This document shows, one piece after another, positions 1 to 64,000 of a DNA stretch of 64,000 bases (its first letter is position 1; the number at the start of each line of letters is the position of its first letter). This DNA is from Chlorobiota bacterium (GTDB lineage: Bacteria; Bacteroidota; Ignavibacteria; Kapaibacteriales; UBA2268). The position numbers were made by a program, and so were the translations under genes. Under the pieces are notes generated by a model. The model ran no database searches and had not been told where the DNA came from. It saw nothing but the letters and a program-made list of their open reading frames with translations. The stretch covers positions 64,330-128,329 of the forward strand of contig JBFHIJ010000005.1 of assembly GCA_041596515.1 (NCBI GenBank), in the 5' to 3' direction.

Positions 1-1169
1 TCATAGCTCAAGAGGGAGAAACTGTAGAAGTTGGATCTGTTATTGGTAAGATGTCCAGCGGAGATGCTCCGGTTCAGGCTTCAGCTCCTGCGGCTGCACC
101 TAAAGAGGAAGCAACTAAGCCTGCTGCAAGCAAAGCTGCTCAGCCAAGTCAAAATCACATAACTACCCCTGTATCAGGTGGAACTTATGATATACCTACC
201 AGAGATGGCGAAGATTTCTTTTCACCTTTAGTTAGAAAAATTGCTGAAGAAAATAAAGTTAGCTTAGAAGAGTTAAAACAAATTAAAGGATCAGGTGCTG
301 GCGGGAGAGTTGCCAAAACTGATCTGATGGATTATATTGATAACAGAGGATCTGCTCCTGCTCAATCAGCTGCTACAAGTGTTGCACCTCAGAGTCAGCA
401 AAAAGCTACTACAACTGCTGCACCAAAAGCAACTCCTGCGCCGGTTGCACATGGAGATGATGTAGAAATTATCCCTATGGATAGAGTTCGCCAGTTGATT
501 GCAGATCACATGGTATATTCAAAAACTACTTCTCCTCACGTAACTTCTGTAGCCGAAGCTGACGTTACAAACATTGTTAAGTTCAGAAATAAATTTAAAG
601 ATGAATTTTTAAAACGTGAAGGCTTTAAACTTACGTTTACTCCATTCTTTGCTCAAGCAGTAATAGAAGGTCTAAAAAAATTCCCAATGGTGAATGTTTC
701 TGTAGATGGTAAAAACATCATACGCCACAAACGCATCAACTTGGGAGTTGCGACTGCTTTGGATGACGGTAATCTAATCGTACCTGTAATCAAATCTGCA
801 GAAGCACTAAACATTACAGGTTTAGGCCGCTCAGTAAATGATTTAGCAGCCAGGGCAAGATCAAAACGTTTGGATCCAAGTGATATCCAGGGTGGTACAT
901 TTACGATTACTAATGTGGGTACTTTCGGGACTCTATTTGGCACTCCTATTATCAATCAACCTCAAGCAGGTATTTTTGGTATCGGAGCCATCCAGAAACG
1001 TGCAGTAGTGAAACAATTAGACGGTATGGATGTAGTTGTTCCGCGGGATATGGTTTATATATCTTTGACTTATGATCACAGAGTAGTGGATGGTATGCTC
1101 GCAGGGCAGTGCTTGAAAGCAATCGCAGACGCACTGGAAAACATGAATGAAAAAACACTCTCCATCTAA
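1..1169 (+). CDS. 2-oxo acid dehydrogenase complex E2 component (dihydrolipoamide acyltransferase), 5' end outside window
   Basis: Frame is open from nt 3 (IAQEGETVEVGSVIGK, tail of a lipoyl domain), so the ATG at 51 is internal. Ala/Pro-rich linkers. Subunit-binding domain SPLVRKIAEENKVSLEELKQIKGSGAGGRV. C-terminal catalytic domain with DHRVVDG. Confidence 0.9.
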   Translation, partial: IAQEGETVEVGSVIGKMSSGDAPVQASAPAAAPKEEATKPAASKAAQPSQNHITTPVSGGTYDIPTRDGEDFFSPLVRKIAEENKVSLEELKQIKGSGAGGRVAKTDLMDYIDNRGSAPAQSAATSVAPQSQQKATTTAAPKATPAPVAHGDDVEIIPMDRVRQLIADHMVYSKTTSPHVTSVAEADVTNIVKFRNKFKDEFLKREGFKLTFTPFFAQAVIEGLKKFPMVNVSVDGKNIIRHKRINLGVATALDDGNLIVPVIKSAEALNITGLGRSVNDLAARARSKRLDPSDIQGGTFTITNVGTFGTLFGTPIINQPQAGIFGIGAIQKRAVVKQLDGMDVVVPRDMVYISLTYDHRVVDGMLAGQCLKAIADALENMNEKTLSI

Positions 1170-1189
1170 ATAGAGAATGTTTACATCTT

Positions 1190-1226
1190 ACAGAAAAAGC
1201 CGGCTACATTAGTCGGCTTTTTCTGT
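1190..1226. terminator. Bidirectional intrinsic terminator between the E2 gene and the convergent 136-aa gene
   Basis: acagaaaaagccggc / gtcggctttttctgt form a 15-bp stem (one G-T pair) with a 7-nt loop. The arms contain the A- and T-runs. Confidence 0.6.
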
Positions 1227-1307
1227 AAGACATTTGCACAAAAAAAAGGCATACATGGAGAAGTATACCTTTTGCTATGTTTTGATTGCTTTGGAAGCAA
1301 ATTGAAT

Positions 1308-1718
1308 CTATTTATCCTTCAGAGCTGTCAGATTATCTAAAAGTTTGTCATGCTTTTCTTCGTCATGCAGCAAATACTCTAGTAAATAGTTGACATATTC
1401 ATTTTTATTTTCTTTCTTTGCATCTTTTGCGAGTTCGATTACTTTGCGTTCCATAGCATCGTGTTCTTCGATCAAGTCCCAAAACTCATCAAGCTCTTCT
1501 TTACTCATCGAAAAATCGTATTTATCAAAGCTATCTATTATCAGCTGCTCTACTCTTCTATGCATCACCGAATCCTGCCTGATAATTTCCATCACAATTT
1601 GTACCAGCGGGTTGGTAGTTTGGCGAATAATTTCTGTAGTGCTCTTAACTGCTTCATCTTCTATATGCTGCCAAGCCTTAAGTACTTTTAGCAACTTCTC
1701 ATTATTTTGATTTGACAT
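1308..1718 (-). CDS. Hypothetical helical protein, possibly ferritin-like / rubrerythrin-like four-helix bundle
   Basis: 136-aa ORF with GAGGAA about 8 nt upstream of the ATG. Acidic and helical. Spaced carboxylate/His pairs (QDSVMH, DEEKH) are reminiscent of di-iron folds, but this is weak. Confidence 0.5.
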   Translation of the reverse strand: MSNQNNEKLLKVLKAWQHIEDEAVKSTTEIIRQTTNPLVQIVMEIIRQDSVMHRRVEQLIIDSFDKYDFSMSKEELDEFWDLIEEHDAMERKVIELAKDAKKENKNEYVNYLLEYLLHDEEKHDKLLDNLTALKDK

Positions 1719-1797
1719 CGATTTGATTCCTCTTCATATTATTTATCGTCAACAAATATAAATGACAATTAGCTTTTCTCAATATTGCCTAAAATAT

Positions 1798-1838
1798 AAA
1801 AAAAACTGCTCCATTTAGTAAAATAGAGCAGTTTTTTT
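1798..1838 (-). terminator. Intrinsic terminator downstream of the 1418-aa MCP gene
   Basis: actgctc (1805-1811) pairs with gagcagt (1826-1832), flanked by A- and T-runs. It lies 24 nt beyond the MCP stop at 1862. Confidence 0.65.
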
Positions 1839-1861
1839 ATATCGGAATTTTGCTAAATAAC

Positions 1862-4800
1862 TTAGTGAGGCATTAAATGTCTTCTGTCCCTACCACTTAT
1901 CTCTTTTGGATTATCATCTGAATCAATTTTAAATTGATTAACTACGAGATTTAACTGTGAAGTATACTCAGTCATTCTCGTAGCAGCTTCAGCAATGTAT
2001 GAGATTTGCTCTGCGGTATCTTGGGAAACGGAGGAAATAGCCGTAATATTTTTTGCAATTTGCTCAGTAGTTGCTGACTGCTGCTCACTTGCAGAAGCAA
2101 TTTGCATTATCATTTCTATTACGTTATTTGTACTTCCAACGATATTAGAAAGTGACTGACCTGCCTGATCTGCCAACTCAATACCTTGTTGAACTTCGTC
2201 ATTACCTTTTTTCATAATACCTACTGCACTTTCAGTTTCTCCTTGGACGCCTTTGATCATAGTAGCAATTTGCTTAGTAGCCTCAGTTGTTCGCTCAGCA
2301 AGCTTACGCACTTCATCAGCAACTACTGCAAATCCACGTCCTTGCTCTCCGGCTCTGGCAGCTTCGATAGCTGCGTTTAGTGCTAATAGATTAGTTTGAT
2401 CTGCAATCTCATCAATAACTGAAACAATCTGTCCAATTTGCTGACTGGATTCTCCAAGCTTTTGGATATTATCCGCAGATTGTCTTACTACATTAGCAAT
2501 GTCCTGCATTTTTGTAACAGTGTTACTAACTATAGTACCACCTTTAGAAGCAATTTGACCATTATTTTTGGCTTCTATTGAAGTTTTATTTGCATTGTTG
2601 GCATTTTCAGTAACAGTCTGAGCCATTTCTTCAATTGCTGTGGCTATTTCCTCAGCCTGAGAGCTTTGCTCTTGTGATGCAGTGGCTACATTGCCGGAGT
2701 TTGCGTTTATTTCGTTAGAAGCTTCAGAAACGGCATTAACTACTTCTATAACATTCTTTATCAAATCTTGTAGAGAGCCACCTAATGAGTTTATATTAGA
2801 ACTGAGCTTATCAAACTCTCCTTCGTATGAGCCAAACATCCTTGCTCTTAAATCACCTGCCGCTAGAGTTTCTAACACCTGACCTGCTTCGTTTAGAGGC
2901 TCTGCCATGGCATTCATTATATTATTCATACCCTCTACCATACCTCTCCATAAACCTGAATAAGACTCAACGTTTGTTCTTATATCAAGTTGTCCATTGA
3001 TAGATGCCTCAGTCTGATTATAAATATCTTGAGAAAATCTTTCAATTACACCAACGCAAGTGTTGATATTATCAGCCATTGCTTTATACTCGCCTTTAAA
3101 CTCATCAGTAAGTTTATCAAACTGAGTACCATTACTAATGGCATCTGCAAAGTTAGCTGCGATGTGAAGTGGTGTGACCAAATTATCAATTGTTGTGTTA
3201 AATCCATTAATAACATCTGCAAACTCGCCTCTGTGCTTACTTGCATCTGCCCTTTGGTCTAATTTACCCTCTTCAGCATGCATAGCAAGCTCTTCAGCAT
3301 CGGTGACAAGAAGTTTAATAGCCTTAATCATGACTATAAATGAAGGAACTAACTCGTCATTATCGCTTCTTTTACCAACTTTTGATAAATGTTCAAGATC
3401 TTCCATATTTCCATTGCTTAAGTTCACTGTTATTTTTAGGATATGTTGCAATCTGCTAATCACATCTTTGCTATTTTGTTGTTGCTCTAACCATATTCCC
3501 TCATAACCTTCAGCAAAATCAATCTTATAGTTATTTACAGAGATAGATTTCAAAATATCATTCATATCATTTACAGGTTTAGCTACAGACTCTTTCATTT
3601 CATTAAGGCCTGAGACCAAATCTTTCCATCCATTTTGGAATTTATTTGTATCGCAGCTATAGTCTAAATTACCGTGACGAACTTCTTTTGCCAAAGAATC
3701 CAATTCGGACACTACATTGATAAGATTCTTACGAAGCATATCGCATCTTTCATTTGCTATAACTTGCTTGCCTGGTAGTGTCTGTAAAATAGCTTCAAAA
3801 TTACCATCTGCATATTCTTTAACTATTTCCAGAATCATCAGAGCTGCGTTAACATGAATATATACTGTGGAATTAAATCCTGTAGCCATTGTGTTATATG
3901 CACCGGTAAATTTGGATGCATCAATAGTATGTTCTATATCTCCTGCTTTATGTAGGTCGTGCATCTGATTCATTTCGAAAATAAAATTATTTAAGTTGTC
4001 TATCAACTGATTGATATTGACTTTTATTTCGTTGAAATCACCTTTTGCATCATCAGTAATTTTTGCTGGGATATCGCCTTTTGAAATTCGGTCTATATAT
4101 TCTGCTGTAATGTTGAGTGGATTGATAACTGCGTCTAAAGTATCATTAATACCACCAACTATATCATTAAATGCTCCTTTGAATTTGCCTGCATCACCTC
4201 TTAAATCAAGGCGTCCCATCACTACTGCTTCAGAAACAGTATTTAGTTCTGTAATAACATTAAGCAAGTTATTTCTTAACAGATCCATTGCCTCATTTGC
4301 AATAACCTGTTTGCCCGGTAATGGTTCAAGCACTTCTGACATATTACCTTCGGCATAAGATTTTAAGATACCAAGTATCTTGAGCAAATTGGAAATATGA
4401 ATATTTGCAACATTATTAACACCCTCAGACATTTCTTTATATACGCCAAGGAAATTATCAGGGTGCATTAATATATCAATCTCGCCTGCTTTTTGCTCTT
4501 TGTACATAGTGCGCATATCATTTACAAAGAAATCAAGAGTATCAATAAGTTGGTTTATATTGTTCTTAATCTCGTTGAAATCGCCTCTGTAGTCATCTGT
4601 AATTTTAGAAGGAATATCTCCTTTTGAAATTCTATCTACATATTCAGCCGTCATATTTAGTGGTTGTATCACAGCATCTAAAGTATTATTTACACCAGAA
4701 ACTATTTCTTTGTAGGAACCTTCAAATCCTGTAACATTGCATCTTTTGTCTAATCTTCCATTTGTAGTGGCAACTGTGATGTCACCTAATTCATTAATAA

Positions 4801-6118
4801 CCGATTCGATTGCTTGTTTCATATTCCTAAAACTATTAGCTAATATGCCAATCTCATCTTTTTTGTCATATTCAATATTATTCGCAAGATTACCGGATGC
4901 TAGCTGATCTGCAATAATAGCAATGTCGTCTAATGGTTTCATAGTTTTTTTAGTAAACCAAAAAGCAAATAGTCCCATTAAAACATTAACAATTAGAGCC
5001 GTAACTATTGAAATCCAAATTAAGCTAACCAGCACACTCATCATGTTATCACTGAGTTCCATAAAATCCGATTTATAGGCACTAACCCCAATTACCCAGT
5101 CCCATGGTTCATAATAAACCACCATAGTAAGCTTTTCACGTGGCTTATCTTCTCCGGGATTTTGCCAGAAATAGTTATAAGCACCACTTTCATTTCCTTC
5201 TAAAGTATTTGCCAAATTAACTATGTCTTGAGCGACTTTCGATGTAGCTTTATTAGTAGATTCTATTAGGTTAATACCAACTTGTTTGTCATCTTTAGCA
5301 ATTATATATTCACCTTTTTTAGGTCCATTTCCTTGTAAGGAAAACACGTAACCGTCTTTACCAACTTCTATATCCATTATGTTTTGTCTTAATCTCTGAT
5401 CACTTTCCTGCTGAACACCAACAGATAGAATGCCGATTACTTTTGCATTGTTGTCTAATATAGGCTGATATATGGTAAGGTATACTTTACCGACAACAAA
5501 ATCAGACCCTCTAAATTCTTTTTTTGATAATATGGTTTGAATAACCGGATTTGGAGAACCATCAGGATTTGAAGCAGTGTAAAATGTACCTAAAGTACGT
5601 TTTCCTTCTGCATCAGGAGCCGTTGTAGCTACTCTTATCATGTCGCCGGCATCATTTGTTCTTTGAAAAATGGAAATAGCTACATCCATAGTTTGACCAA
5701 GCTGATCAATCAGAGGAGTAGTCTTAGTCATATCGACTGAATTACCTAACCACTGCGTACCTAAATAAAATTTTGGCAAATCAAAAGATAAAGTTTGCTC
5801 CATAAACTGATTATCAGCTTCCCAACTTACTTTTTCATTAGTTAGTTGCAAACCACCTTGAGCTTTTATTCTCTGATTTAATAATTCCAATGTGCTATTC
5901 AATTTACTATTGAGGACGCTATTAGAGGCATCACAAATTGAATATACATTCTTCGCAATTTGGCCGAGGTTTTGCTCAGTCATTTCACTTACCATTTTTA
6001 TATTTTCTTCTTCCGCACTATTCTTTTCAATTGTAATAATTGAAATTAAAATAATAAGTGGAAGAGTAATACATAAATTAGCAAGGAGAACAATTTTACT
6101 TCTAATCTTAAGTTGCAT
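1862..6118 (-). CDS. Methyl-accepting chemotaxis protein, 1418 aa (periplasmic Cache-like sensor, HAMP, five-fold repeated module, MCP signalling domain)
   Basis: TM1 [22 protein letters not shown], a ~330-aa extracytoplasmic region, TM2 [27 protein letters not shown] and HAMP ([29 protein letters not shown]). C-terminal highly conserved MCP core [40 protein letters not shown]. Confidence 0.92.
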
Positions 6119-6357
6119 GATAGTTCCTCTTTATTAATATACTGTGTGATACTATTTTAAATTTGCTTGGCAATATAAAGATATATATGTAAATAGTGGG
6201 CTATATTAAGATATATTAGGTATAAATATATTCAATATTATACCTATAATCATATAGATAGAATAACAACGGAAAAAGTTTTAGAGTGAAGTATATTATA
6301 AACCCGGATCCTTAATCCCAAAAATGTCATTTGAAAAGATGAAATAGCTCTAAAGCC

Positions 6358-6394
6358 ATTGAATGGCAAGGGGTTCAATCCCTTGCCATTCAAT
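6358..6394 (-). terminator. Hairpin downstream of purC (probable terminator)
   Basis: Perfect 15-bp stem attgaatggcaaggg / cccttgccattcaat with 7-nt loop gttcaat, 43 nt past the purC stop. The T-run on the minus strand is weak. Confidence 0.5.
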
Positions 6395-6436
6395 AATGTT
6401 AATGCTTTTTTTTCTTTTCAAATTGCAGATCTCGGT

Positions 6437-7315
6437 TTATCCTACTATCATGTCATAGGCGAGTTTATATTTTGATAGTGCTTTGTCTATTATTTCTTTA
6501 GGAAGCTTAGGTGCAGGTGGTTGCTTGTCCCAAGTTAAAGTTTCGAGATAGTCACGCAGAACCTGTTTGTCGAAATTAACAACTTCTCTGCCCGGAGCCC
6601 ATTCTGATTTAAGCCAAAATCTGGAAGAATCAGGCGTAAGAGCTTCATCTATCAAAATCAAAGTTCCGTCGTCTAAAGTGCCAAATTCAAACTTAGTGTC
6701 ACAAAGGATAATACCTTTACTATCCAAATACTCTGCTCCAAAGTTATAAAGTGCAATAGAAATATCTCTTAGTTTAGAAGCTGTTTCCATTCCTAGTATT
6801 TCCGCACACTGATCAAAATTTATATTTTCGTCGTGTCCTTCATCTGCTTTAGTTGCAGGAGTGAAGATTGGTTCGGGTAATTTGTCGTATTTCTGCAAAC
6901 CTTCAGGTAGTTTGATTCCGGTGATTTTGCCGGTTTCCTGATATTCTTTCCAGCCGGAACCGGCAATATATCCTCTGACTACAAATTCGACAGGCAGGGG
7001 GGTGGCTTTTTTTACGAGCATAGAGCGCCCTTCAAGCTCATCAGCGTATTTTTTACATACTTCAGGATAGTTATTTACATTATCAGATATAAAGTGATTA
7101 GGTATGATATCTGTTGTTATTTCAAACCAGAATTTGGAAATAGAAGAAAGCAATGCACCTTTGCCGGGTACAGGTTCGTTCATGATTACATCAAACGCAG
7201 AAATTCTGTCAGAAGCTACAAAAAGAATATAATCTTCGACTTCGTACACTTCTCTGACTTTGCCTTTTCTAAGAAGTTTTATATCAGGAAAGTTTGTTTC
7301 AAAAACAGTTTTCAT
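6437..7315 (-). CDS. purC: Phosphoribosylaminoimidazole-succinocarboxamide synthase (SAICAR synthetase)
   Basis: 292 aa. N-terminal LLRKGKVREVYEV..ILFVASDRISAFDVIM and the full-length layout are typical of the long PurC form. Confidence 0.95.
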   Translation of the reverse strand: MKTVFETNFPDIKLLRKGKVREVYEVEDYILFVASDRISAFDVIMNEPVPGKGALLSSISKFWFEITTDIIPNHFISDNVNNYPEVCKKYADELEGRSMLVKKATPLPVEFVVRGYIAGSGWKEYQETGKITGIKLPEGLQKYDKLPEPIFTPATKADEGHDENINFDQCAEILGMETASKLRDISIALYNFGAEYLDSKGIILCDTKFEFGTLDDGTLILIDEALTPDSSRFWLKSEWAPGREVVNFDKQVLRDYLETLTWDKQPPAPKLPKEIIDKALSKYKLAYDMIVG

Positions 7316-7639
7316 ATCAATATCTTCAAAATTGTACTTGTATATTGAGCTAAATTTACAAAAAACAAACAGGATAAACTAAAACTATGTAAAAAAACAT
7401 AGGAAAACATCAAACAGGTTAAATATTTTTTACACTTGTAATGGCTATGAATATCAATGAGATACGAGGTATGCGTAAAAAATATTTGTCATTATTTTGG
7501 TTATTACCTTTTCATTATATATATTGTGTGGAATATTTTCAACAGTATAGGTGGAAAGTCTATGCTTGGTATTGAGAATATTTAGCTCTGATTTGTTGAT
7601 AAGAGCGATGATATTATTAAAAACATAGCAGAGGTTCAA

Positions 7640-8374
7640 TTGATTTTAGCCATATTAGCCGGATTTTTAACAGGTTTCTTTTTGGCGATGCCGCCGGGGC
7701 CGGTTGGAGTAATGGCAATAAATATGGGGGTCAATAAAGGCAGCAAAGCCGGGACTCAATTAGCTTTAGGCACCGGATTTATGGATTTCATATTCTGTGT
7801 CTTAGCTATGTCTATGGCTACAGCAGTGCAAGCCGCATTGGGGGGATTTACCGATGACTATCCGCACTTATACTTGATTATCCAGATAGCTATTATAATT
7901 GCTTTATTTATTTACGGCATTTTTAATGTCAGAAATAAAAACACCCAAGACGCTGAGGTTTTGCAAAACCCCGCTGAGTTCTCCAACTCAAAACTTATTC
8001 AATACCTTAAAAACAAAGGTCCGTTCTTGTTAGGTATTGCCATAGCACTTACTAATATTCCAAATCCTACATTTTTACCATCACTTACCTTTATTGTGTC
8101 TGCAGTCAAATCTTATGCCGGCAGCCACGGAGTGTATGAAGTAAATGCTCTTAGCAGTTTACTGTTTTCTGTTGGTTTTGGTATTGGTAATTTTACTTGG
8201 CTTTATACTTTGGTCAAACTTATCATTCGATATAAAGATAGAATGTCTCCTAAGTTATTAGGTAAGATGAGGCAATTTACAGGATTTACTTTTATTGGCT
8301 TTGGTACCATTTTAGGATATAAATTCTTTGCTCAAAAAGGAGCGGAAGTTTTAAGATTACTGTTTGCTTTGTAA
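7640..8374 (+). CDS. LysE/RhtB-type amino-acid exporter family membrane protein
   Basis: 244-aa polytopic membrane protein. N-terminal FLTGFFLAMPPGPVGVMAI (PGP motif of LysE-type translocators). TTG start preceded by AGAGG at 5-nt spacing. Confidence 0.6.
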   Translation: MILAILAGFLTGFFLAMPPGPVGVMAINMGVNKGSKAGTQLALGTGFMDFIFCVLAMSMATAVQAALGGFTDDYPHLYLIIQIAIIIALFIYGIFNVRNKNTQDAEVLQNPAEFSNSKLIQYLKNKGPFLLGIAIALTNIPNPTFLPSLTFIVSAVKSYAGSHGVYEVNALSSLLFSVGFGIGNFTWLYTLVKLIIRYKDRMSPKLLGKMRQFTGFTFIGFGTILGYKFFAQKGAEVLRLLFAL

Positions 8375-8404
8375 AGTAAATTACAATAGACTTTTGATAT
8401 TTTT

Positions 8405-8468
8405 TACTCTGATAGAACAATATTTATACAACAAAATCGGCTATTTAGCGTGTTGTTCTATCAGAGTA
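8405..8468 (+). terminator. Long perfect hairpin between the LysE-family gene and nuoA (terminator and/or nuo leader element)
   Basis: tactctgatagaacaa (8405-8420) and ttgttctatcagagta (8453-8468) form a perfect 16-bp stem with a 32-nt loop, followed by ttttattttt. Confidence 0.5.
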
Positions 8469-8490
8469 TTTTATTTTTAGAGAAAGTATT

Positions 8491-8847
8491 ATGTTAGGCG
8501 AATATTTACCATTACTTATCATGATGATAGTAGGCTTTGCTGTTGCCGGCATTTTTCTGCTTTTTTCCGAATGGTTGGGAGCTAGGAGAGGCACGCCGGG
8601 CAAAGTAACTACTTATGAAAGCGGTATGGAACCGGTAGGTACAGCAAGAGATAGATTCTCTGTGAAGTTCTACATGGTTGCTGTATCATTTATTGTGTTT
8701 GACATCGAAGTAGTCTTTATGTATCCATGGGCAGTGACTCTTGGAGAAATGGGGCTTACTGCATTTTGGGCAATGACCACTTTTATTGTTATCTTATTTT
8801 TAGGATATTTTTGGGAATTGAAGAAAGGAGGCTTGGATTGGGACTAA
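8491..8847 (+). CDS. nuoA: NADH-quinone oxidoreductase subunit A
   Basis: 118 aa, three TM segments. [40 protein letters not shown] is the conserved NuoA core. Confidence 0.92.
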
Positions 8848-9404
8848 ATGAAACTTTGGAAAGAGACGGATTCCTAACGACTTCATTCTCGCAGGTGCTT
8901 AAGTGGGCTCAAAAGAACTCAGCATGGCCAATGCCTTTAGGTATTTCATGCTGCGGTATCGAGATGATGGCTTTTGCCTCTTCAAGATTTGACGTAGCAA
9001 GATTTGGTTCAGAGGTTTTCCGTATGACGCCTCGCCAGTCAGATTTTCTGATTGTAGCCGGCACGGTTACTTATAAAATGGCTTGGGTAGTTAGGAAAAT
9101 TTATGACCAGATGCCGGATCCTAAATGGGTAATGTCTATGGGCGTATGTGCATCTTCAGGCGGTATGTTCAGAAGCTATCCTGTAGTGCAGGGTATAGAT
9201 GAATTTTTACCTGTCGACGTTTATGTGGCAGGTTGTCCTCCAAGACCGGAAGCAGTGATCAAAGGTCTTATGACTATTCAGGATAAAATCCAGAAAGTCC
9301 ACAGACCTGACATAGCTAACTTTGGTAAAGATGTTTCAAAAATGCCTCTGCCAAACAAGCAGGCAGAGTATTTTGAATCAGAAAATAATAAGATTATTAT
9401 ATAG
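8838..9404 (+). CDS. nuoB: NADH-quinone oxidoreductase subunit B
   Basis: Fe-S ligand motifs [18 protein letters not shown] and GCPPRPE. I place the start at TTG 8838, 6 nt after AAGGAGG (8825-8831) and overlapping the nuoA stop, rather than at the ORF-track start 8727. Confidence 0.9.
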
Positions 9405-9430
9405 TCAATATAGAACTGAAAATAATAGTT

Positions 9431-9467
9431 AAAGCTCCCGTATTTTATAATACCGGAGCTTTTTTTT
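9431..9467 (+). terminator. Intrinsic terminator after nuoB
   Basis: aaagctcccgta / taccggagcttt stem (one mismatch), 8-nt loop, then a T-run ending at 9467. Confidence 0.65.
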
Positions 9468-9700
9468 ATTGATATTTTTAATAAATATCTATGATTGAGT
9501 CCACTATTTCCAATTGTAATGTCCTTTATTGAACATATACTGTAACGTAACCGAACACTTCTTGCTCTAATTAATTTTGTATATTTAGACGTAGAAACAA
9601 TGTAAGTTTTTATATATCAGCTATGTATCCATTGTATAGAGATCTCATATATAATATTGGTACGTTATTGGGAATAGGTTAAATAGAGGATTTGAAAAAA

Positions 9701-9975
9701 CTACCCGATTTATTCGGGCAATAGCTTGAAGCAGGGGTGCAAAATTCGGGTAGTTCTTCATAATTCCTCAGAGTCTTATTTGGTCAGTAAGGCTATGAGC
9801 TTAGCTCAGACAACTAATGGAAAATCATCAAAATTGCAACTTAAATTTTCTGCTCGGCGACTTTCATCCCCGGCTTATAGGAAGTCAAATCCGGGCAGAA
9901 AATTAAATCAAAAATTCCCCGGAAAAAGCAACTGCTCGGATCTTGACAAACAAGCCCCGGGCAGTTCTATTTTTA
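9701..9975 (+). ncRNA. Candidate structured RNA (independent sRNA or alaS leader); family not recognised
   Basis: GC-rich helices in an AT-rich gap. 9701-9708 pairs with 9746-9753. 9846-9857 pairs with 9891-9902 (12 bp), with nested 9859-9865/9880-9886. 9930-9939 pairs with 9957-9966 (10 bp), followed by ctattttta. The last two helices use identical arms CTGCTCGG / CCGGGCAG. Confidence 0.3.
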
Positions 9976-10223
9976 TCACGACAAATCTGATATACATTAT
10001 AGACTCTTATAAATCAGGAAAACTCAGCTGAAAAAACTATAACTCCTTAGCTAATTTTGTTACAATATGTACCAATAATCTGTCAAACAATCACTTCTGC
10101 TTGGCACGAAATATTATGCTGATATTACTTCAACTTCTTATCCCATTTTCCATTGTTTATATTCATATATAGTGGTAAATTAGCATATTGGAATTAAACT
10201 AATTATCATTATGGAATATTGAA

Positions 10224-12755
10224 ATGACAGCTAAAGAGATAAGACAGTCCTTCCTTGACTTTTTTAAAGGGAAAGAGCATTCTATAGTGCCTTCTGCTCC
10301 AGTAGTGCCTCATGGCGACCCTACTTTGCTTTTTACTAATGCAGGTATGAATCAGTTTAAAGACGTATTTTTGGGGCAGGGTAAAAGAGATTTTAACCGT
10401 GCTGCTGATACTCAAAAATGTATACGTGTAAGCGGAAAGCATAATGACCTCGAAGAAGTTGGTGTGGACACATACCACCATACTTTCTTTGAGATGCTCG
10501 GCAACTGGAGCTTTGGCGATTATTATAAAAAAGAAGCTATTGACTGGGCGTGGGAGCTACTTACGGAAGTGTGGAAGTTACCAACGGACAGACTTTATGC
10601 CACTGTGTTCGAGTCAGATGACGAAGCTTTAGAGCTTTGGAAACAATATCTACCGGAAAGTCAAATCCAACGCCATGGCGCTAAAGATAACTTCTGGGAA
10701 ATGGGAGAAACCGGGCCTTGCGGACCTTGCTCTGAGATTCACTATGATATGACTAAAGACAAATCAGGTGCTAAACTTGTAAATATGGACAGCCCTGAAG
10801 TTATTGAAATATGGAATCTTGTATTTATACAATACAACAGAAAAGCGGACGGCACATTAGAAAATCTTTCTGCAACTCACGTTGATACAGGTATGGGCTT
10901 TGAAAGAATATGTGCTGTGATGCAAGGTAAAACCTCAAATTACGACACAGATGTTTTTATGCCAATTTTGAGAAATATTGAAGAGTTGAGCGGCAAAAAA
11001 TACAACCCTGAGCTTACTGATAAAACAGGTATTGCTATGCGTGTAATCGCTGACCACGTTCGTACTTTGACTTTTGCTATTGCCGATGGTGCAATCCCCG
11101 GCAATGAAGGTAGATCTTATGTACTTCGCAGGATTTTGCGCCGAGGATGCAGGTTTGCCAGAACTCTTGGTTTCAGAGAGCCAATGATGTTTAAACTAGT
11201 TCCTACTTTGGTAGAATCTATGGGTGAGCAGTTCCCTGAAATAATGAGACAGCAGACTACTGTAGAAAAAATTATCAAAGGTGAGGAAGAATCTTTCTTG
11301 CAGACTTTGGACAGAGGGATAGAAAAATTTGAAGAAATGACTACTGACTTAAAAGATAATACGCTTGACGGTGCAGATGCTTTTATGCTATACGATACTT
11401 TTGGCTTCCCGCTTGACCTGACTGAACTTATGGCTCGCGAAGCAGGATATAAAGTTGACATTGAGGGCTTTAATGCAAACATGAAAGAGCAGAAAGAACG
11501 CTCTCGTGCTGCCAGAAAAGTGACTTCGCAAGAAGCAGAAATACCGGAAGTAAGTGAAAAATCCACATTTATCGGATATGATACATTAGAAGCTGAAGCA
11601 AAAATACTTTGGATGAGTGATAATAAAGTTGTACTTGACAAAACACCGTTCTATGCAGAAAGTGGCGGGCAGATGTCAGATAATGGGACGCTTGTTATCG
11701 CAGCTAATAAATATGATGTACTGGATGTAAAAAAAGTAGGCGACGCCATAGTTCATATATGCGATAGAGACCTTGAGTTACTCATCGGTGGTGCAGCTCT
11801 TGCCAAAGTAGATGAAAAACGCAGGCAGGCTATCAAACGCAATCACTCTGCCACACACATCTTACATGAAGCTCTTAGAACTATTCTTGGGAATCATGTG
11901 CAGCAGGCGGGTTCTCTTGTTTCGCCTGATTATTTACGTTTTGATTTCAATCACTTTGAAAAAGTTACCAACGAGCAGCTCGAGCAAATAGAACTCCTTG
12001 CAAATGATAAGATTTTAGAAGCTCACAGAGTAAATATTGAAGAAAAATCTATCGAAGATGCTCAAAAGAACGATAAAATCAAAATGTTCTTTGGTGATAA
12101 GTATGGTTCTACGGTTCGCGTAGTAACAATGGATCCAAGCTACTCTATGGAGCTTTGCGGTGGTACTCACGTTAGCAACACAGCGGAAATCGGCTTGGTC
12201 AAGATTACTTCTGAATCCTCAATTGCTGCAGGCGTGAGGCGCTTGGAAGCAGTAACAGGTAAAGGAGTTGAACTTTACATAGCTGAACAAAATGCCAAAA
12301 TGAAAGATAAAGATGCTACTATTGCTGAATTGCATCACAAAATAAAACAGATGGAAAAAGAAATGTCTGAGCTAAAAGTGCAAGGCATGGCTTCACTTGT
12401 ACCCGATATGATAGCAAATGCTGAGCTTGTAGGCGAAATCAGGGTTATTGCCAAAGAGGTTGAAGCTGAAGATATGGATCAGCTTCGTGACCTTGGTGAA
12501 GAGCTTAGGAACAGCTTTGCGAAGCAGGGAATTGGTCTTCTTGCTCGCATAGATGGCGATAAAGTACAGCTTGTGTGCGTTGTTACTGATGACCTTGTCA
12601 AGTCTCACCCAGCCGGCAAATTAGTTGGCGCAGCTGCTAAAGCACTGGGCGGTGGCGGTGGCGGTAAGCCACACATGGCAACTGCAGGAGGTCGCGACCT
12701 AACAAAACTGCCTGAGTTATTGGCAAGCTTTGCAGAAATGGTAAAAAACAGATAG
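10224..12755 (+). CDS. alaS: Alanine--tRNA ligase
   Basis: 843 aa. FLDFFKGKEHSIVPSAPVVP..DPTLLFTNAGMNQFK, the editing-domain HSATHILH motif and the C-terminal GGGGGGKPHMATAGG (DHHA1) are all present. Confidence 0.97.
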   Translation: MTAKEIRQSFLDFFKGKEHSIVPSAPVVPHGDPTLLFTNAGMNQFKDVFLGQGKRDFNRAADTQKCIRVSGKHNDLEEVGVDTYHHTFFEMLGNWSFGDYYKKEAIDWAWELLTEVWKLPTDRLYATVFESDDEALELWKQYLPESQIQRHGAKDNFWEMGETGPCGPCSEIHYDMTKDKSGAKLVNMDSPEVIEIWNLVFIQYNRKADGTLENLSATHVDTGMGFERICAVMQGKTSNYDTDVFMPILRNIEELSGKKYNPELTDKTGIAMRVIADHVRTLTFAIADGAIPGNEGRSYVLRRILRRGCRFARTLGFREPMMFKLVPTLVESMGEQFPEIMRQQTTVEKIIKGEEESFLQTLDRGIEKFEEMTTDLKDNTLDGADAFMLYDTFGFPLDLTELMAREAGYKVDIEGFNANMKEQKERSRAARKVTSQEAEIPEVSEKSTFIGYDTLEAEAKILWMSDNKVVLDKTPFYAESGGQMSDNGTLVIAANKYDVLDVKKVGDAIVHICDRDLELLIGGAALAKVDEKRRQAIKRNHSATHILHEALRTILGNHVQQAGSLVSPDYLRFDFNHFEKVTNEQLEQIELLANDKILEAHRVNIEEKSIEDAQKNDKIKMFFGDKYGSTVRVVTMDPSYSMELCGGTHVSNTAEIGLVKITSESSIAAGVRRLEAVTGKGVELYIAEQNAKMKDKDATIAELHHKIKQMEKEMSELKVQGMASLVPDMIANAELVGEIRVIAKEVEAEDMDQLRDLGEELRNSFAKQGIGLLARIDGDKVQLVCVVTDDLVKSHPAGKLVGAAAKALGGGGGGKPHMATAGGRDLTKLPELLASFAEMVKNR

Positions 12756-12803
12756 AAATACAGATGGAAAATTAAATCATATCTATTGATTTATAGTTTA
12801 AGT

Positions 12804-12834
12804 GGGCATATCTAAAAAAGGATGTGCCCTTTTT
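12804..12834 (+). terminator. Intrinsic terminator after alaS
   Basis: gggcatatc / gatgtgccc form a 9-bp stem (one G-T pair) with an 8-nt loop, followed by ttttt. Confidence 0.65.
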
Positions 12835-13348
12835 GCGCATTTACTTGGAACTCTATTCCAGATATGAGTTTATCACCCATTTTTAAGAGTATGTGCAAAA
12901 CATAGTTGTTCCCTAATTTATCAATATATATTATCATAAGCAGTTTAAATTCTTGTTGCGAAAATTACGTTAATGCTTTTTGAACATGAGGTATCAACGC
13001 TATGTCGTTTGGTGATAATGATGATGTTATAGATAGTTGTAAGGTAGTAGACGCAAAGCCTGGCCTCTATATCATTACTAACATCATATTATATTAGTTT
13101 TTTATTTGGCATAAACTTAGAGTTTGTATTAGGGATTTGGGGTAAAAATAAACTGCGCTTCAAAAATGGAAATAATACTTTCAGATGATAGAAAATATAG
13201 GTATAATGCAAGTGTCTAAGAACAACATAAGTGAATTATGCTTCACCTTTCAAATGGCAAATAAAGTATGTATATTCTATATCTTATTAAAATATAAATT
13301 GGTTTATTCCATCTCTAAAATTAATTATAGAAAGTAGAATGGTTTGAT

Positions 13349-15307
13349 GTGATTAGGAGCGGTTATTTGAAAATACCATTTATCATGATGATTAGCATCT
13401 TTACTATTTTAGTAACAAATTTGTTCTCGACAGACACATATAAATTAGATGCCCCTTCAAAAAGTGAGGAACTTGCTATTTCAAAAGTTGATAGCTTGAA
13501 TCATATTTCATTTACTAAGAGATTTGTTGATTTTGATGCCAGCATTGATTATGCTAAACGAGCAAAATCAATAGCTGATTCTATTGGTTATATTAGTGGT
13601 CAAGCTTATGCTATAAAGAATATAGGTACTGTAAAGTGGAATAAAGGTGAGTTTGCAGAGGCAAAAGATTTATACTACAAAAGTTTGGTTTTATATGAAG
13701 AGTTGCGTGATACAAGTGGCATAAGTAGATTATGGAATAACATAGGTCTCATCAGTATTACTCAAGATGAATATAATGTAGCTATAGAAAATCTCAAAAG
13801 CAGCATTCAGTTTAGCAAAATTGTAAGAGATACTGCAATGCTAAGCACAGCCTATTTAAATATTGGGATTTGCTATTACTATTTGAAGGAATACGAAGCT
13901 GCTATCTCCTACCATAAAAAAAGCATTTACTATTCACTCCAATCGAATGATATGTTAAGCCTTGCAAATAATTATAGTTTTCTGGGAGCAGAATATACTA
14001 TATTGAAGCAATATAAACCGGCTTTGGAAAATCTTCTTAAATCACTTGACATATTTGAAAGAGAAGATGCTACGCGAGGTATGGCTCATGTTGATAATCT
14101 TTTATCCGAATACTATCTGGCTACGAATGACTTTTCAAAAGCTATCAAATACGGAGAAAAGGCTCTTAAAATATCCGAAAATATACATTCATTAATCAAT
14201 TTATTTGAAGCAACAAACCACTTGAGCAAAGCCTGGGCAGAGCTGTCAGACTTTAAAAAGGCCTATGAATATCAAGGTTTAGCAGTGAAATATCAAAAAG
14301 AATTGATTGACGAAAAAAACAAACAAAGGATAGCTTATATTACAGCCGAATATAATTACGAAAAAGAATTGGATAAAATAGAAGTAGAAAAGCAAATTAC
14401 GTATGCAAAGCAGCAGAAGGATATTAGTGCACGTAATATGATAATCGGCATTATAAGTATTGTTGCATTCTTTCTTGCGATGTTTGCCATTTTTCTATAC
14501 AGATTGAATAGAAGCAGACAAAAGAAAAATCAATTATTAGTTTCTCAAAAAAGAAGTATAGACGAAAAAAATGTACAACTCGAAAAAATGAATACAGAAC
14601 TAAATACGCTCAATAAAACCAAAGATAAATTCTTTTCTATTATCGCACATGACTTGAAAAATCCTATTTATAACCTCAATTCTATTGCACAGATTATTTC
14701 TCAAGATTATGACACCATGGAAGATAAAGAAAAAATGGAATACATCTCCTTAATGGTGAACTCTTCGGAGCATGTATATTCTTTGCTTGAGAATTTGCTT
14801 ACTTGGTCGCGTTCTCAGAGAGATAAAATTGACTTTATGCCTGCAGAGGGAAACTTAATCCAAATACTAACTACAACTATAAATGGAGCAAAACTTTCTG
14901 CTACAAATAAAAATATCAAAATCGGGGTTGATATCAAGCAGGATCATGCTATATTTTCAGATTTTAATATGCTCAATACCATAGTGAGGAATATAATTTC
15001 AAATGCAATCAAATTTACTCCAAAAAATGGAAATATTGAAATAAGTTCGCATAAAAACAATCAATATGTGGAGCTATCTATCAAAGATTCAGGTGTTGGC
15101 ATGACCAAAGAGAAAATTGAGACTCTCTTCGTTACAGGAGAAAATACTTCAACTCCCGGAACTGAAAATGAAAGTGGCACGGGGCTTGGTCTTATTATCT
15201 GCAAAGAATTTGCTCTTAGAAATGGAGGCGACATAATCGTAAAAAGCCAAAAAGATATGGGAACTGAGTTTTTGGTTCTAATCCCCGACGCAAACCCAAA
15301 TGCGTAA
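13349..15307 (+). CDS. TPR-repeat sensor histidine kinase
   Basis: N-terminal hydrophobic segment, ~300 aa of TPR-like repeats and TM IIGIISIVAFFLAMFAIFLY. H-box FSIIAHDLKNP and HATPase boxes (NAIKFT, DSGVGM, GTGLGLIICKEF). Start uncertain (GTG 13349 or ATG 13385). Confidence 0.85.
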   Translation: MIRSGYLKIPFIMMISIFTILVTNLFSTDTYKLDAPSKSEELAISKVDSLNHISFTKRFVDFDASIDYAKRAKSIADSIGYISGQAYAIKNIGTVKWNKGEFAEAKDLYYKSLVLYEELRDTSGISRLWNNIGLISITQDEYNVAIENLKSSIQFSKIVRDTAMLSTAYLNIGICYYYLKEYEAAISYHKKSIYYSLQSNDMLSLANNYSFLGAEYTILKQYKPALENLLKSLDIFEREDATRGMAHVDNLLSEYYLATNDFSKAIKYGEKALKISENIHSLINLFEATNHLSKAWAELSDFKKAYEYQGLAVKYQKELIDEKNKQRIAYITAEYNYEKELDKIEVEKQITYAKQQKDISARNMIIGIISIVAFFLAMFAIFLYRLNRSRQKKNQLLVSQKRSIDEKNVQLEKMNTELNTLNKTKDKFFSIIAHDLKNPIYNLNSIAQIISQDYDTMEDKEKMEYISLMVNSSEHVYSLLENLLTWSRSQRDKIDFMPAEGNLIQILTTTINGAKLSATNKNIKIGVDIKQDHAIFSDFNMLNTIVRNIISNAIKFTPKNGNIEISSHKNNQYVELSIKDSGVGMTKEKIETLFVTGENTSTPGTENESGTGLGLIICKEFALRNGGDIIVKSQKDMGTEFLVLIPDANPNA

Positions 15308-15460
15308 AAACAAAACAGATAATAAAGCCCAAAATCCGGATATACTTTTAATCAATATATAATAAACAAGTTGCTAAGAATTATATATTAAATATTCCAA
15401 ATATTTCTGAAGTTTGAGTACTATTACAATACTGAGCTTAAATTCTGCATCCTTCATTCC

Positions 15461-16102
15461 TTAAAAAGAATTAGCAATATCAATAATAATTGGCTTAAGT
15501 CCACTAAAAAAGAACTCCACAGCAATTACCATTACTATCAATCCCATAAGACGCATCATTACTTTATTGCCGGTATCGCCAAGAAGTTTTATTATTTTGC
15601 TGGAGCCCCATAATATAAAGAAGGTTAGCAGGCAAATAGTAAAAATGACACCAAAAAGAACAGCCTTCATTTCATAATTTACGGCATCTTGCATCAGCAC
15701 AATTGAGTTTGTGATAGAGCCCGGACCTGCTATCATAGGAATAGCTAATGGGGTAATTGAAATATCATCAATATATTCCCTAACCTCACTTTTTTGCAAT
15801 TTCACTTTAGTTAGTTGAGCTTGAAGCATATCCTTACCCATAATAAAGAATATAATCCCACCTACAATGCGAAAACTGTTGACAGAAATGCCAAAAAGAT
15901 TAAACATCAACTGACCGCTAAGAGCAAAGCCGACTAAGGAGAAAAATGCAACAATTAGTGCTTTTTGAGCCGTTTTTTTTCTTTGAGTTGGCGAGAGGTT
16001 AGAAGTCATGGTCATAAAGACAGGCATTACACCTAATGGATTTATTAGAGTAAAATAAGATGTGAAACTTAAGATAGCAAAAGTAATCGGATCGTTGTGC
16101 AT
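15461..16102 (-). CDS. MarC-family (UPF0056) integral membrane protein
   Basis: Polytopic membrane protein with N-terminal FTSYFTLINPLGVMPVF typical of the MarC family. Start moved to ATG 16102, which has GAGG 5 nt upstream. Confidence 0.7.
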   Translation of the reverse strand: MHNDPITFAILSFTSYFTLINPLGVMPVFMTMTSNLSPTQRKKTAQKALIVAFFSLVGFALSGQLMFNLFGISVNSFRIVGGIIFFIMGKDMLQAQLTKVKLQKSEVREYIDDISITPLAIPMIAGPGSITNSIVLMQDAVNYEMKAVLFGVIFTICLLTFFILWGSSKIIKLLGDTGNKVMMRLMGLIVMVIAVEFFFSGLKPIIIDIANSF

Positions 16103-16569
16103 CGATACCTCATTCAAAATATATTGCATAAAACGGATTCCAATAAAACACATAAATAGGACTTATCTTATATAAGTTTTTATCCTGACAGGCAATTAAT
16201 TGTAATATATAATATATTGCATAAATATTTCACGACACAGATAGCGTTTGCTAATGCACTGAGACTGGATACACGTATAATCATCATGAAAAATCCGGGA
16301 TTAATATCTTTAATGTGGCATGCTGATTTTTATACAAAGTACCTAACGTAAAGGCAGAGCATGTAGTAACCTGAACCTTTTAAAAAATGAATTGAGTAAT
16401 TGTAAAGACGGTGTACTTTGCTTAGCTGGTCTGACTCTATTTCAAAAATTACCTTTTTCTTGAAGTTTTTACTATAGTGTGTTCGTACTGGAAAATATAC
16501 ATATTATTATTCTCTTTCCATATATCTTTCCTCGAATTTGTCAACCTATTTCAGGCAATGACCAAGTCT

Positions 16570-19239
16570 TTATTTGGTTCTTAGTAGATATCTTTTAGGA
16601 AACTTGCAGTAAAAAGTGCTGCCTTTTCCTTCTTCCGTTTCAAATGACAATTCTCCATTAATTTTAGAGACGCAGTTTTTAGTGACTGTAAGTCCTAAGC
16701 CTGTCCCGGGAACTAAACCCCCTGTCTGGTTTCCTCTGTAGAATGGTGCAAATATCATTTCTTGTTCGCAGTCAGGTATTCCACAACCAAAATCCTGAAC
16801 AGCAATAATAATAGTACCCTCTAATTCTTCAGACTTTATGATAACTTTAGAGTCTTTAGGCGAATACTTAACAGCATTGAGCACAAGATTATAAACAGAC
16901 AGACGAGTTAGTCTTAAATCTGTATAAAGAGTTGGATCTTCTATAGTATTGATGTATTTAATTTTATGATTATATCCATCAATTATTTCTATTTCTTTTG
17001 CTACTTTCTCTATGCAGTTTTCTAGATTGAAAAGAGAAGGAACAAAAGTATAATCACCTTTATTATGGAAGACCATATCTAATGTGTTATCCAGCAGCCC
17101 TGTCATCGCATTTGACGCCTTCAATATCTTATCAATATGCTTGCCAAGCTTTGCATCATCAGACATATTAGCCAAACGCTCTATAATATAAGCAGAGGAC
17201 ATAATAACAGTAAGAGGAGTTCTATATTCATGAGAAATCATATCTATAAATCGAGATTTCAATTCGCCGGACTCCTGCTCTGACTCCAGACTTTTGGAAA
17301 CTTCAAGTTGTGCTTTTACCAGTTGAGCCCTCAGCTTCTGATTTCTTATATTTTCATCTTGTAGTGAGCTTATAGTTTGTTTCAACTTATTAGTTTTTGT
17401 TTCAACTTTTGTTTCTAATTCCTCAGTTTTATACTGTAAATCTCTGTGCATTAGTTCCTTGTCTGTGATATCTACTAAAACAATATTGTAACCTGTATCT
17501 TCGCTTAAGTTTTGCTTTGCAGCAATATTCATTCTTACATGTAAAAGATTTCCGCCGTGATCTATGGCATCAACATCTAAGTTTTTCAGCTTATTTACTT
17601 GCTCTAGTTGTAGAGCATTGCTTTCACTAAATATAAATTCCTGTAAATTCTTACCTAGTATGTCTTCTTCCTGATACCCTAATGTGTCCAAAAGAAACTT
17701 ACTGACTGTTTTGATAACATAATTGGAATCAGTAGTGATAAGCATCGCAGGAATAGATTGATATAAGGAATCAATCTCATTTTGTTTTGCCTGAAAAGCT
17801 TTTTCAGTGATTCTTAGTTTTGTGATATCTTGCGTAAAACCTACTATTCTTTTGGGATTTCCGCTATAATCCCTTTCTAATTTGCCTTCTATGTGTAATA
17901 CTTTTGTATTACCTTTTCCGGTAACAACTTTACATTCAAGAGTTTGTAAGGTTTCATTGTTTTTTACTCTTGAAAAGAAACGAAGGGTTTTGAATTTATC
18001 ATTTGGAACTATAGTCTTAATAAATTGTTTAAATCCAATTTGAGGTATGTCCACATCAAAGATTCTTTTAGTTTCATCAGAGTACTTAAAACTTTCAGTT
18101 GTTATATCGTAAAACCAGCTACCTGTGCATGAAAGCCTTTGAGTTTCTTGTAAAACTTCCTCATTCCTGTAAATATGTTCAACTTTAGCTAACGATGAGT
18201 CTTCAACGCTTATGCTGGAGACTAAAACCGGACGGCTATAGTCATCTACCAATTTAGTATTAGTTTTATGTCTCGAGACTATGCCTTTAGAATTACGAAA
18301 AGTTAAAGCATAATCTGATATAGATTTTTCTTTTAAAACTTTCTGAACGAGAGTCTCACGATCTTCAGGGTACTGATAAAATTTGGTTATGTTGTCACCT
18401 AATAAATTTTCTTTTGACTCACCAAAAGAAAATTTAACAGAGTCAGAAATATCTAAAATCTTACCTTCAATATCAGTTACACAGATAATATCTTTATGTG
18501 AATTCATTTCAAACTGAGAAGGCTCTTCTATTTTTACATACAACTTGTTTCCTAAATACTCAAATGGTTGCATATTGTTGCACTTGGGTGCAAGTTTACT
18601 GACAAAAGTATCTTCAAAAACTCTTTCAGGTATTTTAAAATTGCTACAGAGCAGTTTTTTATCTTCACTATAAATTGCAATCTCCTGAGGTAACATTTTA
18701 ATAAAGTATGTTAAAAATGCTATTTGATCACTTACAAAGGAGAGTTGCTTGTTTATTGGCTTTTTTGTGCTGTTGGCAAGTAATTTTAAATATTCAAACT
18801 CTTTATGTTTGAACTTACTTACATTTGTACTTATGCAGACTACAAGTGTTTCTTTTTCTTCCATTAAGGGTACAAGCTTTATTTCTCTCCATATCGTATT
18901 GTTTGCATTGATAAAAAATTCTATTGCCGGCAATTCCACAACATTGCCTCCCAGTGCTTCTTTGAATTTGTCATCTATGTCTATATAGTCTAAGCGTAAA
19001 TCTGACTTTATATTATAATTTTCTTCAAATTCAATATCTAAAGAGTTAGAGAGCAGAATGTTCCCGTCTGAATCGAATATATCTATTTGTGATTTTGCAT
19101 AAAAGAATATATCAAAACAACTCGCACCTAAGACTCCGGGGCAAGTTATTGTAGATTTGCTGTTTATTTCAGCCATTGCACTTTTATACTTAGGAAAAAC
19201 TTTTACAGTACCACCTAATTTATTTTTTGATATTTTCAT
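16570..19239 (-). CDS. Multi-PAS sensor histidine kinase, no obvious TM segment
   Basis: 889 aa. Several PAS-like blocks, a coiled-coil linker, H-box SRFIDMISHEYRTPL and the ATPase G-box GTGLGLTVTKNC. Confidence 0.85.
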   Translation of the reverse strand: MKISKNKLGGTVKVFPKYKSAMAEINSKSTITCPGVLGASCFDIFFYAKSQIDIFDSDGNILLSNSLDIEFEENYNIKSDLRLDYIDIDDKFKEALGGNVVELPAIEFFINANNTIWREIKLVPLMEEKETLVVCISTNVSKFKHKEFEYLKLLANSTKKPINKQLSFVSDQIAFLTYFIKMLPQEIAIYSEDKKLLCSNFKIPERVFEDTFVSKLAPKCNNMQPFEYLGNKLYVKIEEPSQFEMNSHKDIICVTDIEGKILDISDSVKFSFGESKENLLGDNITKFYQYPEDRETLVQKVLKEKSISDYALTFRNSKGIVSRHKTNTKLVDDYSRPVLVSSISVEDSSLAKVEHIYRNEEVLQETQRLSCTGSWFYDITTESFKYSDETKRIFDVDIPQIGFKQFIKTIVPNDKFKTLRFFSRVKNNETLQTLECKVVTGKGNTKVLHIEGKLERDYSGNPKRIVGFTQDITKLRITEKAFQAKQNEIDSLYQSIPAMLITTDSNYVIKTVSKFLLDTLGYQEEDILGKNLQEFIFSESNALQLEQVNKLKNLDVDAIDHGGNLLHVRMNIAAKQNLSEDTGYNIVLVDITDKELMHRDLQYKTEELETKVETKTNKLKQTISSLQDENIRNQKLRAQLVKAQLEVSKSLESEQESGELKSRFIDMISHEYRTPLTVIMSSAYIIERLANMSDDAKLGKHIDKILKASNAMTGLLDNTLDMVFHNKGDYTFVPSLFNLENCIEKVAKEIEIIDGYNHKIKYINTIEDPTLYTDLRLTRLSVYNLVLNAVKYSPKDSKVIIKSEELEGTIIIAVQDFGCGIPDCEQEMIFAPFYRGNQTGGLVPGTGLGLTVTKNCVSKINGELSFETEEGKGSTFYCKFPKRYLLRTK

Positions 19240-19557
19240 TGTGACAAAAATATTTATACTTAAAACTACTTATTATCTTAGGTATTTAAATATATAAAAA
19301 TAATCGATACTTTTACAACTATTTAATTTAGTTCTATCTATATTGCAGGTATAATAGTCATATTTAGAGCGTTTATTGAAGGAATATTTTTATTTTATCT
19401 TACAGCCATGACTTGACAGTAGTTTAAATATAGATGAACTTTAAATTAATACAGCTAAAAGCAACAAAGGTTTTTCAGACTTTTATTTTTTACAAGGTTT
19501 GACTATATTTAGTTATTGATTTTATACATTTATAAATTTTAACGGATATAAAGAATC

Positions 19558-21612
19558 ATGATAGCAAAAGAGCTTATAGCTCCTAAAAGCATTGCAGTGA
19601 TAGGTGCTTCTAATGATGATAAAAAGCCCGGTGGTAAGATTTTAAAAAATCTGATTTCTGAAAATTTTGCTGGTAAGCTTTACCCTGTCAACCCAAAAGA
19701 AACTGAAATTCAAGGTTTAGACTGCATACAAAACCCTGCAGATTTGCCTCAAACTGATCTTGCAGTTTTAGCAATTCCTGCTAAATTCTGTCTTGATACT
19801 ATCAACCTACTTATCAATGAAAAAGGAACTAGAGGATTTATTATTCTTTCTGCCGGCTTCAGTGAAATGGGTGATGAAGGTAAAAAATTGGAACAAGACA
19901 TAGCTGATGCCGTTACTGCAGTGGGTGGTACTTTGATAGGGCCTAACTGTATTGGTGTTTTGAATACTAATTATGCCGGTGTGTTTGCCGGACCTATTCC
20001 TAAATTAGATACAAAAGGTATTGATTTTGCTTCAGGTTCCGGTGCTACTGCGGTATTTATTGTTGAAGCAGCAATGACTCGCGGGCTTTCTTTCTCATCT
20101 TTGTATTCAGTGGGTAATAGTGCTCAGACAGGTGTAGAAGAAGTACTGCAATACTGGGATGAAACATTCGATCCTGAAACAAGCTCAAAAGTTAAACTTC
20201 TCTACGTTGAGCAAATCCATAAACCTGAAATGCTTTTGAAACACGCAGCTTCTCTTATCAGCAAAGGTTGCAAGATTGCAGCTATAAAAGCTGGAACCAC
20301 TGAAGCAGGCTCTAGAGCAGTCTCTTCGCATACAGGTGCACTGGCTGGCTCTGACTCTGCTGTAGATGCTTTATTCAAAAAAGCCGGTATTGTTCGCTGC
20401 TATAGCAGAATGGAACTTATTCATGTGGCACAAGTCTTTACTCGACCTGAACTTCAAGGTAAAAACATTGCTATTATTACTCACGCAGGTGGCCCTGGCG
20501 TAATGCTTACTGATGCTCTTGCAAAAGGCAATATGGATGTACCTCACATAGAAGGTGCTGCTGCTGCTGAACTTTTAGGCAAATTATTCCATGGCTCTTC
20601 TGTTGCGAATCCTATTGACTTCTTGGCAACCGGCACTGCTGAACACTTAGGTATGATCTTAGACTATGTAGATCAAAAATTTGATAATATAGATGGTGCT
20701 GCGGTAATCTTTGGTACTACCGGTTTATTTGATGTTACCGAAGTATATGATGTGCTGGACGATAAAATGAGCACTTGTAAAAAGCCAATCTATCCAATTC
20801 TTCCTTCTATTGTTTTAGCCGAAAAAGAAGTAGAACATTTTGTTTCTAAAGGCAGAAACTTCTTCCCGGATGAAGTAGAATTAGGAAATGCTTTAGCAAA
20901 AGTATACCACACTCCAAAACCGGAATTAAATGTAGCTCTACCTGAAGTTGATAAAGCTGCAATCAGAAAATTAATTGACGAAAATAAAGAAGGTTATATA
21001 AGCCCTGAGTCAGTCCAAGCTTTATTAGATGCAGCAGGAATTCCTCGCGCAGCTGAAATTGTAGTAGATAAAAAAGAAGATGCTGTGAAAGCTATTGAAA
21101 CTATCAAATTCCCTCTTGTGATGAAAGTAGTTGGCCCTGTACACAAGTCAGATGTGGGCGGTGTAGCTCTTAATATCAAATCACAGGAAGATGTAGAAGC
21201 TAATTTCGAAAAAATGATGCAGATAAAAGACGCAGTAGGCGTGCTTATGCAACCAATGCTTAGCGGTCAGGAATTGTTCGTAGGTGCTTCTTATGAAGAT
21301 ACTTTCGGACATTTAATCCTTGCAGGTATGGGCGGCATCTTCATCGAAGTGCTAAAAGATGTGTCAAATGCACTTTCTCCTGTAAGCAAAACTGAAGCTA
21401 CAGATATGATCACTTCACTAAAATCATATAAAATGATTGAAGGTGTAAGAGGTCAGGAAGGAGTAAATCAAGAAATCTTTGCGGATATAATATGCAGACT
21501 TTCTGCACTTTTAGAAGCTGCTCCTGAGATCAAAGAAATGGATTTAAATCCGCTTCTTGGCAAAGCCGATCAGGTAATTGCCGTAGATGCAAGAGTAAGA
21601 ATAGAAAAGTAG
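19558..21612 (+). CDS. ADP-forming acetate--CoA ligase family (NDP-forming acyl-CoA synthetase, fused alpha/beta)
   Basis: CoA-binding N-terminus KSIAVIGASNDDKKPGGKI, a succinyl-CoA-synthetase-like domain with phospho-His context SSHTGALAGS, and a C-terminal ATP-grasp (FPLVMKVVGPVHKSDVGGV). Confidence 0.85.
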   Translation: MIAKELIAPKSIAVIGASNDDKKPGGKILKNLISENFAGKLYPVNPKETEIQGLDCIQNPADLPQTDLAVLAIPAKFCLDTINLLINEKGTRGFIILSAGFSEMGDEGKKLEQDIADAVTAVGGTLIGPNCIGVLNTNYAGVFAGPIPKLDTKGIDFASGSGATAVFIVEAAMTRGLSFSSLYSVGNSAQTGVEEVLQYWDETFDPETSSKVKLLYVEQIHKPEMLLKHAASLISKGCKIAAIKAGTTEAGSRAVSSHTGALAGSDSAVDALFKKAGIVRCYSRMELIHVAQVFTRPELQGKNIAIITHAGGPGVMLTDALAKGNMDVPHIEGAAAAELLGKLFHGSSVANPIDFLATGTAEHLGMILDYVDQKFDNIDGAAVIFGTTGLFDVTEVYDVLDDKMSTCKKPIYPILPSIVLAEKEVEHFVSKGRNFFPDEVELGNALAKVYHTPKPELNVALPEVDKAAIRKLIDENKEGYISPESVQALLDAAGIPRAAEIVVDKKEDAVKAIETIKFPLVMKVVGPVHKSDVGGVALNIKSQEDVEANFEKMMQIKDAVGVLMQPMLSGQELFVGASYEDTFGHLILAGMGGIFIEVLKDVSNALSPVSKTEATDMITSLKSYKMIEGVRGQEGVNQEIFADIICRLSALLEAAPEIKEMDLNPLLGKADQVIAVDARVRIEK

Positions 21613-21636
21613 AAAACCTTATTAGAAGTTAAAAAA

Positions 21637-21671
21637 AAGCTGCTGAAGAAAAATTGATTCTCCGGCAGCTT
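21637..21671. terminator. Bidirectional terminator between the acyl-CoA synthetase gene and dapA
   Basis: aagctgc (21637-21643) pairs with gcagctt (21665-21671), flanked by an A8 run and ttttt. Confidence 0.5.
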
Positions 21672-21708
21672 TTTATATATTTGAGATATTATAATATCTT
21701 AGAATAAC

Positions 21709-22602
21709 TTATTTAACTAAACCTGCTTCCTGCAAAGCTTTTGCAAGTAGCTCTTTGTTTTGCGGTAAAATAGGCAATAAAGGCTGGCGGAAGTTTTCTT
21801 CGCAGTAGCCCAGCATAGCCATTATAGTTTTTACCGGAACGGGATTAGTCTCTACGAAATCAAGTGCCATTAGGTCTAAGAGTTCGTATTGAGTTTTAAC
21901 AGCTTTTTTGAAATTACCGTTTAGAGCAGCTCTTATTGCATCTCCATATTTTCTTGGAGCATAATTAGCTATCACAGAGATAATCCCGGCAGCACCCATC
22001 ATAATTGCCGGCAAAGCTAAAGAGTCATCGCCACAATAAAGGAGGAAATCTTTCGGAGCATATTTTATAATTTGCATCATCTGTTCCAAATCACCTGAAG
22101 CTTCTTTGGTCGCATATACATTTGGAACTTCTTCTGCAATTTTGATTTGAGTTTCAGCTTCTATATTGATACCACTACGAGAAGGAACATTATAAATAAT
22201 CAAAGGTAAGTCAACAGTTTCGGAAACAGCAAGGAAATGGTGAAAGAGCCCCTCTTGCGAAGGTTTGTTATAATAAGGAGCAACAAGTAACGCACCAGCT
22301 GCACCATGCTCTTTAGCAATAAGAGTCATATCGATAGTTTGCTGAGTGTTATTTGATCCCGTACCTGCTATTATCGGCACTCTTCCTGCTGAATATTCTA
22401 CAGCTTGGATAATAAGAGACATTTTCTCTTTAGCTGTCAAAGTAGCACTTTCACCTGTAGAGCCACCGACTAAAATCGCTTCTACACCACTTTCGATTTG
22501 GAAATCAATAATTCTTTTAAGAGCATCGAAGTCAATCGTTAAATCTTTTTTAAAAGGTGTAATTAAAGCAGGTATAGTCCCTTTCAGTTGCTTTATATCC
22601 AT
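21709..22602 (-). CDS. dapA: 4-hydroxy-tetrahydrodipicolinate synthase
   Basis: 297 aa. ALITPF..VGGSTGESATLT, YNVPSRSG and the Schiff-base Lys context ATKEASGD. Confidence 0.95.
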   Translation of the reverse strand: MDIKQLKGTIPALITPFKKDLTIDFDALKRIIDFQIESGVEAILVGGSTGESATLTAKEKMSLIIQAVEYSAGRVPIIAGTGSNNTQQTIDMTLIAKEHGAAGALLVAPYYNKPSQEGLFHHFLAVSETVDLPLIIYNVPSRSGINIEAETQIKIAEEVPNVYATKEASGDLEQMMQIIKYAPKDFLLYCGDDSLALPAIMMGAAGIISVIANYAPRKYGDAIRAALNGNFKKAVKTQYELLDLMALDFVETNPVPVKTIMAMLGYCEENFRQPLLPILPQNKELLAKALQEAGLVK

Positions 22603-23013
22603 GCTTTTCCCCTGTTATATTTATTTATTTCAATTTGTGTTCAAATATTTTTGGCTAAAAAACTAGTCTAAAGGTATATATATGTCCTTAAAGTACAATT
22701 TAATCAATCATTTGGTAAATAAAAACACATTTTTAAAATATATTAACGGATGTATGGAATTTCTGACTAAATATAGACATCACGCGTCTGTTAGTATGAA
22801 GAGATGAACTGAATTTCAAATAGTCTATCTTGTTGATAATAAAAGAAATAGAGATGTTTTGTAATTCTTATGTATCTATTATGGCACGATAATTGGACAT
22901 TGGCAAAAAAAACTATTTAAGAAAATATTTTTTTTACCGATGATTGAATTAGCTAGCTCTTTTTAAAATAAAGCAATTAAGTACTTAAAATAATAAATAC
23001 CTCGGAGGTATCG

Positions 23014-26000
23014 ATGAGTTATTCTTCTACCAAACAAGTAGGCAGATTTTTTCTCGCCTCTTTGTTCCTGCTATTGTTCGCCGGCTTAGAGCTAAGCGCA
23101 CAATATTACGAATTTTCTTTACTCCAAAGGAGAAGATTTGATCAGATCGATGTTGAAGTATGGGCAAAAGCACAGCAAACCGGAGCTCCTGAAGTGGGTA
23201 ACTCCTCGCTCGTATTGAAATATAATACTGCTTTTTTGACTCCTGCCGCTACTCAAGACTTGAACGTAACGGACAGCATTGCGTTCAATATTAACCAAAC
23301 CAATCCGATTGTAACTCTGAACTCCGGTTTTAGCCAATCAGTAAATGGCTACAATCCACTTAGCTCTAGATCCTACGGTATGGGGTATTATGCTTTAGAG
23401 GTAAACCTTGCTAGTCTTGGCCAAGGGGGCATGTCTCCTTCAGAAGCCGGAAAAGGTAGTTTCTTAGGGAAACTGACTTTTGATATTACAGGTAGCCCAG
23501 ATCAAAACTCCTTAACAAATATAGCTTGGAGTGATAATACGCTTCCGGGTGAAATTCAAGTGTTTGATAAAGACTCCAATAGTATTAAATCGAATATTAC
23601 TTTTACTGATCCTGGCTCTTACAATGTGCTGGGTGTTACTATGTTATCTCCGAATAAATATGGTCAGGTAGTAGACAGAGACGCAGATTATGATGCTCTT
23701 GCCGGAGATTACGCTAGTGGAGGTTATCCTATATATTTTGAACGTAGCGTAAACCCAACTATATATACTGCTCCCGTTGATGAAGATTTGGCGTATATGT
23801 TCCAATACTCACTCAATAACGGCGGCACATGGACTGAGATAGGTCGTGTAGCAGAAACTGATCAGCCATCTACAACAGTAGGTAACGATGACTCTTATAC
23901 TTCAGGTGAAATTTTCAATCCTAATGTAGGTACATCTTACACTATTACTACACAAAATGGCGAACAAATAGATAATGCAAATTATAGAGATCCTCTTAGA
24001 GTCGTCTGGGCAAAAAATCCTTTCTTTGTAGAAAGATCTGAGCAGGCAAGACTCAAAATTATTAAGCTTTCCGGCTCTAACTCAGCAGTTATAACTAACA
24101 GAAATCAAGATGTTTATAATGATATAAATGATGATAAATATGTACTTGGTCGTTTGTTCTTTTTGCAGTTAGACGGTAAGTCAGAATATTTAGTAACTAA
24201 TGATGACTTTAGCAACTCTACTCAGCTGACTGTAGAAACGTGGGTTAATCTAAATGAATATCAGACGGATGGTTCGGAACCGGGCATAGTAGTGTCAAGT
24301 GGTGGCGTAAATGCTGCTCCTATTCATGGCTCTAACGAAGGAGCCTGGATGCTTTACCTAAAAGATGGTAAAATCCCGGCTTTCCGTGCAAGAGAAATAG
24401 AAGGCAGAGGGGATAATGGCTATATCGGAACTGTGCAAGCATATTACTTAGATACATTAACAGCGGCTTCGGACATTGAGCCATTAAATAACTCTCATGC
24501 CAGCAACTGGGTTCATCTTGCTGCCACAGTGAATAATAATACTATTAGGTTATATGTCAATGGCGAATTGGCCGATGAGGTAGTCAATAATAATGCGACT
24601 AACATCAGAATGCTTACTACAAGCCACCCTGTATGGGTTGGTGTAAATCCTAACGGTGGCATAGAAACAAATGATTATCTTCATGCCGGAATCAAAAGTG
24701 TAAGAGTTTGGAGAATTGCTCTAACTCAAGAAGAATTAAGAGCCAGAGTAAGTGGTGTACTTAATCCGACTGATGTAAGCACTTATGGTGATGTAAGAAG
24801 GGGGCTTCAGATGTACTTTACGTTTGAAGGTGAGCATGCCGATCAGGCAACTGACGTAACATATCAGGGCAGTAACGAAGATCCTGACTTCTATACAGAA
24901 GGTACAGTTGACAACTTTGGTATGACGTACAGACCTGACCAACCACACATTAGACTTACAAGTCCGGTAGCAGGAGCAGGCGTTTCTAATAAGTTAGGTA
25001 AAAATTTTGAAATTCGTTGGGTAGCTTACGGTCTTGGTGATTTGACTGCCAGCGGAACAAATGATGTAGAAATAGAGTACTCACTTGACCAGTCTAACTG
25101 GTTCTACTCAGAGAATGCAGACGGTGTAGCGATTGGTGGTGCAGACGCCCCTGATGTTGAGCCGGGAAATGCTATATGGGAACCTTATGAAAACGAAAAT
25201 TCAAGTGCAAATTTACGCACGATAATCCCTTATACAAAAACAGTCTATCTAAGAGCCAGAGGAACAAAAGCTAATACGCAAGATAATCTAATGGATATGG
25301 TAGGCCCTTTTACTGTTGCTCCGTATTTCGCTATTAAAAAAGAAGAAGGTGCTATCCTTTTATTGGAAGACAATGCCGGCATGAATATCACAGGCGACAA
25401 AGTCTTCATTGAAGCGTGGATTAGACCTTATAGATTCCCTACTGTATCTGAAGAAATATTCCCAATTATTACTAAAGCTGACAGTACTGCTGATATGCTT
25501 CATTATAGCTTTGACTTGAGAAGTGACGGTAGATTGCAGCTTAAGCTCTCTACTGCAGACGGTGGAGTAAGAACTGCCATAAGTGATGCTTCCTATGCTT
25601 TAGAAAGACCTAATTCAGTATCTGCAGATTCTGTATGGACGCACGTAGCTGTTTTTGCAAATATGAATGGCGGAAGTGGACAATCAGAAGTAATATTCTA
25701 TGTAGACGGAATAGCCCAAAGAGCTGATTCAGTTACTACCCAGCTTGGTACTGATTTAAGTCTAAACAGCTTAAACTCATACCCTACATTTATAGGGTAC
25801 TCTCCTTATATGAATGTGACGTATGACAATCAACCTGTAATTGATGCAAAACAAACTGAAAATGTTGTGCTTACAGGAAATATCAATTCAGGTACGCCTG
25901 TTGCTACTGAAAGGAACTTTACCGGTACTATATATGATAAAGATTATAACACTCATACGTTTGATTTCAATCTATTGAAAACTGCAAATGCTCGTGAGTT

Positions 26001-29000
26001 TTCTATCGCAACATTGTTAGATGGTGCTCAAATTCCGAGAGCTACACAAAATGTTACTCTAAGTGGAAACATCAATAATGCACAAGCAGAAAATGATGCT
26101 TATGCAACTCAGCTGCTTATTTATGACGAATCTGACGCAGAGCTGACACTAAACTTCAACTTTACTAAAACAGCAAATGCAGATGAGTTTGATCTATCAA
26201 TAAATCTTGGCAATAACAATGTAAACTTGCAGCAACTATCTTTTGCAAGTGGCTCGGTAAGCCCTTCTTCTCTAACATTAAGTGCTGCGGACTTAAATAA
26301 CGCGGGCGGTAACTTTAACGTAACAGTTCCAAATGATGTTATAATTGATTTGACAGGTCTTACTTATTCAGTAAATGCCAATGATGCTGCAGCAAGTGCA
26401 GTTTCTTATAGAACTTTAACATTTAATACTGACGGTAGCGTTAATTCTCCAAAAACATTAACTTTTGCTTCTACTGACTTGAATACAGCAGTAGGTAGTG
26501 ATTTATTTTCTTCTGATGTAAGATTATGGATAGGACCTGCTTCTAGCCAAGCTACAGGTGTTACTTACCTGCCTACAGGTAATACATACTCCTTTGGCTC
26601 TCAGGATGGTGGCACAGGTCAGTCTATAGTAGTTAATGATACTTTAAATGCTGCTTACTTTATAGGTGAGTTGCGAGAATTGCGTATGTGGCAAGGCTCT
26701 CCGAATAATACTGATAATACAGGTAACGAGCCAACTCCTCAGAGTTTGTTTGTCCAGGGAGCACAAGCTGTAAGAGCCGGCAATCTTAATCCTTCGTATG
26801 TAAATAATTTGAATATGGCATTCTCTTTTAATGGTGGTTCGTTTATACAAAACGGATACAACAGGGCAATAGATGTGTCTACAACTGATTCGGAAATTCT
26901 AATCAGAAACTTTGGTCAGAAAGTAGAGTATGCAGCTACTGAGCCATATATAAAAGTAGTAGAACCTGCTTTTAATGACAGAGTTGCCAATACAAAAGAA
27001 GACGTAAGAGTTAGATGGGTTGGATTTGATTATATGCCTACTGGTTTCCCTACTGGTGATGCTGCCCCGACTAGCCCTGCTCTTGAGTTCTCTATTCGTG
27101 GTGGTGGTGGTAAACTAATCCAGCCATATCAATATGTAGGAAGTGATTATTTCTCGGGAAATACAACCGATGCAATGAGCTTCCCAAATACAGGTTCTTA
27201 TATCTTTGCGGGAACAGGCTCAAATATTTATTATGCAACTCAGCTAAATGCTGCTATCTCAGATCCTGATGAAGATAATAACGGTGTATTCTCTGATCAA
27301 GGACCACTTTCTGCATCTTTGACAAATGCCAGATTGAGACTTACAGGTAAATATACCATTAATAGTGAAACTGCTTATATAGATGATGAAGGTCCGTTAT
27401 TTACTATAACTCCTGCTTCTAACTTTACTATCAGAGTGCTATTAGAAGGCTATCACAATGGCTCAACTAGTGGCGATGACATTCGAGAGCTTGCTTCTTC
27501 TTACGAGCAAGGTGGCGTGATGATTAAGCTTTACTCTGATAACAGTGGTGCATTAGGTGAGTTAGTTGGTACTGCCGAATCATTAGAAGGATATGATGAT
27601 TTAGATCCTGCCAATAGAAATAACGGCAATAATAGATTTGCTAATGTAAACTTTGTCTTTACTGATTTGACTGATGGCAATTACTGGGTAGTTGTTTATC
27701 ACAAAAACCATATGCCTATTATGTCAAGATTCGCAGTACCTTTCCAGTATGAAGGTGACGACAGAACTACTTGGGATATTGAATCAGGTTGGGATTTCCA
27801 AACATGGAATGGCACTGATAATAATGCACTTGTAAATGCTTCCGGGGATTCTTGGACTTTAGGTGCATTCACTGCTTATGGTGATGTTATTTCTACTACA
27901 AGTAATCCACTGTTTACAACAACAGGCTTGATAAATAATAACGGTGTCGGTGGCGGAGCAAGTGATGCAATGCCTGCTATGGTTGCCGGCGACGTTGACC
28001 GTTCGGGGCAGATAGATGCGGCAGACAGGATTAGAGTGCGTTTGGATGAAGGTACTTCTATTGTTGGGTCTGACGTTACAGGTGATGGTTACGTAAATGC
28101 AGATGACAGAACTATAGTGGACAGAAATCACGGTCATATTGCTTCTATTTACGATGTAAACTTCCCTGACGGCGATTTCAAAGCACCAACTATCAGGAAG
28201 TCACCTCTTTCTGCTAAAGGTCCTTACGATGTAGAAGTGAAAGGATACGAAACTCTATCTAAGTTGTTCAATAAAACAGCTCAAACTTACAAAACAGTTG
28301 AAAAATATAACAAATCAAGAACAGATAAAATTCTTGCCGGTTTAAACTATAAAGTAATAGCTACTCCTGACATACATGATGGCGTAGTTGACTTGAATGT
28401 TTATATCCAAAATATTGGCGAAGATTTTGCATTAGCTAACTGTACGTTTGCTTTCAAATATAACGAATCAGATATGCAGTATTCTTCATTAGTCGGTACA
28501 GGAGACGTTATTTTTAACAATAATCCTTATATCGGTTATGTTGAGATGAGCAGTGCTCCTGATGAAAATGTAGAAAATCCTTTGGAAAGCGTCAGAACTA
28601 TTGAAGTTGATTATATCACTACTTCAGATTTACCGGGCGAAACTGTTCCAAATACTAAAACTTATTTAGGTACACTTCGTTTCAAACTTAAAAATCCGGT
28701 AGGTAGAGTAATCTTCAACTGGCACGAATCTACTGCTTTGCACTCAATCGAGGGCAAAATAGTAACTCCGTATGGTAAATTTGAAACTATTGATCCTATT
28801 ATTCTGTTTAATGCCTCTTTGACTGCACCAAATGGTGGCGAGCAACTTAGCCAGGATAGACCTTATGACATTACTTGGAGCTCAAATGGCACTTCAGGTA
28901 CTTTCCTTGAGTTCTCTTACGATGGTGGAGTTGAATGGGAAAGAATCAATAGCGAACCTATTATGCTTAGCGATAAATCATATACTTGGACTACTCCGGT

Positions 29001-29943
29001 TATCCACTCTCGCTACTGTTTAATCAAAATGCTTGATGCAGACACAGGCGAAGAGCTTGACAGAAGTGATGACTTATTCTCTATATTACCAAACCACGCT
29101 CAGCTTATCAAACCTGCATCAGGTGATCCTGTTTACACTGGTGGCTCCACAAGTCAGATTAAATGGGTGGCAAGAGGCTATAATAAATTGAGATTTGAGC
29201 TGACAACTGACGGAGAAAAGACTTGGACTGTTGTAAGTGACAATGTAAATGCTACTTTAGAAACTTCCTCTTGGAAACTTCCAAAAGTAACTACTAAGCT
29301 TGCTAAAATGAAAATGTACGATGCAGAAACTAACGAACTATTAGGCGAAAGTGGATTCTTTAAAATACTTGATGGTCAGCTATCTTTCTTGACTCCAAGA
29401 GCGAATGAAAGATTAAGAGTTGGTCTGATGACTCGTATCCGTTGGACTTCAGCTAACATTCAGGTATTCGACTTAGAGCTTAGTACAGATGGCGGTGCAA
29501 ACTGGCAAACATTAGTGCCTAACCAGAACGCAGTTCAATCTTACTTAAATTGGATTGTACCTGATTCGCCAACAGAAAATGCAATATTAAGAGCCATATA
29601 TCAGGGTGATCCTGAAATGGAATATAACAGAACTGACCAGTTTGCAATTCAACCTAAATCAGACGTAGTTGAGTTGCCGGTAGGCTCTTCTTTAAGTAAC
29701 GTATATCCAAACCCTGCAGCTGAAGATGTTACTATAGAGATTAATTTGAGCAATGCAATAAACTCAAACCTTAAAGTGATAGATATTAGTGGCAAAGAAG
29801 TGATAGACTTAGGAGTCAAATCTTTGCAAGCAGGTATAAACAATGTAAATATCTCTGTAAGCAGTCTTACTGCCGGCAGATATTTCTTAGAGTTTAACGG
29901 TGATGATTTCCACGTTGTAAAAGAGTTCAACGTTGTGAGATAA
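23014..29943 (+). CDS. Giant (2309 aa) secreted multidomain protein with LamG-like modules, dockerin-like Ca-binding repeats and a T9SS C-terminal sorting domain
   Basis: Signal peptide FFLASLFLLLFAGLELSA. LamG-type signatures (LTVETWVNL..WVHLAATVNNNTIRLYVNGEL..VRVWRIAL; VFIEAWIRP..WTHVAVFAN..IFYVDGIAQ; YFIGELRELRMWQG). GDVDRSGQIDAADRIRV / DVTGDGYVNADDRTIV pair. C-terminal VYPNPAAEDVTIEINL...GRYFLEFNG (Por_Secre_tail-like). Confidence 0.85.
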   Translation: MSYSSTKQVGRFFLASLFLLLFAGLELSAQYYEFSLLQRRRFDQIDVEVWAKAQQTGAPEVGNSSLVLKYNTAFLTPAATQDLNVTDSIAFNINQTNPIVTLNSGFSQSVNGYNPLSSRSYGMGYYALEVNLASLGQGGMSPSEAGKGSFLGKLTFDITGSPDQNSLTNIAWSDNTLPGEIQVFDKDSNSIKSNITFTDPGSYNVLGVTMLSPNKYGQVVDRDADYDALAGDYASGGYPIYFERSVNPTIYTAPVDEDLAYMFQYSLNNGGTWTEIGRVAETDQPSTTVGNDDSYTSGEIFNPNVGTSYTITTQNGEQIDNANYRDPLRVVWAKNPFFVERSEQARLKIIKLSGSNSAVITNRNQDVYNDINDDKYVLGRLFFLQLDGKSEYLVTNDDFSNSTQLTVETWVNLNEYQTDGSEPGIVVSSGGVNAAPIHGSNEGAWMLYLKDGKIPAFRAREIEGRGDNGYIGTVQAYYLDTLTAASDIEPLNNSHASNWVHLAATVNNNTIRLYVNGELADEVVNNNATNIRMLTTSHPVWVGVNPNGGIETNDYLHAGIKSVRVWRIALTQEELRARVSGVLNPTDVSTYGDVRRGLQMYFTFEGEHADQATDVTYQGSNEDPDFYTEGTVDNFGMTYRPDQPHIRLTSPVAGAGVSNKLGKNFEIRWVAYGLGDLTASGTNDVEIEYSLDQSNWFYSENADGVAIGGADAPDVEPGNAIWEPYENENSSANLRTIIPYTKTVYLRARGTKANTQDNLMDMVGPFTVAPYFAIKKEEGAILLLEDNAGMNITGDKVFIEAWIRPYRFPTVSEEIFPIITKADSTADMLHYSFDLRSDGRLQLKLSTADGGVRTAISDASYALERPNSVSADSVWTHVAVFANMNGGSGQSEVIFYVDGIAQRADSVTTQLGTDLSLNSLNSYPTFIGYSPYMNVTYDNQPVIDAKQTENVVLTGNINSGTPVATERNFTGTIYDKDYNTHTFDFNLLKTANAREFSIATLLDGAQIPRATQNVTLSGNINNAQAENDAYATQLLIYDESDAELTLNFNFTKTANADEFDLSINLGNNNVNLQQLSFASGSVSPSSLTLSAADLNNAGGNFNVTVPNDVIIDLTGLTYSVNANDAAASAVSYRTLTFNTDGSVNSPKTLTFASTDLNTAVGSDLFSSDVRLWIGPASSQATGVTYLPTGNTYSFGSQDGGTGQSIVVNDTLNAAYFIGELRELRMWQGSPNNTDNTGNEPTPQSLFVQGAQAVRAGNLNPSYVNNLNMAFSFNGGSFIQNGYNRAIDVSTTDSEILIRNFGQKVEYAATEPYIKVVEPAFNDRVANTKEDVRVRWVGFDYMPTGFPTGDAAPTSPALEFSIRGGGGKLIQPYQYVGSDYFSGNTTDAMSFPNTGSYIFAGTGSNIYYATQLNAAISDPDEDNNGVFSDQGPLSASLTNARLRLTGKYTINSETAYIDDEGPLFTITPASNFTIRVLLEGYHNGSTSGDDIRELASSYEQGGVMIKLYSDNSGALGELVGTAESLEGYDDLDPANRNNGNNRFANVNFVFTDLTDGNYWVVVYHKNHMPIMSRFAVPFQYEGDDRTTWDIESGWDFQTWNGTDNNALVNASGDSWTLGAFTAYGDVISTTSNPLFTTTGLINNNGVGGGASDAMPAMVAGDVDRSGQIDAADRIRVRLDEGTSIVGSDVTGDGYVNADDRTIVDRNHGHIASIYDVNFPDGDFKAPTIRKSPLSAKGPYDVEVKGYETLSKLFNKTAQTYKTVEKYNKSRTDKILAGLNYKVIATPDIHDGVVDLNVYIQNIGEDFALANCTFAFKYNESDMQYSSLVGTGDVIFNNNPYIGYVEMSSAPDENVENPLESVRTIEVDYITTSDLPGETVPNTKTYLGTLRFKLKNPVGRVIFNWHESTALHSIEGKIVTPYGKFETIDPIILFNASLTAPNGGEQLSQDRPYDITWSSNGTSGTFLEFSYDGGVEWERINSEPIMLSDKSYTWTTPVIHSRYCLIKMLDADTGEELDRSDDLFSILPNHAQLIKPASGDPVYTGGSTSQIKWVARGYNKLRFELTTDGEKTWTVVSDNVNATLETSSWKLPKVTTKLAKMKMYDAETNELLGESGFFKILDGQLSFLTPRANERLRVGLMTRIRWTSANIQVFDLELSTDGGANWQTLVPNQNAVQSYLNWIVPDSPTENAILRAIYQGDPEMEYNRTDQFAIQPKSDVVELPVGSSLSNVYPNPAAEDVTIEINLSNAINSNLKVIDISGKEVIDLGVKSLQAGINNVNISVSSLTAGRYFLEFNGDDFHVVKEFNVVR

Positions 29944-29975
29944 TCCTGATATCACAATCAATATAGAAAATAAAC

Positions 29976-30010
29976 GCGGGCGGCTTAGAAATAGGTCGCC
30001 GGCTTTTTTT
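29976..30010 (+). terminator. Intrinsic terminator after the giant gene
   Basis: gcgggcggc / gtcgccggc GC-rich stem (one mismatch, one G-T pair) with a 10-nt loop, followed by T7. Confidence 0.65.
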
Positions 30011-30129
30011 TAGCTACTCCAAAAATAAGGCATAATTTTTTCTGTCTAAATATTAGGAGGCTTTTTGCTTCTGTCTAAGAAAAAATGATTATATTTTGGT
30101 ATTCGTAAATCATCGGGTAGGTCTTTATC

Positions 30130-31053
30130 ATGGAACAAATCCTTTCAGTGTATTTTAATATCGACAGAACATATTTTACTGTGTTAAAAAGCGATCCGAA
30201 AGGCTTGGAGTTAGTATATCTAAATTCTACTTCAGCCCCTGTAGACCTTGAAAATATGGAAGAAACCTCTACGGATGTATTTAACGAAATAGACTCCATG
30301 CTGTCTGAAATAGTAGGTGATATCGACCGTGTAACCGTTACTTTGCCTGCAGAAAGCGTTCTGGTTAGTCAGTTCCCGGGAGCAAGTGGCATGAGCGAAG
30401 AGGAGATGAAACAGCTTGTAAGCCTAGAAATCAAACAGTCATACCCTCAGTTTAACTTTAATGATTTCACAGTAAATATAATCCCTCTGGCAGAGCGAAA
30501 AGACAGTGCTGCGATGATGATGGGAGTTATTATGCCCAAAAGCTCCTATATGTCGTGCAAAAAAATATTACAGTCACTCAATCAGCCTCTGAGCAATATA
30601 GAAATTAGTCAACTTAGTGCTCACAATGCTTTCTTGTATAATTATCCTGAAAAACATGAAAGCACTGTGCTTCTAATGGGTTTGCAGGATCAGTTTATCG
30701 ATGTAAGCGTAATAAAAAACAAACAACCTATATATTATAATCTGGTATCTTTACCTGATAAAGATAAATTTGGTGAAATATTTGAAGCTGAGTTTAATAA
30801 AATTACAGAAGAAGTAGTAGAGGGTATTAGCTCTGCATATTTCTTCGGTGCCGGCCTTACTAAAGATTTACACATGATGGGCTGGGAAACTTCTATGCTT
30901 TTGGGTATAGAAGCCATGCGTCTAAACGCATTTCGCATGATGAAGACCAACCTAGAGCCAAGAGCAAAAGAGTACTGCCTGCGTACCTTGCATATTTACC
31001 CACCATGTATAGGTGGTGCAATGCCTGCTTACCATGAGAATATTAGATATTAG
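30130..31053 (+). CDS. Hypothetical protein, PilM/FtsA-like actin fold suspected
   Basis: 307 aa, no signal peptide. The overall pattern (VTVTLPAESVLVSQFP..EEMKQLVSLEIKQSYP..; ISQLSAHNAFLY; VLLMGLQDQFIDVSVI) resembles PilM-type proteins. This is from memory only. Confidence 0.45.
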   Translation: MEQILSVYFNIDRTYFTVLKSDPKGLELVYLNSTSAPVDLENMEETSTDVFNEIDSMLSEIVGDIDRVTVTLPAESVLVSQFPGASGMSEEEMKQLVSLEIKQSYPQFNFNDFTVNIIPLAERKDSAAMMMGVIMPKSSYMSCKKILQSLNQPLSNIEISQLSAHNAFLYNYPEKHESTVLLMGLQDQFIDVSVIKNKQPIYYNLVSLPDKDKFGEIFEAEFNKITEEVVEGISSAYFFGAGLTKDLHMMGWETSMLLGIEAMRLNAFRMMKTNLEPRAKEYCLRTLHIYPPCIGGAMPAYHENIRY

Positions 31054-31064
31054 TTAAATATACA

Positions 31065-31099
31065 ATGCTCCTAAAGATTTATTCCTAAGGAGCATTTTT
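31065..31099 (+). terminator. Probable terminator after the 307-aa gene
   Basis: atgctcct / aggagcat form an 8-bp stem with a 15-nt loop, followed by ttttt. Confidence 0.5.
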
Positions 31100-31386
31100 A
31101 CTTTGTCATATATACTATTTGTTTTGTAAAAGTCTACTATTAATTTGTATTGCTGGAATTCCCCGTTATAGTTTAGCTTTCCTGAATAGTCATATTCTAC
31201 AATGACATTGTCGATTCCTATATTTTCTGCTGAAGTTTCATAAAAGTAGGTGTTCAATAAATCGAATCGAATGCCAATCATTTTTGTATTGCATGATATT
31301 CATATTATCCTTATCAAATTTGCGAAATATACTCCCCCCTTTGAAATCCTAATTATTTGTGCTATATTGTTCTCTTTTTTCGACAG

Positions 31387-32463
31387 ATGGTAAGTCAGAT
31401 GGATAATTATAAAACGATAGATAAAAGCGACATGCACGCAGTCCTTAGTGCATTCCCTAATCAGTTAGAAGAAGCGATTAACATAGCAGAGAACTTTGAA
31501 CTTGGATTTGAGCTGGATGGGATAAGAGATATTGTCGTATTAGGCATGGGCGGCTCTGCTATAGGTGGTGATATTATTCGCTCTTATTGCGAAAGTTTGC
31601 CTGGGGCAAATCACATTAGAATCAAAATCAATAGAAACTATACTATACCAAATTATATAGATAAAGATACTCTTGTTATCTGCAGCTCTTACTCAGGAAA
31701 TACTGAAGAGACTATCGCAGGGTTTGAAGCAGCACTTGAAAAAACTCAGAAAGTATTTTGCATAAGCACCGGTGGCAAACTCACTAAACTTGCTAAAGAC
31801 AAACGAGTTCCGGTAATTACTATTCCCGGAGGATTGCAACCTAGATGTGCTATCGTGTATTCAGTGTTCCCTGTGTTACTTACATTAGTAAGAAACGGTG
31901 CTTTCTCTGAGGAAGCAGTTGGGCAGACTCTGGCAGCAATCAATGAATTAGGAGAAGCAAGCGAAAGACTTTCGAAAGAGTATGGCAGTTTTGATGAAAG
32001 TAACCCAACTATTCAAGTAGCAAAAAAAATGCTAGGCAAAATTCCTGTTGTGTATTCTTCCTCTGAGCTATTAGACACTATAAATCTAAGATGGCGCTGC
32101 CAAATACAGGAAAATGCCAAATCTTTAGCATATGGCAATGTTTTACCCGAAATGAATCACAATGAAATAAATGGTTGGCAAAATCCGAGTGGAATGCTTA
32201 GTAATTTTGTTTTGGTCTTTTTACAGGATCCCGCAGAAGATGCTCGACTGAGACCGCGATACAGTGCTATGGAGAAACTGTTAGGAAGCAAAGTCAGTGA
32301 AATAATAAAAATTGAAAAAAAAGAGCATTATGCACTTGCACGAATGTTTACTTTATTGTATTTTGGCGATTGGATGAGTTATCACTTGGCTATACAATAT
32401 CGTGAAGACCCCACGCCAATACCACTGATTATGCAAATGAAAGACTTGATGTCATTTGCATAA
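31387..32463 (+). CDS. Bifunctional phosphoglucose/phosphomannose isomerase family (double SIS domain)
   Basis: VVLGMGGSAIGGDIIRSY, CSSYSGNTEETI and C-terminal LPEMNHNEINGW motifs. Start uncertain (ATG 31387 or 31399; the ORF-track TTG 31357 is less likely). Confidence 0.75.
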   Translation: MVSQMDNYKTIDKSDMHAVLSAFPNQLEEAINIAENFELGFELDGIRDIVVLGMGGSAIGGDIIRSYCESLPGANHIRIKINRNYTIPNYIDKDTLVICSSYSGNTEETIAGFEAALEKTQKVFCISTGGKLTKLAKDKRVPVITIPGGLQPRCAIVYSVFPVLLTLVRNGAFSEEAVGQTLAAINELGEASERLSKEYGSFDESNPTIQVAKKMLGKIPVVYSSSELLDTINLRWRCQIQENAKSLAYGNVLPEMNHNEINGWQNPSGMLSNFVLVFLQDPAEDARLRPRYSAMEKLLGSKVSEIIKIEKKEHYALARMFTLLYFGDWMSYHLAIQYREDPTPIPLIMQMKDLMSFA

Positions 32464-32564
32464 GCAATTGTTTTGTATTGCTTATTGGAAGTTACAAATA
32501 TTTTCACTATATTTGTAATCCATAGTTTGTTCTTTACGAAATTAACTAAAAACAAGAGAAAAGT

Positions 32565-32972
32565 ATGGCCACTACTCGTAAAAGATCCAGAAGAGCAAAA
32601 TATATAACGCTCTATTCGCCTTTCCTAATGAAAGAAACAAAACATGAGTTAATTGGTGAACCGATTGAAACTGAAAAAGGAAGGCATCAATGGGCCAGAT
32701 GTACTCGTAGCCGCCATTCACAATTAGTGAATTTGGATGCTATCGAAGCTGAATCAGACAAGTCAAAAGCTGTAGTGCATATATCAAGAGAGGATGCCCG
32801 TAAATACTCTCCAACCGAAGAATATGAAATAGGCGATGTAATATTTCATAAAGTTTGGGACGATGTAGGCATCGTTAGAGCTAAAGAAGTTACTTCAAAT
32901 GGTGGCAAGTCTATACTTGTTCAATTTGAAAAAAACAGCGAAAAGAGACTAATTGAAAATTTATCAAAATAA
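32565..32972 (+). CDS. Hypothetical protein (basic N-terminus, small C-terminal beta-rich domain)
   Basis: 135-aa ORF just upstream of rpsU on the same strand. YEIGDVIFHKVWDDVGIV resembles small Tudor/SH3-like barrels. No family assigned. Confidence 0.5.
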   Translation: MATTRKRSRRAKYITLYSPFLMKETKHELIGEPIETEKGRHQWARCTRSRHSQLVNLDAIEAESDKSKAVVHISREDARKYSPTEEYEIGDVIFHKVWDDVGIVRAKEVTSNGGKSILVQFEKNSEKRLIENLSK

Positions 32973-33002
32973 AAATCGTTAGAAAAAGTGAGGTGAGAAA
33001 AC

Positions 33003-33197
33003 GTGATTGGCGTTACCATTCAGGCTAATGAAAGTATTGATCGTGCATTAAAACGCTTCAAGAAGAAATATGAAAGAAGTGGCGTGCTACGAGAATTCAA
33101 GAAAAGAACTGCCTTTATGAAGCCATCTGTTGAAAACAGACTTTCAAGATTGAAAGCTGCAAGACGTCAACAGAGAATTTCAAGAGAACAAGACTAA
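33003..33197 (+). CDS. rpsU: 30S ribosomal protein bS21
   Basis: 64 aa. IDRALKRFKKKYERSGVLREFKKRTAFMKPSV..RLKAARRQ. GTG start preceded by GAGGTGA. Confidence 0.85.
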   Translation: MIGVTIQANESIDRALKRFKKKYERSGVLREFKKRTAFMKPSVENRLSRLKAARRQQRISREQD

Positions 33198-33363
33198 GTC
33201 TTACTCTCTGAAAAAGGCAAATAAAGATTGGATAAGAGCGATGCATTTAGATGTGTCGCTCTTTGTGTTTGTAGCCTTGGCTAATTAAATATTCTTTATT
33301 TTGTTTTATCAATATGTTTGATGATTTTTGAACCTCAAAAAAATTGCAGAAACTGAGACACTG

Positions 33364-34467
33364 ATGAAAAAGAAAATTATGATTATATATACCGGTGGCA
33401 CTATCGGTATGAAAAAGTCCGATAGAGGATATATTCCTGATCCGGATTTTGCTATAAAAGTAAGACAAATTCCCGAACTATACGAACCGGGTATGCCGGC
33501 ATTTGATATCGTTTCTCTTGAGCCTATTTTAGATTCTTCTAATATGAGCCCTGCAGATTGGGATTATATAGTTCGCATCATTTTTAAAAATTATCCCAAT
33601 TATGACGGCTTTATAGTGCTTCATGGCACTGACACTATGGCTTATACTGCATCAGCACTGTCATTTATGCTGGAAAACCTAAACGTACCGGTGATTGTTA
33701 CCGGTTCGCAAATACCTATGTGCGAAGTTCGCAATGATGCTCGCGATAATATTATTACTTCACTTCTTATTTGTGGAAGCATAGGCGATAAACTGAAAGG
33801 TAAAGTTACTTTATACTTCGAAAACAAGCTAATGCTTGGCTGCAGAACCGTTAAAACAGACGCTGTGGGCTTTTCTGCATTTGAGTCTCCTAACTTTCCT
33901 CCTGTGGCTAATGTAGGTGTTAAAATTGATATTAATCAGTTCACCCACGGGATAGAGTTTGATCCCGGAGTTTTCAAAGCACCGGAAGCTTCCCCTGTGG
34001 AAGATATGGTTCCTGCTCCAAGAGAAAATGAAGACGGCAAATTCCACTATATAGAAAGTGAATCAGGTAAGCGTTTTGAAGTAGCAGTAATCAGACTATT
34101 CCCGGGCATCTCCGGAGAGTTTATGCGAAACATAATGCAACCACCACTAAAAGGTATAGTAATCGAAGCTTATGGGGTAGGCAATGGTCCATCCAAGTTA
34201 GGCAATCCCGAGCTATTTAATGCGATAAAAGACGGTATAGATAAGGGAATAGTTGCGGTAGCGGTTACTCAGTGCCTGCGTGGTGGCATCATGCTGGATC
34301 AGTACGAAGCCTCACTTAAATCAGCAGGAGTAATGAGTGGAAAAGACATGACCACTGAAGCAGCTCTTGCTAAACTATATTATCTTATCAGTAAAAAGCA
34401 ATATTCAGAAAAAGAAGTAAGAAACCTCATAGGTAAAAATCTAAGAGGTGAACTGACAGATGTGTAA
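33364..34467 (+). CDS. ansA: L-asparaginase, type I (cytoplasmic) family
   Basis: IMIIYTGGTIGM (catalytic Thr motif) and VLHGTDTMAYTASAL (HGTDT motif). Start placed at ATG 33364 (MKKKIMIIY). Contains an acidic insertion (PEASPVEDMVPAPRENEDGKFHYIESESG) relative to what I remember of AnsA. Confidence 0.85.
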   Translation: MKKKIMIIYTGGTIGMKKSDRGYIPDPDFAIKVRQIPELYEPGMPAFDIVSLEPILDSSNMSPADWDYIVRIIFKNYPNYDGFIVLHGTDTMAYTASALSFMLENLNVPVIVTGSQIPMCEVRNDARDNIITSLLICGSIGDKLKGKVTLYFENKLMLGCRTVKTDAVGFSAFESPNFPPVANVGVKIDINQFTHGIEFDPGVFKAPEASPVEDMVPAPRENEDGKFHYIESESGKRFEVAVIRLFPGISGEFMRNIMQPPLKGIVIEAYGVGNGPSKLGNPELFNAIKDGIDKGIVAVAVTQCLRGGIMLDQYEASLKSAGVMSGKDMTTEAALAKLYYLISKKQYSEKEVRNLIGKNLRGELTDV

Positions 34468-34556
34468 ATAGTAAATACTGAAAAAAAACTAATGACATAA
34501 TTGCTAAGAATATCGCACAAATCCGCAGTTATACAAGACAGCAAACAGTTAGACGC

Positions 34557-34707
34557 AAAACAGGCATATCCTCTTTCAAAGATATGCCTGTATAAAATAT
34601 AATCAACCCTGGGATTTTCGCCCCAGGGTCTTAGATAACCCCATGATTGCTATAGAAACTATTCTATTTTCTAAACTTCGCGATAAACTCTTCCACTTCC
34701 GGTATGC
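34557..34707 (-). repeat. Direct repeat, left copy (terminator hairpin + extra GC hairpin + gatD 3'-end core)
   Basis: 34557-34591 equals 37141-37176 except for a 1-nt loop indel. 34651-34707 matches 37190-37246 at 54 of 57 positions. The left copy carries about 46 extra nt with the 8-bp hairpin accctggg/cccagggt (34606-34629). Confidence 0.85.
34560..34591 (-). terminator. Terminator hairpin (left copy), downstream of the cassette and facing ansA
   Basis: acaggcatatc / gatatgcctgt form an 11-bp perfect stem with a 10-nt loop. TTTT follows on the minus strand (aaaa at 34557-34560 on plus). Confidence 0.65.
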
Positions 34708-34714
34708 TTGCTTG
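34664..34714 (-). pseudogene. Orphan 3'-terminal fragment of gatD (16 codons plus stop)
   Basis: The minus-strand translation reads QASIPEVEEFIAKFRK*, against QGGIPEVEEFIAKFRK* at the true gatD end. There is no gatD body upstream, since it abuts the stop of the 152-aa ORF at 34733. Confidence 0.6.
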
Positions 34715-34732
34715 GGAGATAGCAGTTTGAGG

Positions 34733-35191
34733 CTAATAGTTATTATTTTCAAGCTTAGTCAATATAATTTGCTTCAAGTGATTAGTATCTCTAGGATTAT
34801 CTTGAAACATTTCTTTGTAACTTATAGATGTAGTCTTACCATTTCGGATTATAATCATACTTGGAGTGTATCCAATATTATAGTTTAATAGCTCAAAACT
34901 ATCAAATCCTAATCTATTTTTCGTTTCTTTAAAGTATATATCATCATAATCAATCTTTGCTGCGAACATTTTAGATAGAACCATTGCGGATGGTTTGTTT
35001 TTTACAGACTTTGTTATCAAAATAGTCTTGTAATCTAATTTCCATAAATGCTGCAAAGAACTTAAGTCCTCTAAACATTCTTTACAGTATAAATTATCGC
35101 ATACAATAATAACAGAGTTATCTATCTGCTCAATATCAAATGGCTCAAGATTAATAGTAAAATATATCAATGCAAGTATGACTATTTTCAT
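34733..35191 (-). CDS. Thioredoxin-fold protein with CxxC (CKEC) motif and N-terminal signal/anchor
   Basis: 152 aa. Hydrophobic N-terminus MKIVILALIYFTI. Beta-strand VIIVCDNLY followed by CKEC. A cis-Pro-like loop GYTPSMIIIRNGK lies in the expected position. 4-nt ATGA overlap with the upstream ORF. Confidence 0.65.
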   Translation of the reverse strand: MKIVILALIYFTINLEPFDIEQIDNSVIIVCDNLYCKECLEDLSSLQHLWKLDYKTILITKSVKNKPSAMVLSKMFAAKIDYDDIYFKETKNRLGFDSFELLNYNIGYTPSMIIIRNGKTTSISYKEMFQDNPRDTNHLKQIILTKLENNNY

Positions 35192-36288
35192 TTTATATCT
35201 CTAACAATTATTTTATAATCTGAGTAAGTTTCTCTATTAAAATGTGTAGAGATTAAGTGCCCATCTAATATTTTGTAGTCCATACTGAAAAACAAATTTG
35301 ACTTAGAATAATCTTTTTGTTGTAAAGAGTTCATTGAAACATCTTTTTTCACTAATTCCCATACGCCATCAATATTCTTCCAAACATCATAATATAAATC
35401 ATAAACACTGATATCGCCTTCTTTTCTTCGATTTTCCATAGAGTAAGTAACTAATATTTTATCCTTGGTAAGAAAATCAGCTCTGTGAATCAAAGAAACC
35501 TTTGTTGTATCAGATTGAATTTTTTGAACATAGTTTCTCCAATTTTTGTCTTTGGAGTCTTTGTGTAGATTAGAAGAAACCCAATCAGGTATTTCTCTTA
35601 TAATAGAATCTTGTATATTCCCATTCATGTTTCGCAGATACAATTTATATTTTAATATTTCAGAAGTAAGTATTTTTCCTTCCGAATAATCTATTATGCT
35701 TCTTGGCTGAAAAATGGTATAAAAGAAAGCTTTTGGAGGAGGGAAACTAAGATACTTACTGTTTTCAATATTTTCGAGATTTAAACACCAAAAATGATAA
35801 TCTTCCTCTTCTTTTTCAATAGCATCGTAAATATCATACATTCCGAAGATTTTGTTGTCTTCTAAATACATATTTCTGGATACTCCTGCATACTCTCTAT
35901 CTGGGAATATATTTTTAAGGTTAAACCACGTGCACGTTGAAAAAGAATCCACTTCGTTGTATATAATAACATAATCGCTTAAAATCAAAGCTAACTTGCC
36001 TTCCCCAAATGCTAAATTTCGAATTGTATACATACCCAAAGGATAGTTTAATTTTAACTTCGGAATCTTTAGCTCTATTTTGTCAGAAGAAATATCTTCC
36101 AATTTATTAAGTGTGAAAATTGAATTGGTAGTTATCTGCCTATTGGTACAATAGATATCAGCATTTATTTTAACATAACTATATTCTTTTGTACCAATAG
36201 CTACTTCTTGATTAGTATTTGAAGCAAAGTTAAAATCAAATATTCCATCTGATGCAAATAAAGACAAAAGTATTAACAATATATTCAC
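35188..36288 (-). CDS. Hypothetical secreted protein (366 aa), family not recognised
   Basis: GTG start preceded by AAGGTG. Hydrophobic N-terminus MNILLILLSLFAS. Beta-rich, Asn/Lys/Tyr-rich composition. Translationally coupled to the downstream thioredoxin-fold ORF. Confidence 0.6.
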   Translation of the reverse strand: MNILLILLSLFASDGIFDFNFASNTNQEVAIGTKEYSYVKINADIYCTNRQITTNSIFTLNKLEDISSDKIELKIPKLKLNYPLGMYTIRNLAFGEGKLALILSDYVIIYNEVDSFSTCTWFNLKNIFPDREYAGVSRNMYLEDNKIFGMYDIYDAIEKEEEDYHFWCLNLENIENSKYLSFPPPKAFFYTIFQPRSIIDYSEGKILTSEILKYKLYLRNMNGNIQDSIIREIPDWVSSNLHKDSKDKNWRNYVQKIQSDTTKVSLIHRADFLTKDKILVTYSMENRRKEGDISVYDLYYDVWKNIDGVWELVKKDVSMNSLQQKDYSKSNLFFSMDYKILDGHLISTHFNRETYSDYKIIVRDIK

Positions 36289-36351
36289 AATAACACCTTA
36301 TTATATTTACAATAATCTCCAAGTTTCAAAATCACTTGGAGATTTATACTT

Positions 36352-36825
36352 CTACTCATCATCTTCTGTAATCGAAATAGTAAATTCAAAAATATTAGTT
36401 TCTAAATCTATAGACCACTCAACACATCTGTAATATTTTATACCATATTTTTCTATATTCAGATGTTTTGTTCCTGACAAATTTCCATTTTCTACTTCTG
36501 TTTCAGCATATTCTTCTAATTCCTCTACCTCAGCATTTATAAATAAATCTGATTCAATACATCCTTCACACCATACTATTTCTGGTGAACCAAAACTACA
36601 TTCAGAACCTCTCTGATCAGGGTGTCTACAAACCAATACACAAGCATCATCTGTACATTTTATCCATGCCTCTAAATATCTTCCACCAATAGTAATATCG
36701 GGACCATCAATCCCCATACTCGAACTAGCAGATTTCGTACCAGTATAAGTAGCACTACGTACTGCAAAGGATGAAATAGTTGTAGCTATAAGCATTACAA
36801 CTATTATAAAAATCTTTTGATACAT
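36352..36825 (-). CDS. Hypothetical secreted Cys-rich acidic protein (157 aa)
   Basis: Start placed at ATG 36825 (AGAGG 6 nt upstream), giving the signal peptide MYQKIFIIVVMLIATTISSFA. Seven Cys, six of them within KCTDDACVLVCRHPDQRGSECSFGSPEIVWCEGC. Acidic C-terminal half. Confidence 0.6.
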   Translation of the reverse strand: MYQKIFIIVVMLIATTISSFAVRSATYTGTKSASSSMGIDGPDITIGGRYLEAWIKCTDDACVLVCRHPDQRGSECSFGSPEIVWCEGCIESDLFINAEVEELEEYAETEVENGNLSGTKHLNIEKYGIKYYRCVEWSIDLETNIFEFTISITEDDE

Positions 36826-36888
36826 AAAATACCTCTTGTAAAAGAATAACATACATACAAAAATTGTTGTAGTATGATTTACAAGGGC

Positions 36889-36917
36889 TATAATAATAAT
36901 AATAATAATAATAATAA
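36889..36917. repeat. Trinucleotide microsatellite, (TAA)9 on plus strand = (TTA/ATT)9 on the cassette strand
   Basis: ta(taa)9 read directly at 36889-36917, which is 64-92 nt upstream of the ATG at 36825. Confidence 0.95.
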
Positions 36918-37140
36918 CTTCCAAATATATTTTTCATTTTGTATGGAATATACTTATGTATTTCAAGATTAAAATCATATTCTAACTTCATGTATTAATT
37001 GCATTTGATAGGTATTGTGTTATAAAGAACAAACAAATAAAACTCGAGACAGAGCAGTAACCAAAGCTAAATTTATGTTGAGTATAGTCACAGCAGAGTG
37101 TATTCGCCACACATAAAGAAAGATATTTTTCAATCCTAAA

Positions 37141-37246
37141 AAAACAGGCATATCCTCTTATCAAAGATATGCCTGTTTTTATAGAAATATATAGAAATCA
37201 TTCTATTTTCTAAACTTAGCGATAAACTCTTCCACTTCCGGTATGC
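37141..37246 (-). repeat. Direct repeat, right copy (gatD terminator + authentic gatD 3' end)
   Basis: See the left copy. This copy also includes a local 10-nt tandem atagaaatat/atagaaatca (37181-37200). Confidence 0.85.
37144..37176 (-). terminator. gatD intrinsic terminator
   Basis: acaggcatatc / gatatgcctgt form an 11-bp stem with an 11-nt loop. T7 follows on the minus strand (aaaaaaa 37137-37143 on plus). It lies 27 nt past the gatD stop. Confidence 0.75.
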
Positions 37247-38594
37247 CACCTTGGAATACAAGATAGCCGTTAGAAGGTTCTCTTTCTGTGATTTCACCGT
37301 TTACAGGTGTATTCATTATTTTCATAACTTCGGCTTGATCCTGAGTTTGACCCAAAGCCCAGCCTAGTTTGATATATGCAACTTCAGGAAGCATGTTAGC
37401 AAGTGGGATTACACCCAACTCCATCATTTCTCTACCTGTTTCGTATACATACATCTGAACGTAACCCCAGAGAGTCTGAACAGTCATGTAAACGTGAACG
37501 CCTTTTTCCTGTGCACGTTTAAGTGCAGGATAAAGCGGTTTATTTACGTGACCAAGACCTGTACCTGCTATTACAATACCTTTGTAGCCCTTTTCCACTA
37601 AAGAATCAATGATGTCAGGCTGCATATTTGGATAGTAATAAACGATAGTTACTTTTTCTTCAAAAGTAGGGATTAGCTTAAATTCTTTGTCTCTTCTGCG
37701 TTTAGAGTAATCTTCTCTTAGCGGATTAATCGCTTCTTTGTTAACCATTGCAAGCGGAATGTCACCGATAGTTCTAAAAGTAGAGCGATATGAAGAGTGC
37801 ATCTTTCTTACGCGAGTACCTCTGTGGAGCAAACCATATTCATCGGAAGTAGGTCCGAACATACACACCATAACCTCTGCAATGTCAGATTCTGCTGCAG
37901 TTTTAACACTATGAATTAGGTTAAGAGCTGCATCAGACGAAGGTCTGTCAGAAGATCTCTGAGAGCCCACCATAACAATTGGTACAGGAGTGTTTTGAAG
38001 CATAAAAGTAAGAGCCGCAGCAGTGTGGTGCATTGTATCAGTACCGTGACCGATTACAACACCTTTTACGCCTTGCTCTATCTCTGCGGCAATAGCTTTA
38101 GCAGTGCCAATCCACTCAGCAGGTCCCATGTTTTCAGAAAACACGCCATAAAGCTTTTCTGTTTCTAAGTTGCAGTAATCTGCAAGCTCAGGCACAGAAC
38201 CATAAAGTTCGCCCGGAGAGAAAGCAGGAATAACAGCACCAGTTCTATAGTCAAGGCGACTTGCTATAGTACCACCTGTACCAAAGAGTTTTACTCTCGG
38301 TTTTTTAGGTGAATAAGGGAAAGCCTGTTCAGGTATTTTATAATTGGCAATTTTTCTACCAACTACCTCGATATCTAAAATATTGTTTACATGGATACCG
38401 ACATTATAACCAGTTCTAAGCTTCAAAACGATATGAAATTCGTCTGCTTGCTCAGCTCTTGGCAAAATAAGACCAATATGAGTTCTTTCGTCAGAAGTTT
38501 TAAGTTTAACATCGCTCCAGATTAAAGCTTTATATTTTTTAAGCATCTCCAATCCGGCACCGCGATAGCCTTTGTAATCTTCATTCATAGCCAT
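37203..38594 (-). CDS. gatD: Glutamyl-tRNA(Gln) amidotransferase subunit D (archaeal-type, asparaginase fold)
   Basis: N-terminal beta-domain (VKLKTSDERTHIGLILPRAEQADEFHIVLKLRTGYNVGI), then an asparaginase domain with LFGTGGTIASRLDYRTGAV and VIGHGTDTMHHTAAAL. Start placed at ATG 38594 (GGAGG 9 nt upstream), 1 nt after the gatE stop. Confidence 0.85.
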   Translation of the reverse strand: MAMNEDYKGYRGAGLEMLKKYKALIWSDVKLKTSDERTHIGLILPRAEQADEFHIVLKLRTGYNVGIHVNNILDIEVVGRKIANYKIPEQAFPYSPKKPRVKLFGTGGTIASRLDYRTGAVIPAFSPGELYGSVPELADYCNLETEKLYGVFSENMGPAEWIGTAKAIAAEIEQGVKGVVIGHGTDTMHHTAAALTFMLQNTPVPIVMVGSQRSSDRPSSDAALNLIHSVKTAAESDIAEVMVCMFGPTSDEYGLLHRGTRVRKMHSSYRSTFRTIGDIPLAMVNKEAINPLREDYSKRRRDKEFKLIPTFEEKVTIVYYYPNMQPDIIDSLVEKGYKGIVIAGTGLGHVNKPLYPALKRAQEKGVHVYMTVQTLWGYVQMYVYETGREMMELGVIPLANMLPEVAYIKLGWALGQTQDQAEVMKIMNTPVNGEITEREPSNGYLVFQGGIPEVEEFIAKFRK

Positions 38595-38595
38595 C

Positions 38596-40518
38596 TTACA
38601 CTTCCTCCGACGAAAATTCATTTACAAGTTTTAGTATGTCAAATCCATTTACTCTACCACGAAGCTTTTTCATTATAGAACCCATCAGAATTTTACCTTT
38701 TCTGTCAGGGTATTTGATGCGAATTTTCTTGATTACATCGCGAGCTTCATTGATTCTGCCTTTCATTTCAGATTCGGAGCATTTTTCCGGAAGATTATCT
38801 TTAGAAATTTCACCAAGCACTATCGCACGTTTTAGTGCATCATAGATGCCATCTTTAGCAAGTTTGCCTGATTTATATAACTCAAAGATAGTAAGGAAGT
38901 GCTCTTCATTTAAAAATTCAGTTTCCAAGCCTGCTTTCTTCAGTCTTTTAACAAACTGAGTCAAGGTAACTGCAGCAAGTATTGGATCTACATCCATAGC
39001 AACAATTTTGTCAAATGTAGAAGCAAAAGGAGAAATAGCTAAAGACTTGATAGAATCTTCAGGAACTCCAAGTCTATAGTATTTAGATTCTCTTTCCCAA
39101 TATGGTTCAGTAAGTGAGTCTTTGATTCTTTGCAATCTTTCAGCCGAAATAGTTTTTGGAGGAAGATCTGTATCAGGGTACATCCTTTCAGGGCCGGGCA
39201 ATATGCGTTCGAAGCCGGTTGTGCCATCTATAAGAGCTTGCCTTGTTTCTGAAGGAATACCGATAGTAGCTTCTTTTGCTCTGATAATAATTTCGTTGAC
39301 GCCAGTTTTTACATCTTCTTCACTACCCCAAACAAGTACTATAGAATCCATATCGGTAGCACCAACTGCTTTTTTCAAAGAGCTCCATTCATGAGAAGAA
39401 AGCTTTTCGGAAGGGCTGTCAGAGTGAATAATGTTTGGCAAGTCAGAAAGGCAAGCAATAACTCGTACTCTGTCAGAAATCTCTTTAGAAAATACAGTAT
39501 CAGTTTGAGTTTGCCAAGTAAGAAGATTTTTGAATCCTTTAAGCCTAACGCAGCTAACCTTTTTGTCGTTGTCAATCACATCTTTGATGACTTGGAAGCG
39601 AGTCTTTCTTAAAACTTTAGTTACATCTTTGGAGTTTGCCTCAAAAGTTTCTTCAGTGATGCCTCTATTTGCCAACTCATCTTTGAGTCTAAGCAAATTC
39701 CACTGTCTCATAGCTTCATTATAAGTAAGGCGTGGCACATTTTTTATTTTGTGAACACCTTTGATTTCGATACGAGTGCCACCGGTAACAGAAACGTTAA
39801 CGTCCTGCCTGCCTGCACCTATACCGGTGCGAACATGACCGGTAGAGCGAGCTATTCGTCTTATGATTTCATTTACTTCCGCTACTTCCTGAGGAGTTTT
39901 CATTTCCGGTTCAGTAACAGTTTCGATAAGTGGCATGCCTAAGCGGTCAGTCAAATATATACGAGTGTGTCCCTGATCGCTAAATTCGCGACAGGAATCC
40001 TCTTCTATAGACATCTGAATAAGATTGATAGTCCTATCTTTATAGGGAATAGAGCCACCAATGCAAGTGATAGCAGTTCTCTGGAAACCAGTAGGGATGG
40101 AGCCATCCAAGTACTGTTTTCTGGCAATATGAAGCTCATTAACGATAGTAGCGTCATAGAGCATACCAACTTCAATTGCGATGTCTAAAGCTTGATCATT
40201 AATCTGGAATGGAGGAGTGTCGTCCATTTCATAAGTACAAACAGTATCGTAGTTAATGCGATAAAGAATTTCTTTTTTTGTTTTGAATTCCATTAATGCA
40301 GTGCCGTCATATTCACCGAGTTCGGAGAGAGTTGGTCTCATGTGGCGTAAAATTTCAGCATTGTATTTGTGGTTGTTGTAATGACCGGCAGGGCAGCGGC
40401 AAAAAAGCTTTTTATCGGTTAAAAGTTGCTGGTGAACTTCCAAACCGGATTTAAAACCAATTTTTGCATAGTCCTCGTTGGTCATTTCTTCAAAAGGTTT
40501 AAACTTGAAATCAGACAT
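38596..40518 (-). CDS. gatE: Glutamyl-tRNA(Gln) amidotransferase subunit E (archaeal-type)
   Basis: 640 aa. GFKSGLEVHQQLLTDKKLFCRCP, RPTLSELGEYDGTALMEF, GSIPTGFQRTAI, LTDRLGMPLIETVTEP, GAGRQDVNVSV..RIEIKG and a C-terminal GatB/YqeY-like tail. Length and insertions fit GatE rather than the ~480-aa GatB. Confidence 0.85.
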   Translation of the reverse strand: MSDFKFKPFEEMTNEDYAKIGFKSGLEVHQQLLTDKKLFCRCPAGHYNNHKYNAEILRHMRPTLSELGEYDGTALMEFKTKKEILYRINYDTVCTYEMDDTPPFQINDQALDIAIEVGMLYDATIVNELHIARKQYLDGSIPTGFQRTAITCIGGSIPYKDRTINLIQMSIEEDSCREFSDQGHTRIYLTDRLGMPLIETVTEPEMKTPQEVAEVNEIIRRIARSTGHVRTGIGAGRQDVNVSVTGGTRIEIKGVHKIKNVPRLTYNEAMRQWNLLRLKDELANRGITEETFEANSKDVTKVLRKTRFQVIKDVIDNDKKVSCVRLKGFKNLLTWQTQTDTVFSKEISDRVRVIACLSDLPNIIHSDSPSEKLSSHEWSSLKKAVGATDMDSIVLVWGSEEDVKTGVNEIIIRAKEATIGIPSETRQALIDGTTGFERILPGPERMYPDTDLPPKTISAERLQRIKDSLTEPYWERESKYYRLGVPEDSIKSLAISPFASTFDKIVAMDVDPILAAVTLTQFVKRLKKAGLETEFLNEEHFLTIFELYKSGKLAKDGIYDALKRAIVLGEISKDNLPEKCSESEMKGRINEARDVIKKIRIKYPDRKGKILMGSIMKKLRGRVNGFDILKLVNEFSSEEV

Positions 40519-40850
40519 AGCTTACCTTCGGAATTTATTTATATAAAGAGTTTGCAGTTTGGATATAATCTAAGATATTTCAAAGATTTATATGATTCAG
40601 ACTACTGATTAATAGACAACAATATACGAATAATGAGCGATAATATCTAAATTTTAGGTGAATTATTTGCTTTTTGCTAAATATTCGTCCTATAAATAGT
40701 GCAATATTTAACAAGGGATTATAGGAATTGTAGTTGTAAATACAGAAGGCGATTGAGCTTGAAGAAATAATAATAAAACAATAATAATATACATCTGTTA
40801 CGTTTCTAATAATAAGAATGCTTCATTATAAAATAGACAGAGGTGCTGTA

Positions 40851-41756
40851 ATGGAACGTAAATTAACACTATTGATAGTGACTATAGTTTTTGCCTTAGT
40901 TGCTTGTACCGAAAAGAAAGTGGAACAAATTCCGCAAACTGTCGAACCTGTAGATGTATTGTTAAATCATGTATACGTTGTTGTAGATTCGGCTACATAT
41001 AACGATATATCTTCGTCTAAATTTATTATTCACCAATTTGCTGATTTTATACAATCGACTTCCTCTACTGAGGACGATGAAACTTGGACCGGAACTTATT
41101 TGAGTGGTGAACAAACTTACCTGGAAATTCTGAACGCAAGCCAAAGAGACAATAGTAATGCCAGCTTCTGTGGTTTAGGTTTTTGTACAGAAACCATTGG
41201 AGATATTGAAAACTTGAAAGTCTTGATGCAAAATAAAATTGACTGTGATGTAAATGTTGTACTTAGGAAAAAGAAAGCTGCGGACACGGTATTTCCTTGG
41301 TTCAAGCAAATTATCTGCGAAAAGTACAAACAAAATTATGTAATGGATACATGGATACTTGAGTATGATCAAGACTATCTCAAAAACATGCTTCCTAATG
41401 GCTCTTCCGATGACTGGGGCATAACCAGAAAGCACTATAACAAACGTTACTTTGATGATAGTAGATATCTGAAAGATATAACGGGAGTGACAGTAGCACT
41501 TGATAAGAAAAACTACGAAGCTCTTGTACACAAATTTGAAATATTTGGATACCTTGTTATAAAAGACGGAATTAAAACTCTTTGCAAAGGTCAAGGCGTG
41601 GAATATAAGATAATTCCTGCGTCTCTGGGGCAGGTAGGAATTCAAAAGATTAAGTTTTCACTTCTAAAAGCTAAAGAAGGCGAAAAACTTTATACATTCG
41701 GAGAAGATTCTAAAATAATCTTTTATGATAATTTAACAGCGGAATGGTATTTCTAA
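40851..41756 (+). CDS. Hypothetical lipoprotein
   Basis: Start at ATG 40851 (GAGGTG 5 nt upstream) gives MERKLTLLIVTIVFALVAC, a lipobox-like LVAC. No family recognised. Confidence 0.6.
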   Translation: MERKLTLLIVTIVFALVACTEKKVEQIPQTVEPVDVLLNHVYVVVDSATYNDISSSKFIIHQFADFIQSTSSTEDDETWTGTYLSGEQTYLEILNASQRDNSNASFCGLGFCTETIGDIENLKVLMQNKIDCDVNVVLRKKKAADTVFPWFKQIICEKYKQNYVMDTWILEYDQDYLKNMLPNGSSDDWGITRKHYNKRYFDDSRYLKDITGVTVALDKKNYEALVHKFEIFGYLVIKDGIKTLCKGQGVEYKIIPASLGQVGIQKIKFSLLKAKEGEKLYTFGEDSKIIFYDNLTAEWYF

Positions 41757-41890
41757 TACAAAGTGATTATAAAAAGATTTAAGTTAATTTTAAAACGGCT
41801 ATCCGCAAATACTAATATCATTTTTAGATAGTTGCTATTTTTGGAACAAATGCTGGAATTTGTATTAGTGATATAGGATATAAAAGCTAA

Positions 41891-41930
41891 AAAAAGATGT
41901 CTTGAATTATATTTTTCAAGACATCTTTTT
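41891..41930. terminator. Bidirectional terminator between convergent genes
   Basis: aagatgtcttgaa / ttcaagacatctt form a perfect 13-bp stem with an 8-nt loop, flanked by A- and T-runs. Confidence 0.7.
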
Positions 41931-41971
41931 GTTAAGTATTTGCAAAATGTAATATTTTAATTTCAGGTAAC

Positions 41972-43165
41972 TTAGAATCGCAAATTCAATCCAAAATTCA
42001 AACCTGTTTTCGTAGTTGCATATTGCAGATTGTTTGACTTATATGTCAAAAGGCTAGTTCCGTATCCAAAAGTTAAAGCGTAAGTATTGGATAATCTATA
42101 TTCGCCACCAAGATAAGCTGCAAATACAGGACCACGGGACGAACCACCACCATTAACTCTTAAGTAAGGAGTGATACCTGCCAGTTTGAAATCATTCATC
42201 AAATATCTAAAGCTTAGTGCATACCAAAATACGTAAGGATCCTCGTATAAACCTTCTACAGCAGTTGAGAAATTATATTCCTCGCGTCCGCCTTCCAGAC
42301 CGAAAGCAATCTCATCTGATAATTTCATCATTATACCAGCGGCAAAGTTTTTCATTGGATTAAAAACTTGGCTTGCCTGACCGCTACCGCTTACGTTATA
42401 GATACCTCTAAGATGTAATGACCATTCTCGTTCTTGTCTTGCATTGTGTAACGTTTTGACTTCTGCTATTGAGAAATCGGAATTACCACTTTTCATATCT
42501 AATTGAGCATTAGATGCAAATAAAGAACTTTGATTTATATTACCTAATGCAAAGTTAGAAGCATGTCCTTCATCATTTGATGAAATGAAGCTGTTTGGCA
42601 ACTCGGCACGAGCAGAACTTGCGAACACCTCTATCGGCAAATCATTTGTAACAACTTCACTATTAGAATAGTTTGTTCTTGCTGATTGATTATCTACGAT
42701 TTCAGTATTGGCAGTATTGGTAAGTGTCTGTAGTTTATCATTGTTTACTGAGCTAATTACAGGAACAGATATAGCTTCTGATGAGTTAGCCTCTATAGTA
42801 TTGGTATCAGTAGAAGCATTGTAAACTAATGGCAAGGTAATTGATAACATTAAAAGCATGAGAGGTGCCGCAACACGTCTCATAAATCTAGACCAATCAA
42901 ATCCCAAAGGAGTAATCTTTGGCTTTTGAGCGTAACCTAACTTATTAAACAAGTCAGCTGTTACATTAGGTGGAGGAGCAAATGCTTCGCTGTCGGATTT
43001 GATAGCATCGCGCATGGCTAAAGTTTCCTTTAGCTGAGCCTGCAAATCAGTATCTTTTGCCATTTCGGCGAAAAGTGACTGCTCATTTGCATTATGAAGC
43101 TCTCCATCCATAAGGAGCGAAAGGATTTCCTCTCTGCTTAAATCACTATGATTAAATTTATCCAT
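41972..43165 (-). CDS. Anti-sigma factor (RseA-like N-terminus, single TM) with C-terminal beta-barrel-like domain
   Basis: Lies 5 nt downstream of the ECF sigma gene. SREEILSLLMDGELHNANEQ..LAMRDAIKSD resembles the RseA N-terminal domain. TM VAAPLMLLMLSITLPLVY. Ser/Asn/Thr-rich linker. The last ~150 aa have an alternating pattern and end GLNFGLNLRF. Confidence 0.6.
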   Translation of the reverse strand: MDKFNHSDLSREEILSLLMDGELHNANEQSLFAEMAKDTDLQAQLKETLAMRDAIKSDSEAFAPPPNVTADLFNKLGYAQKPKITPLGFDWSRFMRRVAAPLMLLMLSITLPLVYNASTDTNTIEANSSEAISVPVISSVNNDKLQTLTNTANTEIVDNQSARTNYSNSEVVTNDLPIEVFASSARAELPNSFISSNDEGHASNFALGNINQSSLFASNAQLDMKSGNSDFSIAEVKTLHNARQEREWSLHLRGIYNVSGSGQASQVFNPMKNFAAGIMMKLSDEIAFGLEGGREEYNFSTAVEGLYEDPYVFWYALSFRYLMNDFKLAGITPYLRVNGGGSSRGPVFAAYLGGEYRLSNTYALTFGYGTSLLTYKSNNLQYATTKTGLNFGLNLRF

Positions 43166-43170
43166 AATCG

Positions 43171-43740
43171 TTATCTGTATTTTGTCAATTCTTTCATATA
43201 AGGTGCAAGTATTTCGCGCATCTTCTTTTTTGCTCTAAATATTTTTACTTTAACAGTATCAATATTTGTATTCATGATTTCAGCAATTTCGAGATAAGAA
43301 AAGCCGTCGTATTCTCTTAAAACAAAGTACTCTCTGTACTCTTCCGGCATTTGTTTCAGTCCCTTTTTGATTAGACCTAAGAGCTCTTTTTTATCGGAGG
43401 ATGATTCATCATCCTGAACGCCCATATAGTCTTCGTAGGATACATCTACATTTTCTTTTCTAACAGCGTTGATACACAAATTTCTGGTAATCCTCATCAA
43501 AAAGCCGGGAACATTAGTCATTTCTCTATTCTTATCGGCACTTTGGTGAAACTTCAAAAATGCTTCTTGAAAAATATCATTAGCTTCGTCCTTATCTCCC
43601 ATAAATCTAAGGCAGTAAGAATATACCTTTCCTGATAGCCTTGCGTATAACTCAGCAAAAGCAAATTCTGCTGTTTTTCTATCATCGCAGAGCATATAGT
43701 ATAATTGGGCATCACTATATTCTTCAGTTTTTTTTTGCAT
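43171..43740 (-). CDS. ECF-type RNA polymerase sigma-70 family factor
   Basis: 189 aa. Region 2 (DANDIFQEAFLKFHQS..PGFLMRITRNLCINAVR) and region 4 (YREYFVLREYDGFSYLEIAEIMNTNIDTVKVKIFRAKKKM). Confidence 0.9.
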   Translation of the reverse strand: MQKKTEEYSDAQLYYMLCDDRKTAEFAFAELYARLSGKVYSYCLRFMGDKDEANDIFQEAFLKFHQSADKNREMTNVPGFLMRITRNLCINAVRKENVDVSYEDYMGVQDDESSSDKKELLGLIKKGLKQMPEEYREYFVLREYDGFSYLEIAEIMNTNIDTVKVKIFRAKKKMREILAPYMKELTKYR

Positions 43741-43799
43741 CTTGTATATATAACAATAAATGGAAATAAATGTTACACAAGTCTATAAAAAAAAGCGAC

Positions 43800-44231
43800 T
43801 TATTTGTCGCCTTTTTGATTTTTATCAAAAAATATTATTTCAAAACTACTTATTGGATCTTCAGCGTTGGAGTATACATCAAACTCTACCCGCCTTGCAT
43901 CACCATAAAGACCATGTTTATTAATCGATATATATATCTTTCCTGTTTTGCCGGGTTCTATAGTGCCTTGCTGCAGTGTGCCGGAAGAGCAGGAACAACT
44001 GGCTTCTACTTTCTTGAGTTTTAAAGTAGCATTACCATAATTATGGACAACAACCATAGTGTCAAAAAATTGACCTTCATGTCCGTAGAGTTCTAACTTT
44101 TTAGGACTAAAATCAATAATTGCTTTTGTCGAATCGCAAGGTACACTTTGGCCGTCTATAGCTTGCACCTCATTCTCTGCGAACATAGAGAGGTAAGCTA
44201 TCAAAGGAATTATCAATATTATGTATTTCAT
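43800..44231 (-). CDS. DUF1573-domain secreted protein
   Basis: Start at ATG 44231 gives the signal peptide MKYIILIIPLIAYLSMFA. VVVHNYGNATLKLKKVEASCSCSSG..IEPGKTGKIYISI matches the DUF1573 pattern (N.G...L.I..V..SCGC). Confidence 0.7.
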   Translation of the reverse strand: MKYIILIIPLIAYLSMFAENEVQAIDGQSVPCDSTKAIIDFSPKKLELYGHEGQFFDTMVVVHNYGNATLKLKKVEASCSCSSGTLQQGTIEPGKTGKIYISINKHGLYGDARRVEFDVYSNAEDPISSFEIIFFDKNQKGDK

Positions 44232-44232
44232 T

Positions 44233-44967
44233 TTAAGAGCCAATTAAGTCATCAAATACATCTGCAAACGAATAAAATCCTTTTTTCTCTGATATCCATT
44301 TCGCAGCCATCAACGCACCTTTTGCAAAACCAGTTCTGTTTTTAGCACGGTGAGTTAACTCTATAGCGTCAGCATCCGAGTCAAAATACACAGTATGCGT
44401 TCCTGCGACACTGCCGATTCTGGACGAAGTAACATGAAGTTGTTCTCTATCTATTTTCTCATGACAAGTCTCTTTTTCTATACTTGTTTTTCTCTCAATG
44501 TTGTCCATTAGTATATTTGCAATCGCTATAGCAGACCCACTAGGGCTATCTTTCTTGAGTTTATGATGGATTTCATGTACTCCTATATCGTAGTCATTTA
44601 AGCTATTAATCAGTTGACCTGAATTTTCCAATAGCTTATAAAACGCCTGCATACCTAAAGAGAAGTTAGAGCCCCATACGCAAGAGCCATTTGCAGCTTC
44701 AGTGTCTGCCTTGAATCTATCTATTTTGTCATACCACCCTGTGGTGCCTATCACAATACTTTTTCCTAACGAAAGGATTTTATGTAGATTATCTTCGATG
44801 GCTCTGTGAGTAGTAAAGTCAATAGCAACATCGAAATCAATTTTATCCAACTCATCCAAATTGTCGGACAAATCAAATTTAGCCACGATTTCTACACCCA
44901 TTTCATTGGCAAGGGAGGCAATCATCTTGCCCATCTGTCCGTAACCAAGTAATACAACTTTAGTCAT
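44233..44967 (-). CDS. dapB: 4-hydroxy-tetrahydrodipicolinate reductase
   Basis: VVLLGYGQMGKMI (NAD(P) fold) and EIHHKLKKDSPSGSA (E-HH-K-D-PSG-A signature). Confidence 0.93.
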   Translation of the reverse strand: MTKVVLLGYGQMGKMIASLANEMGVEIVAKFDLSDNLDELDKIDFDVAIDFTTHRAIEDNLHKILSLGKSIVIGTTGWYDKIDRFKADTEAANGSCVWGSNFSLGMQAFYKLLENSGQLINSLNDYDIGVHEIHHKLKKDSPSGSAIAIANILMDNIERKTSIEKETCHEKIDREQLHVTSSRIGSVAGTHTVYFDSDADAIELTHRAKNRTGFAKGALMAAKWISEKKGFYSFADVFDDLIGS

Positions 44968-44970
44968 AAC

Positions 44971-45663
44971 TTATTCCTTAATAAATCCATCTTCAATAGT
45001 AATAATTCTATCCGCTGCATTTGCTATCTCTTTTGAGTGGGTAGCGGTAACTACAGTTATATTGTACTCTTTTTTAATATTACTGATTAACTCAAGAAAA
45101 GCTTCGGAATTTTTAGTATCCAAATTGCCCGTAGGCTCATCGGCAAAAAGAATTTCCGGATCGTTGATTAACGAGCGAGCTATAGCAACTCTCTGCTGCT
45201 CCCCACCGGATAGCTCACTAGGCTTGTGGTCTAATCTGTGGGAGACGCCTACTTTATCTAATAGTTTTTTCGCTTTATCTGTCAACTTAGATTTGCCTAC
45301 GCCGGCAATCATTCCGGGAATCATTACATTTTCTAAAGCATTAAATTCCGGCATCAAGTGATGAAACTGGAAGATGAAGCCAATGTATCTATTTCTTATC
45401 GCAGCTATTTTTTCTTTACTTAACTCAGATATATCATAAGAAGACGAGTCTATATTTAAAAGTATTTTGCCTGAGTCGTTTTTTTCAAGCGAGCTGATTA
45501 GGTAAAGTAACGTACTTTTGCCTGCACCAGATGGTCCGACCAAGGCAAGGTATTCACCTCTGTGAACGTTGAGAGAAATGCCCTTAATCACTTCGGTAGC
45601 TAGCTTCCCATTAGTGTATGACTTATATAAGTCATTAGCTTTTATAATTATATTATTATCCAT
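44971..45663 (-). CDS. ABC transporter ATP-binding protein, LolD/MacB-type
   Basis: Walker A GPSGAGKSTLL, signature LSGGEQQRVAIARSL and Walker B ILFADEPTGNLD. Confidence 0.88.
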   Translation of the reverse strand: MDNNIIIKANDLYKSYTNGKLATEVIKGISLNVHRGEYLALVGPSGAGKSTLLYLISSLEKNDSGKILLNIDSSSYDISELSKEKIAAIRNRYIGFIFQFHHLMPEFNALENVMIPGMIAGVGKSKLTDKAKKLLDKVGVSHRLDHKPSELSGGEQQRVAIARSLINDPEILFADEPTGNLDTKNSEAFLELISNIKKEYNITVVTATHSKEIANAADRIITIEDGFIKE

Positions 45664-45681
45664 ACTGCTAATATAAAAAAA

Positions 45682-45704
45682 ACCGTGGGAATAGCTCTCA
45701 CGGT
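45682..45704 (-). terminator. Probable terminator after pheS
   Basis: accgtg / cacggt stem, extendable with mismatches, flanked by an A8 run (T-run on the minus strand) and tttttt. Confidence 0.5.
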
Positions 45705-45738
45705 TTTTTATAAAACATCTATATTGTTCGTTTTAAAT

Positions 45739-46752
45739 TTAGAATTGATTTAAAACTCTAATATCATTTTCGTAAAGAAGTCTTATATCATCAATGCCAG
45801 TTCGGAGCATTGCCACTCTTTCGATACCAAATCCAAAAGCATAACCTGTAAACTCTTCAGGATCAATATTTCCAGATTTCAGTACGTTAGGATGAACCAT
45901 CCCACAGCCGGCAATTTCTAACCAACCGGTACCTTTACAAATTTTGCAGCCTTCTCCTCCACACAAGAAACAAGTGATATCCATTTCGGCACTTGGCTCT
46001 GTGAAAGGGAAGAAAGAAGGGCGGAATCTAAACTTAGAGTTTTCGCCATACATCTTCTTAGCAAAAATCATCATAGTGCCTTTCAGCTCAGCAAAGGATA
46101 CATTTTTATCAATATAAAGCCCTTCGATTTGATGAAACTCAGCAAGAGAGCGAGCATTGATAGCTTCGTTTCTGTATACTCTTCCCGGCATTATAGATCG
46201 AATGGGAGGCTCTTGGCCTTGCATTACTCTGATTTGCACAGGAGAAGTGTGAGTGCGAAGAAGCAAATCTTTGTCAGATTTGACAAAGAAAGTATCTTGC
46301 ATATCACGAGCAGGATGATCAGGAGGGAAATTAAGAGCATCAAAATTGTGATAGTCATCTTCAATTTCCGGCCCTTCCGCTACAGCGAAGCCCATATCCG
46401 TGAAAATAGATACCATTTCATCCATAATTTGAAGGACAGGATGGTAAGTACCTCTATTTGAAGATCTTCCCGGTAGAGAAAGGTCTAAATCGGGAGATTT
46501 ATCATTATCTTCGGAAAAATTAGCTAAAATAGATTCATAAGTCGATTCGGCAAAACTCTTCAAAATATTAAGTTCTTTGCCGACAACAGGCTTTAAATCT
46601 TTGGGAACATCTTTCATTTTAAGCAAAAGTTGCTGCAGATGACCTTTTTTAACTAAAAACTCAAGCCGGAATTGCGTAAGCTCTTCCGGCGTAGAGATAT
46701 TCTGAAGCTTTTCTTCAATTTTATTCTTTAGGGATCTTATTTCTTCAATCAT
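45739..46752 (-). CDS. pheS: Phenylalanine--tRNA ligase alpha subunit
   Basis: [27 protein letters not shown] and [10 protein letters not shown] class II motifs. Confidence 0.95.
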
Positions 46753-46785
46753 GATCCTTATCTTGTTTTTATTGAAAAAAAAGAA

Positions 46786-47133
46786 TTAAGCAACGGCTTT
46801 TTTGCAAATAGCAGCGAAAATTGCAGGTTTGTGCATCGCCAAATCAGCTAAAACTTTACGATTGATAAGGATGTTGTTTTTCTTCAATCCATTAATCAAA
46901 CGAGAGTAAGTAGTGCCATTAATACGAGCAGCAGCATTGATACGAACAATCCAAAGTCTGCGGTATTGGCGTTTTTTTAACTTACGACCAACGTAAGCAT
47001 GTTGTAAACCTTTTTCAATGTGATTTTTCGCAACCGTCCAAACATTTTTTCTAGCTCCCCAATAACCTTTGGCGAGTTTTAAAATTCTTCTGCGTCTACG
47101 GTGCGAAGCTACTTTATTGACAGCTCTTGCCAT
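46786..47133 (-). CDS. rplT: 50S ribosomal protein bL20
   Basis: [30 protein letters not shown]..., 115 aa. Confidence 0.95.
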
Positions 47134-47258
47134 TTATACACCTTTGTGTAAATTTAAACAATAAATTTGGCGTGGGGGGAGCTTCACTTAATTTACCCCT
47201 TTAGCCTTTTTTAGAAAGAAAGCGGAAAAACTTTCAGCAAGTAGGTAAGAAGTTAATC

Positions 47259-47456
47259 TTAACCTTGACCCATAAGTTTTTTTACTCTTGGCTCATCCAC
47301 CTTGCAGACATAAGTAAGCTCTCTAAGACCTCTTTTTCTCTTAGGAGTTTTTTTAGTCAATATGTGGCTTGCATAAGCTTTTGCCCTTTTAAACTTGCCG
47401 CTTCCGGTTAATTTGAACCTTTTTTTAGCGGAGCCGTTAGTCTTCATTTTAGGCAT
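47259..47456 (-). CDS. rpmI: 50S ribosomal protein bL35
   Basis: [36 protein letters not shown]. Start moved to ATG 47456, so the ORF-track N-terminal extension is discarded. Confidence 0.9.
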
Positions 47457-47546
47457 GGCTTTTCCTATATGTTTAATATAAAACAAATATCGGTTCTCGA
47501 CCAATACGAGAACCGATAATATACAAAAAAGATAAGAAATTTAAAA

Positions 47547-48131
47547 TTAACTTTTCTTAGACTTAAGTGGAGCAAGAATAACAGATAAGTTTCTGCCTTC
47601 GAACTTTATGTTGACATCCACCTTAGCCACATCTTTCATTTCTTCCACAAATCTTTTGAGGAGCTCGCGGCCAATTTCTTGGTGCGTAATCTCTCTACCT
47701 CTAAACAGCACAGAAGCTTTTACTTTATTGCCAGATTCAATAAAATCTCTTGCATGCCTTGTTTTGAAATTAAAATCGTGGTCTGCAGTTCTCCATTTGA
47801 AACGAATTTCTTTCATCTGAGATTGCTGCTGGTTCTTTCTCTGTTGCTTTTCTTTTTTCTGTATTTCATACAGAAACTTACCATAATCAATGATTTTGCA
47901 AACAGGAGGTTTAGCTTTTGGTGCAATTTCAACCAAATCTAATTCGGCTTCTTCTGCCATAAACAAAGCTTTCTTTGAATCCATGATGCCAAGCATTTCG
48001 CCTTCATCATCAATCAAACGTACTTCTTTTTCTCGTATTTCATCATTAGTACGGTGTTTTTTCTGAGTTGGTAAAACTCTTCTTCCCCTATTTCCAGGGG
48101 CAAAATGCGCAAGTAATAAAATCGGCTTCAA
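47547..48131 (-). CDS. infC: Translation initiation factor IF-3 (start codon uncertain)
   Basis: NDEIREKEVRLIDDEGEMLGIM, PPVCKIIDYGKFLYE and a C-terminal domain ending NLSVILAP. Sits in the classic infC-rpmI-rplT(-pheS) arrangement. Confidence 0.88.
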   Translation of the reverse strand: MKPILLLAHFAPGNRGRRVLPTQKKHRTNDEIREKEVRLIDDEGEMLGIMDSKKALFMAEEAELDLVEIAPKAKPPVCKIIDYGKFLYEIQKKEKQQRKNQQQSQMKEIRFKWRTADHDFNFKTRHARDFIESGNKVKASVLFRGREITHQEIGRELLKRFVEEMKDVAKVDVNIKFEGRNLSVILAPLKSKKS

Positions 48132-48309
48132 GTAATCCCTTCTCGTTAATTTATAATACTAGAAAAATATGCGACATATATTATACTGGAATATTTACAA
48201 ATATATAACAATATATACCAAAAATGCAAATTATTATAGAAGTCTTCTAAAAATTCCCTAAATTTGCCTTATTTCGTTTTACAAATTTACGAATTATTAT
48301 TGGTATAAT

Positions 48310-49842
48310 ATGTCAGAGATTCAAAGAAACGACCAAGAGCTTCGAAGATTAGAAGAATTACAGCTTTTGGAGGAAGCCGGAATTAACGCTTATCCTTATA
48401 GCTTTGATCAAACTCACAGAGCTGATGCTATCTTAGCTGATTTTAATGATGAAAAACCTGAAGAAATGGATAATGTAGCCGTTGCAGGTCGTATCATGGC
48501 TATGAGAATCATGGGAAAAGCTACTTTCCTTCACATTCTTGACCAGAGCGGTAGAGTTCAAATTTACCTTAAACGTGACGAACTTCCTGATTTTTACCAG
48601 CATATCAAGAAACTTGATATTGGCGATATCATCGGTGTGTCAGGCTATGTGTTCCGCACTAAGAAAGGTGAGATTTCTATTCATGCTTCTGATGCCAAGT
48701 TACTTACTAAATCTTTGAAGCCTCTTCCTATCGCTAAGGTAGAGAAAGACGAAAATGGCAATGAAATAGTTCATGATGCTTTCGCAGATAAAGAACTTAG
48801 ATATAGAAAAAGATATATTGATTTGATTGTTAACTCTCAAATTAGAGATACTTTTATCAAACGCTCTAAGATTATTTCATACATGAGAAGATTTTTTGAT
48901 GAAAGAGGATACCTAGAAGTAGAAACTCCTGTTTTGCAGCCTATTTATGGTGGTGCTTCTGCCCGCCCGTTTATTACTCATCATAATTCTTTGGATATTC
49001 CTCTGTATCTTCGTATAGCTACTGAGTTATATTTAAAACGTTTGATTGTAGGCGGATTTGAAGGAGTTTATGAAATTAGTAAAAACTTCCGTAATGAAGG
49101 TATGGACAAAACTCATAATCCTGAGTTTACCCTAATGGAACTATACGTTGCTTATAAAGACTATAACTGGTTGATGGATCTCACGGAAGAGCTTTACAGA
49201 GGCACTGCAGAAACTGTGCTTGGCACGACTACTGTTACTTTTGATGGCAAAGAGTTTGATCTTTCAAAACCTTTCCGCAGAGCGAAAATGTTTGACCTCT
49301 TCAAAGAATACACAGGTATGGATTTGAAAGGAAAAAACAAAGAAGAACTTAGAAGTGCTGCTAAAGAGCTTGGAGTAGAAATAGACGAAACTTTCTCTGA
49401 AATGAAAATATTGGATGAAATATTTGGAGAAAAAGTAGAGGAACATTTGATTCATCCTACTTTTGTTACTGATTATCCAATTGAAATGTCGCCTCTAACT
49501 AAAAAGCATAGAGACGAAGAGGGATTAGTTGAAAGGTTCGAGCTCTTTATCAATGGTTCCGAGTATGCTAACGCCTACTCAGAGCTTAATGATCCTCGTG
49601 ATCAGAGAGCAAGACTGGAAGAGCAAGCCCTAAACAGAGCTGCCGGCGACGAAGAGGCTATGATTGTGGACGAAGACTTCTTGCAGGCTATCGAAATAGG
49701 CATGCCTCCAACTGCAGGTATCGGTATTGGTATAGATCGCCTTGTGATGTTTATGACGAATAATACTTCAATCAGAGACGTCCTTTTCTTTCCTCAGATG
49801 AAACCTGAGAAACTTAAGAAAGAAGATAAAACTGAAGAATAG
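48310..49842 (+). CDS. lysS: Lysine--tRNA ligase, class II
   Basis: OB-fold N-domain, [20 protein letters not shown] (motif 2 region) and [12 protein letters not shown] (motif 3). Confidence 0.95.
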
Positions 49843-49866
49843 ATAATGCTGAATAGAATTAAAAAA

Positions 49867-49900
49867 AGAGTTACCTGATTTGGTCGGGTAGCTCTTTTTT
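49867..49900. terminator. Bidirectional terminator between lysS and the amidotransferase gene
   Basis: agagttacc / ggtagctct form a 9-bp stem (one G-T pair), flanked by A7 and T5 runs. Confidence 0.6.
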
Positions 49901-49917
49901 AAAATATATACGATATG

Positions 49918-50691
49918 TTAGTTAAGTTCCAATTCTTTGCCTTTACCTATCTTCCTTCGTGAAGCTCTAGCCTCTTTTTCCATTTTAGATAGTACTTCGA
50001 AAAGCAAATCATAGGTCAGGGTTGCATAATTCATATTACTGCGAATATCTTCTGCAGTTTGAATGTACTCATCCTTAATCAGCATAGCAGAAGATTTGCC
50101 TATAAACTTCTCTATTATATTAGCATTAAGTTCTAAATGGCATTGCATAGCGACAACATTAGTGTTGTAAATTATTATTTGATTTTCGCAAGCAGGTGAA
50201 GATGCGACAACTCTTGCGCCTTCAGGCAAAGTGAAGGATTCGCTGTGCCAGTGAAAAGCAGTGAAAGAATCCGGGAAGTATTTGAATATCTTATTATTCC
50301 CAAAACCTCTTTTAATATAAACTTGATGCCAACCTATCTCTGGAAGTTTTGCCTTGTAGATTCTAGCTCCTAAAACTTCGGCAATCATCTGACCACCTAA
50401 ACAAAAACCTAATACAGGCTTGTCCGCTCCTATCATTTTACGAATGAAGTTCTTTTCGTGTTTGAGCCAAGGGATAGTACTTTCGTCGTGCACACTCATG
50501 GGGCCTCCCAACACTATAAGCCAATCTATTTCCTCAAAAGCAGGCAATGTCGGGTCAAGTGGAAACTTAGTCACACCGTAATTATGACCTCGCATCTCTA
50601 ACCAATCAATTATGTTACGTGGTATATCAGACTTCACATGTTGAAAAATGTGAATATTTAACCTCTTCTTTTTAGCAATCATTTCTCTCAA
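49918..50691 (-). CDS. Class I glutamine amidotransferase-like protein
   Basis: Nucleophile elbow VLGFCLGGQMIA and a His/Glu pair in AMQCHLE. GuaA-N-like size with a basic C-terminal tail. Confidence 0.75.
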   Translation of the reverse strand: MREMIAKKKRLNIHIFQHVKSDIPRNIIDWLEMRGHNYGVTKFPLDPTLPAFEEIDWLIVLGGPMSVHDESTIPWLKHEKNFIRKMIGADKPVLGFCLGGQMIAEVLGARIYKAKLPEIGWHQVYIKRGFGNNKIFKYFPDSFTAFHWHSESFTLPEGARVVASSPACENQIIIYNTNVVAMQCHLELNANIIEKFIGKSSAMLIKDEYIQTAEDIRSNMNYATLTYDLLFEVLSKMEKEARASRRKIGKGKELELN

Positions 50692-51248
50692 CCTTTTTTC
50701 AGCAACTCAAATGAATTAATAAATTTTTCGGGGAAGCCGGAATTTAAAATATCATCATCGCCAACTATATCAAATATATAAACTCTATTATCGGTATAAA
50801 AAATCTTAAGTATACCTGTGACATCTTTTTTAAGAACCAAAGAACTTGTTTTTTGGATGCCAGTGTATTCGACCCCTTTGTTCGCAAAGTTTTTATTTGT
50901 GATACTATCTTTAAAATAGAAAGTGCTGTCATTATAGTTGACTGCAAAATCCTTCAAGATAAGCTCAACTCTTTCCAAAGGGGTTCTGTTATCTTTGAAA
51001 ATCAAACATTTGACTGTAAAATTAATACCCACAGGTAAAAAACTATAGTCATGTGAGTATAATTCTGCATCATATATATTATCTAAGTTTGGGATATGCG
51101 TTTTAATGGGAGATGAAGGGAAATCTATTTTGTAATTTCCACCGACCGATTCTACAGTATACCACTTCCCGCCATGTTTTTCTTGTGCGTCAAGTCCTAC
51201 AAAAAGAAGCAGGATTAGAGAGATATTAAAAATGTAAAAAGATTTCAT
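50688..51248 (-). CDS. Hypothetical secreted protein
   Basis: 186 aa. Signal peptide MKSFYIFNISLILLLFVGLDA. 4-nt overlap with the downstream amidotransferase gene. Confidence 0.55.
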   Translation of the reverse strand: MKSFYIFNISLILLLFVGLDAQEKHGGKWYTVESVGGNYKIDFPSSPIKTHIPNLDNIYDAELYSHDYSFLPVGINFTVKCLIFKDNRTPLERVELILKDFAVNYNDSTFYFKDSITNKNFANKGVEYTGIQKTSSLVLKKDVTGILKIFYTDNRVYIFDIVGDDDILNSGFPEKFINSFELLKKG

Positions 51249-51455
51249 ATTGGTGGCTCCTGTGCGTTAGTTTGTCTGATTATTATAACTCAGAATGTAT
51301 AATTTCTAAAACTTAGAAATCTATAAAGTTAGAACATTTGAAAATTGCATACAAAATACAATAACTAAACTAATAGCAAAAATTAATAACGAGCAAAAGC
51401 AATCCAATAAATATTATGTAATATAAAATTATATTTGCATACATAATAATTAATA

Positions 51456-51692
51456 TTATTCGCCCTTTATTATCTTCATCACAAAAGACGCTCTGTAGGT
51501 GTCGAACTCTTCTATCATTTTCTCTGTGATATAAGGCATTACTACGCTATGTTCGCCTTTTATTTGTGTGCTCATTGGGTTTCGAGTAACCTCAACTCCT
51601 TCTATAGCTTCTAATTTGGTAATAAATGCTTTTATTGGGGTTTTAAATTCTTCTACTAACGGATAGTAACTTATGTCGACTGCAATTTTCAT
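51456..51692 (-). CDS. Small MTH1187/YkoF-like (UPF0045) family protein
   Basis: 78 aa. MKIAVDISYYPL...TRNPMSTQIKGE resembles the ferredoxin-like MTH1187 family. The assignment is tentative. Confidence 0.45.
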   Translation of the reverse strand: MKIAVDISYYPLVEEFKTPIKAFITKLEAIEGVEVTRNPMSTQIKGEHSVVMPYITEKMIEEFDTYRASFVMKIIKGE

Positions 51693-51836
51693 AATAATAT
51701 CTCAAAAAAATTGTTACATTATATTTATAGCTATAATACGTCCAACATAAAGGAAAAGTTGCTATTTTGGAGCTTAATAATTATATTTAATTTGAATTTT
51801 AGAAATAACTTACAACAAGGAATAGAGAGGTTTAAT

Positions 51837-54632
51837 ATGTCTAAATTATTTACTTATTTATCGTTGCTTTGCCTACTTAGTTATAGCTCTATGGCAGATA
51901 TTATTTTAAAATCAGGCGCTCATATCTCAGAAAAGAAAATATTTGTGAGATTATATAATGATAATATCGATATCCTAAGACAAAAAGAGAATATTAAAAT
52001 TGAACCTGTTGCATTTTTGCCAAAATCTTTGTCTATCAAACAGACAGATTTGACTGCTAAAAGTTACTCATTGAAGCAAATCAAGCAGATTGAGAAAACT
52101 GAAGAACCACTGTTCAGAACTTATATACTACCGGTGCCAAATGGTAGCCACCCAGTGCAATATTGCCAGTACCTCAAAGAAAAATATACCGACTATGTGG
52201 AAATAGCCGAACCTTACTATCTTATGCAGAAAATGGGGTCTACTCCGAATGATCCTGAGATTAATAAGCAAAATATGCTAGTGAATATCAAAGCTCTGGA
52301 AGCATGGTTAATATATGACGGCAGTAGCGACATTACGATTGGCATTAGTGATATTGGTATAAATCAAGATCACCCCGATATTGAAAATAATATTGCCTTC
52401 AATACAAAAGAGATTCCTGGCAATGGCCTTGATGATGATAATAATCTTCGAATAGACGACTATAGAGGTTGCAATCTTGCAAACGCAGAAGACGGAACTG
52501 GTTGGGATAATACTTATCATTCGGACCAACACGGAACTGAAGTGGCAGGAATAGCCGGTGCTACTTACAATAACAGCACAGGTATCGCAGGGATAGGAGG
52601 GAAGTCAAAAATATTTCCTATCAAAATAGCAGCGCAAAACTCAGGCTCTCTTAATTACAGTTACGAATCTATTCGCTATGCTGCCTTGAGTGAATTAGAT
52701 GTGCTAAACTGCAGCTGGGGTTCGGTAAAAGACTTTTCTTATATTGATCAATCTATTATTGATTTCGCAGTTTCCAAAGGCGTTGTTATTGTAGCTTCTG
52801 CAGGTAATGCCAGCAGATCTGAAGTGTTAGACAGAAAAAGCACTGTTTTCTTTCCGGCTGGATATGACGGGGTGCTTGGTGTAGGTGAGGTTAATAATAT
52901 TGACAAATCGACTAGCGAATCTATGTTTGGCAGTCAGGTAAGAGTTGTAGCGCCGGGCATGGGGAATTATACTACTTCCGGCAGTAGCTACACTCAAGTA
53001 TTAGAAGGTTCTTCCTATGCTTCACCTGTTATCGCAGGTGCGGCAGCTCTTGCAAAAGGTAGACATCCATCTTTAGACGCGAATCAGATAATTGAATTTG
53101 TAAGACAGTGTACTGATGATGTTACCTCTAAAAATGGAAGTGTTGCCAATCTTATTCCGGGCAGAATAAACTTAGAAAAAGTTGTAACACTGGATCCTCT
53201 TGCTTTAGCAGGTATCAGGTATGAAGGCAAACAGTACTTTAGTAAATCCAGTCAGGAACAATCCAGAACCGTGCTTGGTGAAACCTATAATTTAAAACTC
53301 AAAACCCGTAACTATCTCGGTGCGATCAAAAATGCTCGTTTTGTGTTATCGCAAGCTTATGACCCTCAAAATGCTATAGAAGTAATCAACTCTGAAGTTA
53401 ATATCGATGAAGTAAAAGCTGCTACTTACCTTGGACTTAATGGTTTCGAATTTAAAGTGCAAAATGAATCTTACAGCCCTGTGGTTATGAGAGTAGATAT
53501 ATATGCTGATGGTGGCTATCATGATTTCTTTAAGTTTGACATAGTGCCAACACAAAACTATATCACTTTCCAAAACGGCGATTTGACACTATCATTCGGA
53601 GATAGAGGTGAGTTTGGCTACACTGGTAGTGAAACTCAGTATGGAGCGGGTTTTCTATACAAAGAGAACTATAACCAGCTTTCTATTCCGGGCTCAGGTG
53701 TTATCTTTTCTGCAGGTGATAGCAAAGCTTCGTTTTCCTATCTAGGTCACTTTAAAACTGTTTCTCCTTGGAATAATAATGATAATAGTTGTACTGTTTC
53801 GGATGAATTTGCAGGAAATAATGTTGCAGGGATAGAGATTAAGCAACAAGTAAGCTTCCCTAATAACTTTAACAATGTGGTTCAAATTGATTTTACGATA
53901 TATAATAAATCGAATGGAAGTATAGCTAATCCGTCATGTGGTTACTATTTGGATTGGGATGTAAATGAAAATTACGAAAATAATATGGCAAAATATTTTT
54001 CCGATGCTATCCCGCCTGTGCTAATGGGGCAGGAAAACTTTGCTGTAGAGATGATGCGAGAAAACCAACCCAATAGACCAATCGTAGCAGCCGCGGCTTA
54101 CTCCAAAGAGTCGTTTGCAGTAGCACAAGCTGCAGGGCTGGGTTCTACAGATATTAAAACTGAACAGATAATAGAAATGCTAAATAGTGGAACTAGTAAA
54201 CAGGTAATAGGATTTGATGATAGGGCGATAGCAATCGGGATGAGATTTAAAACCAATCTTGAAACAGGAGACAGTTTAAAATTTACAATCCTTTTAGCTG
54301 CAGCGGAAACTGAAACTGATTTGTCTACAGCTATTAAAAGCGTTGCCGAAGGTTTTGTGTCAGTTGCCGAAGAGCCAATGACTAAACTATCAGTTTACCC
54401 AAATCCTGCTGAGGATGAGGTAAATATTCGTTTTGAAGAAAACATGCACGGACTAGCTGATATTGAAATACTTTCAGTGGATGGCAGTATAGTTGCATCG
54501 CTAAATACATTACTTTCCGGAGATTTATTAAATATAGATTTGAATAATTATGAGTTGGTATCCGGCACTTATTTTGTCAAAATAAAAATAGAAAACAAAA
54601 TCTTTTCCGGTAAGATATCAGTAGTAAAATAG
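51837..54632 (+). CDS. S8 (subtilisin) family serine peptidase with T9SS C-terminal sorting domain
   Basis: Start at ATG 51837 (AGAGAGG 6 nt upstream) gives the signal peptide MSKLFTYLSLLCLLSYSSMA. Catalytic triad contexts GISDIGINQDHPD, HGTEVAGIAGA and GSSYASPVIAGAAAL. C-terminal LSVYPNPAEDEVNIRF...GTYFVKIKI. Confidence 0.9.
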   Translation: MSKLFTYLSLLCLLSYSSMADIILKSGAHISEKKIFVRLYNDNIDILRQKENIKIEPVAFLPKSLSIKQTDLTAKSYSLKQIKQIEKTEEPLFRTYILPVPNGSHPVQYCQYLKEKYTDYVEIAEPYYLMQKMGSTPNDPEINKQNMLVNIKALEAWLIYDGSSDITIGISDIGINQDHPDIENNIAFNTKEIPGNGLDDDNNLRIDDYRGCNLANAEDGTGWDNTYHSDQHGTEVAGIAGATYNNSTGIAGIGGKSKIFPIKIAAQNSGSLNYSYESIRYAALSELDVLNCSWGSVKDFSYIDQSIIDFAVSKGVVIVASAGNASRSEVLDRKSTVFFPAGYDGVLGVGEVNNIDKSTSESMFGSQVRVVAPGMGNYTTSGSSYTQVLEGSSYASPVIAGAAALAKGRHPSLDANQIIEFVRQCTDDVTSKNGSVANLIPGRINLEKVVTLDPLALAGIRYEGKQYFSKSSQEQSRTVLGETYNLKLKTRNYLGAIKNARFVLSQAYDPQNAIEVINSEVNIDEVKAATYLGLNGFEFKVQNESYSPVVMRVDIYADGGYHDFFKFDIVPTQNYITFQNGDLTLSFGDRGEFGYTGSETQYGAGFLYKENYNQLSIPGSGVIFSAGDSKASFSYLGHFKTVSPWNNNDNSCTVSDEFAGNNVAGIEIKQQVSFPNNFNNVVQIDFTIYNKSNGSIANPSCGYYLDWDVNENYENNMAKYFSDAIPPVLMGQENFAVEMMRENQPNRPIVAAAAYSKESFAVAQAAGLGSTDIKTEQIIEMLNSGTSKQVIGFDDRAIAIGMRFKTNLETGDSLKFTILLAAAETETDLSTAIKSVAEGFVSVAEEPMTKLSVYPNPAEDEVNIRFEENMHGLADIEILSVDGSIVASLNTLLSGDLLNIDLNNYELVSGTYFVKIKIENKIFSGKISVVK

Positions 54633-54660
54633 ATATATTACATTCAAAGAGCTAAAGCAA

Positions 54661-54692
54661 AAGGCTAATTCAGATAAGAATGAATTAGCCTT
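54661..54692 (+). terminator. Terminator after the S8 peptidase gene
   Basis: aaggctaattca / tgaattagcctt form a perfect 12-bp stem with an 8-nt loop, followed by ttaaatttt. Confidence 0.6.
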
Positions 54693-54766
54693 TTAAATTT
54701 TGTTTCCGTGCGAATAATTCGCGACTGCTTCTGATTACTACACAACTGGAATACATAACTCTTCTG

Positions 54767-56704
54767 TTAATAATAATACCATATAGTGTGATAGTCCATC
54801 ACGTCTTCGCCACGTTTCAGTAGCTCTTCCAGATAGTTGTATATTGGCACATCAGTATAATTATAGGAAGGCACAGCTGATATATTCTTTTCCCAAGGAT
54901 GGAATTCGTATATGCGGGAGCCGTTTGGCTTTATCATAACAAGTTTGTGGTCTTGAGAAGCTCTTAGGTGATTTTTGCCTAAACGAGGCACATTAAATAC
55001 AGGTTCGTCAGTTCTATCTAAGCCTGGAAGCAAACGTGCTTCTTCTTTTCTTTCCTGAAGCAAGCGAGCGATAGGCACCATGTATCTTTTAGTTTCGCCC
55101 TTTCCTTTCATATTGAAAGTATAATATGGATCTATACCTATAGATTTCAAATCTCGTCTTAATTTGACTGATTCGAATCTGCGGGAATTTTCGATTGTAA
55201 ATACTTCTTGATTATAAACAGAAATACCAGCTTTCCTTATTTTTTGTACGGCTTGCAAAGCTTCTGGAGTTATCTCATAGGAATGCTCGAAGTGAGTAAC
55301 TATTGCTATTTCAAGCTGTGGAGGATTGTGATATTTCTCCATCATTTCTAATAAGCTGTCTGTCCATCTTTGAGGCATAACAACCGGCGTGCGAGTGCCA
55401 AAACGAACTCTATAGACTTGGTCTTTTTCAGAGCAAATCTGCAACATTCTTTCTATTTGACTATCTTTCATAACAAGAGGATCGCCACCAGTGATTAGTA
55501 TGTCACCAACGCTTTGGTGATCGTCAAGCCATGAAAAAGCATTGTCGATAGTTGATTTTGATGCCATAGCATGAGGGTCAAGACATTCGTCAATTTCCCA
55601 GTTTCTTTGGCAATACACACATATTTGTGCACATGTATTGAATGGTTTTACAATGGCTATACGAGGATAGCGGCGAGTAACCAAATCTACAGGTGAAGTG
55701 TCGTGTTCGCCCATAAAGTCAAAAGCCATATCCCTGTCAGAGCGGTGATCTACCATAGCATTTACAAAATCTAATGGTGGTAGCACCATAGATCTAACAG
55801 CATGGTCATCAGTGGCATCTATTTCTTTATCCATAAGGGATAAGTAGTAAGGAGTGATTCCAAACGGAATTTTATTATCTTCTGCGATTTTAACAGCTTC
55901 TTTATATTCCTTGGGCAAATCAATCAAATCAAGGATTGGTTTGGCAGTTTTGATAACGTGAGTAGTTTGCCAAATATAGTCATCCCATTGCTCATCTTCT
56001 GCATTGAAATAGTCTAAAATTCTTTTTTTATTGTATTCTCTTTTTTCAATGACATTGTCCTGCAGGCCAGATGGAAACTTGTTGATAAAGCTAAGCTGCT
56101 TAGCACTGATACCATCTAAAAGTTCCATTCTTTTGATAGCAGCTTCTCTTCCGTGCAATTCTAAAAATGCAGGAATCTCGTCAGTAACAGGAATATTCTG
56201 ATAGATGCGAGAGTTACCCTCTAATGCTTTGAACAGCATAATAAACTCCATTAAAAATGCAGGAGCAACCTCATTTTCAGGAGTGTCAAATTTATTTTGT
56301 GCTAATTTGACCAGTATTTCTAATGCCGAAATTCCGGTGTGTTTTTCATTTATAGGACCGAATATATTTTTGCATGCTGTAATCGCTTGCTGAATAGTGG
56401 CACTTTCTAGCACATGCAAATGATTGTCAGCAGAAAGGATATCCATCTCGCGTTTGCTTAGATAGTAGTAGATGTGATTCCTAATGTCAGCTATGTCTTT
56501 GTCGGATGTAAGTATTGTATATATATGTTGGTTTACAAACCATAGTATTTGCAATAAATCTTGAAAACTCGCTTGAAAATCAATATTCATCGCTTTAATA
56601 TCATCAGCCAATAGCTTTTCACATAGTAATTTACTCAGGACAAAGTTATTATTATCCGGAGACTGAGCTTTATCTTGCATTGGTACAGCTATCTCATAGC
56701 TCAT
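54767..56704 (-). CDS. KamA-family radical SAM aminomutase-like protein with long N-terminal extension
   Basis: CxxxCxxC cluster CAQICVYC, ILITGGDPLVMKD, and a KamA-type N-terminal core (WDDYIWQTTHVI...FGITPYYLSL). Start placed at ATG 56704 (GGGAGAG 6 nt upstream). Confidence 0.8.
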   Translation of the reverse strand: MSYEIAVPMQDKAQSPDNNNFVLSKLLCEKLLADDIKAMNIDFQASFQDLLQILWFVNQHIYTILTSDKDIADIRNHIYYYLSKREMDILSADNHLHVLESATIQQAITACKNIFGPINEKHTGISALEILVKLAQNKFDTPENEVAPAFLMEFIMLFKALEGNSRIYQNIPVTDEIPAFLELHGREAAIKRMELLDGISAKQLSFINKFPSGLQDNVIEKREYNKKRILDYFNAEDEQWDDYIWQTTHVIKTAKPILDLIDLPKEYKEAVKIAEDNKIPFGITPYYLSLMDKEIDATDDHAVRSMVLPPLDFVNAMVDHRSDRDMAFDFMGEHDTSPVDLVTRRYPRIAIVKPFNTCAQICVYCQRNWEIDECLDPHAMASKSTIDNAFSWLDDHQSVGDILITGGDPLVMKDSQIERMLQICSEKDQVYRVRFGTRTPVVMPQRWTDSLLEMMEKYHNPPQLEIAIVTHFEHSYEITPEALQAVQKIRKAGISVYNQEVFTIENSRRFESVKLRRDLKSIGIDPYYTFNMKGKGETKRYMVPIARLLQERKEEARLLPGLDRTDEPVFNVPRLGKNHLRASQDHKLVMIKPNGSRIYEFHPWEKNISAVPSYNYTDVPIYNYLEELLKRGEDVMDYHTIWYYY

Positions 56705-57142
56705 ATAATGCTCTCCCAAAAATTAGATTTAACTTACCATAATTTACCCTTAAGTAGTTAGCCCTTGTAGGACATAACAGTCCGTAGTTACCTAAATAGC
56801 TTTACATTATATAAAAAATATTTCAATAAATCAAGTAATTATTATTTATAAAATTATAATTCAAGTCTTATGTCTATAAATTATAAGGACATATAAAGGA
56901 GAGACAGAAATACTTATTTGTATGATTGTTGTTCTCTTTCAAATAAATCTCTAATTAGATGTGCAATAAAGTATAATCGTCTGAGATTTAACTTTGTAGT
57001 ATAAAGATATATGTCATGCAAATATTTGAGATTGAATTTTTAAAAAGTCAATTCAAATATAAAAATGCTAATTTTCCTTTGATAAAGGAGAATATATTAA
57101 TACATTGCTATATTATCGGAAACACTCTTTAGAGGGGAAATT

Positions 57143-58111
57143 ATGCCTGCCAAAAAAAATATAAACAGTCCTTTTTTGATAGGACTCTTTGTGATTATAG
57201 GAGCTGTAGTAATTGTTGGATCATTAATTTGGCTTGGAGCAAATCAATTTCTCAAAGAGCAAGTGTTTTATGTTACTTACTTTGATACCTCTGTAGAAGG
57301 GTTGGAAAAAGGCTCTTCTGTAAAATATCAAGGCGTGCCCTGTGGTTCAGTAAAATCTATCAATGTTGCCCCAAATGGCAAGCTGGTAGAAGTAATAATG
57401 CAGCTTGACCCAAATATTAATATAACAGATTCTTTAAGGGTACAGCCTGCTCTTGCCGGAATAGCCGGAGGGAAATTTTTGCAGTTACACTATCCTTCTA
57501 ATCAGGAATTAGCAGATAATCATCCAAAAACAGATTTTGAGTCTCCTTATCCTCTTATACTATCTGCACCGTCTGGGTTAGAAGAAATAGAGATAGCAAT
57601 GCGTGAAGTAATGAATAACTTTATGCAGATTAATACAGGAGAAATATCAGAAAGTGTAACGGATTTTTTTAGAGAGTCTACATATTTCTTAAGTAATAAG
57701 GCAATATATCAGACAATAGACAATTTGAATAAATCTACAATGACTCTTGCTTCAATATTACAAAAAGCAGATACAATACCTGTGTTAGATAATATTACAA
57801 CTGTGACTCAGCAGCTAATAGCTTCTGCTACACAGATAAACACTTTTACACAAAAATTGAATAGCAAAATAGATGCTATAAAAATCAATGATCATTTGGA
57901 ACATACTTTTGCAGCGTTGGATTCTACTATATATGCTTCTGAGCGTGTAGTTAATGGTCTTGGTGGTCAGTCTGACATGATGATACAAGAATTTCATTAT
58001 ACGCTAAATGAAATAAGAGAAACTAATAAATACCTGCAGAAAGCAATTAGGGCTATTTCTGAAAACCCATCTGCGATATTTTTAAGTGAGCCACCCGCAA
58101 AGGAAGATTAA
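57143..58111 (+). CDS. MlaD/MCE-domain protein
   Basis: N-terminal TM FLIGLFVIIGAVVIVGSLIWL, MCE domain VTYFDTSVEGLEKGSSVKYQGVPCGSVKSINV, and a helical C-terminal half. Confidence 0.8.
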   Translation: MPAKKNINSPFLIGLFVIIGAVVIVGSLIWLGANQFLKEQVFYVTYFDTSVEGLEKGSSVKYQGVPCGSVKSINVAPNGKLVEVIMQLDPNINITDSLRVQPALAGIAGGKFLQLHYPSNQELADNHPKTDFESPYPLILSAPSGLEEIEIAMREVMNNFMQINTGEISESVTDFFRESTYFLSNKAIYQTIDNLNKSTMTLASILQKADTIPVLDNITTVTQQLIASATQINTFTQKLNSKIDAIKINDHLEHTFAALDSTIYASERVVNGLGGQSDMMIQEFHYTLNEIRETNKYLQKAIRAISENPSAIFLSEPPAKED

Positions 58112-58112
58112 A

Positions 58113-58868
58113 ATGGATAGTATTCCAAATATAGATATAATAATTGAAAAACTTATTGCTGCCAAGAATGTTGCTATGCTTACAGGAGCCGGAGTCTCTG
58201 CTGAAAGTGGCATAAAAACGTTTAGAGATCCCGATGGGTTATGGTCTAAATTCAATCCTGCAGAGCTTGCCAGCGCTAATGGATTTATGACTAACAGACA
58301 ACTCGTTTGGGATTGGTATCAGGAAAGGCGGAGCATAGTAAATGACTGCAAACCTAATGCGGGTCACTATGCCATTGCTGAATTAGAGATATTGATTGAC
58401 GACTTTGCGCTTATTACACAAAATGTAGATAGATTGCATCAGATAGCCGGGTCTCGCAATGTATATGAATTGCACGGAAACATCATAGATAATCACTGTT
58501 TTGATTGTGGAGCTGCTTATAACAAAGAAATTGATCCGGATGATAGTGTCTTGCCGTCTTGTGCCAAATGTGGTGGCAGAATTAGACCATCCGTTGTGTG
58601 GTTTGGTGAAATGCTGCCGGAGTATGATTTGGAGCAGTCTTCATTGGCAGCTCAAGTGGCTGATGTCTTCTTTACAGTTGGGACATCTGCAGAGGTGTAT
58701 CCTGCAGCTAACCTACCACTGTTAGCTAAAGACTCAGGTGCTTATGTGATTGAAATTAATCCAAATGTTACTGCAATATCAAACTATATGAACATGACAA
58801 TTCGTATGCCCTCGGCTCAAGCAATGCCGATAATAGTTGAAGAATTTAAAAAAAGGATTGGGAAATGA
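58113..58868 (+). CDS. cobB: NAD-dependent protein deacylase (Sir2 family)
   Basis: LTGAGVSAESGIKTFRD, QNVDRLHQ, HGN, and Zn-Cys pairs CFDCG / CAKCGG. Start at ATG 58113, 1 nt after the mlaD stop, with AAGGAAG upstream. Confidence 0.9.
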   Translation: MDSIPNIDIIIEKLIAAKNVAMLTGAGVSAESGIKTFRDPDGLWSKFNPAELASANGFMTNRQLVWDWYQERRSIVNDCKPNAGHYAIAELEILIDDFALITQNVDRLHQIAGSRNVYELHGNIIDNHCFDCGAAYNKEIDPDDSVLPSCAKCGGRIRPSVVWFGEMLPEYDLEQSSLAAQVADVFFTVGTSAEVYPAANLPLLAKDSGAYVIEINPNVTAISNYMNMTIRMPSAQAMPIIVEEFKKRIGK

Positions 58869-59239
58869 TTATAGGAATAGGAACTGATATAGTAGAAGTA
58901 AAGAGAATCCAGGAAGCAATTGAAAAATATGGTAGCAGGTTTTTAGATAAGTTATTTACCAAGACTGAGCAAGAGTACTGTGATTCTTTCAATGAAACTA
59001 AGTACGTGCATTATGCTGCAAGGTTTGCTGCGAAAGAGTCGTTCAGTAAGGTAATTGGTACAGGTTTAACTCAAGGTTTCAAGTTTACAGAGGTAGGAAT
59101 TAAAAACAAGGAATCAGGCGAACCCCAAATAGACTTGACAGGCGGAATGGCTGACAAATGGAGCAAGTATCATACTTTTGTTTCTTTATCGCATACAGAC
59201 AATAATGCAATTGCATATTTAATTATGGAAGAGCGCTAA
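58865..59239 (+). CDS. acpS: Holo-[acyl-carrier-protein] synthase
   Basis: MIIGIGTDIVEVKRI...FAAKESFSKV...SLSHTDNNAIA. 4-nt overlap with cobB. Confidence 0.92.
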   Translation: MIIGIGTDIVEVKRIQEAIEKYGSRFLDKLFTKTEQEYCDSFNETKYVHYAARFAAKESFSKVIGTGLTQGFKFTEVGIKNKESGEPQIDLTGGMADKWSKYHTFVSLSHTDNNAIAYLIMEER

Positions 59240-59240
59240 T

Positions 59241-59927
59241 ATGAGTTTTATTACTTCATCAGTTATTATTCCTGCTGGTGGTTCCGGTAATAGGTTTGGG
59301 TCTAAAATGCCAAAACAATTTACTGAATTGGTAGGTATACCGATTATAATCTATACCCTAAAGCAATTTTGGATATGTGATAATATTATTATTGCTTCTC
59401 ACCCTGACTGGATAGAGCATTTGCAAAGCTTAGTTTATGAGCACTCTATTCCAAATGTAAAGGCTATAGTTCCGGGTGGCAAAACTCGCCAGGAATCTGT
59501 ATATAATGCACTAAATCAGGATGTTGTCAAAGACTCTGAAGTTGTGCTTATTCATGACGCAGTTAGACCTTTTGCCAGCAAAGAGCTTATTCAAAGCATT
59601 ATGCTAAGTGCTCTCGAATATGGAGCAGCTGTACCCGGACTTACTCCAAAAGATACAATTAAGCAAATCACAAAAGAGTATATCATCAATCAAACTGTAG
59701 ACAGGAATACTCTTCAAATGGTTCAAACTCCGCAAGGATTTCGATACAAAATACTTAGAGATGCTTTCGAAAAAGCTATAGAGAATAATTTTGAAGGTAC
59801 GGACTCATCTTCCCTTGTAGAGTATTTGGGGCATACTATTAAAGTTCTTGAAGGAGAGGAAAGCAATATAAAAATTACTACTCCTCTTGATAAAATTCTA
59901 AGCGAATTTATTATCAATTCAAAATAG
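59241..59927 (+). CDS. ispD: 2-C-methyl-D-erythritol 4-phosphate cytidylyltransferase
   Basis: VIIPAGGSGNRFGSKMPKQF, VLIHDAVRPF and VQTPQGF motifs. Confidence 0.92.
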   Translation: MSFITSSVIIPAGGSGNRFGSKMPKQFTELVGIPIIIYTLKQFWICDNIIIASHPDWIEHLQSLVYEHSIPNVKAIVPGGKTRQESVYNALNQDVVKDSEVVLIHDAVRPFASKELIQSIMLSALEYGAAVPGLTPKDTIKQITKEYIINQTVDRNTLQMVQTPQGFRYKILRDAFEKAIENNFEGTDSSSLVEYLGHTIKVLEGEESNIKITTPLDKILSEFIINSK

Positions 59928-59992
59928 AGTGGTTCTGTATGTATTTCTCAGTCTTGACTTAAAAATCAACCGTTTATTAAGCTATATACAAA

Positions 59993-60019
59993 AAGAGGTT
60001 ACTTCTACAGCAACCTCTT
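59993..60019. terminator. Bidirectional terminator between ispD and the second MCP gene
   Basis: aagaggtt / aacctctt form an 8-bp stem with an 11-nt loop, flanked by aa and tttt. Confidence 0.55.
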
Positions 60020-60040
60020 TTTAGCAGTTTATTTATTACT

Positions 60041-63000
60041 TTAAAAGTCAAAACTCTCGTGCTCGCTCGGTGGTAATGATTGAGTTTCTCTTCTGTCAAG
60101 AAACGCCTGACCGGTAGACATTTTTCTGTCTATTTTGAATTTTTTCATTACTTTTTGTAGATTCTCTGTCATTTGGGCTAAAGTTTCAGATGATTGAGCT
60201 ATAGCCTCTATATTCTTGGCAGAATTAACGGCAACCTCGGAAATATTAGTAACATTTTTAGCTAATTGTTCTCCGGTGGCTGCCTGCTGTTCGGAGGAAG
60301 TGGCAATAGAATTTACCATATCCAGCACATCTTCGGAGCTTTGGACTACTTTATTTAAAGCGTCGCCTGCATTATCAGCAAGAGTAATCCCAGTTTGCAC
60401 TTCATCAGTACCTTTTTTCATTACCATCACCGCTGATTCTGTTTCTTTTTGAATACTATTAATCATATTCGATATCTGTTTTGTAGCATCCGTAGTTCTT
60501 TCAGCCAATTTTCTTACTTCATCAGCTACCACAGCAAAGCCTCTGCCTTGTTCACCGGCACGTGCAGCTTCTATAGCAGCATTAAGAGCTAATAAATTAG
60601 TTTGATCTGCAATTTCTTCAATCACTGAAATAATAGTTCCAATTTCAGTAGATGATTGACCAAGCTTTTCAATGTTTGTAGCAGATTGTTGTACAACTTC
60701 AGCAATTTCTTTCATCTTTTCAATTGTCTGGATTACTACTTGACCGCCATCCTTAGCTATTTTACCATTATTATCAGCAAAGTTCGCTGTTTTATTAGCA
60801 TTGGTGGAGTTTTCGGTAATAGTCATACTCATTTCTTCGATTGCAGATGCAATTTCTTCGACTTGTGAGCTCTGTTCGTGAGATGAAGTTGCGACGCTGT
60901 CTGATGCATTAGAGATCTCAGTCGAAGCATTAGCTACAGAAACTACAACATCATTAAGTTGGGTAAGTAAGTCAGAGAGTGACTCACCCAACGAGTTTAT
61001 GCTCTCTTTTAGTTTTTCATGATCTCCGCGATAGTTGCCTACCATACGTACTGTCATATCTCCTGAAGCTAGAACTTCCAGCACTTCGCCTGCCTCTTCG
61101 ATAGGTGCAACAACTGCATCTAAAGTCTGATTTATTCCTGATACGATATCATTCCATCTACCCGGATAGCCGGAGGTGTCTATTCTCTGTTTCAAATCGC
61201 CTTGAATAGCTTTTTCAGCACTGCCCGCTGTGTCGTCTATCAAGTTTTGTATAAAGTCTGCAAGAGTATTAATGTACTCAGCAAGACTACGGTATTCACC
61301 TTGATACTCATTGATATTCAGTTTTACTAAATCCTCACCTTTTGAGACTTTATTCAAGAAAGAAAGAGTTGTGTTGAATTCAGTTGTAAAAGCATCAATT
61401 GTGCTATTAACACCTAAAATAACATTAGCAAAATCACCATTATGTCTCTCTGCATCTGCTCTGACACTAAAATCACCACTGATTGCAGCATCTGATAGCT
61501 TTTGCGCATCTTCTACAAGTGCTCTTATGGCTTCCATCATTTTGATAAATGAAGGCGTAAGCTCATCATCAGAAGATAGTTTGCCATTTGTTTTAAGCAG
61601 CTCAAGTTTGGACAAATCGCCATTACTAATCTCTATTGCCAGACCTAAAATCCTTTCAAGTTTACCTATAGTATTTTCTATTGCATTTTGTAATTGTTTC
61701 CACTTGCCTGAATATTGGCGAGTAATTTTTACGGAAAAGTCGTTGTTTGAAATAGATTCTAAAATATGTAAACATTCGTTTATGGGCTGAGTCATGCCAA
61801 TAAACATTTGATTAATGCCTATAATAAGCTCTTTCCATCCACCGGTAAAGATGTCTTCATTGCCTCGAAAATCTAACTCACCGGCGTGAGCGGCTTCTAT
61901 CAGATTAGCTATTTCGTTGTGAATATTAGTAAGATTTGTGCGGAGTTCATTAGTTCTCTCAGTTGCAATAATCCTTTTACCCGGAAGTTCTTCCAACTCT
62001 TCAGTAAAGTTGCCGTTTGCGTAATCTGAAAGGATATCTAATATTCTCATCATCACATTTACGTGATCGCGAACAGTAGCATTTACACCTAATGCCATCT
62101 GCTGATACGCTCCTGTAAATTTGGCTTCATCTATGAAAATATCAATTTCACCTTTTGCTTGCTCTTCACTCATGTATTGCATTTCAGAGATAAATGTAGA
62201 CAAATTATTAATAAGCCCATTGATGTTTTTTTTAATCTCATTGAAATCACCGTAGAATTCTGCTGTGATTGGCTGAGGAATGTCACCTTTAGAAATTCTA
62301 TCGATGTACTGAGCAGAAATATTAATAGGCTCAGTAACAGCGTCCAAAGTTTTGTTAAATCCGCCTATTAATTGCTTGAATGCACCTTCGTAATTATCTT
62401 CATTGCCTCTTACATCCAGCTTGCCTGCCTGAGCTCCATCTATCAGACCTTGAAGCTCATTAGCCATATCTAAAATGTTATTTTTCATTCTGTTAAGATT
62501 GTTATTAGCTATAGCTTGCTTACCCGGAAGAGGTTTCAAAGTAGGTTTCATATTGCCCTTGCCATAAGCACCGAGTATGGCAAGAATTTTTTTAATATTG
62601 TTTATGTAAACGCGAACTGCATCGTTGCTACTGTGAGCCATAGATTTATAAATTCCGGAAAATCTTTCTTCGTTTATAAAATAGTCAGTGTCGCCGTTTA
62701 CTCTATGCTCGTGTATAAATTGTTCTATTTCAGTGCTATAGTTAGTGAGGTTATCAATCAGCATGTTTATGTTATTTTTAAGCTCATTAAAGTCACCATT
62801 GTAAGTAGCTGTGATTTTGGGAGGCAAATTACCCTCGGAGATTTTAGCTATGTAACCTGCTGCAGTATCTAATGGAAGAACTAAAGCATCGAGTGTGCGG
62901 TTAAAGCCACTAATCAAATCGCCAAATGCACCGGGATATTTAGACACATCTCCTCGCTTGCCCAGATTGCCTGCCTCTGCAGCTAATGTCAATTCTTTTG

Positions 63001-64000
63001 TTTCTTCTATCAGATTGCTTTGAATCGACATTAGTTTTCTAAAAGCATCCGCCAAGGCACCTAACTCATCTCTGCCCTTATAATCACATTTGATATTTAC
63101 GTTACCTGTAGAAACTGATTCTGCATATTCTCGTATCTTTTCGATAGGTTGTGAAAATGATTTGGTAAAGAAGTAGATACCTACCTGAGCAAACACCATA
63201 AAAAACAAACTGCCTAAAATAAGCTCTATAATTATATCTATAGTTGCAGCTTGGATTTCGCTTGCAGGTACGTCTATTTTTAAGAACCAAGTCTGATTAG
63301 TCTTAGAAATTACAATTGGCTGAGTAATAGTAAAAGTTTCACCGATTGTTTCTGCATAAGTTGAATCTAATAGCCTGTAACTTACTTTATTTGAATAATC
63401 TGAATAAACAGATGAGATGTTGTTCTGTATCGTCGAATCACTTGCAGAATTAGCACAGATATCACCCTCACCAGTAAATAGTGTGATATTGCCTGAGTTG
63501 TTGAAAATATTTTGTTTCGTCAATTCTTTTTGAAGATTGTCGATATTTAACCCGATAACATTGAAGGCAAGAGTTTCGCCTTTGATATGAATTGGCACTA
63601 AAACGTTTGCAGTAAAGATACTATCGCCGTTGATGTCCCTTTTTACTGTATTAGAAACAAGAATTTGTTGTGATTCAAATCCTTTTGCAATTTCTTCTTC
63701 GGTAAGAGCAGCAGTAATGTCAAATTGGCTATTACCGATATCCCCTTTAATAATGCCGGGAGAGAATCTGCCCAGAGCGGAGTCTAAGTTATCAAAAGCA
63801 TTCTCTTTCCAGTATGAGCCAACATATAAGATGTCATTATCTACGTCAGTAAAAGAGCTTAACTTTTCACTAATGGAACTTCTATTTATATCGTTAGTAA
63901 CCTTATAAGTGCTTTGGATGTCTTTAGCAGTCAGTTCTGCTACAATTATTGCCTTGTCTATAGAAGACTTTATTCTTTCGGCTTGGCTATCCGAAAGTGC
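60041..64000 (-). CDS. Methyl-accepting chemotaxis protein, paralogue of the 1418-aa MCP; 5' end outside window
   Basis: I translated the minus strand from 63598 to 64000 and found no stop ([42 protein letters not shown]...). The GTG at 63598 is therefore internal and the periplasmic sensor continues beyond the window. [28 protein letters not shown], five repeat motifs and the MCP core [40 protein letters not shown]. Confidence 0.9.

Follow-up and report, generated by a model that had tools for sequence, protein, structure and literature searches.

The stretch of Chlorobiota DNA analysed here (64,000 nucleotides; hereafter the window) contains gatD, a conserved anchor gene with gatE upstream of it, followed by a cassette of three genes and an ansA-type asparaginase gene (Table 1). 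The ansA gene forms the conserved far flank of the slot, and its transcription converges with that of the cassette and gatD. The three cassette ORFs have the lowest GC contents of the 36 window ORFs tested (window mean 36.2%; gatD and ansA 40-41%), in agreement with the initial annotation, which had described them as AT-richer than their surroundings. None of the three cassette proteins scored above Pfam thresholds or was matched in NCBIfam or PADLOC, and the same collections revealed no toxin or immunity signatures in this cargo.

Table 1 Coordinates of genes and repeat features at the gatD slot of the window
Feature	Position	Strand	Remarks
ansA-type asparaginase gene	33328..34467	+	Asparaginase N- and C-terminal Pfam domains
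AT-rich hairpin of distal unit U2	34557..34591	-	stem CAGGCATATC.../...GATATGCCTG; whole-unit fold energy z = -4.5
GC hairpin inside distal unit	34605..34630	-	GACCCTGGGG-loop-CCCAGGGTT; strong fold
Displaced gatD pseudo-tail	34651..34732	-	last 16 codons and stop (34664-34666) well kept, then decay up to the stop of the 152-aa ORF
Cassette gene 3	34733..35191	-	152-aa exported protein, CKEC (CxxC) motif; GC 27.2%
Cassette gene 2, signature gene of the slot	35188..36288	-	366-aa exported protein, predicted all-beta propeller; GC 28.6%
Cassette gene 1	36352..36924	-	Cys-rich secreted protein, 190-aa ORF; GC 30.4%
AT-rich hairpin of proximal unit U1, intrinsic terminator of gatD	37137..37183	-	-28.9 kcal/mol, z = -6.5
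True gatD tail (stop 37203-37205) and short spacer	37190..37294	-	sequence that recurs in the pseudo-tails
gatD	37203..38621	-	Pfam GatD_N, Asparaginase, Asparaginase_C
gatE	38596-40518		Pfam GatB_N

The signature gene encodes a protein whose close family comprises six proteins only, and all five of those on contigs long enough to show neighbours are encoded just downstream of gatD. Its structure model (pLDDT 58.7, pTM 0.60) resembles beta-propellers, including the exported Bacteroides proteins 4raa and BtuG, and the product is predicted to be an exported beta-propeller-like protein. It has 128 remote relatives, and the ten that were tested gave no Pfam match. For cassette gene 1, the real start is probably Met34 (36825), leaving a protein of 157 aa (36352-36825), because the 154-aa homologue from the cassette of the related genome L081 (61% identical) aligns from Met34 onward. 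The product of cassette gene 3 has a single homologue, the 150-aa protein of the L081 cassette (64% identity), and at most a weak match to DUF5886 in Pfam. From its CxxC motif we infer a thioredoxin-like protein and, as a guess from the same motif, it may serve as a thiol-disulfide partner within the cassette.

The cassette lies between two repeat units, U1 next to gatD and U2 next to ansA. The terminator hairpin that the initial annotation had read twice is indeed present as AAAACAGGCATATCCTCTT / TCAAAGATATGCCTGT at 34557-34591 and 37141-37176, with one loop base difference; a hairpin pattern whose loop was fixed at 10 nt, fitting the left copy but not the right, gave one match compared to none in 100 shuffles. 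The U1 hairpin has an 18-bp stem and a U-run in the gatD sense. The U2 hairpin is flanked by an A-run and a T-run and so could terminate transcription in both directions, from ansA and from the cassette. No Rfam match was found for the unit hairpins. Recounting of the 57-nt core (34651-34707 and 37190-37246) again gave 54 identical positions, within a gap-free match of the gatD 3' end over 65 nt (34651-34715 and 37190-37254, 59/65 identical, 91%), which is the only direct repeat of such kind within the window. The right core is the true end of gatD, a gene call supported by its GatD_N and asparaginase domains, and the left core translates as QASIPEVEEFIAKFRK followed by a stop codon, both as first described. 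In contrast, the left similarity does not end at 34708: a weaker match (~79%, with a 6-nt deletion; read by eye) continues to the stop of the 152-aa ORF at ~34732. The GC hairpin reported for the left copy was recovered as well. Its homologues in the related genomes L020, L081, L082, and L083 sit in the unit adjoining the true gatD end, and in L090 it is the sole hairpin after gatD.

Domain, tRNA, and inverted-repeat scans agreed with the earlier finding of no integrase, transposase, inverted terminal repeats, or tRNA. The cassette and the ~10 kb around it contained no detected integrase, transposase, or tRNA; ten neighbouring proteins in that range were scanned and had no recombinase or transposase domains, no tRNA was found in the whole window, and no inverted-repeat arm pair was found at the two cassette ends. 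Likewise, the cassette proteins of L081 and L083 included no recombinase.

We compared the window with four related Kapaibacterium assemblies (L020, L081, L082, and L083) and additionally with L090, L092, L022, and L080; all data are metagenome-assembled genomes, and the genus sample amounts to five or six genomes. In the window and the four assemblies, a unit of ~170-230 nt with stems of 10-18 bp was present at every boundary of the gatD-linked gene blocks (12 copies in five genomes), each composed of a gatD tail (about 75-92 nt; ~50-90 nt for the spare copies), a stop codon, an optional GC hairpin, and the AT-rich hairpin. The latter is nearly invariant, including its loop, and gatD differs by 7-14% (nt) between most of the same genomes. 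A search of 185,579 species-representative genomes found the exact hairpin only at the gatD locus, in three genomes. The window, L020, L081, and L082 have one displaced tail each. The L083 array has three tail copies and four hairpin copies, with two complete tails and one 18-nt remnant displaced, and its U2 and U3 are 99.4% identical over 157 nt. On the cassette side, the unit boundary is constant, directly after GCCTGTTT. On the gatD side, its position ranges between about -18 and about -92 nt within the genus and lies further upstream in L022; the boundaries of the spare tails mostly cluster between about -73 and -92 nt. The C-terminus of gatD itself has stayed the same, reading QGGIPEVEEFIAKFRK in all five genomes (the window, L020, L081, L082, and L083).

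While the units recur, the content of the slot varies, with three genes in the window and L081 and one gene in L020 and L082. In L083, the slot contains, in order, a type III-A retron (PADLOC E-values 1.4e-83 for PRTase, 3.4e-8 for WH, and 4.5e-131 for RT), one gene, and a lipoprotein gene, and each of these three blocks is bounded by units. Synteny of the gatD-ansA interval, a check proposed in the initial annotation, showed relatives occupied by differing cassettes that carry the repeats, rather than the same genes without repeats. Neither an empty gatD-unit-ansA site nor an excision product turned up; the slot of L020, the sole other genome with the ansA flank, is occupied. It has the same site, with flanks 92-93% identical to the window (99% amino-acid identity for ansA) and both repeats kept, yet its single cassette gene is only 40% identical to the window 366-aa protein. 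Variable DNA starts directly past the U1 hairpin, where homology between the window and L020 breaks. Identity of the signature gene is 52% within the three-gene type, 60-84% within the one-gene type, and 40-45% between types. L081 and L082 are 99.1% identical in gatD (nt), yet one carries a three-gene and the other a one-gene cassette; their homology is interrupted from the end of the U1 hairpin to ~47 nt before the U2 pseudo-stop, and these two breakpoints are not equivalent in the two units. Cassette types are exchanged independently of host phylogeny.

Spare and true tails differ mostly at synonymous third codon positions. In L083, all seven differences were third-position and synonymous, and the 30 differences in L022 (6/3/21 by codon position) comprised 18 synonymous and six non-synonymous codons. 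The spare tails thus appear to derive from other functional gatD alleles, and the bias argues against target-site duplication in situ, since the changes in such copies would fall at random. A tandem duplication or long target-site duplication that decayed passively and had no role in gene exchange is therefore highly improbable. The window-specific ATA codon is held by both window copies, as such an origin would predict, and the pseudo-tail and its junction are common to the window and L020, which makes the copy older than their split. However, the unrelated blocks of L083 each have their own unit, cassette types were exchanged between lineages exactly at unit edges, and a tandem duplication cannot bring new genes. 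Nor is the left copy the remnant of a decayed gatD duplicate unrelated to the acquisition, an option that the initial annotation had raised. Of its proposal that a segment entered at the gatD 3' end, the contents of L020, L081/L082, and L083 bear out an acquired, exchangeable segment with attL/attR-like boundary repeats; a single mobile element that duplicated its target upon entry does not accord with the synonymous tail differences and the variable gatD-side boundary.

In addition, gatD is a mosaic between lineages: interspecies tracts start within the gene, cross the unit, and reach into the cassette. Over gatE and the first ~600 nt of gatD, L020 shares 95-99% identity with the window, and from about nt 680 of gatD onward it shares 94-100% with L081/L082. 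The high-identity tract between L020 and L082 crosses U1 and extends into the cassette gene by about 200 nt; upstream of the tract, L020 and L081/L082 share mostly 77-92%, with 67-68% in the lowest windows. The true tail of L083 is of L083 type until roughly 40-55 nt before the stop and then of the allele and spacer type of L020/L081/L082, and the displaced U2 of L083 has different states at all four of the sites concerned, with 2/4 matching the true gatD tail of L090. This switch and the divergent U2 states fit displacement of an earlier tail.

The synonymous tail differences, the variable unit boundary, the mosaic gatD, and the tract through the unit favour recombination at gatD homology over the loss of an integrase or transposase; the initial annotation had named a mobilising function that was lost or acts in trans, or an unusual mechanism. 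On balance, we lean towards a gatD-anchored slot that was built by homology-anchored tail displacement and whose cassettes are swapped by ordinary recombination. Donor DNA from a related cell would bring other genes behind a gatD 3' end with its terminator, and a homologous crossover inside gatD or its tail would join it to the resident chromosome. The far end would be joined illegitimately within the resident tail, or homologously to an existing tail copy. Because the incoming DNA brings a tail, gatD would stay intact, while the resident tail and terminator would be pushed downstream to become a non-coding repeat; repeated rounds would stack cassettes. The units could then act as portable homology by which RecA-type recombination would swap, add, or loop out cassettes in any gatD-bearing genome, and each unit would supply its own terminator to each block. 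Illegitimate recombination facilitated by homology was proposed for the displaced 3'-end strings of Vibrio T6SS arrays and Rhs loci (PMC5361080).

We count in favour of tail displacement the unit at every boundary, the variable content, the breakpoints at homology edges, the synonymous tails, the mosaic gatD, and the lack of a recombinase. Two of the other genomes have comparable arrangements: in L022, a gatD tail of about 145-170 nt brackets a 5-kb TonB-receptor block, and L080 has the displaced-tail topology at another gene. The topology arose independently in these two. Several observations count against tail displacement or demand additional steps. The clustering of boundaries at -73 to -92 nt is tighter than independent illegitimate joins would give and would fit a unit of set extent that has since been eroded. 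Drift would be expected in an ordinary terminator, so that the near-invariant hairpin calls either for recombination that homogenises it or for recognition of its specific sequence. Between the window and L020, the spacer and loop types of the proximal and distal units are interchanged, which no single displacement history yields unless a conversion step is added or a circle served as intermediate. Finally, the near identity of U2 and U3 in L083 needs a conspecific donor or gene conversion.

In an alternative that we consider unlikely, the unit, and especially its invariant hairpin, is an att-like site and a recombinase encoded elsewhere or on a helper moves circles of cassette plus unit, as in integrons, IMEX, or satellites; the gatD tail would then simply be part of the site. 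Such a site would account for the constant boundary on the cassette side, the hairpin and loop kept in 12 copies, the one unit per stacked block in L083, and the almost identical U2 and U3 of that array, and the swapped spacers would be explained most simply by a circle re-integrating at a different crossover point. However, neither the cassettes nor the surrounding ~10 kb yielded a recombinase, the hairpin is confined to this locus in these genomes and is shaped like an intrinsic terminator, and the GC hairpin lacks attC-like GTTRRRY/RYYYAAC cores kept across copies (read by eye). Moreover, the L081/L082 breakpoints are non-equivalent in the two units, the high-identity tracts begin deep inside gatD and cross the unit, and there is no sign of a replication terminus. 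It is, likewise, rather doubtful that the unit is a true recombination site whose nearly invariant hairpin is recognised by a recombinase encoded elsewhere. If so, the gatD terminator would be where cassettes enter an integron-like platform of Kapaibacteria, with the integrase acting in trans, and this platform would capture defence systems, such as the L083 retron, and surface-protein genes.

We regard as improbable an origin of the blocks as leftovers of ordinary integrase-bearing islands or prophages for which the gatD 3' end was attB and whose attP restored the tail, the integrase and most genes having been deleted later. Direct repeats duplicating a gene 3' end are the classical footprint of such islands, and the AT-rich cargo, the foreign tail alleles, and the similar tail length in several copies (about 75-92 nt) would agree with this origin. 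Against it, near-complete decay would have had to occur independently in at least seven blocks of five genomes with no integrase fragment kept, and the blocks showed no similarity to phage or plasmid records. For 114 ORFs that lie downstream of gatD in 76 other species, the 25 Pfam families with the most matches likewise included no integrase; families with a single ORF fall outside this tally, so that one integrase could be hidden. An assembly artefact (contigs joined chimerically or strain variants collapsed within a metagenome bin) deserves next to no credence: every sequence comes from a metagenome-assembled genome and one short contig (L092) ends near the expected unit position, but five assemblies, independent of one another and derived from different samples, show this architecture on contigs 0.13-3.65 Mb long, and each copy carries differences that are lineage-specific. 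On the L092 contig, a one-gene cassette is followed by Fic without a unit, and this missing unit counts against tail displacement.

Several known element types were considered and set aside. The 3'-end direct repeats of an integrase-borne island are present, but no tyrosine or serine recombinase gene lies inside the element. Integrons and CALINs are marked by intI beside attI and by attC sites that have conserved R''/R' cores and extrahelical bases; they were rejected owing to the lack of a nearby recombinase, the perfect stems, and GTTRRRY/RYYYAAC cores that are not kept across the 12 copies (read by eye). An IMEX or dif-module depends on Xer and would have a 28-bp XerC/XerD site at the replication terminus, duplicated on both sides of the element. 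Here, the GC skew of the window tracks gene orientation with no global switch or replication-terminus sign, and instead of a dif-like 11-6-11 site there is the far longer repeat with its 10-18-bp stems. A transposon or IS element would have a transposase and terminal inverted repeats at the cassette ends, neither of which was found. A short fixed target-site duplication disagrees with a repeat of >100 nt that has a variable gene-side edge and copies differing at synonymous sites. Diversity-generating retroelements pair an RT gene with a template repeat that departs from the variable repeat at adenines, but the window has no RT and the copy differences are not adenine-specific; the RT of L083 belongs to the complete type III-A retron.

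The closest parallels are the 3'-end displacement arrays of Rhs/CdiA and Vibrio T6SS loci, in which a conserved upstream gene is the homologous anchor, each arrival pushes the earlier 3' end downstream into a string of orphan 3' ends, no recombinase gene is involved, and the modules at one site differ among related strains. The gatD slot shares with such arrays an anchor gene with displaced 3' ends, one per module, and displaced ends from formerly functional alleles together with tracts through the anchor gene. Polymorphic toxin tips and immunity genes with a replaced anchor C-terminus were not seen there. In contrast to those arrays, the anchor is an essential housekeeping gene and not a toxin gene, its C-terminus is unaltered, the displaced piece includes terminator hairpins, and the cargo consists of an exported beta-propeller gene set, a retron, and a lipoprotein gene instead of toxin/immunity pairs. 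If our reading is right, an essential conserved gene provides a universal homology handle for trading short blocks between related species, without the need for a dedicated recombinase, and the repeats make blocks easy to stack and lose.

The slot resembles attL/attR integrase islands at the 3' ends of tRNA or protein genes in its direct repeats, in the restoration of the gene by the incoming copy, in its AT-rich cargo, and in the possibility of tandem blocks. It differs from these islands in that searches in and around the blocks gave no integrase or excisionase, the blocks have only one to three genes, the gene-side repeat boundary varies, and the tracts begin far inside the gene. Integron arrays (attI/attC, IntI) and CALINs similarly have a repeated hairpin element after each short, promoter-poor block, and stacked, shuffled blocks. 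Unlike these, the gatD slot has no detected intI and has perfect terminator-type stems without conserved attC core motifs, its unit contains coding sequence of the neighbouring gene, and the hairpin occurs at one locus only.

Many variable slots between core genes, including hotspots of anti-phage defence, lack mobility genes, and their route of assembly is an open question (PMC10250203). Core defence hotspots share with the gatD slot a core-gene flank, variable content (a retron in one genome), and the absence of mobility genes, and homologous recombination in the conserved flanks is the suspected route. Compared to these hotspots, the gatD slot is small and its content is mostly not known defence, but each of its blocks has a visible scar, a displaced tail with a terminator, which hints at how blocks were added. 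These scars record arrival order, donor alleles, and recombination breakpoints, and a gene tail and terminator repeated downstream provide a signature with which similar slots can be searched for in other genomes.

Direct reading of the window between 34300 and 37600 showed the arrangement described in the initial annotation, in which an AT-rich three-gene cassette is bracketed by two copies of a hairpin that differ by one loop base and by two copies of the gatD 3' end, whose 57-nt cores are identical at 54 of 57 positions. The right copy is the genuine end of gatD, which encodes GatD_N and asparaginase domains and has gatE upstream, and the left copy retains the last 16 gatD codons and the stop codon without a gene body. 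In a repeat scan this pair was the sole one of its kind within the 64-kb window, and a hairpin pattern that sets the loop at 10 nt, and fits just the left copy, gave one match compared to none in 100 shuffles. The three co-oriented ORFs between the copies (152, 366, and 190 aa) have GC contents of 27.2, 28.6, and 30.4%, the three lowest among 36 ORFs tested. No tRNA was detected in the 64-kb window, so a tRNA target was rejected, and no recombinase domain was found in the cassette proteins or the ten neighbouring proteins scanned. The hairpin pair, core match, ORF composition, and absence of tRNA and recombinase therefore confirm the earlier observation.

Features of the gatD slot and of compared loci, with positions in each sequence
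Locus	Position (nt)	Feature	Details
Window	34557-34591; 37141-37176	Hairpin AAAACAGGCATATC-loop-GATATGCCTGT	Left; right copy
Window	34651-34715; 37190-37254	gatD-tail repeat	65 nt, 91% identity
Window	34664-34666	Stop codon of left copy
Window	37203-40518	Adjacent gatD/gatE pair	Considered together with loci L001-L080
Window	36890-36917	(ATA)9/(TAT)9 run
Window	36825	Likely real start (Met34) of Cys-rich gene
Window	3999-4184; 4542-4727; 62208-62393	186-nt repeats	63-73% identical
Window	1862-6118; 60041-63598	Very long ORFs	Contain the 186-nt repeats
Window		Three genes after gatD	Far flank: ansA
L020		One gene after gatD	Far flank: ansA
L081		Three genes after gatD, homologues of all three window genes	Far flank: Fic gene
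L082		One gene after gatD	Far flank: Fic gene
L083		Type III-A retron, one gene, lipoprotein gene after gatD	Far flank: different again
L003	9812-16891	~5 tandem paralogues	Kapabacteria chromosome
L022	8494-8532; 13525-13665	gatD pseudo-tail	Ignavibacteriaceae MAG
L062	9522-9601; 16931-17010	Direct repeat	80 nt, 92.5%
L080	2580-2661; 3344-3425	Gene-tail duplication	82 nt, 92.7%
L089	657-682	Hairpin GGGCATATCTTTGAAAGAGGATATGCCT	Unrelated 2.6-kb contig
L090	6686-8000	gatD, then GC-hairpin homologue only	More distant Kapabacteria chromosome

Relatives of its gatD assign the window to Candidatus Kapaibacterium of the Ignavibacteria group. In one related assembly, L020 (CAXXGR010000002.1), both flanks (p312, gatE, and gatD at one end; ansA, rpsU, and pgi at the opposite end) show 92-93% nucleotide identity to the window, and the gatD-ansA interval of only 1.5 kb holds a single gene, whose product shares 40% identity with the 366-aa protein, with a gatD tail and hairpin on both sides. 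The synteny comparison suggested earlier thus revealed variable slot content with the repeats kept, but not the empty site, as L020 is occupied. No empty site was found in these few genomes, all MAGs, and searches for other strains or an empty site returned no record of the window gatD protein (463 aa or 472 aa). The close 366-aa family comprises six members in 5.8 billion proteins, and all five on contigs showing neighbours lie directly downstream of gatD. The retron in the related assembly L083 was identified by PADLOC (E-values: PRTase 1.4e-83, WH 3.4e-8, RT 4.5e-131); a DGR (VR/TR), suggested by this RT, was rejected because the RT belongs to the retron and substitutions are not adenine-specific. 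The DUF5829 gene (p312) precedes gatE in both the window and L020, whereas in L081 and L082 it is located past Fic, downstream of the slot; the gatE-gatD-slot block is therefore in a different or inverted context between species.

In gatD sense, the repeated unit consists of ~75-92 nt of gatD tail, the stop codon, a short spacer, and then an optional GC hairpin (AACCCTGGGG...CCCCAGGGTT) and an AT-rich hairpin (CAGGCATATCTTTGA(T)AAGAGGATATGCCTG) followed by a T-run. Units were present at all block boundaries, with two copies each in the window, L020, L081, and L082, and three tail and four hairpin copies in L083. Variable DNA occupies the interval from the hairpin end of the proximal unit (U1) to the gatD-side edge of the unit that follows (U2). 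With -28.9 kcal/mol and z = -6.5, the AT-rich hairpin has the fold of a strong intrinsic terminator, and it is, including its loop, nearly invariant in 12 copies, while gatD diverges by 7-14% at the nucleotide level between most of those genomes. Among 185,579 species-representative genomes the exact hairpin was confined to this locus, in three genomes, and a dispersed REP-like element was accordingly rejected. The single metagenome match, in L089, is almost identical and forms the terminator after a different gene, reflecting either coincidence or a shared terminator motif. Known RNA families gave two matches only, both far under gathering scores, and the attC-like core GTTGAAT in the GC hairpin of L083 is not kept in other copies. 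L090 lacks the AT-rich hairpin; a DDE transposase (DDE_Tnp_1_4, 7.5e-33), marking an IS, lies ~350 nt past its GC hairpin, and the downstream stretch covered there was short.

None of the three window cassette proteins had matches above Pfam thresholds or any in NCBIfam or PADLOC, the latter leading us to reject a defence-system identity. The 366-aa protein has a predicted signal peptide (N-terminus read by eye) and a low-confidence, all-beta model (pLDDT 58.7, pTM 0.60) similar to beta-propellers, including the exported Bacteroides proteins 4raa and BtuG; a profile search yielded 128 remote relatives, with a Pfam family in none of ten tested. The 152-aa protein carries a CKEC motif and the third protein is Cys-rich and predicted to be secreted; a thiol-disulfide partnership between them would be a guess from sequence. 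The (ATA)9 run, ~65-90 nt upstream of the likely Cys-rich gene start and translated as an isoleucine run in the mechanical ORF call, might vary in length and influence expression of this gene.

The 366-aa signature gene forms two allelic lineages, with identities of 52% within the three-gene type, 60-84% within the one-gene type, and 40-45% between the types. Cassette type is independent of host phylogeny; gatD is 99.1% identical between L081 and L082 and 93.3% between the window and L020, and both pairs differ in cassette type. In the L081/L082 flanks SNPs are sparse to either side and show no gradient, and homology ends at the U1 hairpin end and restarts ~47 nt before the pseudo-stop inside U2, positions that are non-equivalent in the two units. 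L020 shares 95-99% identity with the window across gatE and into gatD as far as ~nt 600, and 94-100% with L081/L082 from ~nt 680 of gatD, upstream of which identity to these two is mostly 77-92% (lowest windows 67-68%). The high-identity tract between L020 and L082 runs on through U1 and ~200 nt into the one-gene cassette, so homologous recombination has carried DNA spanning the gatD 3' half, unit, and cassette start from one lineage to another.

The spare tails of L083 differ from its true tail by seven substitutions, each of them a synonymous third-position change, and an independent pseudo-tail in L022 (~145-170 nt, 5 kb downstream of gatD) carries 30 differences distributed 6/3/21 by codon position. 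A copy made in situ would accumulate changes irrespective of codon position, which argues against such an origin; the spare tails look like those of other, once functional gatD alleles. The true tail of L083 is of its own type until ~40-55 nt before the stop and then has the L020/L081/L082 allele and spacer type, and the displaced copy in its U2 differs at each of these sites, with two of its four states also occurring in the true gatD tail of L090. This pattern is a prediction of displacement by incoming DNA. The block bracketed in L022 encodes, on the opposite strand, a TonB-dependent receptor, a DUF4249 protein, and a PEGA/propeller lipoprotein, and the pseudo-tail adjoins the stop codon of a 369-aa opposite-strand ORF that reads as PP2C/SpoIIE-phosphatase-like. 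Outside the Kapaibacterium arrays, a self-repeat scan of 1.26 Mb of related loci recovered gatD in L022 and one other gene tail, in the MAG L080, where ~65 nt from the 3' end of an aromatic amino-acid lyase gene (507 aa) and ~15 nt downstream are duplicated around a 182-aa IS200-like Y1 transposase ORF (Pfam Y1_Tnp, 1.1e-6), with three of three coding-part differences at third codon positions.

GatD/GatE amidotransferase is usually regarded as archaeal. In this bacterium the two genes are adjacent, and a scan confirmed 588 relatives in bacterial MAGs with labels including Ignavibacteria, Kapabacteria, and Aminicenantes. Directly downstream of gatD, L003 carries paralogues of ~420 aa in ~1.43-kb units, 88-94% identical and with a T9SS C-terminal sorting domain; a link to the 366-aa family was rejected (hhalign probability 0.5%). 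The L062 repeat, without gatD coding sequence, starts ~120 nt past the gatD stop, with the second copy 7.4 kb downstream, and brackets a block including a 969-aa and a 515-aa ORF, which read as sensor-like and solute-symporter-like, respectively. Elsewhere in the window, the 186-nt repeats are probably HAMP-type modules, because the first of the two ORFs containing them matches a 1418-aa Cache/HAMP sensor protein of L081 and L082.

The most economical account of the slot is tail displacement, in which incoming DNA comprising a gatD tail, terminator, and other genes would cross over homologously within gatD, its far end would join the resident tail, illegitimately or at an existing tail copy, and the resident tail and terminator would be shifted downstream. 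The units would afterwards provide portable homology for cassette swapping, stacking, and loss. Several observations do not fit displacement neatly: most spare-tail boundaries cluster at -73 to -92 nt, conservation of the hairpin exceeds what a plain terminator would call for, proximal and distal units have their spacer and loop types the other way round in the window relative to L020, U2 and the third unit (U3) of L083 are 99.4% identical, and the one-gene cassette of L092 has no following unit. Because of these points we retain a site-specific recombinase acting in trans as an unlikely explanation, and islands with decayed integrases as a still more doubtful one, although neither the cassettes nor the ~10 kb around the window locus yielded a recombinase, and none of the 25 Pfam families with the most matches among 114 ORFs downstream of gatD in other species (families matched by more than one ORF) is an integrase. 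Both also lack support from phage or plasmid similarity, an origin rejected as 34557-37246 had no DNA match, and from a terminus signal; a dif site or replication terminus was dismissed, since a local cumulative-skew peak at ~34.4 kb reflects only a gene-orientation switch, with no global shift. A single consistent step-by-step history for the four units of the window and L020 was not achieved, their spacer and loop types being mosaic.

The feature is real, and the initial reading as an acquired segment with att-like repeats is right in part; our analysis, based on few genomes, favours a homology-anchored displacement and exchange slot over a self-mobile element. The scars provide a way to test how variable slots free of recombinases, including defence hotspots (PMC10250203), arise. 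The displacement model is the one put forward for strings of displaced 3' ends at Rhs loci and in T6SS arrays of Vibrio (PMC5361080), extended here to a housekeeping gene.
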